Positions 1 to 64,000 of a stretch of DNA of 64,000 bases are shown here, piece after piece. The number at the start of each line of letters is the position of its first letter. Positions within the stretch are counted from its first letter, which is position 1. Source of the DNA: Adineta vaga (Eukaryota > Animalia > Rotifera); NCBI GenBank assembly GCA_021613535.1, contig CP075492.1, positions 7,502,001-7,566,000 on the forward strand, given 5' to 3'. The notes below the pieces were generated by a model. It was not told the origin of the DNA and ran no database searches. It saw only the letters and a program-made list of their open reading frames with translations. Made by a program: the position numbers and the translations under genes.

Positions 1-1161
1 TTATCATTTTCAACATCAATTTGTTTAATATCATCAATACGAAAGATTGTATGCATAGAAAAGAGAATTTCTTGTTCAGAACTTTTATAATAACTCGTTT
101 TAGATAATGATGCACATTGTGCAGAAGGAATTGATGGATTAATACTCATTTGAAAAATAATTCCAATGGAATTTGGATTCGTATGAACAGCATGACGAGT
201 AAATGAAATAGCTACATCACGTTTTTTTGATGTTGACAAGAAATTATTAAATGATAATAATCCACCTTTTGTTTTCATTAATTTACTAAAATCATGTCGT
301 CCTAAACTTTGACCTCGATAGACAGTAAATGATTTCATATGTCGACGAGTTTTTGTGAATTGTTTCTTATGTAAATAGTCAATGTGAAGATGAAGATCAC
401 GAATAAAAAATCCCATTTTAATAATTGTATCAAGTTCAAAATTACGTAATGCTCGATTAAGCATAGAATAAACACAACAATCATATGTATACCACCAAAT
501 TGGTGATTGACGATGATATTCACGTTCGAATTTATTAATATTTTTCAATTCATAACTATTATCTGCATTAGAAATCTCGACAATAAGATGCTAAATCTTT
601 AACAAAATGTTTATCATTATAAGTAATTTCTAAAAGAATTTCTTTTAAGATTTGTGTATACATAAATGATGGATCGAGTTGATTAATATTTTCTTGTGTT
701 GTAACAAAACTCATTGAAATATAATTTTCATCACAATATTGTGCTGATTGTTTTAATGATTTACATATAGCTGGAATTGTTGTGTAAACTTCTTTAATTT
801 TAGAAAATTGTTTAATCCATTGTCGATGAATATATTTTATATGACAAAGAATATAAATTGAATCGAGTTGAGACATTTCATGAATGATTGGAATACCTGT
901 TCGACCAAGAACACCAGAAATAATAAGAAATGCTTTGGCATTTTGTAATTCATTGAGAAAACTACGACATTGTTCAATATTTGTGAATAGATGAATGGTG
1001 TTTACAATACGTCGTAGATGAAAGATGTTCGTTTGATGTGCATCTGTACTTTCATCAAAACTTGAATCTAGCCAGATTAAAACAAAATTTTGAACAAGAC
1101 GACGGGGATGAGTGACTGAAGTCAAAGAACTAAAGGTATCTGTTGAGTAATCAGAGCCCAT
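1..1161 (-). CDS. Receiver-like/ADP-ribosyltransferase(-TPR) family protein; 5' part only, runs off the window edge; +1 frameshift at ~567-570
   Basis: ORF 568-1161 (LIWLD..., LDPSFMYTQILKEIL) continues in another frame as ADNSYELKNINKFEREYHRQSPIWWYT...VYRGQSL...FLSTS...SEQEILFSMHTIFRI. It is a clear paralog of 31509-33605. Confidence 0.8.
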
Positions 1162-1532
1162 TTAGATGAGAATCGATAGGAAAAAATATGAAAATTTATG
1201 TTTAATATAATATACGATGTATTTGATGCAATGAAAATATTGACTTATAAACTTCACCTGAGACACTCTAAGTAGAATGCCACGTAATCGTTTCAAATAA
1301 AATGGTTAAATAGTACTCAAAAAAGAAGAAGGAAGAAAAGCGTGACATTGTACTGTATGAATAAGAATTTAAGTCAATGTATTATATCATGAATGTAATG
1401 ATACACATATCGAAATTTATGATTTTGATACGCTTTGAAAGGATATTCACATGATTCTATGGATTGAGAATTATTCTCAATGATCTTTAATCACACTATG
1501 GAAATCTCAACATACAATTAAATTGATTCTTG

Positions 1533-1605
1533 ATCTTGAGGGTAAGAGTGTGAGTGTAGATTGGAAAATAATATTGACTCTCACCCACCCGCCCGCCCTC
1601 AAGAT
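1533..1605. mobile_element. Small inverted-repeat element (MITE relic), same family as 43429-43646
   Basis: ATCTTGAGGG at the left end and CCCTCAAGAT at the right end, with a GT-rich left arm and a CA/C-rich right arm. Confidence 0.55.
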
Positions 1606-1752
1606 AAAACATGATGATACAGTTGATATTGTAAAAAATGAATTCGATAGCATTATCATTTAGTTTTGTAACTATTATATTCTTTAGAAAAATTGATTTA
1701 TTCAAATTCTTTCCTTTCATATACAAAAAAAATAGTTGAAGAAGCGTTTTAA

Positions 1753-3060
1753 TTAAATAACTGTATTTGATCTACCATAACGTTTGATTTCTGCAGGTAA
1801 AGATTTCGATTCAATAAATTGTTTCAATTCATCACTATTAATTGTCATAATCATTGTATGTTCACCACTGAGTGGTTCATCTATAGGTGCATATCGACCA
1901 AAATATCGTCGAACAAATCCTCGTTCAATCAAACGAACAAATGTCTTGACAAAAGAAAACAAGATAGAATACATAGAAAAGAAATCATTCGATAAATTAT
2001 ACTTTCTCACCTTTCGTACAACTGCTTTGTCATAAAAATACTTATGATTTTTCATCACATATTTCGAATATTCATGATAAACTTGATCAAAAGTAAATTT
2101 TGTATCTGTCAGTATCCCTCCATTATTGTCTTCTTCATCTTGATCATCATCATCACCACTTTCATTGTTTCCACTCATTTGATTTTGTGATCTTTCATCC
2201 ATTCGTTTAATGACATTATTTGTCATTAAAAGTAATAATAGTTCTAAATGTGTCAAACATCCATCTAAATATTGATCTGGTCGAGTATCGTCACACAAAC
2301 TTGCATTGGAATCACGAAGATAATGAATAATTTTTTGTTCAATAGTTGTTAATGAATTAAATAGATCATTTTCAATTTGAAGATCTTTTTTGATTTTATA
2401 CGATTGAAGAACATATTTGGTATACTCAGCAGTCGAAGGTGGTGATAGAATATAATAGATTTGTGAAAAACGTGATTTTAATCGTTTTTCAGGCAATTCA
2501 AGACAATCCGAACGATTTGAAACAGCAATTGTTAGGATCGAATAATTTTTCTTGTCCAAATAAACAGCATCAAATAATGTATAAAGAATAGAATTCAATT
2601 TCTGATAGGTAAATTGTTCGAAATGATCGAGAACAAAGATGAAATAAAGTTTTTTATCTTTTTTTTCATTGCCAATAGTTTCTAATAGAATTTGCAGATT
2701 GTCACATTGATAATCATGATCTGTTTTCATTTGAATATTGTATTGTGAAGAGATTTCTAGAACAGCTGATGATTCAACTGAATGGATTAAACCATTGAGA
2801 CGAAAGATAAGTACACGTTCGAGAAGAGATGGCTCATCTGTATGAAGTTTTGTAAAGATATGTTCGAGTAGTTTGGTTTTTCCACATGATGGAGGGCCAG
2901 CAACGAGTACTGTTTCACTTTTATTTTCTGTTATATGACGATGAAGAAATCGAGAGAATTGTTGAAGAAATAAATCAATCGTTGGATTAGTGAAAAGAGA
3001 AGTTGTTGTAGTGACAGTCGGTTTCGATGTTGCACGAGAAGGTTGACGTCGTAAACTCAT
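1753..3060 (-). CDS. ORC4: Origin recognition complex subunit 4
   Basis: AAA+ Walker A GPPSCGKT, LNGLIH, FIFVLDHFEQF (Walker B), LYTLFD and EKRLKSRFS. An in-frame 66-nt GT-AG intron at 1945-2010 is read through in the ORF track. Likely start is ATG 3060. Confidence 0.85.
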   Translation of the reverse strand: MSLRRQPSRATSKPTVTTTTSLFTNPTIDLFLQQFSRFLHRHITENKSETVLVAGPPSCGKTKLLEHIFTKLHTDEPSLLERVLIFRLNGLIHSVESSAVLEISSQYNIQMKTDHDYQCDNLQILLETIGNEKKDKKLYFIFVLDHFEQFTYQKLNSILYTLFDAVYLDKKNYSILTIAVSNRSDCLELPEKRLKSRFSQIYYILSPPSTAEYTKYVLQSYKIKKDLQIENDLFNSLTTIEQKIIHYLRDSNASLCDDTRPDQYLDGCLTHLELLLLLMTNNVIKRMDERSQNQMSGNNESGDDDDQDEEDNNGGILTDTKFTFDQVYHEYSKYVMKNHKYFYDKAVVRKVRKYNLSNDFFSMYSILFSFVKTFVRLIERGFVRRYFGRYAPIDEPLSGEHTMIMTINSDELKQFIESKSLPAEIKRYGRSNTVI

Positions 3061-3400
3061 ATTGATTTTTGTTGAGCTTGATTGATATGAATGCAAAAGA
3101 TTCTGATTATCGAATGAACGTAATATAACAATGTTCGACTTTGTCAGTCGAAGAGAATCAGTTACGACGCCATCTATAATAGATTATTTGAAAGATAGAT
3201 TTCTAAAGAAATGAACACTCCATGTTCAGTAGAAATTATTGCAAAATATAGAAAATGTTTTTCTTTAATTAGATTGTTTAATTGGATATCATCATCCTTT
3301 GTCTGGGAAATATGAAATGAATCATTTTAGATGTTCTTTCTTCTAAAAGTCTATTCTCTTCATCTTCTCATTCTCATCATATATTAGTTAGCAAGCAAAG

Positions 3401-6400
3401 ATGGTGAACGACAAGCTTATTCTATTTGGTGTATGTTGCCATTTTGTGTTGTTTTGAATGATATTATAATACGTACAATTTAGATTAATTCTCTTATCAG
3501 TGCACCACTTGAACCAATTAAATCAATTGAAGAACTTCGTATTGCTGAACATTTTTTAAATGTGATTAATCAAATGTATGAAATGTCTGTTTTCTTTCGA
3601 GTCATTGACACATATGTTTGATTCATTTAGTGAAGCACAGAAGTTTTCAGAATCACGGATTGATATTCCCTCAGTTCATGATAGTGTTCATGAGAAATTT
3701 AAATTTATTCTTGACTATCTTTCAAGTATGCAATATCAATCATATAATTTCTTATATTATTTTTAACTGTAATAGAGCAATCAACATCTTCTATTACTGA
3801 ATGGAATATCAATGAATTAATTCGAGGCAATGATAATCTTCTTTCGAAAGTAAATTTGATCGAGTCGAACTTTATTTGTTTATATCTTAAAGTTTTGACT
3901 ATTTTAGACAGCACTATTGATTATATTTGCTGCTCATGCTGATACATATTTTTATTCGAAATCACTCGAAGCTGATGAAGCTCAACATGAACAATTAGCA
4001 GCACTCTTTGATTTACATATGATCGAAGCAACACAAAATAATCCATATCAATTAAATGTTGATGCTTGCTTTAAAGATGGTAAGAATTCGAATTGTCGCT
4101 TCTGATTACAAATCGATTGTTGATTTTCAGATTCTGCTGGTGCACAACCAAAACAAACAACACCAGTGATTAGAAAGCGTCGTAATACGCAGATTTGTAG
4201 TAAGTTTTTGTGTTTTCTTATTGCTATACAAAAATTTATCGTTCTTTTTTCGAATAGATTTAAATGATTCATTAAATAATCAAAATCGTTCTTCAATTCT
4301 TGATCGAAGTTTTACTCGTTCACCCGGTGTAAGTTATTTTTCTTATTTCTATTCTTTTTAATATCTTTCATGATTTCAGCAATCTCAAGCTGCTGCCGCT
4401 GCTGCAGCCGCTACTCAACAAGCACGTGCACTTCAAGAAGATCTCTATAAAGTTCAATATGAACTTGATGATTTTCATCATAAATATGGTGGTCTAGAAA
4501 AAAGCTACAATGAACTCAGTAAAGAATTCCTTTGTTATGTATTTCAGCTTCTTTTTTCTAATCTAATGTTTTTCAAGAGGAAAAAAATCGTGAATTATCT
4601 GAAAAACTTCTTCGTCAAGCTGATTATGATACAATTAAAGATGAACGAAATAGACTTCGTGAAGATCTTCATCGTTATGAAATTGATAATAAACGGTAAG
4701 TTTATTTTTATGATCATTCATTTAATTGAAGAAGTTTTGGATAGTCTTCATGGAGCCAAAGAAAATGTAGCAGATTTACAACAACGTCTACAACAATATC
4801 AAAAGAAAAATGATGAAATGCATGAGAAAATTGCTACATTAGAAAGAAAAGTACGATGGCGTTTTATTTATTACTTTTAATATCGAGTATATAATGAATC
4901 GATTTAGCTTCGTGAATCAAAACAACAATGTGATGAATATAGCAAAAAAATTGTAAATCAAAATGCTGATATTCTTCTACTTTCATCATCAAATGAACGT
5001 GTGAAAATGTTAGAAGTCGAAAATCAACAAATGAAAATCATCAAAGAACAACGTGAAACAGAATTATTAAGACAAATTCGACATTTACATGATGATAAAG
5101 AAGAACTTCAAAAAAAACTTGATGGTAAAGAAACATGACTTCTTCATTTTTTGAACAAATAAATGAAATGAAATTTTTAAATTTGATTTAGAACCAATGA
5201 CAACGACTGAAACTCCACTCATTGTTGCTGAAAAACGAGCATTAGAAGAAGAATTACATATACTTAAAATGTCATTCTATGATCGACGTGAAGCAGATAC
5301 AGAAATTGAATCATTTAAACAAACAATTAAACAATTAGAAGAAAAACTTGAACAACTGAGAAATGAATGTCAAGAATTATATAAACAAAAACATGAATAT
5401 GCTGAAGAACAAATTTCACGTATGTTATTTTATTCAATTGATTCATCTAATCATTTTTATCAATTTTCTTATTTGTAATCTTTAGTTCGAAATGAACTTC
5501 ATGCTCAACTTGAAAATTATGAGAATAAATTAACTTCATCATCAAAACTCATTGAAGAATACAAACGAGAAAATGCCAAAACAGTCAGTATTATATTAGG
5601 AAGAAAAATATAGTCGAAGAAATCTCTCTTCATATCAATTTAGACTGATGAATGTAATCTTCTTCGAAGTGAAATCATTTCGTTAAAAAGTAAATTACAT
5701 GGACAAAGTGGTGAACTCAATTCTGAAATTGTTAAATCTTTTGATTTACGACATCAACTTGGATTACTCAACGAACAAGTTTCATTAAAATCAGCGGAAA
5801 TTGTTAGTCTTTTAACTACAATTGATTCCTTAAAAGTTGAAATCGATCATATTAAACTTGATCGAGATAATTCTCAATCGCGTTTAATTGATACACAAAT
5901 GCAATATGATAAATTAACAAATACATGTTCAATGTATGAAATGAAATTAAATGAACAAGAAGAACGTGAAACTGAATTGAAATTACAAGTTCAACAAGTA
6001 CGAGAAATGCATGAAAATATTGTTCATGAAAAGGTTCGTTCACAAACCGAATATACGGATGCACAAATGCGAGTGTCAAAAGCTGAACAAGCTCTAAAAG
6101 ATAAAATTGAAGAAGTTGAAAATGTAAGTTTCATAAAAAAAAACAAACAAACATATTAATATTATAAATATTTTTTGTTTCTTAGTTGAAAAAAGCAGCA
6201 AGATTATATAGTCAAGATATAAAAGAACTTGAAAAATATGGTGAAGATCTACGTGAACATTATGAAAAATCGAAAGTGACATATAAAAAGGTACGAATAA
6301 CTAAATGATAATAAAAGAGAGAAACAAATTTTATTTTGTTTTTATTTAGACTGAACAAGAATTGAGTGAATTGAAAATGACACATTCAAAAACTTTATCT

Positions 6401-7314
6401 GATTATGAAGATATACAAAAACAAGTTACACTTCTTAAAAGTCGTTGTAATCAATTAGAAAATGAACGGTTACCATTACTTGCTCAATTAGAATTTGCTG
6501 ATCGAAATTTACGACAAGTTAAAAAACAACAACAACAACAACAAGCTACAATGACAACGAGTACAACTGTACATCATCATCAACCACCTCCTGTTTTACA
6601 AACAATTGAAAATAATAATAAATCTATGTCACGATTAGTTCGTTCACCAAGTCTTGATATGCGAGTTATGCGTCGTACAAGTAAAACACCTTTTTTTTCA
6701 ACCTCTTGAATCATTTGTACAATGTCTCAATTTAGATGATAAAATGGATGATACACGTTCATTAGATCATGATGATTTAGCATTACTTTTACATAAAAAT
6801 CAATCATATAATCACTATGCTTTGTAAGAATATATATATACATAAAAGAGAGATTCATTTCATTATCAATTTATTCTTTTAGAAGTGGTCGTTCAACAGA
6901 TCATCTAACAAAATATGGTATAGAAATTTTCTTGATTTCATTCTCTTGTTACTTACGTTTTTCTTCTGTTAAGATATAGAAAATGAAGATGAACCAATTC
7001 ATCTTGATTTAGGTCCTATTGATTATAATCGACGTATGAATGAATTGCAACGTCGCAATCTTAGTCAACCAATGCATTTACGTACAGCTTATGCACTTGA
7101 GACGATGGATCATGATCCAGACAATTTTACAGCTAGTATAATACGTAAAGGTGGAGCAATCAATGATGAAAATTTAGCACGACAACGGATTGCTAATGAC
7201 AATCAGAAGGGAGCAGAAGTACGTGTGATTTCTATTCGAATTTTTCTATACTCTTTCTTTTATTTTTAGACTCCTAAAGCTTCTCGGTTCAAGAATTTAT
7301 TCAATCGTAAATGA
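3401..7314 (+). CDS. NuMA/Mud/LIN-5-like spindle coiled-coil protein (multi-exon)
   Basis: Many short exons. N-terminal Hook/CH-like start, long heptad coiled coil, and C-terminal RMNELQRRNLSQPMHLRTAYALE, which matches the NuMA microtubule-binding motif (RIAELQQRNRVCPPHLKTCYPLE). The protein ends TPKASRFKNLFNRK*. Confidence 0.7.
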
Positions 7315-7689
7315 GAAATCAAATTATTATTTGTACTATTGACAAACAAATCATTCATATATATGACTGTTATACTTCATACAAATGCAAAATTATTCTT
7401 TTTTTTTCTTTATATAAAATGACAATAAAATGTTTAACTTTAGATGAAATAAAATATGATAATACTATATTTTGTAATGGAAAGAAAGATGAATTATTTA
7501 AGAAATCAGAAATATATCATATCCTCTTTGATTGTACCACCATTTAAGATACAGATCATTCTTTACCAGACATCTGTCTTTGCTCTGAAGAAAGATAGTC
7601 ACATCTTACTACAGTACTTCAATGCACACAATCTTTTGTTGCATTATTTCCGTCTAACAAAAAATTAATTTTTTTCAAAACTCTACTCA

Positions 7690-8118
7690 TCATAATTCTT
7701 CTTTTACTTTTTGTAAAAAATCATGTAAGACGGTTTCATTAGAATTAAGTTCATTGATGTCTTTTCCATCTAAAATCACATTAATATTGGATTTTGTCGA
7801 TTGTAGTTGTAAAAAACGTTCAATTGATTTCAATGTTTGATGCATTTCTTGAAATAATTGTCTGATATCATCTGAATTTGAACCACCATTATTTACCAAA
7901 CGAATTAATTTCGTATTCGTTATTTTGCCACGATACACTATGTATGATAGAAGAATAATTAATAAGATAAGAAGAAATATAGCAAATATTGTATTTCGTG
8001 TTGAAGCAAATTGACGATTATTTTGATTAGAAAGAATAGTCGACTCGATGATAGATGTTGTAGTTCGATCAACAAAATTTGAAGTTCGTCGTTTATTTGA
8101 TTTATTCGTCTTTTTCAT
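7690..8118 (-). CDS. Hypothetical type II single-pass membrane protein
   Basis: 142-aa ORF with one hydrophobic helix (IFAIFLLILLIILLSYIVY) followed by a short coiled coil. Confidence 0.5.
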   Translation of the reverse strand: MKKTNKSNKRRTSNFVDRTTTSIIESTILSNQNNRQFASTRNTIFAIFLLILLIILLSYIVYRGKITNTKLIRLVNNGGSNSDDIRQLFQEMHQTLKSIERFLQLQSTKSNINVILDGKDINELNSNETVLHDFLQKVKEEL

Positions 8119-8833
8119 GGTTAAAAATATAATTGTGTAGATAAATAATATCTTAATGTTTATATTATTTATTTTCTATTCTATTCTTACATCACGTTTT
8201 ATTCAAAAAACAAAATATGTGATTTATCGATTATTATCTACGATATATAAATCATCAATATAAAATCCACGATCACTCGACCGCATCAAAAGCGTAATTT
8301 AAGGAAAGTTTCATCGTCTATCGCGAAAAGACTACTAAATTATCTATTAGTAATAATAGGAATTGAAATCGTTTGTTAATAGACGCAGCAGTGTATCAAT
8401 AAAGAAATATTATATGTGTATATAGAGATGAGTTACTCATAAGACGCAAATACTGAAATAAAAAATCGTGAGGGTGTTTAAATCTTTTTTTTTTCCTTCA
8501 ATTTTTTCCAGTAAAGACCAATCAATTTATTTTGGTTTTAATGTAAGAAAGTCGGTCATGTCAGATACATCTTATTTATTTTTACTTCAGAAAATGCACG
8601 TGTAAACTATGGTATGATATGAATTTCTGAAAAAAGATTTTTGAAACAATAACTTGATAATTATACATTTCTCTAATCTTTTAATACCCTCCTATTTCAT
8701 TATTGTTTTGTTTTTTTCAAAATGAAATCGAATACTTATTCAAAAACAATACGATTCAAGACAATATAAAAACCCTGCTGATTTTTGTAGCTATCAAACG
8801 TTTTAATTTTCTGATTAGTATTCAATTGAGACG

Positions 8834-9673
8834 ATGGTTTCATCATATACCGCTGTTATTTTCATTGTCAGTTTAGCTGTACCATTGGCATATGCATGCG
8901 TTGTCGACAATTTAAAAGGCAATTGTATTACTAAATCGTCATGTACAGGTCGTTCGGTTGCTGGAAAATGTCCTGGTGCAGCTGATATTCAATGTTGTTT
9001 ACCTACTGGTACTGCTTGTTCATCTAATGGAAGAAGTGGTGTTTGCGTTGATTCTGGTTCCTGTGCTGGTTCTACAGTTTCTGGATTATGTCCCGGTGCT
9101 GCTAATATCAAATGTTGTGTTGCTAGCGATGTATCAACAGGTTCATCTGCTGGTCTCTGTGGTAGTTACGCCGGTGCTATTGTCAGCTCCGTTGCTGGTA
9201 ATGACAATGTTATGTATTCAGTTGTTAAAATTAAGGGAGAACATTTATCGAATCCAAGTTCAGCTTCATTAGCACCAACTGAATCTGACAATACAATGAC
9301 AACATCAACAGCTTGTGCTTTTGATCAAATGGCTGCCAGTGCTAAAGCAGCTGGTGTCTCTGTTAAAATCAATTCTGGTTTTCGTACCATTGCTCGTCAA
9401 CAATATTTCTGGAATTGTTATCAAACAAAATCATGCAACAATGGTAACTTAGCTGCACGCCCAGGTACTTCAAATCATGGTAAAGGTATTGCTCTTGATT
9501 TAAATACTGATTGTGGTAAACAAACTGGTGCCAAACCAAGCTGTGGTGGTAGTGCCGTATATCAATGGCTATATAACAATGCTCATAAATTTGGATTTAC
9601 TCGTACAGTTCAAAGTGAACCATGGCATTGGGAATTTCGTGGTGTTGGTGTTGAACGTTCTAGCTTTTCTTAA
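8834..9673 (+). CDS. Secreted protein: two Cys-rich repeats plus a VanY-like peptidase M15B (D-Ala-D-Ala carboxypeptidase family) domain
   Basis: Signal peptide; two C..G.C....SC.G..V.G.CPGAA.I.CC repeats; SGFR..Q, PGTSNHGKGIALD (SxH-x6-D) and EPWHWEF (ExxH) zinc motifs. Intronless, with a TATA-like TATAAAA at ~8766. Confidence 0.9.
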   Translation: MVSSYTAVIFIVSLAVPLAYACVVDNLKGNCITKSSCTGRSVAGKCPGAADIQCCLPTGTACSSNGRSGVCVDSGSCAGSTVSGLCPGAANIKCCVASDVSTGSSAGLCGSYAGAIVSSVAGNDNVMYSVVKIKGEHLSNPSSASLAPTESDNTMTTSTACAFDQMAASAKAAGVSVKINSGFRTIARQQYFWNCYQTKSCNNGNLAARPGTSNHGKGIALDLNTDCGKQTGAKPSCGGSAVYQWLYNNAHKFGFTRTVQSEPWHWEFRGVGVERSSFS

Positions 9674-10109
9674 ATCATGATTTTTCGAAAAAGATATAAA
9701 TTATCTTAATTGAAATAAAATATATCTATTTCATATAATTATATATAATATCTGTTCGCGACATCTGTAGGAACAATATCATTTCTAGTACTCTAATAAT
9801 TTCACTTCAATACTGAACATTAGTTATGTTCATTATCATTAGAATGAAACTACTTTAGAATTCCATTTCATTAAGAAAAGTAATAAAACTTAATTAATTG
9901 TGACTCTGAAAAATATATATGTATTATTTTTTTCTAAAGGGACCGAAAAGATATTGATAGATGATGCACCAATCATTGTCAATCTGTATGTTGTATAACA
10001 ACTCATGCAGGAATATAGGAATAATCTAGTTTATTCTGGTTCCTTCCATCATTTTTTTTATCAGATAATAAATAAGTGAAATCAATATGATTTTAGACCA
10101 TTTGTCAAT

Positions 10110-13021
<2,912 letters not shown>

Positions 13022-13266
13022 ACGTTCTTTATTTTCTTTTCTTTTTGTTTTCATATGTTTGCCGTTCTTTCATATCCTTTGATTGTTTTCTAGTTATATA
13101 TGTATACACAAATATCTCAATAAAAAAAACAAGCGATTATCCAATAAAATCAATAGATAAAAATATCGATATTTCGTTTCATAAAATAAATCATCTATGT
13201 TGACAGTTATCAAGGAAAGAAATCTCGAGAGTAATGCGTCGAATTGTTTTTTACTAACGCTGTATA

Positions 13267-13338
13267 GGGGGCATAGCTCAGTGGTAGAGCGATCGCTTCG
13301 CATGCGATAGGTCGTGAGTTCAATCCCCACTGCCTCCA
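13267..13338 (+). tRNA. tRNA-Ala (anticodon CGC)
   Basis: Cloverleaf GGGGGCA/TGCCTCC with the G3:U70 alanine identity pair, D arm GCTC/GAGC, anticodon arm ATCGC-TTCGCAT-GCGAT and TTCAATC loop. One A-C mismatch in the T stem. Confidence 0.95.
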
Positions 13339-13344
13339 TTTTTT
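13339..13344 (+). terminator. RNA polymerase III oligo-T terminator
   Basis: TTTTTT immediately follows the tRNA discriminator base. Confidence 0.75.
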
Positions 13345-13458
13345 ACCACCATAGAATTATTTTTTCGCTACAGGTAAAAATACTTTTCTTCATATTCACG
13401 TCTGTTTATTATTGAAAGAAACTAAAAAAGCAAAGGTTACTGGATTTTCTCGATATTA

Positions 13459-15015
13459 TTATACACGAATTCGATTATATTCCCAATCAGTAAGCATTTT
13501 CCACTTTCGTCCAAATAATATTGTTACAGCATTTTCAACATCATCATATTGTCGACAATGTTTTTCTAGCCATGTATGAAGCGAATCATTATCATCATCA
13601 GCTTCATTAAATAAATATTTTCGATATTCATTTCGTAAAATTACACAATTACGACGAAGATAAAATTGTTTGAGATTATTTTTTGTTCCATAATAAGCAA
13701 TTAGAAGACAAGTTGCTGTGGATATGCGTTCTTTTATTGCTAATGTATGTAAATATCGACAAGTTTTAATAAGACCAATGTAAGCAGAATCGGCACGTTC
13801 ATGAAATGATCTTGGTATATAAATACGACACATTGATTTAAGATGAGCCTGAAATGAAAACCATTTGATGAGTTTCAATAATCTTTTGTGATGTGTTCAC
13901 TTACATAAGTTTCTAATGTTGTATTGAATTGTTCCATACAAGTATAAATTGATGTTTGTACAACTTTAATCGAACATGTATCATACAGAATTGCTCGTAT
14001 TGGTGCGGGATTTTGTGGCCAAATTGGTTCATCTTTACATTTACCTTTTGTAATCATTCGAATACACCATTTTCTTTTATTATCTTTTAAAATCGTTTCA
14101 ATTTCTGTCCATACAGAATCTCGATATCGATGAAGTATAGTCAATTCATCTTGAACAATATCTAATCGACGTAAATAAATTAAATGATTAGCAAATAGAA
14201 GAAGAACATTATCATCTAATGAATGTGAACTAATTGATACGGTATGTAAATTTGGAAATAATCCAACTGTATATAGTGGTGTAATATGTGATGTATAATT
14301 GAGTACTTCAATATATTCTAATGTTTCACAGGAATTTTCTAAAACTTCATCAAGACATGCACCAATATCAGAATTTAATTCGAGTAAAAGATTATTCAAT
14401 CTGAAACGTTTTAATGAACGAATCAATGAAATAAATCGACGTAATGTTTGTAAAATAATTCCACCTGTACCATAGTATCGTTTGTTACCACGTATAAATG
14501 CATTTGGATATTGATAATACGCATTCAACATAGGATTTGGATTATTTTGATCATCATCAATCAATATTAAAATATGAAATGTAAACGAAAATTCTTCAAG
14601 ATATGGAAATGGATAATCATCATGACCATGATAAGATATATAATTCGATAACATATTTAAAAAATCACACATATTATGATATTCAGCTATTGGTTTAATA
14701 ATCAGTCGTCTAATATGTTGACTTTGTCGTGGTAGATATCTTTGTACACGATATGGATTAAGAATACGTTCATAACCACGAAATAGATTGAACTTTCTTC
14801 GTGTAAATATCAATCCATCAAAAGTGAAAGTATACCAAATAAATGGTGAATGAAAAGTTTCATACCTAATATGGAGTTCTTTAATTCTTGATAATAAGAA
14901 TTTAAAATCATACTTACCATGTTCGACAAACTTGTGAACAATAATAACGATGTGCTAGTGAAAGATAATCGAAGATCTCTTCTAATAATATAGTTGGTAA
15001 ATCTTCCCAACCCAT
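13459..15015 (-). CDS. F-box/LRR-like protein (3 exons)
   Basis: Exon 1 reads MGWEDLPTILLEEIFDYLSLAHRYYCSQVCRTW (F-box). It splices to ORFs 13875-14813 and 13459-13878, which contain LRR-like repeats. Confidence 0.8.
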
Positions 15016-15261
15016 AATATTGGCTTAACTAGAAGATATGTTAGAGAGTTAATCTTATTTATTTGTTTAACAAAAACGAAAATTAGAAAATCTCAGGGAA
15101 AGATGCATGAGAGAAAACACATACATACACACACATCATACTTTCTTACTCTCAAATGATAGATAGACAAAAACAAAAACGAGAAAAATGATCTAGAAAA
15201 CGAAGAAAAAGATCTGTTCATATTTTCGATAACTCACACGTTAAGAAAATAAAGGAATGAT

Positions 15262-15759
15262 CTAGGAAGATTGCTTGGATAAATTATAATCTTGTTCAGT
15301 CATGAGCAATTTTAGATTATTATCTCCATCTTTTAATGATGGAATCAAAATTCCTAGATAACCTTCACTTAGCGGTTTTTGTTGAAGTAAATCAGGTGTT
15401 TTAATAATTTCATCATTCAATTCAACTAAACGTCCTTTGATACTTGCACAAATCGTAAATGTTTGTTCATTATCACATTTAATTCGATACAATAATTTAT
15501 TTGGTTGAACATAATCAGCTCCACGTTTTGATTTACCACTCATGGATTGATTAACACTTGCAAGTGATTCGATGGAAGTAATTTTCAAAGGATTTGTAAG
15601 AATGGGATGTCGTTCCGAAAGCATCAATACACAAACATGATTGGAATGAACAAGAACAAGTGTATCATTATTAATTTCATTATGAACATTCGTACGATAA
15701 TATTTTGTATAATATCGTTCTATAACACTCGGATATTTGATACGTTTTGCTAAAGACAT
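15262..15759 (-). CDS. ABITRAM: Protein Abitram (FAM206A/Simiate; glycine-cleavage-H-like fold)
   Basis: YPSVIERYY, HSNHVCV..L...HPI, SGKSKRGA, GRLVELN and P.SEGYLGI. Confidence 0.85.
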   Translation of the reverse strand: MSLAKRIKYPSVIERYYTKYYRTNVHNEINNDTLVLVHSNHVCVLMLSERHPILTNPLKITSIESLASVNQSMSGKSKRGADYVQPNKLLYRIKCDNEQTFTICASIKGRLVELNDEIIKTPDLLQQKPLSEGYLGILIPSLKDGDNNLKLLMTEQDYNLSKQSS

Positions 15760-15876
15760 ATTGCCTTTCTTTGATTGAGAAAAAAAGATGATGTAAACAT
15801 ATTGCGAATATTATACTTTCTTTCATTGGTGGAGTTATTGTAACCAATAATATAGCCGAGAAAATATATCATCTGA

Positions 15877-16276
15877 ACATGAATTCTTTCTTCGGTCGGC
15901 TCGATGTTTTCCATTATTAGAATTTTTAAATTTTGCGTATGGTGAAGCACAACAAAAGATCTTAGTTGAATCCCAGCATAACGATAATATATTATTTGAG
16001 ATTGCTGAATCTTCTCATCTTACAACACTTGACTTTGGTCGTGTACATATTGATTATGTTGAACAAATGTTAAATGAATCAAAAACACGATTACCTTGTT
16101 TAACAGAGATTTGGGTTCATTTTGATGATTTGAAGAGATGCAACAAGAATCAATTGTTTGAATTTGAAAAATTTGGTTACTCACCACTCCTCCAACAACA
16201 ATAACGATGATGATGTCGACTTCTTGAAAAGGCAATCTCCAGATTTCTATCGTTATTTCCCATCGTTAAAACTTTA
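15877..16276 (+). pseudogene. Orphan 3' fragment of the F-box gene
   Basis: Matches 20267-20690 (EHEFFLR...RYFPSLKL*) with a 23-bp deletion; the 5' part is absent. Confidence 0.9.
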
Positions 16277-16510
16277 ATGTATTGTGAATATTTAAATGTA
16301 TGAAAATAAAATTAAGAGGATGACCTCTATTATTTGCTGAAATGAGTTGCTTTTAAAAGATTATTTTTTTGTGATTATTTGAGCGAGAAATAGTGAATCG
16401 TGTGGGAAATCGTTAAGAACATATGGATAATAAAAGATATTTAATAGATTATATGTTACCTTTTTATCTATGAGAAAAACAAACGAAATGCTTTTCTTTT
16501 CTAATATAAA

Positions 16511-17787
16511 GTGGTGCAGATAGTTGTTGAATATGTTGGACATTGATGAGATTTGCTATGCAAATTCTTGATCGTGTTTTACATGGTTTGTTTTAATGAT
16601 GGAAAGAAAAGATTAAATGAAAACTTTGTTTTTTTTCTAAAGAGGATTTTGGATTTAAACATCGTCTATGGATTTATTCTGGTCGTCGTGGTGTTCATTG
16701 TTGGGTTTGTGATCAAACAGCTCGTGAATTACAATCAACTATTCGTCAAGCTATTGTTGAATATTTAACTGTTATTTCTGTAAGTTAATTTTCTTTTCCA
16801 ATTAATAATTCCATTTGATTTATTTAGGGTGGAAAAGATTCTTCAAAACGTGTAACACTTTATACACCATTACATCCATCACTTCAGTGAGGAAGAGAGC
16901 ATCTTGTGTTTGATGAAATTTAACTTTTTGTATATTTATAGAAAAGCTCGTGAAATAATTTTAACAGAATTCGATGGATATTCTTGTTTAGAACAAGATT
17001 TTCTTGGAGATGATCAACGAACTGAACGATTTCTTCGACTTGTTCCTGATGATAATATCCTTTTTTCGATTAAATTTGAGATACGAAATTTATTATTGAA
17101 AAAAAAAGGATTTTTTCTTTTCATTTCTATTTCTTCTTTAAAATAATTCTTCTTCATTTAAATTTAGTATCGTAAAGCTGCTTATATAACATTAGTTGAT
17201 GAAATAATGTTTGAATATTGTTATCCACGTCTTGATGGTAATGTAACAAAAGGAATGAAGCATTTACTTAAATCTCCATATTCAATTCATCCAAAAACTG
17301 GTCGTATATCAATACCAATTCCATTAGAATCTTTAGCTTATTTTGATCCATGTAAAGAAGATAATGTTCCGAATTTGAATGAATTATGTCAACAAGTGGA
17401 ACAAATACCAAAACAAAATGAAGATATGGAAAATGGAGGAAAATTAAATTCAAAACAAAAAGATTATAATCAAACAGCTCTAAAATCATTTATTGATTTT
17501 TCTTCTCGTTTCGTTCAACGTGCACAAACGAGTAAACAAGATGAAACTTTAGCGAAAACTGGTACGTGATTTGTAAAGAATTGTTCTTCTTTCTTTTAAA
17601 TCAATGCTGTCAGGCGAAATTTAATTCAAGAATAAAAACGTCAGATAGATTATTTTTCCTCTTTATTGTAATGATAATGATAAGACATGTGTGATAAAAC
17701 TATGTATCTTTATTTAATTAAAAATTAAATAAATAGGATGTTGTTGAAGTACAAGGAGAAACTGTTCTTACTGATGATCAATTCTAA
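16511..17787 (+). pseudogene. PRIM1: DNA primase small subunit pseudogene, copy 1 (5'-truncated, one exon deleted)
   Basis: C*ICWTLMRFAMQILD, DFGFKHRLWIYSGRRGVHCWVCD and YPRLD.NVTK...HLLKSPYSIHPKTGRIS. Has an in-frame TGA and a 132-bp deletion. Confidence 0.9.
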
Positions 17788-17856
17788 CTTCGACTGATAG
17801 AAGAGATAAATGGTAAGAACTTTGAACCATAACAATGACTTCTTTTTTTCTCAGTA

Positions 17857-17994
17857 GTGTAAAACACGAAAGTTGAATTCAACTATTCAACTTTTCCATT
17901 TCTCACACACCCTCCGAAACACCTTCACCCTGCCTTGCCCCTCATCACCCTTCACCTCAAATGGATAGTTGAATTCAACTTTCAAGTATTACAT
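17857..17994. mobile_element. MITE-like element A (unit 1)
   Basis: ~30-bp imperfect terminal inverted repeats: GTGTAAAACACGAAAGTTGAATTCAACTAT / ATAGTTGAATTCAACTTTCAAGTATTACAT. Confidence 0.7.
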
Positions 17995-18006
17995 TTATGA
18001 TTGTGG

Positions 18007-18177
18007 GCAGGTGGGTATAACACTTATAACATTTTAGCGAAGTCAGTTACAGACTCGAGATCTTCATTGTTCAAAAGAAAGTATCGCAATACGCTACAGA
18101 TCACTTCCTACGGATGATGAAAGACCCAGGCCTCTTATTATCTTGACTAAAATGTTATAAGCGTTATACCCACCTGC
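18007..18177. mobile_element. MITE-like element B (unit 1)
   Basis: 31-bp terminal inverted repeats with one mismatch: GCAGGTGGGTATAACACTTATAACATTTTAG / CTAAAATGTTATAAGCGTTATACCCACCTGC. Confidence 0.8.
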
Positions 18178-18845
18178 ATTTTTTTTATTCCGATAGTAAT
18201 TAGAAAATCAATGAGAATTCATTTAGACCGAATGCACACTAAAAACACCAATTTTCATCAAATTGTCTAATATAATAACTGTCGTTGTAAAAAAGCGTCA
18301 ATAATGTTATTCAACTCAACTTTGTTTTGAATTCACTTTCTCTGCTTTATTGGCCCTAAATCTATAGGTTTAATTCAAGAATTTTATCATTCGATAAATT
18401 CTATGTAAACTTCTGTATTCTAACAATGAAACTACATAATGTCATATCATTCATAAAACTGTGCTTATGTCAAACGATTTTTCTTTCACAACAAATGTTA
18501 CGTTTCGATCTTTTTTTCCACATTCCAAACTCAACTAAACATTCATGTCAACTCTAGGAAATCAAAAACATAATCACCCATATAACCGAAAAGAATAATT
18601 TTCTATATTTCGTAGAGATTTACAAAAGAAAATGTTGCCATTTCAAACAGTATTCCTAATTCCTAATTGCGAATGCAATTGAAATGACATACATTGTTGG
18701 CAATGAATCATTTCTTTTCTTTCCCTCAGTTCAATATACGTAACCAATCAATAATTCGATTGAACACATTCATATCTGAGTTATATTTTCTTCGACGAGG
18801 TCATGTTTAAATATATATATATATATATGCAATCTCTGACTGATC

Positions 18846-20690
18846 ATGAACACGCTAGACAAATCCAAGAAGGGAACGCAACAAAAGAGTATATCCTCTT
18901 TCCGAATAGCATTATACCGAATAGAAGCAAACATGAATTATCGTACTGATATTCATCTATTAGATCTGCCTGTCGAGATACTTTTCAATATCTTAAAAAG
19001 ACTAAACAATTTGGATGTTCTTTATTCATTGATAGGAGTTAAAGGACTCGATTGTTTGGCACGAAATGAAATTTTTACAAATACTCTGAGTTTTGGGTCC
19101 ACTGATGGTGGCGAAGATTCTGCTATTGATGAAACAAAATTAAATCGATTTTGTGATTCCATATTACCTCAAATTCACAACGATGTTAAATCTCTTGTTT
19201 GTGATGCAAAACTCATTGATCGTATTTTACGTGCTGGTGTTTATCTCAACCTCACTCAACTCAAAATAACTGGATATCTTGATAATACTTTTCCCGATAT
19301 TTGTACAGGTAAAACAACTCGATATCTACGAAAGTGCAAGGAATCCATGAGAATATTTGTTTATCTTTAGATCAGTTACTTCTCCGATCTAGCTTCAAAA
19401 CACAAATCACGAATCTTACATTACTCACTAAGTACAATAGAGACGTAAAACCTATTGATGAAACAACAAATGTATTTATAAAAGTGGTTGATTTTTTTGA
19501 AAATCTAAATCATCTGGATTTTATTGGATCATTTTACAGTACACAACCCATTTTCTCATTCATTGATCTACCACTCTCGACTCGTTTTTCTTCAAATTTA
19601 ACTAAACTATCTATTAAAGTGAATAGTTTGGGAGATTGTTTTTATTTACTTGATGGTCGTCTCATGCAGTTGTCCTCATTTATTGTCATTATTGAGGAAG
19701 ATGAAGATTATTCACCAATGGAATTTAATGAAGTAAGTATCGAAAAGTGAATATTGTTTGTATCTTTCACTTTCAATTATGAATCTTTTTTCCATCTAGA
19801 ATAATCTCAATCATTTGAAATGTTTTTCATTAACATCTAAATCTATAACGAATGAATATAATAATCAAATTGTACCTCTTCTTCGTCGAATGTTAAATCT
19901 TCAAGACTTAACACTATATCTTCAAATCAAAAAACGACATCGAATTGTCGATGGCATTCAACTTGAGAATGATATTCTTAGTCATTTATCAAAACTGCAA
20001 AGATTTGTCTTTTACATAAGTACTGGATTGATTTCTGAACACTCTTTTACTCGTTTATCGAATGATGATATTCAACGAACTTTTACGAACTTCAAATTTG
20101 GAGAAGTTGGCTGGACGATGAACGATCTCAATAGATGTCTGATCAGATATCATATCTTTTCACTTCCATATAAATTCTATTCGATAGAAGCTGTTGGTAA
20201 TCAATTCACGAATACAATCTATAAAAATGTTACTGCTGTATGGGTATCTGATAGTATTTCATTTGAACATGAATTCTTTCTTCGATTGGCTCGATGTTTT
20301 CCATCATTAAGATATTTAAATTTTGCGTATGGTGAAGCACAACAAAAGATCTCAGTTGAATCCCAGCATAACGATAATATATTATTTGAGATTGTTGAAT
20401 TTCCTCATCTTAAAACAGTTATCTTTGGTCGTGTACATATTGATTATGTTGAAGAAATGTTAAATGAATCAAAAACACGATTACCTTGTTTAACGGAGAT
20501 TTGGGTTCATTTTGATGATTTGAAGAGTGTAACAAATAATTTTACAAGAGATGCAACAAGAATCAATTGTTTGAATTTGAAAAATTTGGTTACTCACCAC
20601 TCCTCCAATAACAATAACGATGATGATGTCGATTTCTTGAAAAGGCAATCTCCAGATTTCTATCGTTATTTCCCATCGTTAAAACTTTAA
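18846..20690 (+). CDS. F-box domain protein (lineage-expanded type), 3 exons; the only intact copy in the array
   Basis: HLLDLPVEILFNILKRLNNLDVLYSL F-box. Introns at ~19309-19370 and ~19733-19799 join ORFs 18846, 19334 and 19815. Confidence 0.8.
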
Positions 20691-21044
20691 TGTATTGTGA
20701 ATATTTAAATGTATGAAAATAAAATTAAGAGGATGACCTCTATTAGTTGCTGAAATGAGTTGCTTTTAAAAGATTATTTTTTTGTGATTATTTGAGCGAG
20801 AAATAGTGAATCGTGTGGGAAATCGTTAAGAACATATGGATAATAAAAGATATTTAATAGATTATATGTTACCTTTTTATCTATGAGAAAAACAAAAGAA
20901 ATGATTGTTTATATGACGTATCTCCTAAAAACCACATTGAATATTTTGATAGATCAGATCGTCGCGAATATTTTAAGCTGAAAAAATGTTTTGCCAGTGA
21001 TGGACGTCGAGTTAACGATTAGGAATAGAATATCTCTTTGACAG

Positions 21045-22599
21045 CCATATCTTTGAAATGTGATTTTGCAATGAAGAACGTGAACTTGTCTTCGATATTG
21101 ATATGACAGATTATGATGATGTATGATTTTGTTGTCGGGAAAAATTTCATAATAGCAAAAGAAAATGAAATGCTTTTCTTTTCTAATATAAAGTGGTGCA
21201 GATAGTTGTTGAATATGTTGGACATTGATGAGATTTGCTATGCAAATTCTTGATCGTGTTTTACATGGTTTGTTTTAATGATGGAAAGAAAAGATTAAAT
21301 GAAAACTTTGTTTTTTTTCTAAAGAGGATTTTGGATTTAAACATCGTCTATGGATTTATTCTGGTCGTCGTGGTGTTCATTGTTGTGTTTGTGATCAAAC
21401 AGCTCGTGAATTACAATCAAGTATTCGTCAAGCTATTGTTGAACATTTAACTGTTATTTCTGTAAGTTAATTTTCTTTTCCAATTAATAATTCCATTTGA
21501 TTTATTTAGGGTGGAAAAGATTCTTCAAAACGTGTAACACTTTATACACCATTACATCCATCACTTCAGTGAGGAAGAGAGCATCTTGTGTTTGATGAAA
21601 TTTAACTTTTTGTATATGTATCGAAAAGCCGGTGAAACAATTTTAACAGAATTCGATGGATATGCTTGTTTAGAACAAGATTTTCTTGGAGATGATCAAC
21701 GAACTGAACGATTTCTTCGACTTGTTCCTGATGATAGTATCCTTTTTTCGATTAAATTGGAGATACGGAATTTTTTATTGAAAAAGGATTTTTTCTTTTT
21801 ACGTCGACAAACATTACGAGAAATATTTCCGCAATTAACCACATCAGCTGAACCATGGGCTGCATTTAAACAACATACAGATGCAGTGATTCATTCAGTT
21901 ACATCAACAAACAAAGTAAGTTTTTTCTTTTCATTTCTGTTTCTTCTTTAAAATAATTCTTCTTCATTTAAATTTAGTATCGTAAAGCTGCTTTATATAA
22001 CATTAGTTGATGAAATAATGTTTGAATATTGTTATCCACGTCTTGATGTTAATGTAACAAAAAGAATGAATCATTTGCTTAAATCTCCATATTCAATTCA
22101 TGCAAAAACTGGTCGTATATCAATACCAATTCCATTAGAATCTTTAGCTTATTTTGATCCATGTAAAGAAGATTGTGTTCCGAATTTGAATGAATTATGT
22201 CAACAAGTGGAACAAATACCAAAACAAAATGAAGATATGGAAAATGGAGGAAAATTAAATTCAAAACAAAAAGATTATAATCAAACAGCTCTAAAATCAT
22301 TTATTGATTTTTCTTCTCGTTTCGTTCAACGTGCACAAACGAGTAAACAAGATGAAACTTTAGCGAAAACTGGTACGTGATTTGTAAAGAATTGTTCTTC
22401 TTTTTTTTTAAATCAATGCTGTCAGGAGAAATTTAATTCAAGAATAAAAACGTCAGATAGATTATTTTTCCTCTTTATTGTAATGATAATGATAAGACAT
22501 GTGTGATAAAACTATGTATCTTTATTTAATTAAAAATTAAATAAATAGGATGTTGTTGAAGTACAAGGAGAAACTGTTCTTACTGATGATCAATTCTAA
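21045..22599 (+). pseudogene. PRIM1: DNA primase small subunit pseudogene, copy 2 (5'-truncated)
   Basis: ERELVFDIDMTDYDDV*FCC (catalytic DxD motif followed by a nonsense codon), a second TGA shared with copy 1, SGRRGVHC, and YPRLDVNV..HLLKSP. Confidence 0.9.
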
Positions 22600-22668
22600 C
22601 TTCGACTGATAGAAGAGATAAATGGTAAGAACTTTGAACCATAACAATGACTTCTTTTTTTCTCAGTA

Positions 22669-22806
22669 GTGTAAAACACTAAAGTTGAATTCAACTATTC
22701 AACTTTTCCATTTCTCACACACCCTCCGAAGCACTTTCACCCTGCCTTGCCCCTCATCACCCTTCACCTCAAATGGATAGTTGAATTCAACTTTCAAGTA
22801 TTACAT
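22669..22806. mobile_element. MITE-like element A (unit 2)
   Basis: Duplicate of 17857-17994. Confidence 0.7.
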
Positions 22807-22818
22807 TTATGATTGTGG

Positions 22819-22989
22819 GCAGGTGGGTATAACACTTATAACATTTTAGCGAAGTCAGTTAGAGACTCGAGATCTTCATTGTTCAAAAGAAAGTATCGCA
22901 ATACGCTACAGATCATTTCTTACGGACGATGAAAGACCCAGGCCTCTTATTATCTTGACTAAAATGTTATAAGCGTTATACCCACCTGC
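22819..22989. mobile_element. MITE-like element B (unit 2)
   Basis: Duplicate of 18007-18177. Confidence 0.8.
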
Positions 22990-23660
22990 ATTTTTTTTTA
23001 TTCCGATAGTAATTAGAAAATCAATGAGAACTCATTTAGACCGAATGCACACTAAAAAACACCAATTTTCATCAAATTGTCTAATATAATAACTGTCGTT
23101 GTAAAAAAGCGTCAATAATGTTATTCAACTCAACTTTGTTTTGAATTCACTTTCTCTGCTTTATTGGCCCTAAATCTATAGGCTTAATTCAAGAATTTTA
23201 TCATCCGATAAATTCTATGTAAACTTCTGTATTCTAACAATGAAACTACATCATGTCATATCATTCATAAAACTGTTCTTATGTCAAATGATTTTCTCTT
23301 TCACAACAAATGTGACATTTTGATCTTTTTTTCCACATCCCAAACTCAACTAAACATTCATGTCAACTCTAGGAAATCAAAAAGATAATCAACCATATAA
23401 CCGAAAAGAATAATTTTCTATATTTCGTAGAGATTTACAAAAGAAAATGTTGCAATTTCAAACAGTATTCCCAATTCCTAATTGCGAATGCAATTGAAAT
23501 GACATACATTTTTAGCAATGAATCATTTCTTTTCTTTCCCTCAGTTGAATATACGTATCCAATCAATAATTCGATTGAACACATTCATATCTGAGTTATA
23601 TTTTCTTCGACGAGGTCATGTTTAAATATATATATATATATATGCAATCTCTGACTGATC

Positions 23661-25082
23661 ATGAACACGCTAGACAAATCGAAGAAGAGAACGCAACAAA
23701 AGAGTATATCCTCTTTACGAATAGCATTATACCGAATAGAAGCAAACATGAATTATCGTACTGATATTCATCTATTAGATCTGCCTGTCGAGATACTTTT
23801 CAATATCTTAAAAAGACTAAACAATTTGGATGTTCTTTATTCATTGATAGGAGTTAAAGGACTCGATTGTTTGGCACGAAATGAAATTTTTACAAATACT
23901 CTGAGTTTTGCGTCGACTGATGGTGGCCAAGATTCTGCTATTGATGAAACAAAATTAAATCGATTTTGTGATTCTATATTACCAGAAATTCACAACGATG
24001 TTAAATCTCTTGTTTGTGATGCAAAACTCATTGATCGTATTTTACGTGCTGGTGTTTATCTCAACCTCACTCAACTCAAAATAACTGGATATCTTGATAA
24101 TACTTTTCCCGATATTTGTACAGGTATAATAACTCGATATCTACAAAAGTGCAAGGAATCCATGAGAATATTTTTTTTATCTTTAGATTAATTACTTTTT
24201 CGATCTCATTTCAAAACACAAATCACAAATCTTACATTACTTACTGAGTACGATAGAGACGTAAAACCTATTGATGAAACAACAAATGTATTTTTAAAAG
24301 TGGTTGATTTTTTTGAAAATCTAAATCATCTGGATTTTATTGGATCATTTTACAGTATACAACCCATTCTCTCATCCATTGATCTACCACTCTCAACTCG
24401 CTTTTCTTCAAATTTAACTAAACTGTCTATTAAAGTGAATAGTTTGGGAGATTGTTTTTATTTACTTGATGGTCGTCTCATGCAATTGTCTACATTTATT
24501 GTCATTATTGAGGAAGATGAAGATTATTCACCAATGGAATTTAATGAAGTAAGTATCGAAAAGTGAATATTGTTTGTATCTTTCACTTTCAATTATGAAT
24601 CTTTTTTCCATCTAGAATAATCTCAATCATTTGAAATGTTTTTCATTAACATCTAAATCTATAACGAATGAATATAATAATCAAATTGTACCTCTTCTTC
24701 GTCGAATGTTGAATCTTCAAGACTTAACACTATATCTTCAAATCAAAAAACGAAATCGAATTGTCGATGGCATTCAACTTGAGAATGATATTCTTTGTCA
24801 TTTATCAAAACTGCAAAGATTTGTCTTTTACATAAGTACTGGATTGATTTCTGAACACTCTTTTACTCGTTTATTGAATGATGATATTCAACGAACTTTT
24901 ACGAACTTCAAATTTGGAGAAGTTGGTTGGACAATGAACGATCTCAATAGATGTCTGATCAGATATCATATCTTTTCACTTCCATATAAATTTTATTCGA
25001 TAGAAGCTGTTGGTAATCAATTCACGAATACAATTTATAAAAATGTTACTTCTGTATGGGTATCTGATGGTATTTCATTTGA
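23661..25082 (+). pseudogene. F-box gene copy 2, with a nonsense codon and 3' truncation
   Basis: Exon 2 begins with TAA (24189-24191) where copy 1 has CAG. Homology ends at 25082. Confidence 0.85.
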
Positions 25083-25146
25083 GATATCAATTTGCTTGTC
25101 ATACTGTAGAATTTTAATCAAATTTGATATAGTTTTTTTTTTCAAG

Positions 25147-25934
25147 ATGTTTCTTTACTTTTGTTTTCTACCGTTAGTAGTCGTAGTTGATCATCGTCAA
25201 TCTGTTAATGCATCTGTATCTTATACGACTTGGTTCAAAGAAGTTAATCAGACAGATTTATATCAGTTGCGAATGAAGGAACCGACAATTGTCGTTTTTG
25301 GTGAATTCACTGGATTAAAATCAGCTTTTATTGGAACACGTGGTCAACGTGCTCGTACACAATCAGGAACAATTCAAGATGCATTTCTTTCAATGATACA
25401 ATTTTATGAGAGACAAATGACTTTTTATTCAAATAAATACTCAAATATTCCTATTAAAAACACGCTCGAACTAGCATTGAGCGATGTAATATGGCGAGCA
25501 TTTGATCAAACGTTTTCATGTTTATGCACTTAATAATAGTTTAATTGCTACAATTAATACCAGGAAAACTTGAAGATAATCGGATAATTCAACCTAGTAA
25601 TTTGTGTATAGCAATTTGTTTAGATGCATTTTGTTCAAATGCTTTATCATATCTTGATTCTCAAAACTGTACCATACTTATTCAACGTTCATTTAAGAAT
25701 AGAAAACTATCAAATATTCGAGTTGATTGAAGTGATGTTCAACAACTTGGAAAATTCCAAACATTGACACTATCAAAATGGACACGCGATGATCCAAGAG
25801 AAGGAAATTTAACAAAATCACAACGAGAACAATTACTTCATCAATATGTTTTGGAACTAGCTTCTAATTCCAAATTAGAATATGAAAATAAATATGCAGA
25901 TAGTGTCATTTGGATTGACACGAAGAAGAAATAA
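25147..25934 (+). pseudogene. Decayed secreted carbon-nitrogen hydrolase (nitrilase superfamily)-like gene
   Basis: Signal-like N-terminus, IVVFGEFTGL (catalytic Glu motif) and IAICLDAF (nucleophile Cys motif). Frameshift or deletion at ~25530-25555 and a TGA at 25728; the reading frame continues to 25934. Confidence 0.5.
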
Positions 25935-26291
25935 TTTTTTTAGCAATACTATGTTGTTTTATTCATATCTATTGAATTAATATACAAATTGAAATTAAGA
26001 AATATCAGAACAAGGTAAAATACACAATTGCGAACATCAATCAAATGACTCTCGACGACTGGTTGACCTCTCATACCAATACCACCCTATAAATATAAAT
26101 ATTTTCTTTCTTTTCTACAACAAGGGTAATGCTACGACGATATTTTTCTTGTTCTTTATCGTTTGTATGTAAGACAAGAGAAAAATAGAAGTTTGCACTT
26201 TTCTTCTCTTATATGTATATATACATTGATTGTATTATTTTTTCTTTCTCTTCATTCATACTGTCGGTAGTAGAAACGATATGTATACAGT

Positions 26292-27504
26292 ATGACAACA
26301 AAATCAGTTACGATGCACTCACACGATCAACCATTACATGTTGACATCGAATTAGATTCATCTGATCTCAAAACATCAGGTCCACGCCTTGTTTGCTTGG
26401 TTAAGAATGATTGGATCAATAAGAAGATTAGTTTTAAAGAACTTACTGATGGTCTTTCCAATCAAATGATTGTTATGTACCCACCGGAGAAAGATGAACA
26501 GGGTGTCGTTATTCGAACGTATGGAAAGAATTCAGATCTAATCGTTGATCGACAAATTGAAATTCAAACCATGGTCAAACTCTCTCAATATCATATGGCT
26601 AATGAAATTTTATGTACATTTAATAATGGATTATTGTATACATTTTTACCAGGTGAACAAATCAGTATGGACGACGACAATATTGAGTAAGTCATCGTAT
26701 CGTCATTGATCATAATAGGTCTTTGTTTTTCAGTTTCTTAGTAGCAACTAAATTAGCTCAATATCACTCTGTTCCATCTGATGATGATAATGAAACGAAA
26801 GAAAAGTCTCAATTTGTAGAAAAACTTCGTCATTATACTAATTTACTCAATGGAACAAATCCTCAACTTCGAGAACGACTTGAAACAATGAAACCACCAG
26901 CGATGGGTGTTCTTGATACAATCAAAACAACTATTGGTCTTCAATCTAGTCCGCTCTCATTCGATTCTCTTGAAGTTTTTCTCGATTATTCTTGGTCTCA
27001 ATTAGATGATGATCTTCAACAAATCGAATCGATATTAAAAGAAAAATGGTCCAATATTCCTATTGTTTTATGTCATAATGATACACAGAGTCGTAATTTT
27101 CTCTTCGACAAAGAAACAAACACCACACATATCATTGATTTTGAACATAGTTTTCGTAATCTTTACTTATACGATATTGAAAATTATTTTGTTGAATTTG
27201 CTGGTCTCGAATCATCACCTGATTGGACAAACAAATATCCGACAAAAGAACGACGACTAAAATTTTTAACCGAATACGTTAAACATACTAATTTCTTATC
27301 TGATCAAACTAGTGTAGATGAATTGACAAAACTTTGTGATCGTTGTCATTGTCTTAAACCACTTATTCATCTGTATTGGTATTATGGGCTGTACTTGAAG
27401 CTATTCTTAATCCCGAAGCACTAAGTGCATTTGATTATGTCACTTATGCTAAAAGTCGATTTAATCAATACAAACTACATAAAAACACATTTTTCACTTC
27501 ATAA
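26292..27504 (+). CDS. Ethanolamine/choline kinase (2 exons); apparent 1-nt deletion near 27380
   Basis: DGLSN, VIRTYGKNSDLIVDRQIE, Brenner motif CHND and IDFEHS. The native C-terminus LWAVLEA...FDYVTYAKSRFNQY lies in a shifted frame. Confidence 0.9.
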
Positions 27505-27959
27505 GTTATCTATTTCTGTTTTGATATTGTTCATCAAAAATAAACTAAAATCTTCAGATGTTCGTAGATTTTCATGTTTGTTCATTCTCTTGTATTTTAA
27601 TATATATTAATCCAAAGATTTAGGCATCCAATCTCCATGATGTGTATGGATATGTCTGAGAATATAATTAAAATTAAGATACCCACACTTGTTCAAAATT
27701 TTAAAAGCAACTGATTATTTTATTCACTTTCTTGATGCATCTGCACTGTGCATTTGTATTCCACTATATTTATGATTATTAAAACTACTTTGTGAACAGA
27801 TACGACTTGAGAGTCATGATGTGTTTCACAACGACGAATGCATTATTAAACTATTTTAGACTTTCATCACATCAAGTTAAGTCAATTGATGGGCAGTTGA
27901 TGATTTTATTATTATTAATATTTATATGAATCTTGATTATATTATTAAAAAAAAGAAAA

Positions 27960-29585
27960 CTATTTTTCCAATTGATAAACTAGTCGCATGTTTATTGCTC
28001 GATCACACTGATTCATTTCTATTTGTTTTTCAGTAGAATTTTTATTTTTCTTTACAGAATAGATTCCAACTACAGCACAGATTTGATTAACTTGATGAAA
28101 GATTGAACTTCTCTGTTGATATCCAATAGAACCTTGTGAATCATTCGACCAGATAAGTAATGAATATTGATTCATTAATTGAGTCTCATTCATTGGTATG
28201 GAAATCCATTTGAAAGTATTATTCACCGATTCATGGGATGATTCTTTTTGTTTAACACCTTTTTCATCATAAAGACTAGCTGTAATCGTACCTATATAAG
28301 TTGATTCTATTGATATATAAGTTAATCGAATCGATCGTTCAAGTCGAAAACTATATCCAAAAATAAAAGATCCTGTGTAGAATCTTTGCGCAGTAGCAGT
28401 TGGTTGAGAAAGAATCAATTCTTGACGAACAGAGCAAATCAATGTCTTTTTACTGTTCATTTCTAATTTTCCAAAATTTTTCAACAAGTTTTGTATTTTC
28501 ATTTTATCGTAGACTGAATCTGTATATGTTGTCTCTTCAGTTATACAATTCGATATTAATTCTTGATGATTATCAGAAATTTCATTACAAATACTATTTA
28601 GATAATTACTAGTTTCAAGCAATTGCATTGTATTACCATCATCAAGAATACGACGATTCGATGTTATTAAACTTTTAATACGATTTAATTGTTGATGAGT
28701 TGTCATTTCAATATGATGCAAACTTGATAGAATTGTTACTCTTCGATCGCTGAATTCATTGTCTAATGTTTCTTTACGTTCTTCAATCAGTCGAGTTAAA
28801 CGAAGAAATTCAGTATCAAATTTTTGTTGTGTTTTTCTATAGTTTTCTTCTTGATTTTGTATCATATTTGTTGTACGTTCAGAAAGAGTCGTAAAATCAA
28901 CTTCTATATAGTCTAATTTCTGAAGACATTTTTCAACTTCTGCACGCGCTTCTTCAATGACTTTTTCGATTGGTTGAATTGCCTTTTGATGTTGATTATG
29001 TTGATCATTATTTGGAAGACATAAAGGACATAAACGAAGTCTACATTGTGTACACCATAAACTTAAGATTTCAGTAGTATGTTGATCGCATATAGAAGAT
29101 GTTCGATCGGCTATTGATGTCGTAGCATGTGTAAATTTGTTATTATGAAAAACGATACATGTGCTACAAAGCTGTTGAGAACAGGTAGGACACCATACTT
29201 TACTTGTCCTTTCTAAGCAAATCTCACAAAATAATTTAGAATCAATTTTTTGATCAAACGTATCATTCGATAACGACGAAGGCGATGATAATAGTTCAAC
29301 CATATTTTGAACAATTCGATTCACAGGCAGACTATTCAATTGATATTGAAATACATATGTTCCATCTTTGAGAGGACAAATAAATCGAGGTTCTTCACCA
29401 TCGCTATCATCACTGTCATCGTCATCATCGGTTGTATTATTATATTTGGCAAGTTGTGAAATACATGTAAAGCAGAATGTATGAGAACATGGAAGAAGTC
29501 GTGGATCATTATAATAATCTAGACAGATAGGACATTTAACTAGTTCAATCATTTTTGTTAAAGGTATGTTGGAAGTTGCCATCAT
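27960..29585 (-). CDS. TRIM-type RING/B-box/coiled-coil E3 ubiquitin ligase
   Basis: CPICLDYYNDPRLLPCSHTFCFTC RING, two B-boxes, coiled coil, and an unrecognised beta-rich C-terminus. Intronless. Confidence 0.9.
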   Translation of the reverse strand: MMATSNIPLTKMIELVKCPICLDYYNDPRLLPCSHTFCFTCISQLAKYNNTTDDDDDSDDSDGEEPRFICPLKDGTYVFQYQLNSLPVNRIVQNMVELLSSPSSLSNDTFDQKIDSKLFCEICLERTSKVWCPTCSQQLCSTCIVFHNNKFTHATTSIADRTSSICDQHTTEILSLWCTQCRLRLCPLCLPNNDQHNQHQKAIQPIEKVIEEARAEVEKCLQKLDYIEVDFTTLSERTTNMIQNQEENYRKTQQKFDTEFLRLTRLIEERKETLDNEFSDRRVTILSSLHHIEMTTHQQLNRIKSLITSNRRILDDGNTMQLLETSNYLNSICNEISDNHQELISNCITEETTYTDSVYDKMKIQNLLKNFGKLEMNSKKTLICSVRQELILSQPTATAQRFYTGSFIFGYSFRLERSIRLTYISIESTYIGTITASLYDEKGVKQKESSHESVNNTFKWISIPMNETQLMNQYSLLIWSNDSQGSIGYQQRSSIFHQVNQICAVVGIYSVKKNKNSTEKQIEMNQCDRAINMRLVYQLEK

Positions 29586-30133
29586 GCGAATGATGTGCGA
29601 GATTTAAAGTATTGTTTATTCAATTATTTATTCGTTCTTGACAAACATGTTTGAATTTCTTTTTTTTCCATGGTTGCTCTTTCAATCAACAGAACAGACT
29701 CTCAAGATAGTGGCGTCAGGCAACCATACTATTCAATATTTACTTACATGTAACGTAGAAGACTTAAATCTGGTATCGATGAGCGACTAAATTTATCTCA
29801 TTGATGACGAGCTTTTCTTTACTTTTATGGCAGCTGAATCAGTGATAAAAAGAAACCTTCCATAGATATCTAAATTGATTGAAAGTACCGACATTACCTA
29901 CACTAACGAGCAATGTAACTAGTGTGACGTAGAATATACACCATTTGTATTATTTAACGTGATATAGCTTAGTGCACCAACTGTTTTATTCTGCTCATTA
30001 AAAGATAAAGAATATACTGACATCTTTATGACATTCATTGATTCGTCCACAGCAAACTATGGATTCATGATCAATTCTGATTCTGATGATTTGTAATATA
30101 ATAATCAATACTACCACAAGAAAAAAACTAGAT

Positions 30134-31204
30134 ATGAAAACTTCCATTGAACAGTTACCGATTGAATTATGGATCGAAATCCTTTCTTATTTAGAAGCAC
30201 ATGTCATCTTTCATGCTTTTACTAATTTAAATCATCATTTTGATTATATATTAACTTCCGATCATCTACTATTCAATGTTGAATTAGGTAAAACTGATCG
30301 AAATCCTTTAGAATATACTGTTCAACCATACTGGTCTAAAACAATTCTTAATCGTATTATTCATCTTCAACCATTAATTTCTCAGCAATTATCACACATA
30401 CCTGAATTTCTTCGATGGCATTGTTCAGAATTACATCAGTTAAAATCTTTAACAATGAAATTACGTGGACGACAAATCTCTGCAATATCGAATGTTCTAC
30501 CACATCTGTTATCTCTTCATTATCTTTCGATTAAGTGTGTACCAAATCAGATATTACTCGATGCTATTCTTGTTACACCTAATTTAAATGTTGCTCAATT
30601 TGAATTCTCTCGACCAATTACATCAATCAATATTCGTTCGGATAAGATAAGTCCATTGAAAGTACTTGATATTCAATTGGAAGATGATTCATATAGTTCA
30701 ATAATGATTTTACTTTTGAGTCATATGCCGAAATTACAATGGTTACAAATGCGTAATTATGATATATATGTGAAAAATCGAGAATGGATTTTTTTCGATT
30801 CATTATTTACTCTTTCCGAACTTCACACACTATATTTCAAATGTTTTTCCAATTATTCAACTCCAGTTATTTTCCAAAACTTGCATCGAAATCTACCTGC
30901 TATCAAATATGCTTATTTAACTTTGAATTTTGATTTTATTAATGAAGATCTAGTCGATCATCTAATTCATCATTGGTGGCCTATCTTAGAAACAATAGAA
31001 CGAATTGATTTAAGGATTAGATGTCGAAATGATTTTATAATAGTTTATGATCATATCCAAATAATGCTCAATCATTTGCAATCTTTAATACTTGCAATGA
31101 ATAATCAATATGATGGTTCTATTGAAACAAAATGGGATGAAAAATTTTATTTAGGAATTCGAACTATTGAAATTTCTATGTGTAAAGTTATTTCAACGAA
31201 ATAA
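30134..31204 (+). CDS. F-box domain protein
   Basis: MKTSIEQLPIELWIEILSYL F-box followed by LRR-like repeats. Confidence 0.8.
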   Translation: MKTSIEQLPIELWIEILSYLEAHVIFHAFTNLNHHFDYILTSDHLLFNVELGKTDRNPLEYTVQPYWSKTILNRIIHLQPLISQQLSHIPEFLRWHCSELHQLKSLTMKLRGRQISAISNVLPHLLSLHYLSIKCVPNQILLDAILVTPNLNVAQFEFSRPITSINIRSDKISPLKVLDIQLEDDSYSSIMILLLSHMPKLQWLQMRNYDIYVKNREWIFFDSLFTLSELHTLYFKCFSNYSTPVIFQNLHRNLPAIKYAYLTLNFDFINEDLVDHLIHHWWPILETIERIDLRIRCRNDFIIVYDHIQIMLNHLQSLILAMNNQYDGSIETKWDEKFYLGIRTIEISMCKVISTK

Positions 31205-31511
31205 AATCTGTTGATTATAAACAGATATAGATGATTCATCTCTATCTTCGAACTAGTCAACTTGTTTTATCTGAACATCAATCAAATTGAGAATATAGGT
31301 GGCATACTGCCTAGGAAATCCATCTAGATCTGGAAGCCTGCAAGTTTCATTTATGGCGAGAAGAACATTTCTTCGTCTTCCTTACATTCTCACCCTAGAA
31401 GACAAATAGAAACGATCGCGACGACGAAACATATATTACAATCATCTATAAAAAGAAAACATCAAAACTTCTAGTGAGAACTGATTAACACACATACACA
31501 ATAATTCATTG

Positions 31512-33605
31512 ATGATGGCGCAAAAAAATGCTACGAGATCATTTTCGGATCAGATCGATAAGAATTCAGAGTCGAACCTCACTACTATAACATACTTAGT
31601 CGGTAGAATTACAAAATCTGTTAGTCATTCTCCAAACTGTCGTCGATTGAAGACTGTAGAAGATTTCATTATTATTTGGTTAGATTCAAATATTGATGAA
31701 TCACATGAAGATTCACAAACTGTTATCAATCAACTTCGACAACTGATCAATGCTGTTCAAACATTTAATGAAATTGAGCAGTGTATTACTTATTTTGATG
31801 AAATTAAAGATGAACGAATATTCGTAATTGTTTCTGACACACTCGGTCCACGATTTGTTCCTCGAATATATAAGAAAAAACAGTTGGCTTCGATTTATGT
31901 CCTTTGCGATAATAAAGAAGAACAAAAACAATGGGTTTTGAAATTTCCAATGATTAAAGGAATTTTTACGGAAATTGAAGATTTATGTATTTATCTGAAA
32001 TTAGATCTTCGACAGAATGAAAATAATTTTACATCATTCAGTATTATCTCTTCATTTTCGACTACAGATCTGAATGAACTTGATCCATCATTTATGTATT
32101 CACAAATTTTGAAAGAAATTCTTCTTGAAGAAAAAACTACATTACAAGAAAAGAAAAAATTCATTGAGTTCTGCCGTGGTTATTACAGTGATAATAATAA
32201 AGAACTACCAGTAATTGATGAATTTGAAAATAGATATCCTGATCCGTCGTTAATTTGGTGGTATACACGTGATTGTTTTCTTTATCTTATGTTAAACAAA
32301 GCATTGCGAACACACGATGTCGAAATGATTATAAAAATGGGTTTTATTATACGCGATCTTCATCGTAATATTGAACAGTTCTATCTTGAACAACATTTTC
32401 AAGATCCATTAACTGTCTATCGTGGACAAGGTATGGTACGTGTCGAATTTGAGAAAATTAAGAAAAGTAGTGGAGGTCTTCTTGCATTCAACAGTTTCTT
32501 ATCGACGACCACTAATATGAATGTATCACTCACGTTCATTCCAAGCTCTTATACTTCTCCAGAACTAGTTGCTGTTATCTTTCGAATTCAGATTGATCCG
32601 ACGATTTCTACGACGCCTTTTGCTGACGTGAAAAATGTGAGTTGCGCTGGCAGTGGCGAACAAGAAATTCTTTTTTCGATGCATACCATTTTTCGAATTG
32701 GAGAAACAACTCAACTTGCAAACGGTCTGTATCAAGTTGATCTTGCTTTGACGAAAGATAATGATAAACAATTAGTTCAACTTACGGAATATATGCGAAA
32801 AGTAACACAAGGTCCAACAGGACTTCATCGATTAGGTCAACTAATGTGTCACATGGGAGAATTTGATAAAGCAAAAGAAATCTATACAACTCTTGTTGAT
32901 ACTACATCAACTGATGATCGACAACAACTAGCTTTATTTCATCATCAACTTGGGTACATCAGTAAAAAGAAGAACGATCTATCAAGTGCACTTTCTCACT
33001 ATCAAGAATCACTCGACATTAAATTAACTTATTTACCATCTGATGATCCACAACTTTCTTCAACATATTGCAACATTGGTAGTGTTCTTCAAGATCAAGG
33101 TGATCTCGATGGTGCATTAGAACATTTAAAGTTCGCTCTCAAGAGCGATCTTCGTGCATCAAAACCTGATCGATTGAGTATTGCTATTCGACATAATAAC
33201 ATTGGATCTGTTCTCGAAGATTTAGGTAATTATCATGAAGCATTAATGAGCTATCGAAAAGCACTTGAACTTCAACTCTCTCAAGTTTCTAAACGACATC
33301 CATCCATCGCCACTTCCTACAATAATATTGGCTTAGTGCATCGAAAAATGGGAGATAATTTAAACGCTTTGACATACTATCGAGATGCTTTGGATATCTT
33401 CGAACGATCTCTTCCATCTCTTCATTCATCATTAGCTACCAGTCATCATAACATAGCGATGGTTCTTGATGATCTCCGTCGAACTAAAGAAGCGATTAAG
33501 CATGCTGAACGAGCTTTGGAGATTACTCTTCATTCGAACGATATCGAACATCCCGATGTTCTCAGACGACAAGCATATCTTGACGATATTCGACGAAAAC
33601 TTTAA
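31512..33605 (+). CDS. Receiver-like / ADP-ribosyltransferase (R-S-E) / TPR protein
   Basis: IIWLD...IFVIVS..LG N-terminal domain; VYRGQG, FLSTT and GEQEILF ART motifs; about six 42-aa TPR repeats. Intronless. Confidence 0.85.
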   Translation: MMAQKNATRSFSDQIDKNSESNLTTITYLVGRITKSVSHSPNCRRLKTVEDFIIIWLDSNIDESHEDSQTVINQLRQLINAVQTFNEIEQCITYFDEIKDERIFVIVSDTLGPRFVPRIYKKKQLASIYVLCDNKEEQKQWVLKFPMIKGIFTEIEDLCIYLKLDLRQNENNFTSFSIISSFSTTDLNELDPSFMYSQILKEILLEEKTTLQEKKKFIEFCRGYYSDNNKELPVIDEFENRYPDPSLIWWYTRDCFLYLMLNKALRTHDVEMIIKMGFIIRDLHRNIEQFYLEQHFQDPLTVYRGQGMVRVEFEKIKKSSGGLLAFNSFLSTTTNMNVSLTFIPSSYTSPELVAVIFRIQIDPTISTTPFADVKNVSCAGSGEQEILFSMHTIFRIGETTQLANGLYQVDLALTKDNDKQLVQLTEYMRKVTQGPTGLHRLGQLMCHMGEFDKAKEIYTTLVDTTSTDDRQQLALFHHQLGYISKKKNDLSSALSHYQESLDIKLTYLPSDDPQLSSTYCNIGSVLQDQGDLDGALEHLKFALKSDLRASKPDRLSIAIRHNNIGSVLEDLGNYHEALMSYRKALELQLSQVSKRHPSIATSYNNIGLVHRKMGDNLNALTYYRDALDIFERSLPSLHSSLATSHHNIAMVLDDLRRTKEAIKHAERALEITLHSNDIEHPDVLRRQAYLDDIRRKL

Positions 33606-33943
33606 TTAATTACACTTTTCACCGAACTAAACTTTTTCTTCTGATAAGTTTTGTAACTATTCCTGTGTCAATAGAATATTCATCACCGAATGTTTATTAT
33701 TCACATTTGATATACTTGTTCTAGAGAATGATTAGTGTTCGTTTTTGATAAGTTACATTCCATCGATTTCTTTAGTTTATCTTCCCAGCACTGATATCAG
33801 GCAGTTCTTCTCTACTGATTAAATTCACTTATCTTAAATACAAAAAAATGCGTCGAGATATCTCTGATAACAGGTATAAACAATGTTGCTTACATAGAAG
33901 AAGTAGATATCGTTCTGTTTTGGACTTGTGACAATAGCAAAGA

Positions 33944-36444
33944 ATGAATACGCATCTATTCATAATACTTTTCATTTCCAATATCTGTAATATTTATGCT
34001 AAACCACCACCATTACCGAGCTATGATAAACAAGTAAATACTCTATTAGAACAAATGACTGACGAAGAAAAAGTTGGTCAAATGACACAAATTAGTATTA
34101 ACTTAATATTAAAAGATCCATATGTGCCATGGAATGAAGTTGAAATTGATCCAATTAAATTAACTACTGCTATACAAGATTATAAAATTGGTTCGATACT
34201 AAATGTTGTTCCAACAAATGCTTTAGGACTTGAACAATGGCATGATATTATTGGGAAAATTCAAGATGAAGCAGCTAAAACTCGTTTACATATTCCTGTA
34301 ATGTATGGAATTGATTCAATTCATGGTGCTAATTATGTACAAAATGCTGTTTTATTTCCACATGCAACTGGTCTTGCAGCAACATTTAATACAACATTAG
34401 TACGTGAAATAGGAAAAATATCGGCACATCAAACACGAGCAGCAGGTCTTCCATGGGTTTTTCATCCACAAGTTGATATTGGGTAAGAAAGAAACTTATA
34501 TCAATTCATTATCGATTCATTGTATCTAGTCGACAAAAAGTATGGCCAAGATTATGGGAAACCTATGGTGAAGATGTTAAATTAGTAAAAGATATGGGTC
34601 GAGCATATGTTGAAGGATTACAAGGTGATAATTTAACATCGAATGAACAAGTTGGTGCTTGTTTAAAACATTATGTTGGTTATGGTTTACCTTTAACTGG
34701 TCAAGATCGAACACCAGCATGGATTGATGAACGACATATGCTCGAATATTTCTTACCACCATTTGAAGAAAGTGTTCGTGCTGGTGCTGTTTCTGTTATG
34801 ATTTGTTCTGGTGAAGTTAATAGTATTCCTAGTCATGCAAATTATCATCTCATAACAGAAATTCTAAAGAATACGTATCAATTCGAAGGATTTACTGTAT
34901 CTGATTGGGTAAAATCTAATACTTATGATATTCATTTATTTTTCATAAATATGACATGTTTTTCTTTTCTTTTATTTAGGCAGATATTGAACGCTTGAAT
35001 TTTCGTGATCATGTAGCAGAAACACCTAAAGATGCTGTTCGTCAAGCAATCATGGCTGGTGTAGATATGAGCATGGTACCACTTGATTATTCATTCTATA
35101 ATTTAACACTCGATTGTATTAAAGATGGTTCTATACCACGAACACGTCTTGATGATGCTGTTCGTCGTATTCTTCGTGTCAAATTTGCCTTAGGTAGATA
35201 GAAATCCACTTTCTTCATTTGTCAATTTTTGCTTTCTTAGGTTTATTCGATGGTAGAACAGCATGGCCGAATAGTTCTGCGATCAATGATTTTAATAAAC
35301 CAGAATATTATGCAACGCAACTTCAAGCAGCACGGCAAGTAATGACTTTATTGAAAAATAATGGAAATGTTCTTCCATTAGATGTAAATAAAATTACTGA
35401 CGCAAACAAATTAATAATAACGGGTCCTACATCTAATATTCTCTCATCAATTAATGGTGGTTGGTCATATACATGGTCGGGACATGAACCCAATATTTTT
35501 CCAAAAAATCTAACAAATAAAACAATTCTCGAATCATTTCGAACACGATTGGGCTCAATTAAAATTGATTATTACAATAGTTCGTCATTTGATCAGTTGT
35601 ATAATCTTGATAATTTATTAAATGCTTCTCGAACAGCAAGTTATATACTCGTTTGTCTTGGTGAACAATCTTACACAGAAACACCAGGAAATATCAATGA
35701 TTTAACTTTGGATAATGCTCAATTAGAATTAGTAGAATTAATTCATAATCATACACAAGTACCAATTATTATTGCACTTGCTCAAGGTCGACCTCGATTA
35801 ATTCATCGTATTGTTGATTTAGCAACAGCAATTATAATGATGTTTTTACCGGGAATGGAAGGGTATGTAGAATTAAATCTTCTTAAATCGTATTTTATCT
35901 TTTGCGATTATATAGTGGTCGAGCACTTGTAGATGTTATGTTAGGTGATTATAATCCAAGTGGACGATTACCAATAACATATCCTAAATATAATCATCGT
36001 CTATCAACTTATGATTATAAATGGTGTGAAATTCAACTTGATAATACCATCGATGTTGAATTTGAATTTGGACATGGATTAAGTTATACAACATTTCAAT
36101 ATTCAAATCTATATGTTTCACCATCAGTAAAATGGAATGATCAAATAAATATTACTTTATACGTACGCAATAATGGTACAAGACAAGGTGATCATACAGT
36201 ACTTCTATTTATTTCGGATCTATATCGATCTGTTACGCCACCGAATAAGGAATTGAAAGGTTATTCCAAAATATCCTTAAACCCAAATGAACAACAAAAG
36301 GTACAATTTATTCTCAATCAAAACGATTTATCTTTTATTGGTTTGAATCTAACACGCCAAACAGAACCAGGTATATTTATTGTTACAGTGGGCAATTTAC
36401 AAACAAATTTCACATTAGTTGCTCAAAATGTACCAGTTATCTAG
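33944..36444 (+). CDS. Secreted glycoside hydrolase family 3 beta-glucosidase (5 exons)
   Basis: Signal peptide, EEKVGQMTQ, GIDSIHGANY, ETYGED, CLKHYVGY, VSDW nucleophile, NPSGRLP, FGHGLSYTTF and an FnIII-like tail. Four GT-AG introns. Confidence 0.93.
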
Positions 36445-36544
36445 AAAACTATATTATTTCTTATTCATCCTCCGAGTATATATTTCAATAAATTTAGTTA
36501 AATAGAGTTAAAAAATATTAATAAAATATCAAATACTTCTAAGA

Positions 36545-37676
36545 TCATTTTCCGAAGTTCGTATCATTATCAGGAACAAGCACTGTTGTTGTTGTCGATG
36601 TAGTAGTAGTATCATCACGTATTATATTTCGAACACCATAGACTATATGTGCTGCTGGAACATATTGTTTTGCTCGTTCGATGTGTTCACTTGAATCATC
36701 GAAAAATATCGCAGGATCAATTGCAATTAGAAATGGTGTTTTATCAAGTCCACCCAAGAAATGTGTTTCATCAATTTCCAAACCCCATTGTTCTAATGTT
36801 CTCAATGCTCTTTCATTACCAACACCATTACGAGCAGTAACAAGATAAGTACGTACTCGCCATTGATCTTCAGGAGCTAATGCATTACGTAACTTTTGCA
36901 ATTTAAAAGCAAATGCATGCATTGGACCTTCTGACAAAGCAATATCCAGTTTTTCATATTCATGTTTTCGAAAAGCATCCAAGCCATCAGACTGATAAAT
37001 ACGTTCAGCTTCATCAGAAAATAGTACACCATCACCATCAAAAGCAATACGAACTTGATCTTTCGGCCAATCCGTAGTATTGATAGTTATAGGATTGTTG
37101 GGAATATCGTCTGCTTTAACAATAGTAGATCTAATCATAACACTGGAAAGTATGCACTACTTTTCTATCACATAAATGTACTTACAAAGAAACATCATTT
37201 GGTGCATGTATTGCTTCAGCAAAGATGTTACATACCAGACCAGCAGCTATTTTTCGGTTTGTCAATGTAGCATTTGCAGAAAGTACTGCACGTACTTGAT
37301 TTTCTTCAGTGGAAAGAAACAGATCGCATTCCCATGCCTGTAAGTATCTGGTCACATCAGTACCATTTGTGAACGACATTCGAGAAATGTCAAGTTTATA
37401 ATAGTTGATGGAATTTCGAACTCGTTTTCCTGCTTCATTATCATTACGTGATACAAGAATTACATCGACTAAATTTCTACCAGCACTATGATTTAAATTC
37501 AACAGCGATTGAACTAATCGAAATCCAACACCAGGTTTTAATGGATCGGTAACATGACTATGTGTGTATTTCTTGTATGCATTAACTCCTTCTTCTTTGC
37601 ATATACGATGTGATTCACCACAATCGAACAATGCAGTGGAAGAAATACAAACAATTAACTTAGCAAAGTCGGACAT
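36545..37676 (-). CDS. 5'-nucleotidase (cN-I / bacterial PF06189-type HAD family), 2 exons
   Basis: ISSTALFD..ESH, VILVSRN, DLFLS, RIAFDGDGVLFSDEAE, LVTAR, FLGGLDK and FFDD. Intron at ~37132-37185. Confidence 0.9.
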
Positions 37677-38556
37677 TAAGATTAGTGTGGGTGCAAACAA
37701 ATCTCATATGAATTAATAATATACCAACACTAAACGAACAAATTATATGTATATCATGTTTTAATACAATATTTTTTGAATATAGATCAATCCCGTTTAA
37801 TAGTTGCGAAATAACCCGATAAAGGAAAACATTGATTTATATTTGATTAAACTAATAAGATTTTCAAGATAACTTACCTCAAGTTTCAGAATGTTATACA
37901 GAAACACTTTTAGATGATACAATTCGTAATCTATTTGATTTCGTTTTCAATTTATTTGTACCGATGAGATTGATGAAAATACGTTAGTTATGACAAAAAC
38001 ATATTATTGTCAACGACTCGTGTTCTGTTCCTTTCTTTTTCATGTGGATGCCGATACTTTATTTTACGTGCGCAGCAAGGACGGCGCAATTACATGAGCA
38101 GAAAAGAAAGAAAAAAAATAGTTTCAAAAAATTCTACTGCAGATCCATAAGAACCAAAGTTTTCATAATATTTTTCTTCTATTTTTTTACAATATTACAT
38201 TGTATAATTTATAGATGTCAGCGTCATTTTGATGCGATTTAGTGTTACTATTACTATCAATTTAGAATTTGCACAAACGAATTTTATTTTCAGTCCGATG
38301 AACAATAAATCAATTCGTAAATCAAGTGTTATTAATATTGAATATATATTTATTGCTCGATGTTGAGGAAATATAAATAGAAAAGAAAAGAAAGAAAAAT
38401 TCCAATTGATGTTATACATCTTCTTTTTAAATCGATCAGTAGGAAAAAATACGATTGAAAACTGGTCATAACTAGTTATTTTATTAATGTTACTAATACG
38501 AATAATGTGAATGTAAATATAAACAAAATGTTTTCAAGTGATTAGTTATACAATCA

Positions 38557-39204
38557 TCAAGATGTTGTTAAAAAAAAGAAACGTACACGACTAGAAACAA
38601 GATGTTTGACAATCAAAATTATAATACATAGTATTAATAGTAGAGTAATATAAGACGAATGTTCTGTTAACCATGCATCAAATTGTTCGAGTGAAAAGCG
38701 TATTACAAATCCATCCATTTGTGTTAGACGTTTTCGAGAATATCCTAAATCATCAAGTTGTGTCAATGCGATTAGTAATTTTATAATTTTGAACTCTGTT
38801 CTTTTCCAATTCGGTAGAACTTGTTTATCTTCATCAGTAGCTAACAATGCGATGTTCTGATCGAATAAGTTGAAAGACATTCTATCGTAATTTTTATTCC
38901 ATATGTGAATTAGTTTCGTGCTAATAGTACGAAAAGAAGTTGTTGTCCAATCGTATAAGGATATCATATTCAACATTTGATTGGAATATATCAATGTAAA
39001 TCGCATTATAAATACATATGGAATATGATCTTCTGCAAGTTTAGTTACCGATACTTGCTTCAATAGTTCACAATGATAAGATTTCATTTTCGTTGTGGAA
39101 ATTTTACTATGTATATGTATATAATTGTATAGCGGAAATTGTGTTGTTTGAATTAGAATGGAAATAAGGGTGGCAACATAAATGTAAATGTTACTGTGAA
39201 CCAT
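38557..39204 (-). CDS. Hypothetical membrane protein; possibly continues in exons near 38195-38330
   Basis: 215-aa ORF with a signal-like N-terminus and a C-terminal TM helix. Confidence 0.4.
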   Translation of the reverse strand: MVHSNIYIYVATLISILIQTTQFPLYNYIHIHSKISTTKMKSYHCELLKQVSVTKLAEDHIPYVFIMRFTLIYSNQMLNMISLYDWTTTSFRTISTKLIHIWNKNYDRMSFNLFDQNIALLATDEDKQVLPNWKRTEFKIIKLLIALTQLDDLGYSRKRLTQMDGFVIRFSLEQFDAWLTEHSSYITLLLILCIIILIVKHLVSSRVRFFFLTTS

Positions 39205-39951
39205 ACTTGAAATTCACCTGTCTTCTAGAGATGAATATGATAATTTGTTAATTGACGTTGTTGTCTTATAATCTGGAAAGGATACGAGTTTTCGAATTTT
39301 TCTATGAATTTATATTAAATCAGAGAGAAATGATAGATTCATGTAAACGAAAAATTGACTTTTGAAAATGTCATGAAGAGGAAACAGCAAGCAGCTTTTT
39401 ATAGAAACTACACACTGAAAAACACTTATGGCGCATCGTTTTTGAATAAAATTTTCAAGTACATTCGAGGTATCATGATTTAATTGTCGAGCTTAAATAA
39501 TCTCTTTATATTCAATTTTATTTATAGTATCAGAGAACAAGGATAACTTTCCCTTAGTATAATCACCAAAGAAATAAAAGAGAGAAAAACCAGCTGCTCC
39601 ATTCAAACGAACAACGTATTATGATCATATATATATTTTCTGCCAGCTGGTTCGCTTGCCAAAACGACATTATAACGAAATATATTATTTCATTATCACT
39701 AAGCAAACGGGGGAAAGAAATGACACGTATTTTGTAATCTAATGAAGTAATATCTATGATTTGACATGAACTCAAAATAATTCCTAAAGCCCCATCGTTA
39801 TCATTTGAAGTTAATATTGGTATCTCTCCTATTTACTCACACCGTTAGACAACATTTATTTATTATTTATTTGAAAAAATGTTCAATTCATATTCTGATT
39901 TATTATAATCATATATACGAATATAGTATACTTTGTTGTACATTGGTCCGA

Positions 39952-42897
39952 TCATTTTCGGAACATTCGGAAGAGTGGATGTATTGGCTTAGCTGATTGA
40001 GAGTTTTTGTTGCCTCTTGGCTTCGTATTTACTGGCCTATTGTTAATTTGATCGGGTATTGTAAGAACTTCTGCCAGTAGTTGGTTTTGTTGCTCGTCTG
40101 TCGATAGATGAAGTTTTGCCTAATAAAATATGCATAGAAAATAGTCACATCGTTCTATTTCAAAACAATAGTGAAGACATACCGTATTAGGAACTATATC
40201 TGTATATGAAAGAGTTTCATATGAATAGCCTTGTTCTTTTAAAAAGCGTTGTCTATCTGATAAACAATCTATTTCATCGGTTTCTTCTGAAGCAAGCGAA
40301 TAGAAAAACGCATTGTTATCCTTGGCATCGCAATCTAAAACAAGTTATGAAAAAATGATATTCCAGTTGTATTAAAGAATTCAACAAACTTTTTTTCGAT
40401 CGAAGAATACGACCAAGTCGTTGTGCCTCTTGTCGCTGTGAACATCCATGACTAGATAATTGAATGACTACATTTGCTTCAGGTAAATCAATTGCCGTAT
40501 CACCGACCTAATTAGTTTTTAGTTATCATATGATATAATATATCTTTGATATAAAAATGAACTTACTCGTGAAATGAAAATTGTGTTAATTTTTGGATTG
40601 CGTTGAAAATTTTGTAAAAGACACATGCGTTCATTGTGTGACACCTCTCCGTGAACAAATGGTCTAATGTAAATAAATGACATATAGGTTTATAGTAGAA
40701 CAATACGTCGTTTATACTTCATAAGTTTGTGTGCATATATTCTCAATGCAAATACATCATCACAGAAGACAATAATTTTATCATTTCGTTTTTCGTGAAA
40801 TTCAATTAAAAATTGACAAGTACGAAATTTATTTGGATTAAATACACTTAGTTGTCGTTTCAATGCATTCTCTGAAGTCCGACGATATTCAGACAAGAAT
40901 TCTGGAGTCATTTGACAATGAATCTGTTTAAAGAGAAAATAAGAGAGATTTGATAATTGAAAAATCATTATAGTATTAATAAACTGACTTCTGCACAAGA
41001 AACTTTGGCGATAAATCCTGCGTTTTGTAGTTCCATCCAATTAGCTTTATATAGACTTGGTCCAATTAAGAATTTTAGATCGCTTATTCTGCCATCTTCA
41101 CGTACAGGTGTGGCAGTAAGACCTAATTTGATATGTGCACGCACTGTAGTTAATATTTTTCGAAAACTATCAGCAGGACACATATGAACTTCGTCAAGAA
41201 GAATAAGACCTATTGATTCGACATTAGCAAAGAAAAATTACATCGAAAAAGTCTATACGACAAACCCCAATCAGAATTTTTCAGTAATTTCATCGCTTGA
41301 TTCGTGTCTACAGTATGTGTAGTAGTAGAAGCAATCATCTGATATGTACTTATATAAATACACGCATCTATTTATGTCGAAAAATAAGAAAACTTTACAT
41401 CATTCCATAAGTTTTAATAATCTTACCGTTCGAAACATTCTTCTTTTTAGATGTAAACAATCGTATCATGGAATCAGTGATAGTAGACCATGTTTTAAAT
41501 TGTTCTCTCCATTGTTCAACAGAAATAGTTGAGTTACACAGTACAAGACATCGTTTGTTGATTGTACAGGCAGCAGCTACACCTACCAATGACTTTCCAG
41601 CACCTAGAAAATATTCTTATGTTTTAATACCACAATAGTCACATCGTTGATACTTACCACAAGGAAGTACGATTATACCAGATCGAGCTCGTCCTACCAA
41701 AAAAAAAAGGAAAAGAGGTTCATAGTGATCAATAGCAGAATAACTATTACCATTGTTGAATACTTTTCGTAGACTTTCTTCTTGATAAGGTCTAAGTTTA
41801 GCATTCTCAGAAAGTTCGATGTTGAGATTCGGTAATAATGTATCATGAACAAAATCATAGTTTTCAACTAATGGATATTTCAATTGTTGACATCTGAAAA
41901 TGTATGAAGCAATCAAACTATATAAAAACAAAGGAAGAGAGACGAATTTCACACCGTTTTCTCAATAATCCAACTTTTATTTGCTTCACTTCAAATGACA
42001 TCGATTCGGTATCTTCCGTCAAAATTCTATCAATTAGATTATCAGTGGAAATCAATCGACAATCTTGAATTTGAGAGTCTCTAATTAATGTGTTCCAAAC
42101 ATCCTAATCGAAACAACATTACGGAATATTGGTTAAAAGTCAGTGAATCAAATAAACTTACCGGAGAGAGACATTCAAAAATATAACGATTTTGTTTCAA
42201 TTCCAATCGAACTTTGCCATAACTTTCTGTGCATGACTATCAAGCAACAATTTATGTTTAAAAAGAATGCCAACAGATGATTGATACGAATATTATACTT
42301 TAATGAGATCAATTACAGCACTCGGAACATTTGTCCTGCTTAATTCTTGTAAATCTTCGAGAATTGTTTCACCTTTCAAGCCGAAAAACATTGCAGTATC
42401 AAAAGAATTAGATGTTATTCGGTAAGTGTTCGTATGGTCGGAATCATCGACAGGCTAAAATAAAAATTCATTGCTTTATCGGGTATAGAGAATCTATACC
42501 TCAGCGACAGCAAATAATAGCTCTTGAGCACGTTTATAATTCGATGAGAATGATTCAAGAATGATATGACCATCTAAAGAGTTGACTTTTCCTTCGTCTA
42601 TGATTGAATGATTGAAAAAATATATATCAAACTCATACCAGAGGCAAAAGATAATGGACAATCTAAAGATACAAAAAAAAGGGAAAGATTAACAATCTTT
42701 ATGTTTTCAATACACTCTAGTCAATTTTATTATCACCCTGATCAAAACTTTCTTCTTCATCTTTTTCTTCATTAGTAGTATATTTGAGTTTTTTTAAATG
42801 TTGCTCATTTGATTCTAAAATATGATGTTTCGTTTATTTAGGAAATTGATTTCAAATCAAAATCCCTATTACCCTCTGATGCAGCGTGTTTATTCAT
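39952..42897 (-). CDS. ERCC3: XPB/ERCC3-like TFIIH helicase, divergent (many exons)
   Basis: [66 protein letters not shown] and C-terminal HPLFRMFRK*. Confidence 0.88.
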
Positions 42898-43428
42898 GAT
42901 TTCAGATTCGAATAATCGTAAGTGGAAAAAGAGCTGAAGTGACGATAATAAATCGCGAGAAAACAACTGTCATTTGTGGTGGAGGTATTCACTTTTATTT
43001 ATAACTATTCGTCGCAACAGAACAAACATGAATTGTGAGTCATATTACAAACAACGGATTGGTTAGTGTTGGGAAAGAAAATACTGACGCATGGGTTTTA
43101 TCCACAATCAACATCAATCGTATAGATAGTTGCGTAATTAAAAAATGACTTATACTAGAATGTTCCGTAGAGGAAGAAGGGAATATTCAAAATTGATGCA
43201 AAACATTTAAAAATGGATTTCTGATCTGATAGTCTTTTCATTGAGAGAAGAACAAAAAAGTTTATATGTACGCAGCATTGATCTTCTAGTATATTGATTT
43301 ATTTGGCGTTCGTTTTTTTAAAATTTATAATAAGCCAATGATAGGTTATAAAATACATAAAGAACTATTTATTTTTACAATTTAAACAATACTATTGTTT
43401 GTTTTTCATTGTATGTAATATTCAATTC

Positions 43429-43646
43429 TAGGATCACATCTTGAGGGTGGGTGTGGATTTGACGAGTTATAATCTGACCATGGGTAGAAGGGTGTTATTT
43501 GCGTAAAAACTCATACTGTTCCTCACTTCATTTCAGATACAATAGTGTCATCCGTTTTATAACCCTAATTCATCCTCATGCACACCGATATTCACACAAA
43601 TCCAACCACACCTACATCCACATCCACACCCTCAAGATTAGACCTA
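43429..43646. mobile_element. MITE-like element (family shared with 1533-1605)
   Basis: TAGGATCACATCTTGAGGGTG...CACCCTCAAGATTAGACCTA: inverted ends bounded by TA. Confidence 0.65.
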
Positions 43647-43734
43647 CAAATATAGATTCTAACGCGCTATATTTTTTAAAGGATATTTGAATCGATGACA
43701 TGTTGAAATAGAATTCATTTCTTTTGTATATTTA

Positions 43735-45037
43735 TCAAGCTGTTTCAATAGAAAAATAGACATCTCGACAAGTTCCATATTGTCCAAGACTTATATGAAG
43801 TGTGATCACATAAGTACCATCCTGAATATCGCGTTTGCCATTTATGTATTTGTATCGATCTGAATGATACGTAGACTGAATTTCAGTACGTGCTTTATAA
43901 AAGGAAGAACAATATTGAAAGTTTGTATTTTGCAGTAGAAAATCGTTGCCAGTACAGGAATACTCTGCTAAGACAATATCATGTTGATCGTATTCTGTAA
44001 AATTAACACGTAGATCATTCACTATATCAAACCAACCACTGAAAAAGTATTTCAAGGTACGATTTCGTCTAACTATCGTCGCCCAAGTACGTGTTGTGCT
44101 AATATTAATAGTTTGTTCAATATTATTTTCATGCACTATATCTTGACAACCAGAATTACTAAAGCGATTTGGATTTCGACCGTTTGTACCGTTCGGAAGA
44201 GCAGCATTGGAAATAGATCCCACACTATTAAGCTATCATAATGAAAAATAAAAACAACATACACGAGTTTAATATATGTCATAGAATAGTTACCTTTGCC
44301 GAACTAATCTTTGCATTTCTTAGATTTGCTGCAGTGAAATCAGCTTTGTAAACACTTGAATTACTAAAATCTACTTCAGTTAAATCAGCTTCGTGAAATG
44401 TTGCATAATTGAAAGAACTGTTCAATAACGTTCCATGCATACGACTAAAAGTAAAATCACTATGAGAGAATGATCCGGAAATGAACGAAGCATTTTCGAG
44501 ATAACTTGAGGCAAAAGATATATATTGCATGTTAATACTTTCTCTCAATGAACCTAAACGAACAGAATTGAAATCGGCATATCGAAGACTGAGAAATGTT
44601 GGATTTTCAGTAGCAATCAATCGAGAATTACGAAGAAATTGAATTAAATGACCTTTTCGTATTGAATCTAATTGACGTAATACAGCCAATGTTTTTGGAT
44701 AGACAATCGCGTTCAGAATTTGTCTATTTAATGAAAGATTATTAGCAAGCAATAAATCGGATATATCATCTATATAAGTAACGAGAAGAGTATTACGTTG
44801 TTCATCGATAGCTAAATCCAAATTTTGCTGATGTTGTTTTGATGCAATTTGTAGATCAATATCACGATTAGTCTTCGCAATTGACTCTTGCTGAAAAGCA
44901 AGAATAATTGTAAATACCGCTAGTAATACAGGAATAAGTATTGCTGAAATAAAATGAGATATAGTTTTGAATCGATGTTTTGAACAATAGAATGAATAAA
45001 GTGTATCATTTGCATCCTTGAAGTTCTTATCGTCCAT
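43735..45037 (-). CDS. Membrane-anchored pentapeptide-repeat protein (2 exons)
   Basis: TM helix, coiled coil, TLAVLRQLD..RK..LIQFL, then A(D/N)(L/F)xx repeats and ALPNGT. Intron at ~44233-44292. Confidence 0.8.
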
Positions 45038-45941
45038 TGTAAAATATGTGAAAATGATTTCTTTCTGTTTTACTAAAATTTGCGCTGTTGTATTTATCTT
45101 CGGATAAGTATTCAAGAAGAATCATATTACAATTGACGCTGATTTACTCAATCTGTCATTTGCTTTGCTTCTTATGCGCTAGGTAAAAATATGATTGTTC
45201 GCTATTCTGTTGCAAATGCTCTACTTTCATATATATTCTACGTTTCCATCATTCAAGATCGTTAGTCATATTAATGAGAACATATGAATGTACTAGAAAT
45301 GTCAAATAAACTTTTGAAGGTGAATCATTACATTACTTTGTATATATTGAAAGCAGATACGTCAATAATATTTTTACACTAAATCGATCAACAAACAATT
45401 ATTTATATGCGTCTATCGATCCCTATGGCTGATATCTTTGAGAATTGAACAAATATTTTAATACTTTCTACTGATCGTTTTATTTGCTGGTTGCTTCCAT
45501 ATTCAATATACTTTTTTCTGTTAACAGAAATCCATGGTTGACTACTTGAGATGAATTCTTGAATACATTATAACGTGCGACTCTCCGATATTCAAGTTAT
45601 ATGAAATGGGTATCTTGAATCATATTTATTTATAATTCACATGTGCTGATCACATTGCAAGTGGTAAACGATAGAAATAGAATCGATCTCGGATATTCTG
45701 CTTCAACAATTCTTAACTTATTATCGTATTGTTTTATCTTAATAGAAATAAATGTATGATCTATTATTTTCGTCAAGCAGTGAAAGATCATTTATTTCAG
45801 TACAACGAGTTACAATAGACAAAGAAGCAGTTGCGAAGTGAACAAACAATAAAAAATAAAAATCTACAACTTTTCTCAAACGTTCTTTTACTTATGTCAC
45901 TAATTAGTTGTTATCATTTGATCTTTTATTGATTGTTGTAG

Positions 45942-47319
45942 TTAGTACACTTCTACACTATTCAAAAGAATACTATTACTCTCGCCACCAACCACTAAAA
46001 CTTTTCCAGTTGGCAAAATCGATGTTGTATGAAGACTTCGCGTAGTATTCATAGCATCCGTAATTGTCCAACTGTCTGAGGATGGATCGTATAACTCAGC
46101 ACTATTGAGATATACACCATTGTAACCACCAACGACTAGTACTTTTCCATCGGATAATACTGACGCAGTATGATAAGCACGTGTAAAAGTCATGTTTCTT
46201 GTTGTTGTCCAATTTCCTGCTAATGGGTCATACAATTCAGCAGTTCCCAAGTAAATACCATTATATCCGCCAATCACTAATACTTTTCCATTGGATAATA
46301 CCGATGCAGTATGATATTGTCGTGTATATTTCATTCGATTAGTAATTGTCCAAGTGCCTGTGGATGCATCATATAATTCAGCAGTATTGATATAAGTACC
46401 ATTATATCCACCGACAGCTAGTACTTTTCCATTTGGTAACACAGATAATGTATGATCGACACGTATATCTATCATGCTGCCAGTTGTTGTCCAGACATTC
46501 GCTGAGAGGTTATATAGTTCTGCACTTCTGAGAAAAACAGAACCTGAATCTCCACCACAGATTAGCATTTGTCCATTCGTCATTATTGATACTGCATGAG
46601 CACCTCGTTGCATATTCATCTGTGCTGCAACTGTCCAAGTTCCAGTTGATGTATTGTATAATTCGACATTTTTGAGAAAAGAAACACCATCATTTCCGCC
46701 AGTAATCAATACATTTCCATTTGTTAATACAGATGCTGCGTGAAATTTACGTGCAATATTCATAGCATTGACAGTTGTCCAATTGTTTGTTAATGGGTTA
46801 TACATTTCTACATTATTTAACGACACACTATCGTATCCACCAACTAACAATACGTTTCCATTATTCAATACAGATGCTCTATGATATTTTCGAGACTTCT
46901 GTATATTGCCGACAAATTTCCATCCTAAAAATACAATAGAAAAGATTGAGTTTGTAGATCTTCCGTTCATACTGACCTGTTGATGTCAATATTCTTCCAT
47001 TAGCCGCCGTAATCATCGTAATAATATCATAGTTTACTGACAGATTATTCTTGTAATTCAATATATTAGCAAATAATTCGCAGTAAGTCGATGATGAATG
47101 AAAACTAATTGCTTCACATTGCTCGTCGTTCAGACACGCTATTTGACATCGACGAATCGTTGATACCATAAAAGTTGCAAACGGTAAACACGTTGTATTG
47201 ACACATACGAATTGTCGACTATTTGCTACAAACATTGTGAATGATCGCATATTTTCTGAAGCAGATCGTGCAATACACATCGCAATCAAAAGCAATAGGA
47301 GCATTTTTGCTCGTGTCAT
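45942..47319 (-). CDS. Secreted PAN/Apple plus Kelch-repeat beta-propeller protein (2 exons)
   Basis: Signal peptide, CQIACL...C.AISF.....C.L (PAN), and about seven R.YHTASVL.NGKVLV.GG....L..AELYDP...W repeats. Confidence 0.88.
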
Positions 47320-48828
47320 GATTGGTGAAATACAAAAAAATGAACTAAAATGATGTACTAAATCAGAAATATCACTTCTATCTCTTTTGTGAAAATTTTG
47401 ATGAATTTTGAAGATGATCATGAAGTTGAAGTCTCACTTATACAACATCGGAAATGAAAATAATGGTAGAAAAGGAGTGCACTTTCAATCAGTATTTTTT
47501 TATCATGATTACTATTCAATCTCAAGTGTTCCTATTAGATTCAATACGGTCACATTAATGACTGGATCCTTCGATATGATTTTAAATTTTTATTATCAAC
47601 AGTTCATGTAATTTCCTTTACTGCACTCATGAGTCGTCGTTGAAGATATTTTTCATGATACTTCCAATACTTCAGCTACCTTGAACAATGCAATAATTAT
47701 AAATAATAATGAAATAACAAAAAATATATGAGCAATTTGAAGAGAATATCTTGATATGCTATCAAATATTGCATTAATATAAATATTACAGGGGAAAATC
47801 AGGTATGGTTAAGAACAGAATAAGTAAAATAATATGAGGAGTTATTCGTAATTTTCGCTTTACATGAGATATTATTAGGATTAACATGTTTAATAAAAAA
47901 ATCAAACTAAAAATCTATATCACTATTATTACATAACTAGCATTCATTGTTTCATGAGTAGAAAATGTATGAACATGATTATATAATTAGACGATAAAGT
48001 CCTTCCTGTTATCATACAGAAAGTGGAATATATAAATCATCGATTTTATTGGTTTTCATGTCAATGCTCACTTCTTGTCGCGAACGAAGAATGTTTATTT
48101 ATAAAATCGAGAGTAGCTACATATCTTTCAGCAACGTGTAACGACATCGATAGAATTTGATTCTTCTTTTGCAAATATTATATTAAAAGATTTTCAACTT
48201 ATTGAAGTTAATCAAATCACTTGATTTAAAAGAAATGATATAATATTGATTACATAGTTAACAACGGAATAAAAAACTATTGGAAAGAATCCGAATCATT
48301 GTTTATATAACTCAATGATCGATAATGATTCTAGACATTGTATCACATAATATTTGTTGTCAGTCGTACAACCAACAAAGAAAGAGAGAGAGAAAGAGAG
48401 AGAGTAAAGAATGTGACCTTTTTTGAAGAAGTCTGTATATCTATCAAACGAAGTAGATCAACATCAACAAATCGATTCAGTTCTTTGAATAAGGATTATT
48501 CGTTACGTTCTTTTTTTCTTTTCTTTTCTCTCATTTGACATTCTTTTCATCTAATAATAAAACACCTCAACGATGAAAATATGCAACTACTGAACCATCA
48601 TAAACGACCCTGTGATTGTAAGCACCATTCATATTTTCTCACGTTGAGTTAATATTTGTTAGAAAAGAACAAAAAAAAGAGATAATGTTATATAGTTCGA
48701 TAAGAAACACAAGATCAGTTGAGAAATTTTCTTCTTACATTCAAAATGATCTTTAAACAGTTTCTTTTTCTTTCTGGTAAGATATTCAAACGATATAGCA
48801 ATGCTTGTAGATTATAGAATTTAGATCA

Positions 48829-50474
48829 ATGGCTTATTCTCTCATTTCAGTTTTTAGTTATAGCTATGCTATTCTTATCATTGCTTGCTTTGTGATGAGA
48901 AAAACAGCATTAGCTGATTATGATTGTTCTGCAAAAGATGATGGCTGGTATTATGATCCAGAATTTTGTCATATCTATTGGCGTTGTATACATGGTTCAG
49001 CTGAAGAATTTGAATGTGCGAGTGGAACTGCTTGGGATCATTTTGCGAATCGTTGTAATTGGCTTGATAGTGTCGATTGTTCTCGTGCAGAGAAAACGAC
49101 ACCAAAAGTCAGTTCTGAAGAAGACGATGAAGGAGAAGAAGATGCCCAAGAAACGACAAATGAGGAGAACGAAACAGAAGATGAAACACAAACTGTAACT
49201 GTAAAAAAATCGAAAAAGAAAAAGAAGAAAACAGCATCAAATAAACGAATGGTGGATGATAATGAAGACGAAAATGATCGTGAGATTTAAAGATATTGAT
49301 TGCATGAATACTGGTCTATGCTTATTTTTGGAATATGAATATCTTCTGCTTCTTTTTCTTCATCTTTTGAATGATTCATCAAACTTTTCTTCCAGCATCT
49401 TGTTTACTTGTTTGCCAAGCAAGTTCATCTGCCGAAAAATTCTGTTCTGGTCGGGATGGATTCTTTGCGTAAGAAATATTTACTAATTTTTTTAACAAAT
49501 TTGCATGAATTATATCCGTTCTATCAGTGATCCTGATTTTTGCACGAGATATTATCGATGTTCGCATGGTGTTGATCAAGGTTTCGAATGTCCAAAAGGT
49601 ACTGCATGGGACGACGAAAGCAAATCATGTGCATGGATTGAACAGGTCAATTGTGAACAAAAAAAACTTGATTATTCAACCAGTACTATTACTACTGAAG
49701 GCATGCTATTCTGTTCTACTCATCTGTCGTTTTTCTTATTTCTTGAGAGTATCATTTTTTTTCTTTCTCCTTTAGATTCAACAACATCACGTAAAAAGTC
49801 TACAACAGAATCTTCGAGTCCTGAATCAAATAAGCCATCAGCTTTACCACCGACCCATGGGAAGGATGGCAGCGGTAGTAGTCTATCAGGTTTTGATTGT
49901 CAACCAACAGGTGTTTATACTGTTGCTGATTCAACACAATGTAATGCTTATTATCAATGTGATCGAGGCATACAAACAAGATTGAATTGTGCTGAAAAAC
50001 AGCTATTTGATGAAGTCAAACGTGTATGTTTGGATTTTGATCGAGTTAATTGTGGTACTCGACCAGTTAATTTAGCAGATAAAAATCAATGTAAGTAATA
50101 GAATGTAAGATTAAACTTAATTCTTCGGATATTTACAATTAGGCGTCGGTAAACGTGATGGTATTCATGCAGATACTGAACGTGGTTGTCATTATTATTA
50201 TACATGTATATCACAAAATAAAATGCGTGAAACAAAATGTCTAGGTGATCAAATGTATAGCAGTTATACAACTAAATGTGGTCCAGCAAGCAGTGCTCCA
50301 ATGCCATGTGGTACTTATGTTTTAGGAAGTGCAACAATACAATGTATGTTAACAGTTATGAATTTCCATTAGATAAAGTATTTTTTTTCTTTTATTTTAC
50401 TAGATCATCGAAATATTGGTTATTTCATCTCGTTTCTTCTCACAATAATATTCTTCGTTCTTATTGATTTTTAA
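48829..50474 (+). CDS. Chitin-binding peritrophin-A (CBM14) multi-domain protein 1
   Basis: Signal peptide, four six-Cys CBM14 modules (C..YYRC.....F.CP.GTAWD....C.W...V.C), acidic and Ser/Thr linkers, hydrophobic C-terminus. Confidence 0.85.
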
Positions 50475-51119
50475 TCAATCGGACACGTTGTTTTTTTTCG
50501 CATTTTGTTTTTCTACTCTTATTGTATGTGACTATTATTGGTGTAGTTCATGTTTTATTGTTTAGTATCGAGAAAAGAAACGATTAAAATAAAGAATTCT
50601 AATACAGGTCATTCAAAACAAATCAAGATGACCTAGAAATTTAAAAAAAAGAATATTGTAATATTATTCATAAAAAAAAACAAATCCATAGATGGTTCAA
50701 ACACGATTTCTTTCGTAATCTTTTGTTCACTTGATAAATATGTATATCAATCTCTTCAAACGTACATGTAATCTTTCTTATTTATTTCTTTCGCATACAT
50801 TACTAATCATTTCACAATCGATTGCATCATCCTAATTAATCCATTGCAGTCGTTCGATTGACGATGTTCTTTATTGTCGTTGTGTTTTTTTCTTTTGTAC
50901 ACCCGATGAAAGAATCCAAAGAAAATTAAATCCCAAATAAACAATGTTGATCTAATACAGAGCGAGTTTGTTGTCTACATATGCGTGTGTATACGTTCAA
51001 TTAAAAGATGTGCATCTCATTGTAACATAAAACGAAGCTTAAAGAGCAAAAAAACAGAAACATAACTGTTATTTGAAAGAAATTTATTCAATAAATGAAT
51101 TATAGAATATGGACATACT

Positions 51120-53087
51120 ATGGATAAATATTGCTGGTGGTATTTGATATTTGTGTTTATTTATTCGATTGAATCACGTAATTTATTGGTTTCAAATGAA
51201 TCAACGATTAAAAAACAAACGTCGACGAACTCGACCAATAATTTCCTCCAATTTCAGTCGACTATTACAACGTCTTTGGCAACGATTACGACAACAATTC
51301 ATTCGAACAGCACCATTCAATCATTTATAACCAAGCCGAATTCTTATCTTTACAATCCTGATGAAGATGAAAGTCTTTTAGATCGAATAAAACGAGATAC
51401 TACACCATTTGTTTGTAAAAGTAAGATGATTTTTTTTCTGTTTATCAATCATGAAATTTAATAGAAGGAGAGATTGTCTTTTTTTAGCTGATGGTTATTT
51501 TCCCGATCGACAAAACTGTCGAATCTATCATATTTGTACATCAGGTGTAGATACAGCGTCTGTTTGTGCTGAAGGAACAGCTTGGGATCCAGTTAAGAAA
51601 AACTGTGGATGGGAAAATACTGTTGAATGTACGAAAGGTTTGAGAAAATGGAATCAAATTACTGATATTCGTGGAGGTACAGGATAAATCATAATGTCTT
51701 TTTTCACGTGTTTTATATGTATATAAAAAATTTAGTAACATTATTTGCGACGGATGCAGCATTATCTTGGCGTGTAAAAAAATCTACAACAACACGTCAA
51801 CCAATAAAAGTTGATTCAAATTTTACATGTGAATATGATGCTGAAGGACTTTTTCCGGGTATACTATTACTTTCTTTTGAGGAAATAATGAAAAGATTTT
51901 TCTAGATCCAAAATACTGTCATATCTATCATTTTTGTGCAATTGGTGCACATCAAGTTTTACAATGTGTAAATAATCTATGGTATTCCAGTACAACTCAA
52001 GGATGTGATTGGCCAGAAAAATCGGATTGTTCGTATTTGTGAAGGATTTGATTTATTTGAAAATATTTTCTATGAATAGGTAAAGCTGGAAATCTACAAA
52101 CATCATCAACAGCAGCAACAAATATGATTGATGGTGATGGAAATATTGTTACTACACCAAGAAATTTTCGACTAAATATTTATTTACCAATTGAATGTCC
52201 ACCTGGCGTACAAAAATATTTTCCTGATCCATACGATTGTTCAGCATATCATTATTGTAATGGTAAGAATACTCTTCTTTTGTTTTTACTTCCGAAATGT
52301 TTTTCAAATATCATTTCAATCATAGGTGGTGTCGATCGACCATCATTTTGTGATGCTGGTCTCTACTATGATAAGAGTAAGTATTATTGATATACTTTGA
52401 AATTTCCTTATAAATTGATTGATTATGTTTAGAACATGGTTGTCAATGGCCAAAAGATGTTCCTCATTGTGAGTAATTCATTTTTATTTGTATTCATCTA
52501 TAACTTATTGGAAAACAAAATGCACACATTCAGGTCAACATAAATGTCCTCCCAATGGTCAACGATTACGTTTTGTAGCTACACATAGTTGTTGTCATTA
52601 TTATGAATGTATTAATGGTCATTTGAAAGAACAAGTGTGTCCATTACATAAACTTTATTCAGTTGAAACGAAAAGTTGTGAAAATTTTCAAGTTGTCAAT
52701 TGTGGTTCACGTGAAAAATGTATCGATCCTTGTAAGATTACTTGAGTTATTTCGTATTTTTTTCCATCTTAGAAATTTTCTTTTCTTTTAGGTGATTATG
52801 ATAATTCTCCACTTTGTGAATTTAAACCTGTCTGTCGAGAAAAACCCAATGGAAATTATGTTGATCAATATCGACCGAATTGTCAATTTCACTATACATG
52901 TTTAGAAAGTCGAACATTTAATTATACAGCATGTGAACATGGTCATCGATTTTCTGTCCAACATCAAAGATGTTTGCCTGCTAAACAAGTCAAATGTTTC
53001 GCAAGACGAAATGAGCAATTATCATTTCAATTCTTCTTTTTCTTCGTTTGTTTTTTTTCTACAAATTCTTTACTAAAGATATATTAG
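51120..53087 (+). CDS. Chitin-binding peritrophin-A (CBM14) multi-domain protein 2
   Basis: Signal peptide, Thr-rich region, about five CBM14 modules spread across many exons, hydrophobic C-terminus. Confidence 0.85.
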
Positions 53088-53843
53088 ATTAAATAGAACC
53101 ATTACGAAGAAATTCCATAGTCATATATGTCAAATCATGCTTTTATGAATTACAAACGTACCTTGAAAAATATCGTGCGACATCATGTCAATAAAATCTT
53201 TTCGTTTTTGTCCTTGTATTGTACATAATGATAAGTTTTTGCTTCTCGTTCTTATCAAAAAAAAACATGCTGTAGATATGAAACGATAGAAAACGTGCAT
53301 TAATTCTAACAACTTATACATTTCGTCGATTGAAAAACTACCTATTTGTTATTTATATTATTATAATACGTAAGTAATAATAAAAAATAGTTGATAGTGA
53401 CAGAATCCTTGTTTTTATACATCTACAAATGAAGTCATCATGACATTCATCTGTAACGTGAAAACAAAATAGTCTATGGTGGATGAAAACTTCTTTTTTT
53501 TTGATAAAATTATTTATTTTAACTCGATTTGTATCGTTTTTGCGATGAGATCATTTGTCAAGCATATTTTTCTGCGTTGCCTCTAGTTAAACAATCACTT
53601 TAAATAAAAAACAGTTTATTATACACGATGCTTTTAGTTTGTCGAAGAGAAGAAAGCAAAAATTTATATTTTCATTTCGTTACCTTATGCATTTTAATGT
53701 CTTCGAATTGCACGTCTGTTTTGAAATCTTGCCAACCAAAAAACAAAAAAATACAAAACATCTGAAATTATAAATAAATTGTTTCTCACCAATGTTCACT
53801 TTTCATCTATATACCTGACTCATTCAGATTTCCAACGGTCACC

Positions 53844-54950
53844 ATGATGCGTTTTTTATGTAATCTTCTATTTTCAATAACAACTGTCTTTATAATATGG
53901 ATTTCTATAGTTAAAATTCTCTACCAAAATAAGCAATGTTCACACAATCAATATACGCGTCATTCTCATCGAAAATTTAGTAATCATTCATTAAATCCTT
54001 TAAGAATTGATCAACGTTTAAAACTACATCATTTCACCATTCTTGGTACACATAATAGTTATCATAAAAGAAATCTTCTCTATCAATATGAACATGTCAT
54101 TCTTGAAGAACAATTTACATATGGTATTCGTCAGATTGAATTAGATATTCATTTAATGTCGAATCATGATGTTGTTTATCATATTCAATTACTTGATGAT
54201 CGAACAAATTGTTATTGTTTAAATGATTGTTTTCAAAGAATTTTCAATTGGACTATGATGAATGCATATCATTATCCAATTTATTTATTTATTGAAATAA
54301 AACAAATGTTTTATGAAGACTTATTTACGGGATTAAATGGTGGAGTGAAATGTAATCATTTTCAAACGATTAAAGAAGAACTTGTGAAATTTTTTCCAAT
54401 TGATTCATTGATTCTACCGAAAGAAATACAAGGTAATCAAAGTTCAATTCGTTTAGCTTTAAAAAATCAGAGAAAAAAAGAATTTATCGGTGATTATACT
54501 TATAAAAATTATGGTTGGCCACCATTATATATTTCTTTAGGAAAATTAATTCCAGTTTTTATTGATGATGTACAAAATATTGTTCCAGAATTAATTGGTA
54601 CATGTAAACTATTATCGGACTTTTTCTTTATTGCACAACAAAATCCAACTTTAAATTATGCTTCTTTTATTACTCTTAATAATCCATTAAAAAATCAATA
54701 TTTAATGACAAAAAGTATCAATAATGGTTATTTATTACGTGTTCTGCTTGGATATAATGGTAAACAATTGCTTGCAAATTATAATCAAGCAAAAAAATAT
54801 GGTTCTCAAATAATAAGTACAGATTCAGTGCAATGTAATGATACAGACATATGTCAAAGTATCATGAATGATTTTAAAACAACGTCAACTATTTTATGTA
54901 ATCCTGTTGTTGCACCAAACTTTTGTAATACGTCATTTGTAAACCCGTGA
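53844..54950 (+). CDS. PI-PLC-like phosphodiesterase (bacterial/fungal Ca-dependent PI-PLC type)
   Basis: N-terminal TM or signal; GTHNSYH, Q..YGIRQIELDIH, VYH...D.RTNC..L.DC, H.PI...IE.K, WP....GK and QIISTD. Intronless. Confidence 0.8.
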   Translation: MMRFLCNLLFSITTVFIIWISIVKILYQNKQCSHNQYTRHSHRKFSNHSLNPLRIDQRLKLHHFTILGTHNSYHKRNLLYQYEHVILEEQFTYGIRQIELDIHLMSNHDVVYHIQLLDDRTNCYCLNDCFQRIFNWTMMNAYHYPIYLFIEIKQMFYEDLFTGLNGGVKCNHFQTIKEELVKFFPIDSLILPKEIQGNQSSIRLALKNQRKKEFIGDYTYKNYGWPPLYISLGKLIPVFIDDVQNIVPELIGTCKLLSDFFFIAQQNPTLNYASFITLNNPLKNQYLMTKSINNGYLLRVLLGYNGKQLLANYNQAKKYGSQIISTDSVQCNDTDICQSIMNDFKTTSTILCNPVVAPNFCNTSFVNP

Positions 54951-55062
54951 AATCAGATTGATTGTTATTTTTTTGATAAATAGTATAAAATAAAGAAACA
55001 GAATTTTTTAAAGTCAATTTTATTAATTGTACAGGAAAAGAATTAACTGTATTGCAAGATAA

Positions 55063-55965
55063 TTAACCTATTGGTACTACACGAATTTGTCGACACCATA
55101 ATTCAGATAAACAAATAAAACATAGAAAAGGCATAAGAAGTTGAACAAAATAAGGTGAATAGATAAAATAATATAATGATAAATCAGTAAGAAAAGTTGG
55201 TAGAAAATAGAGACGAATTAATACCACTATTGCATATGATACCCAAAAGAATGAATATAAACTTGATATTGATAATAATTGTACTGTTAATTTACGTATT
55301 GTTTTCCAATTTAATGTTCGTGCCATCTTTTTTCGTTGTAATAAAACTCGAATTAATAGAATAATACTTGCAATAGGTATAATCAATGATGGAATAAGGA
55401 TATGAGTAATCCAATCGAATGTTCCCAACCACATGAGATTATTATAACAAATAGAACCACATAAAAGTAAAGTATAATCAAAAGAATTTTCACAAGAATA
55501 AAGAAAAATACAAACGAAATAAAAGAAAGGTATATAACAAAGAGAAAATATCAACGGAAAATAATGACATTGAAATTTTTTTCTCGTTGTTTGAAGAAGA
55601 TGAGAATGAAAGATTAAGATATGTCGTTCAATTGACGTCCATGCCATTACAAAGAGATTGATTGAATGAAGTGAACAATTGTACCATATCCAAAAGAGAC
55701 AAAAACCATGTGATTGAGGTCGTACACGACCTGAATAAAGAAATTGAAGTGTAATCGGTAATTCAGTTGTTAATTCAAGAAAGGCAATGGCAAGTAATAC
55801 TATTAAGAAATGATTGTGTATACGAGAACGAATTTTATCTGAACGATAGCATTGATAGAGAATATAAATTGATACACATACAGATGGCACTTGAATAGAA
55901 GTAAATAGATAAAATTTTAAATGACGAATGATATATGGTTCAAATGAAACCATCGTTTCGTTCAT
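55063..55965 (-). CDS. Rhodopsin-like 7TM GPCR
   Basis: Seven hydrophobic segments, FC..W in ECL1/TM3, and AWTSIERH (DRY equivalent). Confidence 0.85.
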   Translation of the reverse strand: MNETMVSFEPYIIRHLKFYLFTSIQVPSVCVSIYILYQCYRSDKIRSRIHNHFLIVLLAIAFLELTTELPITLQFLYSGRVRPQSHGFCLFWIWYNCSLHSINLFVMAWTSIERHILIFHSHLLQTTRKKFQCHYFPLIFSLCYIPFFYFVCIFLYSCENSFDYTLLLCGSICYNNLMWLGTFDWITHILIPSLIIPIASIILLIRVLLQRKKMARTLNWKTIRKLTVQLLSISSLYSFFWVSYAIVVLIRLYFLPTFLTDLSLYYFIYSPYFVQLLMPFLCFICLSELWCRQIRVVPIG

Positions 55966-56452
55966 TCTTATGATATAGAAGTCTTCCGAGTGTATGCGAA
56001 TAGATTCAGAATGAGCATAGCTTGTCCTTTTTTTCTTTCAAAGATTATTGAATAATCTACGTGATAATTTATGATTCTACATGAAATTCAATGAGACTGT
56101 TCAAATAAATTCACTGAATTCGCAAAGCATATATTTACTGTTGTTTAAATATTAAACCGATCACAATAAGATCACTTGTCCTCCAAAAAGTCAAAACCAA
56201 ATCGAAATTATACCATGGATTGAAAATACATGAATAGATAAACAATCAGTATTCCCTATTTTCACGAGTTCATCGAACAAGTATATATTTCTGATGTAAA
56301 AAAATCATTTGATAGTCGAATTAGTAATATAAATTTATTTCGTTCGAGTAATAGATTAAAAAAAGAAAAGAAAAGAAAAAAAAATGTTGATAATTATTGA
56401 TTAATAATAGCAATCACAGATGTATAAGAATACAAGAAATATTCCTTGTGGA

Positions 56453-58185
56453 TTAAAATTCAGTTGATTTACTTCCACGTTCACCTCGACTTTTCATTAA
56501 TCTCAAAAGTTCCACTAAAAAATTGAGGAAAAAAAAGCATTTCTTTGGTTTTTTTCGAAAATTTATATATTCATTTACCGGGAATTGGAAAAACGATCGT
56601 AGAATTCTTCTCTGCTGATATATGTGTCAAAGTTTGGAGATAGCGCAATTGTAAAGCAATTGGACTTTGTTGAATGACATCAGCAGCTTCCTAAATATAT
56701 TTATATAGCAAAACAAAATAAAGGGAATTCAATCCAATGTTTTCATGGTAATTAGATATTACTTTTAATGCTCTCGATGCTTTTTGTTCACCTTCAGCGG
56801 CAATAATTTTTGCTCGTGCTTCTCGTGCAGCTAAAAAACAACAAAATATGATTCTTTTACATGCTAATATAAAATGAAATTATGTCTCACCCTCAGCTTC
56901 AGCAGCCATACTACGTTGCATATTAACCGGCAATCGAACATCTTTACTACAAGTGAGAAAATATTCATGAATTAATATAATTGAAAAAGAAGAGAATGAT
57001 TATTTACATTTCTACACGTTCGACTTTGACCCCCCATGGATCAGTTCCTTCATCAAGATGAGCTTGCATTGAATGAGAAATATTTTCACGATCAGATAAA
57101 ATTTCTTGTAATGTTTTTGTTCCTCTACAATGCAAAGAATTGATCTTCAAAAAAATTTGTTCGTCTTAGATTTAACTTACAAAATATTACGAAGTGTTGT
57201 AGCTGCAAGTAATTGAGTTGAATAACGAGAATTTTCCACATTGGTAACACTAATAATTGGATTAAAGATTCGAAAATAAACAACAGCATCGACGGAAACT
57301 GTCTACAAGAACGATATAATGAAAATATTGCATTAAAATTCGTCAAAATAACGAACCACAGAATCTCTTGTTAGAATTTCTTGAGGAGGAACATCAAAAG
57401 TAACTAAAAAAGATCGATTATGAAATATTTCATCTTTGCTGTCTCAATCAATAACTTCTAACCTGTTCGTAAATCAACTTTAATTATCGAATCAACACAT
57501 GGTAAAACAAAAAATAAACCTGGTCCTTTGGCACCACCTAAAACAATATCGTCACATTCCTTTGATCTATTTCTATCCTGTTCCTACCAGATAAAATTCG
57601 ACCGAGACGCATAATAACTGCTCGCTCATATTCTTGAACAACCTTTATGAAAGACATGTACACTCCAACAACAATAGAACATCCGTACTTACTTTTACAG
57701 TTACACAAAGTGAAAATGGAAATGTGAATGCACAGAGAATATAGGATAGAACAACTAGAATCCAACCACATGTTCCCAAACCTTCCTCAGAATCACGTAT
57801 ATCGTCTAATATATATATATAAATTAAAAAAATGAAAACGAATAAATTAATATTCTAAAAACATGGAAAACAATAATTACATTGATTATTTCGTGAAACA
57901 GTCGACGTATTTACTATTCGACGATCATAAAAGAATTACAATATGGCATAAACAAGAATAACCTTGTGAATTTTATCACTTACATTCCACATTTCCACTA
58001 GTTGTATGACGATCTTGTTTCGATGCCATTGGAATATTTTGTTCAGCCGAACTAATTCTATTCGAACGCTAAAAATAATAAGCAAATAGAAAATCTATAT
58101 ACTTTTTTTTTTATATGTCAGTGATAATAGTCTCTGACGAAGGACTCGTTTGATAACTAACAAACGTATCTGATTCACACGTCAT
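56453..58185 (-). CDS. Stomatin / band-7 (MEC-2-like) protein, multi-exon; start uncertain
   Basis: [64 protein letters not shown] and LQLRYLQTL...[11 protein letters not shown]. Confidence 0.92.
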
Positions 58186-59849
58186 TTCTTCTCGTCTATC
58201 TATCTGACTCAACGAATGTAATGGAAGAAACACGCGCACAAGCTGTACTATCTCAAAAATGATTTTCGTCAATAGAATGACGCGTGTAATAGAGTAAAAT
58301 ATAAGTAAAAAATGTATATAGTCTCTGACATACATCATCATATTGTCATTTTTTATAAAAGAGAAGATGGATTAAAAGAAACCGAGGTCAACGGAGAGAA
58401 GATAAGCATCGATAACTGAGACATTTGTCAATACTTTCCCACTCTCTTCTTCTTGCGTATTCTTCTGAATACTTGCCGGCAAAAATACCGATTGAAATAG
58501 AGGAAAACCTACGAGACGATGCAGAGATAATAATTGTCAGTAGAATTGATGAGAAAAAGAACGCAAAGAAAAACAAAATGAATGTATAATGATCTTTTTT
58601 TGTATCGTCTCTAAGTTTTCTTCTTCTTTTCTTATGGAAATCGAATAAATGAAGTCAGACAGTTATTTATTCGATTAAGTCTTCTAAAGACTATGATGAC
58701 AGAATAGCTTTACAATTTATTACTAACCGTTTTCATGAAGGAATATTTTCTCCAATTATTTTTACACTATGGATGAAAAAAAGCACGACACTCACAAGTT
58801 ATACGATAATTTTATAAAGGCGAACAGTTTGGATTGTTGCTATGTACTATTCGCGTCACTTTTTTTATATTGTTTATCAACTACACATTGATAATATATA
58901 AAAAAAAATAAGAAGAAAAGAATTGAGTCAACTATATACATCGCGACGAGTTTTTCTTTCCGTTCTTTTGTTACTAATCATAACAAACTAACAATCAAAT
59001 GAATTCTGTTTGAATAGATAAAAGAAAATTGCTCGCAATGAGATTATATCTCATTGGATAAATAACCTTTCCAAACCATCTTTTAATGATGTAATATCTC
59101 TATATAGAATGTCTGTTCTCTTTAGATCTATATCAATTTTGAGATTAAATCAATTGGGAATACTCGAAAGAAGACAAATTCAAGAATATTTATTCATGTT
59201 CATTTGTAGATCACTGTCTTAGTCTGTTTGATAGCATAAATAATCCATGTAATCGATAGCCAGATTTAGAGAGATTAATTAGATCAGTGACGTTAGCTCG
59301 AAGGAATCAATCAACAGATGAATATTTCTTTCTTCGTTCTCTGATTGATAAAATTTTATGTTCTTCTGATAAGAATGTTGTTGTTAGAACATAAAGCTGA
59401 AATCTCATACTATCATACATAGGTCGAGTGAAAATCACATGAGAAATTCAAATTTATATGATTGTAGACTAATCTATGTTGATCATATCGAATCTATGGA
59501 ATATTATTGACTAATGGTAAAAACAAGGGGCTGGAAATTTCGAGTTTATATACTATTTTTAGTTGTCACGCAATTGTAACGACATCAAAGCTGTGCGTGT
59601 GTATATCTGTCTGTTCTTCCTATTCTCTCTCGCGATTCTATTCGACAAATGATTGACAACTCTCTTCAATTTTTGTTTCCAAAATAATAATAGATACTCT
59701 CGGAAGACTTTAACTTGCGATAGATGAATTCTTGATGTGTTATAGTTATATATATATATACACATACATTCCATGTGACAATCATTCTTTTTCCTTTCCA
59801 AACAGTATAGATTGCAATATGAGTCATACATAATAAATCCTTTTTCACA

Positions 59850-61832
59850 ATGATAGTCTATCAATTCATAACTAAACTTCTTGATGATATCGATTTAATA
59901 ATTAATTATTATCTTGATGAAATTGAAATTAATATTAAATGGTCATCGACAAAAGATATTATGAAATGGACAATATCCTATCTTGACGATGAATGTACAT
60001 TACCATCGATTTCTCCATTATTTTATCTTTGTTCGTCATCATCGAAAATTCATTCTTTAAATCCAACGTTTTATTCCTATTGGTTTCAATTAGATTCATT
60101 ATTTTATCGTCGACTATTTTCTCATTTGACTACTGATGAAAATCAATTTATTCTTTTACTTTCTCTTGCTGATGGCCGAATTCTTATTCTATCTGAATCA
60201 CCATCTAAAGATAACATTCCAACTATTTGGTATACATCTTCTGGTACACTTCCAATTTCAATTCTCGGTCTTAATTATGATTTAAATACAAATCTTCTCG
60301 ATGCTGTTTTATCATCATCAACAAATTCGAAATTTCCAAAAATGATTATCAATCATTTCATTCTCTGTGAATCAATCGGATGTTTAGTCATTGTCAATTC
60401 TTCACATCTTCGTCGCATACTAATCGATAATACATTGAAATCAGCTTGTGTTTATTCGAATAATTTTATCTATAGTACAAACAATGAAATACGATCGATA
60501 TCGATTTCAAATCTATTAAAACCTGTCAATGAGGATATTATTAATCAAACGAAAACTTTACGTTTTGGACATTTTGAAAAACTTGTCGTTGGTAAGAAGA
60601 TTTCGTTGAATAAAAAAATGAAATGAACCATGTCTTGGACGAATTTAGATGGACAAGAGATAATTCTTTATTATCAAAATGGAACATTCGAACGATTAAA
60701 TAATCTTCTTCCACGATCTATAAATCCATCGCGTGGAAATTCACTTGCCAATCAAACGAAAAAACTTGCATGTTTAACAACAACGATCACTAATTTACAA
60801 GCAAATGCTTGTTTATTACGAAGATTATTGACCAAAGTGGAGGTATTCTATCAAATGAATCTTTCTATTTGTTTAAAATTAGTTCAAAATCAATGGAAAT
60901 TAGTTTTAACTGATCAACAATTGCGAATATTTCAACCGAATGATTTTATTTTGATTTTATTATGTCAGTTTTCTTCCAATCAAATGAACATTTATCAATT
61001 GAATCTAACGAACAGTTGGTTATTTAAAACGAATGATTCGTTATCGAAAACGTATCTTTGTCAACCAATTCTTATTCTTCGTTCTCAGAATTCTTTTTCA
61101 TATCAACTAGGATCTCGACGAATTATTTTATCTTTAGAAGAACAAATATTCGTCGAGGAAATTTCTATTGAAAATTATTTTCCTAAAAAATTCAAATCAT
61201 TGAAAAAGAATAAAGGAGCAATGCAACAATATCATCTAGCTTTAACATTACGAAATGATGCTGCGTTGAATTTTAAAAGTAAATTTGATTTCTTGATTTC
61301 AATTCAGACAGTTGAAATGTTTATTTCGAAGAATTCAATATAAATTTTGCTCGTCAATTAATTATTGGTCAAATGGATGTTGTTAATATGGAAATTAAAC
61401 AACAAGAAATCAAAGTAGACACTGAAAATGGACTCGTTGATTCGTTAACGATTCAAATTATACTTTCAAGTTCATGTCTTCGTCGATTAATTATTACGTT
61501 TTCTACACTTACTGAAGTAAATCGAAAAAGAATTAATCTTTGGAAATTTATCTTTCATCTTTTCTGTAGTTGTTCTATGGAAATAAAACAATCGAAGAAA
61601 AGAATTTTATTAAACAAACTGATTTACTAAAATTAATCGAACTCATTCAAGTAAATCGATTTCTCTACTATTTAGATAAAACGTTTCTTTGTTTTGTTTT
61701 TTTTCTTTCAAGAATATTCAAACAAAATCATCCGATCAAATAACCGATGATCTCTTACTTAATTTTCTTCAAATTCGTATTTATCTTTCAATGTTTCGTC
61801 TTGGTTCTAATTATACTGTTCAAGTCTATTAA
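59850..61832 (+). CDS. Putative FAAP100-like protein (multi-exon)
   Basis: LLSLADGRIL, PISILGL and LRRILIDNTLKSACV...IYSTNNEI recall FAAP100 (VLCGLPDGQL, PVIFIGAL, LREYCLPGPVLCAAC...YHSTPSDL), followed by a helical/coiled segment. Similarity is weak and from memory. Confidence 0.4.
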
Positions 61833-62133
61833 CTTTTCTTTTTCAAACATGCATGTGATTTCTTATCGTACAAGTGTTATTCAGTAAAAAACGATAGGAG
61901 ATAATTTAACAAAAGGTTGTTATCTTTTTTTTCTTTCTTTCTTTCTTCCTTTTGAAATCATCTATCGTTCGGAGAATGAATGGATATCAATTGACTGGTA
62001 TACTTATATCGTTCATATGTGACTAGACGATTTGTGATCGTTCTTCTTCTTTTTTCTTCTCGTCGTAGCTTTAAATAGAAACGTAGTTTTCATCATTCGA
62101 TATTTATTTCTTGCGAACTAAAGTATTTTAATC

Positions 62134-62415
62134 ATGTCATTTCAAGCTCCTTGCGATCGTCCAAATGCATCACCATTGGATAGACGTGGAACTGGTGCGT
62201 ATAATATCAATGCTGGTATTGATTCAAGTATAATTAGCGATCCAGCACATCGTGGTACATTATCAACACCAGAATTGGAAGCTATTCATAAATCCGAAGG
62301 TTATAAACAAGCCATGAAACATCAAGACGAAGATGATATTGAATTATCTGCTAAAATGAAATATATGTATCAAGCACAGAAACACGATGAACAACGAGAA
62401 AAACGTGATAGATAA
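62134..62415 (+). CDS. Small hydrophilic hypothetical protein (93 aa)
   Basis: Clean ORF with coding-like composition and AATAAA downstream (~62479). Confidence 0.55.
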   Translation: MSFQAPCDRPNASPLDRRGTGAYNINAGIDSSIISDPAHRGTLSTPELEAIHKSEGYKQAMKHQDEDDIELSAKMKYMYQAQKHDEQREKRDR

Positions 62416-62656
62416 CTTCTTTTTTTTTCTTTTTCAAAGTAGTCCTTGTCTGTATTTTATTATGTAATCATCGATATGAATAAAGATTAGCTTCTTATGA
62501 AAGGATAGAACGAAAGAAAGAAAAAGATGTGGCAGTATAGTAGCGTATTACATGTGTTGATTATCTTAATAAGATGGAAATGTGTTTGTGACGTGGACAT
62601 TTGTTTGTTATTTGTTGATAACTGTGCCAGAAAAGGAAACGCTATATATCTTAAGA

Positions 62657-63403
62657 ATGCTTCAACGAATAATTCTTGTTTATGGATGGATATTTTTTCT
62701 TCAAATTGGAGAAGCAGTTAAAGAAATCATCGTAGAAAAACCTTTTTATCTTCGTGCTCGTGTTCATGATTCTCAAACGGCTAGTGTTCTCTTTGAAATT
62801 GCTCGAGAAAATGATCAACGAGCATGTCATAACTACAAATTTACTATTCGTCGAAATCGAGAACCATTATACTCGATGCCCGAACAAAATTTAACATTTT
62901 GGAGAAATTCATTGGAATTAAAACATTTAGATGCTGGTGAATATCGTATCTGCGCATTTATTTGTTCCGAACATTTACCACAAACAAATATGCGTCTTTC
63001 TCATCAACAAAAAAATCGTTCATTACCAATATCAGCTTGTGTAAATATTCACGCCTATCGATCACATTTTCTTATTTTAACACTTTATATACTTGTATTT
63101 ATTTTTTTGACTTTCTCACAAATTGTGTTTACATTACGAAAACGTGAATTTCGAGCACGAATTAAGTCTGCACTAGTTGAAGTAGAAAGTACGTTACAAA
63201 AATGGCGAAATATTCAAACACCATCAGCATCAGTTGATCATGCACAATCATATTCAATTCTTCAAAGTCTTGTTACATTACCCGCATCACCTATTGATCA
63301 TTCAAAAACGTCTTCATCACTTCAACCAACTACGCAATATGACCATCGATTATCACATCCCATTATTTTTCATATCGAAAATTCCACCTTAGAAATCCCC
63401 TAG
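62657..63403 (+). CDS. Type I single-pass membrane protein with an FN3-like ectodomain
   Basis: Signal peptide MLQRIILVYGWIFFL, LELKHLDAGEYRIC (FN3-like Tyr corner), TM helix FLILTLYILVFIFLTF. Confidence 0.6.
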   Translation: MLQRIILVYGWIFFLQIGEAVKEIIVEKPFYLRARVHDSQTASVLFEIARENDQRACHNYKFTIRRNREPLYSMPEQNLTFWRNSLELKHLDAGEYRICAFICSEHLPQTNMRLSHQQKNRSLPISACVNIHAYRSHFLILTLYILVFIFLTFSQIVFTLRKREFRARIKSALVEVESTLQKWRNIQTPSASVDHAQSYSILQSLVTLPASPIDHSKTSSSLQPTTQYDHRLSHPIIFHIENSTLEIP

Positions 63404-63609
63404 TCGCATCTCAATATCGGTAGTGTTTTATCTTTAGAATAAAATCGTTTATTTTTGAAGTTAATGAAAGAAATTGATCTATATTAGTTCCTTCTCGTTT
63501 TTATTTCGAGGTAATTTCATTACAAGTACATGACGACGACAACAACAACAACAAAAAGAAAAGTAGTAGTAGGAGGAAAAAGAAGAGAAAAAAACAGAAG
63601 TGTCAATCA

Positions 63610-64000
63610 TTATTTCATATCGACATCATGATTTGAACCTTTGTGAACGTCAATAGAGAATTTATATTCATGATCACAACCCATATAAGCATCCGACATA
63701 AGATAAAGAATGTAATTATGTGTACCAGCGGATGGAGCAGTAAAATCTAAGACAACATCAGCTTTTTGTTGTAAAGTTAAACGTTTAATTGATATTAATG
63801 CATTGGTTTTCAATTCACCAATAACTAACCACCAACCTTCTTCACGTTTTTGTGGAAATAATGGTGCTATAACTGGACCAGAAACTTCATCAACACGTTC
63901 TAATGAAACATTAACATTGACTGTACTACCCGAAGTGACATCGTCTTTATCAGGTACTTCATAGGATACTTCAATATTTGGATAACGATTACAGAAACGA
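63610..64000 (-). CDS. SNRNP200: U5 snRNP 200-kDa helicase Brr2, 3' end (Sec63 domain)
   Basis: [43 protein letters not shown] and [11 protein letters not shown]. Confidence 0.95.

Follow-up and report, generated by a model that had tools for sequence, protein, structure and literature searches.

A permuted two-unit insertion on chromosome 3 of the bdelloid rotifer Adineta vaga and its probable origin from a circular or concatemeric copy of chromosome 4 DNA

A 9.2-kb block on chromosome 3 of Adineta vaga, situated between two neighbouring genes, ABITRAM and the right-hand gene at 25147, is made up of two head-to-tail units, in which the sequence order of a PRIM1 locus on chromosome 4 is circularly permuted. 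The reading preferred here, with a probability of roughly 0.6, is that a circular or head-to-tail concatemeric DNA copy from chromosome 4 was inserted in permuted order, with later duplication or homogenisation of the units. The window, to which all positions refer, is the 64,000-nucleotide stretch of contig CP075492.1 that was analysed.

Structure of the two-unit array

Self-BLAST and a repeat search delimited the array to positions 15877-25082 of the window and returned exactly 2.00 head-to-tail units (Table 1). Each unit comprises, in order, the 3' end of an F-box-like gene (A), a 339-bp filler (f), the 3' part of PRIM1 (B), and a spacer followed by the 5' part of the F-box-like gene (C), giving the array order A-f-B-C-A-f-B-C, whereas the chromosome 4 locus carries B-(C end)-A as contiguous sequence. 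A three-way reading of the boundaries showed that the array starts and stops at an identical base within the F-box-like reading frame. The left boundary reads ...GAGAAAA TATATCATCTGA followed directly by ACATGAATTC, the middle boundary reads ...GATAG TATTTCATTTGA followed by ACATGAATTC, and the right boundary reads ...GATGG TATTTCATTTGA followed by GATATCAATTTG. The left-boundary 12-mer either is a microhomology belonging to the target or forms, in diverged form, the first 12 bp of the array itself. By chance, 12-mers as close as 10/12 have a frequency of ~3e-4 per position in the window. The preliminary description of this DNA had proposed a dimeric, permuted array with both ends at the same base, a left boundary that is a 10/12 copy of the internal and right-boundary sequence, and a middle C-A junction that alone rebuilds an intact gene. 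The self-BLAST and boundary readings bear out this architecture in the assembled sequence, with the sole open frame being that of I4U23_013108. The 5' truncation of PRIM1 and its joining behind the F-box-like 3' flank were likewise correctly recognised, but the join had been placed slightly off, at ~20900-21045, and is occupied by the filler at 20738-21075.

Table 1 Features of the array and its flanks (window positions)
Feature	Position	Strand	Remarks
ABITRAM coding exon (left flank gene)	15262..15759	-	ORF; ATG ~105 bp from the array; GCV_H-like Pfam match
Left-boundary 12-mer TATATCATCTGA	15865..15876	+	Agrees with the internal and right copies at 10/12 positions
Unit 1	15877-20266		4,390 bp
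A1, dead 3' fragment of F-box-like gene	15877..16324	+	23-bp deletion, frameshift
f1, closure-junction filler	16325..16469	+	Reduced in length by the unit 1 deletion of 269 bp
B1, PRIM1 3' fragment, introns and 3' flank included	16470..17733	+	128-bp deletion; 93% and 82% identical to chromosome 4 (two stretches)
Spacer element, MITE-like, 150 bp, inverted ends of 39 nt	17851..18000	.	Unit 2 copy at ~22663-22815
F-box-like/LRR gene I4U23_013108	18933..20690	+	Only open copy; spans the unit junction 20266/20267
Internal 12-mer TATTTCATTTGA, end of unit 1	20255..20266	+	Native F-box-like coding sequence, contiguous in the chromosome 4 copy
Unit 2	20267-25082		4,816 bp
A2, 3' end of open gene and ~45 bp of 3' flank	20267..20737	+	92% identical to the chromosome 4 locus (L033 5542-6021)
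f2, 339-bp filler joining F-box 3' flank to PRIM1 exon 3	20738..21075	+
B2, PRIM1 3' fragment	21076..22545	+	Starts inside exon 3 (ERELVFDID); colinearity with chromosome 4 extends to the introns
Spacer and C2, 5' part of F-box-like gene	22546..25082	+	Cut at the base where A1 begins
Right-boundary 12-mer TATTTCATTTGA, last array bases	25071..25082	+
Right flank gene, first exons	25147..25934	+	Ortholog of a 411-aa gene adjoining ABITRAM in A. steineri

The junction at which the unit is closed consists of the F-box-like 3' flank, 339 bp of filler and then PRIM1 exon 3; at the acceptor boundary lies the 10/12 match, a candidate microhomology. The join between A and the filler is identical in both units, and the A-filler-B closure does not differ between them, so that closure took place only once. 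In the A. vaga genome the filler occurs in the array only, and no source for it was found in A. steineri, Rotaria or the chromosome 4 loci, nor by translated search.

The two units are 2.7% apart, with 117 substitutions and 9 indels between them, and the divergence is spread unevenly across 400-bp blocks (0.5-5.2%). All nine indels are shorter in unit 1, including deletions of 23, 269 and 128 bp and six of 1 bp. Recent gene conversion between the units was considered and set aside, with the longest identical tract (252 bp) falling inside the 95% range of random placement. An array of three units cut down by two deletions would be unparsimonious, since the two cuts would need to coincide to the base within a 4.4-kb unit.

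The F-box-like gene and the PRIM1 fragments

The F-box-like gene rebuilt at the middle junction is a 100% match to the annotated A. vaga protein I4U23_013108. Its likely introns lie at 19309-19370 and 19733-19799, and the resulting three-exon model is open; the spliced model served to test the open frame, while the exons entered the searches one by one. Across the C-A junction the open gene is colinear with residues 3-490 of a Rotaria sordida protein (P0034). Pfam matches to the F-box-like domain (E 0.12; 12.6 bits, cut-off 24.3) and LRR_14 (13.6 bits, cut-off 40) both fall below their thresholds, while the Rotaria homologues carry the UniRef name 'F-box domain-containing protein'. The gene is termed F-box-like here because its F-box match lies below the curated Pfam cut-off while UniRef names the Rotaria homologues as F-box proteins. 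The 3'-truncated copy in unit 2 (C2) has a TAA at the start of exon 2 under the short-intron model. The open middle gene, the stop in this truncated copy and the frameshift in A1 together suggest that selection kept one whole copy.

The PRIM1 copies in the window are 3' fragments only, which start inside exon 3 and retain their introns, thus pointing to DNA-mediated copying. A DNA_primase_S (PF01896) domain match (E 2e-10) is located at 17207-17566, within B1.

The insertion site on chromosome 3

The ABITRAM product is 84% identical to the A. steineri 'Protein Abitram', and the Rotaria 'actin-binding transcription modulator' is among its matches. The right flank gene has no match to a Pfam family and is colinear with its A. 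steineri ortholog in tblastx comparison over 25177-25921. In A. steineri, ABITRAM and the ortholog of the right gene lie ~330 bp apart, constituting an empty site; since the orthologous site is empty, the A. vaga block is a true insertion. The A. steineri spacer can be aligned on the ABITRAM side alone, up to ~15850, with the alignment stopping short of the exact insertion point. Of four genes checked for further copies, three (ABITRAM, the right gene and the left F-box-like neighbour) occur only once in the genome; the fourth, the choline kinase gene, has relatives of 40% only. Thus, of the allelic or ohnologous empty site anticipated in the preliminary description, the sister species provides a counterpart, while no ohnologous empty site exists in the haploid assembly.

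The donor-type locus on chromosome 4

Full-length PRIM1 is found on chromosome 4 only, where it is 92% identical to the A. steineri DNA primase and forms part of a gene order common to A. steineri and R. sordida (ATP synthase gamma, PRIM1, zf-C4 and OST-HTH). Directly downstream of it lies a remnant of the F-box-like gene which is contiguous across the C-A junction. A donor of precisely this kind, with full-length PRIM1 immediately upstream of the F-box-like gene, had been predicted, and the chromosome 4 contiguity and Rotaria colinearity also show C-A to be the native order. This F-box-like copy is decayed, having lost its 5' half and become frameshifted. At this locus the PRIM1 part is present only once and the filler is lacking altogether, and beyond chromosome 4 no other genomic copies of the unit were found. 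PRIM1 followed by the F-box-like gene was rejected as the ancestral order, as neither A. steineri nor R. sordida has an F-box-like gene after PRIM1.

Each unit is 7-12% distant from the chromosome 4 copy, versus 2.7% between the units, which are therefore sisters on a long shared stem. Synonymous differences per site show the same pattern (~0.05 between units versus ~0.12 to chromosome 4). Amino acid changes number 17 on the array lineage versus 6 on the chromosome 4 copy, an excess that would also fit a non-functional single-unit phase. Considering that the chromosome 4 copy decayed after the transfer, the net effect is one of relocation, with the F-box-like gene having in effect been moved. 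The suggestion that such an event provides a route for F-box family expansion is thus not upheld, with the chromosome 4 copy lacking its 5' half and being frameshifted.

Origin of the array

In the preferred reading, a segment of ~4.8 kb would have been copied as DNA from the chromosome 4 PRIM1 locus, from inside PRIM1 exon 3, through the F-box-like gene, to ~45 bp past its stop codon. Its ends may then have been joined head to tail via the 339-bp filler, producing a circle, or a concatemer made from a circle. This repeating molecule would have been inserted on chromosome 3 into the short promoter region that separates ABITRAM from its divergently oriented neighbour, having been broken inside the F-box-like reading frame, where 10/12 bases match the target. 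A break within this frame accounts for the rotated order of the insert and for whole genes occurring only at unit-unit junctions, and the permuted order of an insert copied as DNA requires a circular or head-to-tail repeated intermediate. The common ancestor of the units is younger than the split from chromosome 4, which implies that the array was duplicated after arrival, or else arrived with at least two units that may subsequently have been homogenised by unequal exchange. The sequence data show the array structure, the donor-type locus, the empty site in the sister species and the relative ages directly; we infer that the intermediate was circular or concatemeric, that the microhomology was used and in which order the later events took place.

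A circle and a head-to-tail repeated linear template predict the same product, and the present data fit both. Accordingly, the array could have been produced with no circle, if a head-to-tail chromosomal duplication had acted as a repeated template for repair of a chromosome 3 break, with copying starting and ending at the same 12-mer. Synthesis-dependent annealing and microhomology-mediated break-induced replication are processes of this type. Such repair yields the same permuted, whole-unit product, the boundary microhomology suits template switching, and retention of the donor copy is consistent with a replicative process. However, chromosome 4 carries neither a second PRIM1 part nor filler, and an extra duplication that has since vanished would be needed, which makes this alternative unlikely.

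It is still less likely that a two-unit circle was integrated in one step by a microhomology crossover and that the present dimer is its untouched footprint, which was the first option in the preliminary description. The exact 2.00 units, the identical phase of both ends, the 10/12 microhomology and the open whole gene at the inner junction are all as expected from such an event. However, the distance between the units should then equal that between unit and donor, while the units are sisters (2.7% versus 7-12%), and there are no long identical tracts, the longest being 252 bp, that would point to recent gene conversion. The present dimer can thus not be taken as the unchanged imprint of a two-unit circle, a conclusion that could be avoided only if the donor was other than the assembled chromosome 4 haplotype. 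Duplication after arrival, which had been mentioned in brackets as an option, or turnover of the array is a better fit.

A distance of 2.7% is in the range of allelic divergence in A. vaga. An assembly artefact, whereby haplotypes were joined in tandem or a longer array was collapsed to two units, would be consistent with this distance between the units, as well as with nine indels that are without exception shorter in unit 1, six of them of 1 bp. However, unlike a false join, the inner junction is seamless, with a frame colinear with both the chromosome 4 copy and the Rotaria protein. Furthermore, a single true unit would hold no C-A junction, the assembly contains no N bases in the array region, and the large deletions that distinguish the units are of a kind easily resolved by long reads, leaving an artefact very improbable.

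Capture and movement by a transposon, such as a rolling-circle Helitron or a pack-type DNA element, can practically be discounted: while the spacer does include a MITE-like element, with many short genome-wide matches in both orientations, the array ends inside coding sequence, the flanking 12-mer is native gene sequence rather than a target duplication, inspection of the array boundaries found no terminal inverted repeats, TC...CTRR ends or A-T target, and no transposase is encoded in the unit according to the ORF list and Pfam, in agreement with the transposase-independent origin proposed earlier.

In-place tandem duplication by unequal exchange resembles the array in its two head-to-tail units and the short repeat at its boundaries, and the present pair of units probably arose from an earlier state by unequal exchange. 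By itself, however, this process is unable to give the rotated order or to bring chromosome 4 sequence to the site. A simple in-place duplication was therefore rejected as the sole cause, given that the unit has a rotated order and is lacking at the orthologous site and that the chromosome 4 sequence would be unexplained.

Comparison with known relocations

In cattle, colour sidedness at KIT goes back to serial translocation via circular intermediates (Durkin et al. 2012, Nature 482:81, as cited in PMC3420103). The KIT case likewise involves a segment on another chromosome in circularly permuted order, with the donor retained and without a transposon. The A. vaga array differs in its 4.8-kb unit, the exactly two tandem units and a gene that is rebuilt only at the unit junction. 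The cattle segments are reportedly hundreds of kb in size, and one step is said to return to the original locus by homology. For human segmental duplications, an A-B to B-A order reversal has been described, with the inference of a circularised donor that interacted replicatively with the acceptor (Chicote et al. 2020, PMC7450558). Order reversal between donor and copy and an inferred circular donor are shared with the A. vaga locus, while the abstract gives an order reversal of segments, rather than whole-number tandem units. In both the human and the cattle case, order reversal combined with microhomology has been published as evidence for circular intermediates. The A. vaga locus is further distinguished by the 339-bp filler at the closure junction and by two units that are younger than the move. 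In tilapia, vasa was duplicated to a new location via inferred circular DNA (mentioned in PMC3420103). From this brief mention, the likeness is that of a gene duplicated elsewhere via an inferred circle. We know of no tandem dimer in the tilapia case. Order-reversed duplication via a circular intermediate has thus already been published for cattle and human, and the A. vaga locus is a probable further example. In the literature on bdelloids and circular DNA, nothing beyond passing mentions was encountered.

Genome change in bdelloid rotifers is often attributed to break repair after drying. It is conceivable, if quite doubtful, that reintegrated circular or concatemeric break-repair DNA is a recurrent transposase-free route of gene relocation in bdelloids, which may even carry foreign DNA. 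In the A. vaga lineage, the F-box-like gene would then have changed place two or more times, firstly into the PRIM1 3' flank on chromosome 4, a position at which both A. steineri and R. sordida lack it, and subsequently to chromosome 3, with the 339-bp filler being a co-captured fragment. A single locus does not show that such a route is common in bdelloids. It does provide a clean, base-resolved animal case of gene relocation in permuted order, with the donor-type locus, the sister-species empty site and the closure junction all in hand. It took more than one unit for the gene to be carried in its entirety, and the old copy was able to decay afterwards, so that the gene moves rather than multiplies. 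The locus also illustrates that the promoter region shared by two genes can be divided by such an insertion with no visible loss of either flanking gene.

Structure of the array

A search of the window, which lies on chromosome 3 of A. vaga, for repeats, combined with self-BLAST, revealed one large direct duplication and no other of similar size. This array occupies the upstream region common to ABITRAM and the gene to its right, with its edges ~105 bp from the ATG of one flanking gene and 64 bp from that of the other, and in the assembly it consists of exactly two units in a region free of N bases. Each unit comprises the 3' end of an F-box-like gene (A), a filler (f), the 3' part of PRIM1 (B), a spacer and the 5' part of the F-box-like gene (C). 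With a slash marking the boundary, the array reads ...GAGAAAA TATATCATCTGA/ACATGAATTC at its left edge, ...GATAG TATTTCATTTGA/ACATGAATTC at the inner junction and ...GATGG TATTTCATTTGA/GATATCAATTTG at its right edge. The 12 bases to the left of the array match the internal 12-mer at 10/12 positions, and 12-mers with an equally close match occur at ~3e-4 per position in the window. The boundaries and two-unit composition given in the preliminary description thus hold, as does the joining of PRIM1 behind the F-box 3' flank, but the position of this joint is corrected here, with the filler intervening and the PRIM1 part starting only at 21076.

Features of the array, its flanking genes and the matching chromosome 4 (C4) locus
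Feature	Position	Strand	Remarks
Unit 1	15877-20266	+	4,390 bp
Unit 2	20267-25082	+	4,816 bp
A	15877-16324; 20267-20737	+	last 140 codons and ~45 bp of 3' flank, F-box-like/LRR gene
Filler (f)	20738-21075	+	reduced to 146 bp in unit 1
B	16470-17733; 21076-22545	+	PRIM1 3' part
Spacer	between B and C	+	holds MITE-like element
MITE-like element	17851-18000; ~22663-22815		150 bp; 39-nt inverted ends
C	18846-20266; 23661-25082	+	5' part of F-box-like gene
Unit length differences	16132, 16480, 17102, 17181, 17589, 18178, 18240, 18481, 19355
ABITRAM	15262-15759	-	left flanking gene
Right flanking gene	starts 25147	+	without Pfam family
B match	C4:14275417-14276940		87-93%
C end and A match	C4:14277047-14278021		87-92%; one unbroken stretch across junction

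The B part starts within exon 3 of PRIM1, at ERELVFDID, retains the PRIM1 introns and gives a DNA_primase_S match. No second occurrence of the filler was found elsewhere in the genome, and no source for it was detectable in the related loci compared. Between the two units there are 117 substitutions (2.7%) and nine indels, with unit 1 the shorter at 9/9 (23, 269 and 128 bp, and six of 1 bp). Polarised against chromosome 4, the three large differences are deletions in unit 1; the six 1-bp differences could be real or represent homopolymer errors of the long-read assembly. The ends of the MITE-like element match, in either orientation, dozens of sites spread over all six chromosomes, and its presence in both units places its insertion before the units split.

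The donor-type locus on chromosome 4

Across the assembly (100.8 Mb, six contigs, haploid), the sole other close copy of the array sequence lies on chromosome 4, which also carries the only full-length PRIM1. The latter is in synteny with its counterparts in A. steineri and Rotaria sordida (ATP synthase gamma, PRIM1, zf-C4, OST-HTH). Given this synteny and the unbroken C-A stretch, the native order is B-C-A, and that in the window is its rotation. A donor-type locus with full-length PRIM1 followed by the F-box-like gene, in the order B-C-A and not A-B-C, had been predicted and was thus recovered. Its F-box copy is now a remnant: the 2,030 bp that hold the spacer and gene 5' half in the window are represented there by 107 bp, and a frameshift lies near the junction site. 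This leaves the middle gene of the array as the sole whole copy, and the outcome is one of relocation, rather than the F-box family expansion suggested earlier.

No F-box-like gene follows PRIM1 in A. steineri or R. sordida, and the gap between PRIM1 and zf-C4 measures 770 bp in A. steineri (PRIM1 locus L051, 10375-11147) versus 4.9 kb in A. vaga (chromosome 4 PRIM1 locus L033, 4830-9693). Judging from these comparisons, the gene probably reached chromosome 4 also within the A. vaga lineage. The extra DNA in the A. vaga gap includes a minus-strand ORF of 306 codons (L033 7342-8262) in addition to the F-box remnant. The closest relatives of the F-box-like gene are Rotaria proteins (~61%), with named Adineta proteins at 44% or less. 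The annotated protein I4U23_021685 (377 aa; L033 2958-5974) combines N-terminal exons of PRIM1 with the C-terminal end of the F-box remnant and omits the PRIM1 exon (L033 4383-4751) in which the primase domain ends; it is probably a faulty model of the assembly's sole full PRIM1.

F-box-like gene copies

All Pfam F-box-like and LRR matches on the array gene are sub-threshold, and it is therefore termed F-box-like, on the basis of the motif and the naming of its Rotaria homologues. The middle gene matches 'hypothetical protein I4U23_013108 [Adineta vaga]' at 100% identity. Residues 3-490 of the R. sordida homologue P0034 (495 aa) are colinear with 18942-20684, the alignment crossing the unit junction uninterrupted (...ISFE/HEFF...). 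On a joined exon model with two assumed introns (19309-19370 and 19733-19799), the reading frame of the gene is uninterrupted between 18933 and 20690. Decay is under way in the outer pieces: the A piece of unit 1 carries a 23-bp deletion and a frameshift, and a TAA opens exon 2 of the unit-2 copy under the same short-intron model.

The truncated unit-2 copy also lies in one 300-codon ORF (24631-25533) that continues, in frame and without a stop, past the edge of the array at 25082 and across the 64-bp gap into coding exon 1 of the right gene. Between the two F-box-like copies dN/dS is ~0.25 for the 5' parts versus 0.87 for the 3' parts. A chimeric transcript of the unit-2 copy and the right gene is possible from the reading frame, although the exon 2 TAA of the short-intron model counts against it.

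The empty site

ABITRAM, the right gene and the next gene on the left are each single copy, so the ohnologous empty site initially hoped for does not occur in this assembly. An empty site in a homologous region is instead provided by A. steineri. The orthologous flank region of this species, compared in five assemblies, keeps the gene order VanY, HSP70, F-box gene, ABITRAM and 411-aa gene. In translated comparison the window is colinear to 15810 and resumes at 25177, an interval of 9.4 kb in A. vaga versus ~340 bp in A. steineri, and the interval between ABITRAM and the 411-aa gene is thus an empty site in the sister species. Base-level alignment failed at the exact insertion point, where the A. 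steineri spacer is too diverged. A tRNA-Ala(CGC) gene between HSP70 and the left F-box-like gene (13267-13338) is 100% conserved with A. steineri. Elsewhere in the window, self-BLAST identified a tandem repeat at 45985-46456 (period ~141 bp; copies 75-78% identical).

Mechanism of insertion

The junction between A and the filler is identical in both units, indicating that the donor segment had its ends joined in a single event. Insertion would have proceeded from a repeating template, either a circle (monomer or multimer) or a rolling-circle product of one, and a single exchange within the last three bases of the 12-mer (TGA) reproduces both outer junctions as seen. A chromosomal head-to-tail duplication remains as an alternative repair template, but neither a tandem copy nor the filler has left any trace on chromosome 4, and for this reason a circle is favoured. 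Plain tandem duplication alone presupposes a single, already rotated unit between the same flanks, and, for two deletions to have trimmed an array of three units, both cuts would have to coincide to the base within a 4.4-kb unit. An identical A/filler junction in both units cannot result from repeated, independent template switching on a linear donor. No transposon ends were seen at the array by inspection, the unit encodes no transposase, and there is no target duplication, the 12-mer being native gene sequence on chromosome 4. These observations support the transposase-independent insertion, in permuted order from a PRIM1/F-box donor, that had been proposed.

Order reversal with breakpoint microhomology is already known as a signature of circular intermediates, having been described for human segmental duplications (in the account of PMC7450558) and reported for cattle KIT translocations and tilapia vasa (as related in PMC3420103), to which the A. 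vaga array can be likened. Particular to the latter are the exact two-unit form, a gene present nowhere but at the unit junction, a long filler and a source copy that has decayed. Only passing mentions were found in the literature linking bdelloids to circular DNA.

History of the two units

Three-way alignments identify the units as sisters, with 2.0-4.0% divergence between them versus 7-12% to chromosome 4, and place most changes on the shared stem or the chromosome 4 branch. Synonymous differences per site (pS) amount to ~0.05 between units versus ~0.12 to chromosome 4. A star-like history, where a dimer integrated at once and has been unchanged since, needs the constrained chromosome 4 PRIM1 to evolve several-fold faster than the dead copies and is rejected; the array is thus not the untouched footprint of a dimeric circle, the first option proposed for it. 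The longest tract identical between the units (252 bp) is within chance, so that a recent conversion patch is not indicated.

Two histories are possible. A single unit may have arrived and undergone duplication afterwards, as could result from exchange between the flanking 12-mers, or two or more units may have arrived, with later unequal exchange leaving the descendants of one. The open 1.6-kb middle gene favours the arrival of several units, or an early duplication, because the adjacent dead pieces have acquired three deletions, a frameshift and a stop since the units split, which is the shorter period; by rough estimate, the chance of an unselected split gene staying open throughout the stem period is well under one in ten. 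Counting against this inference, amino acid changes polarised with Rotaria number 17 on the array lineage versus six on chromosome 4, an excess consistent with selection having been relaxed once the gene had moved, or with a dead phase.
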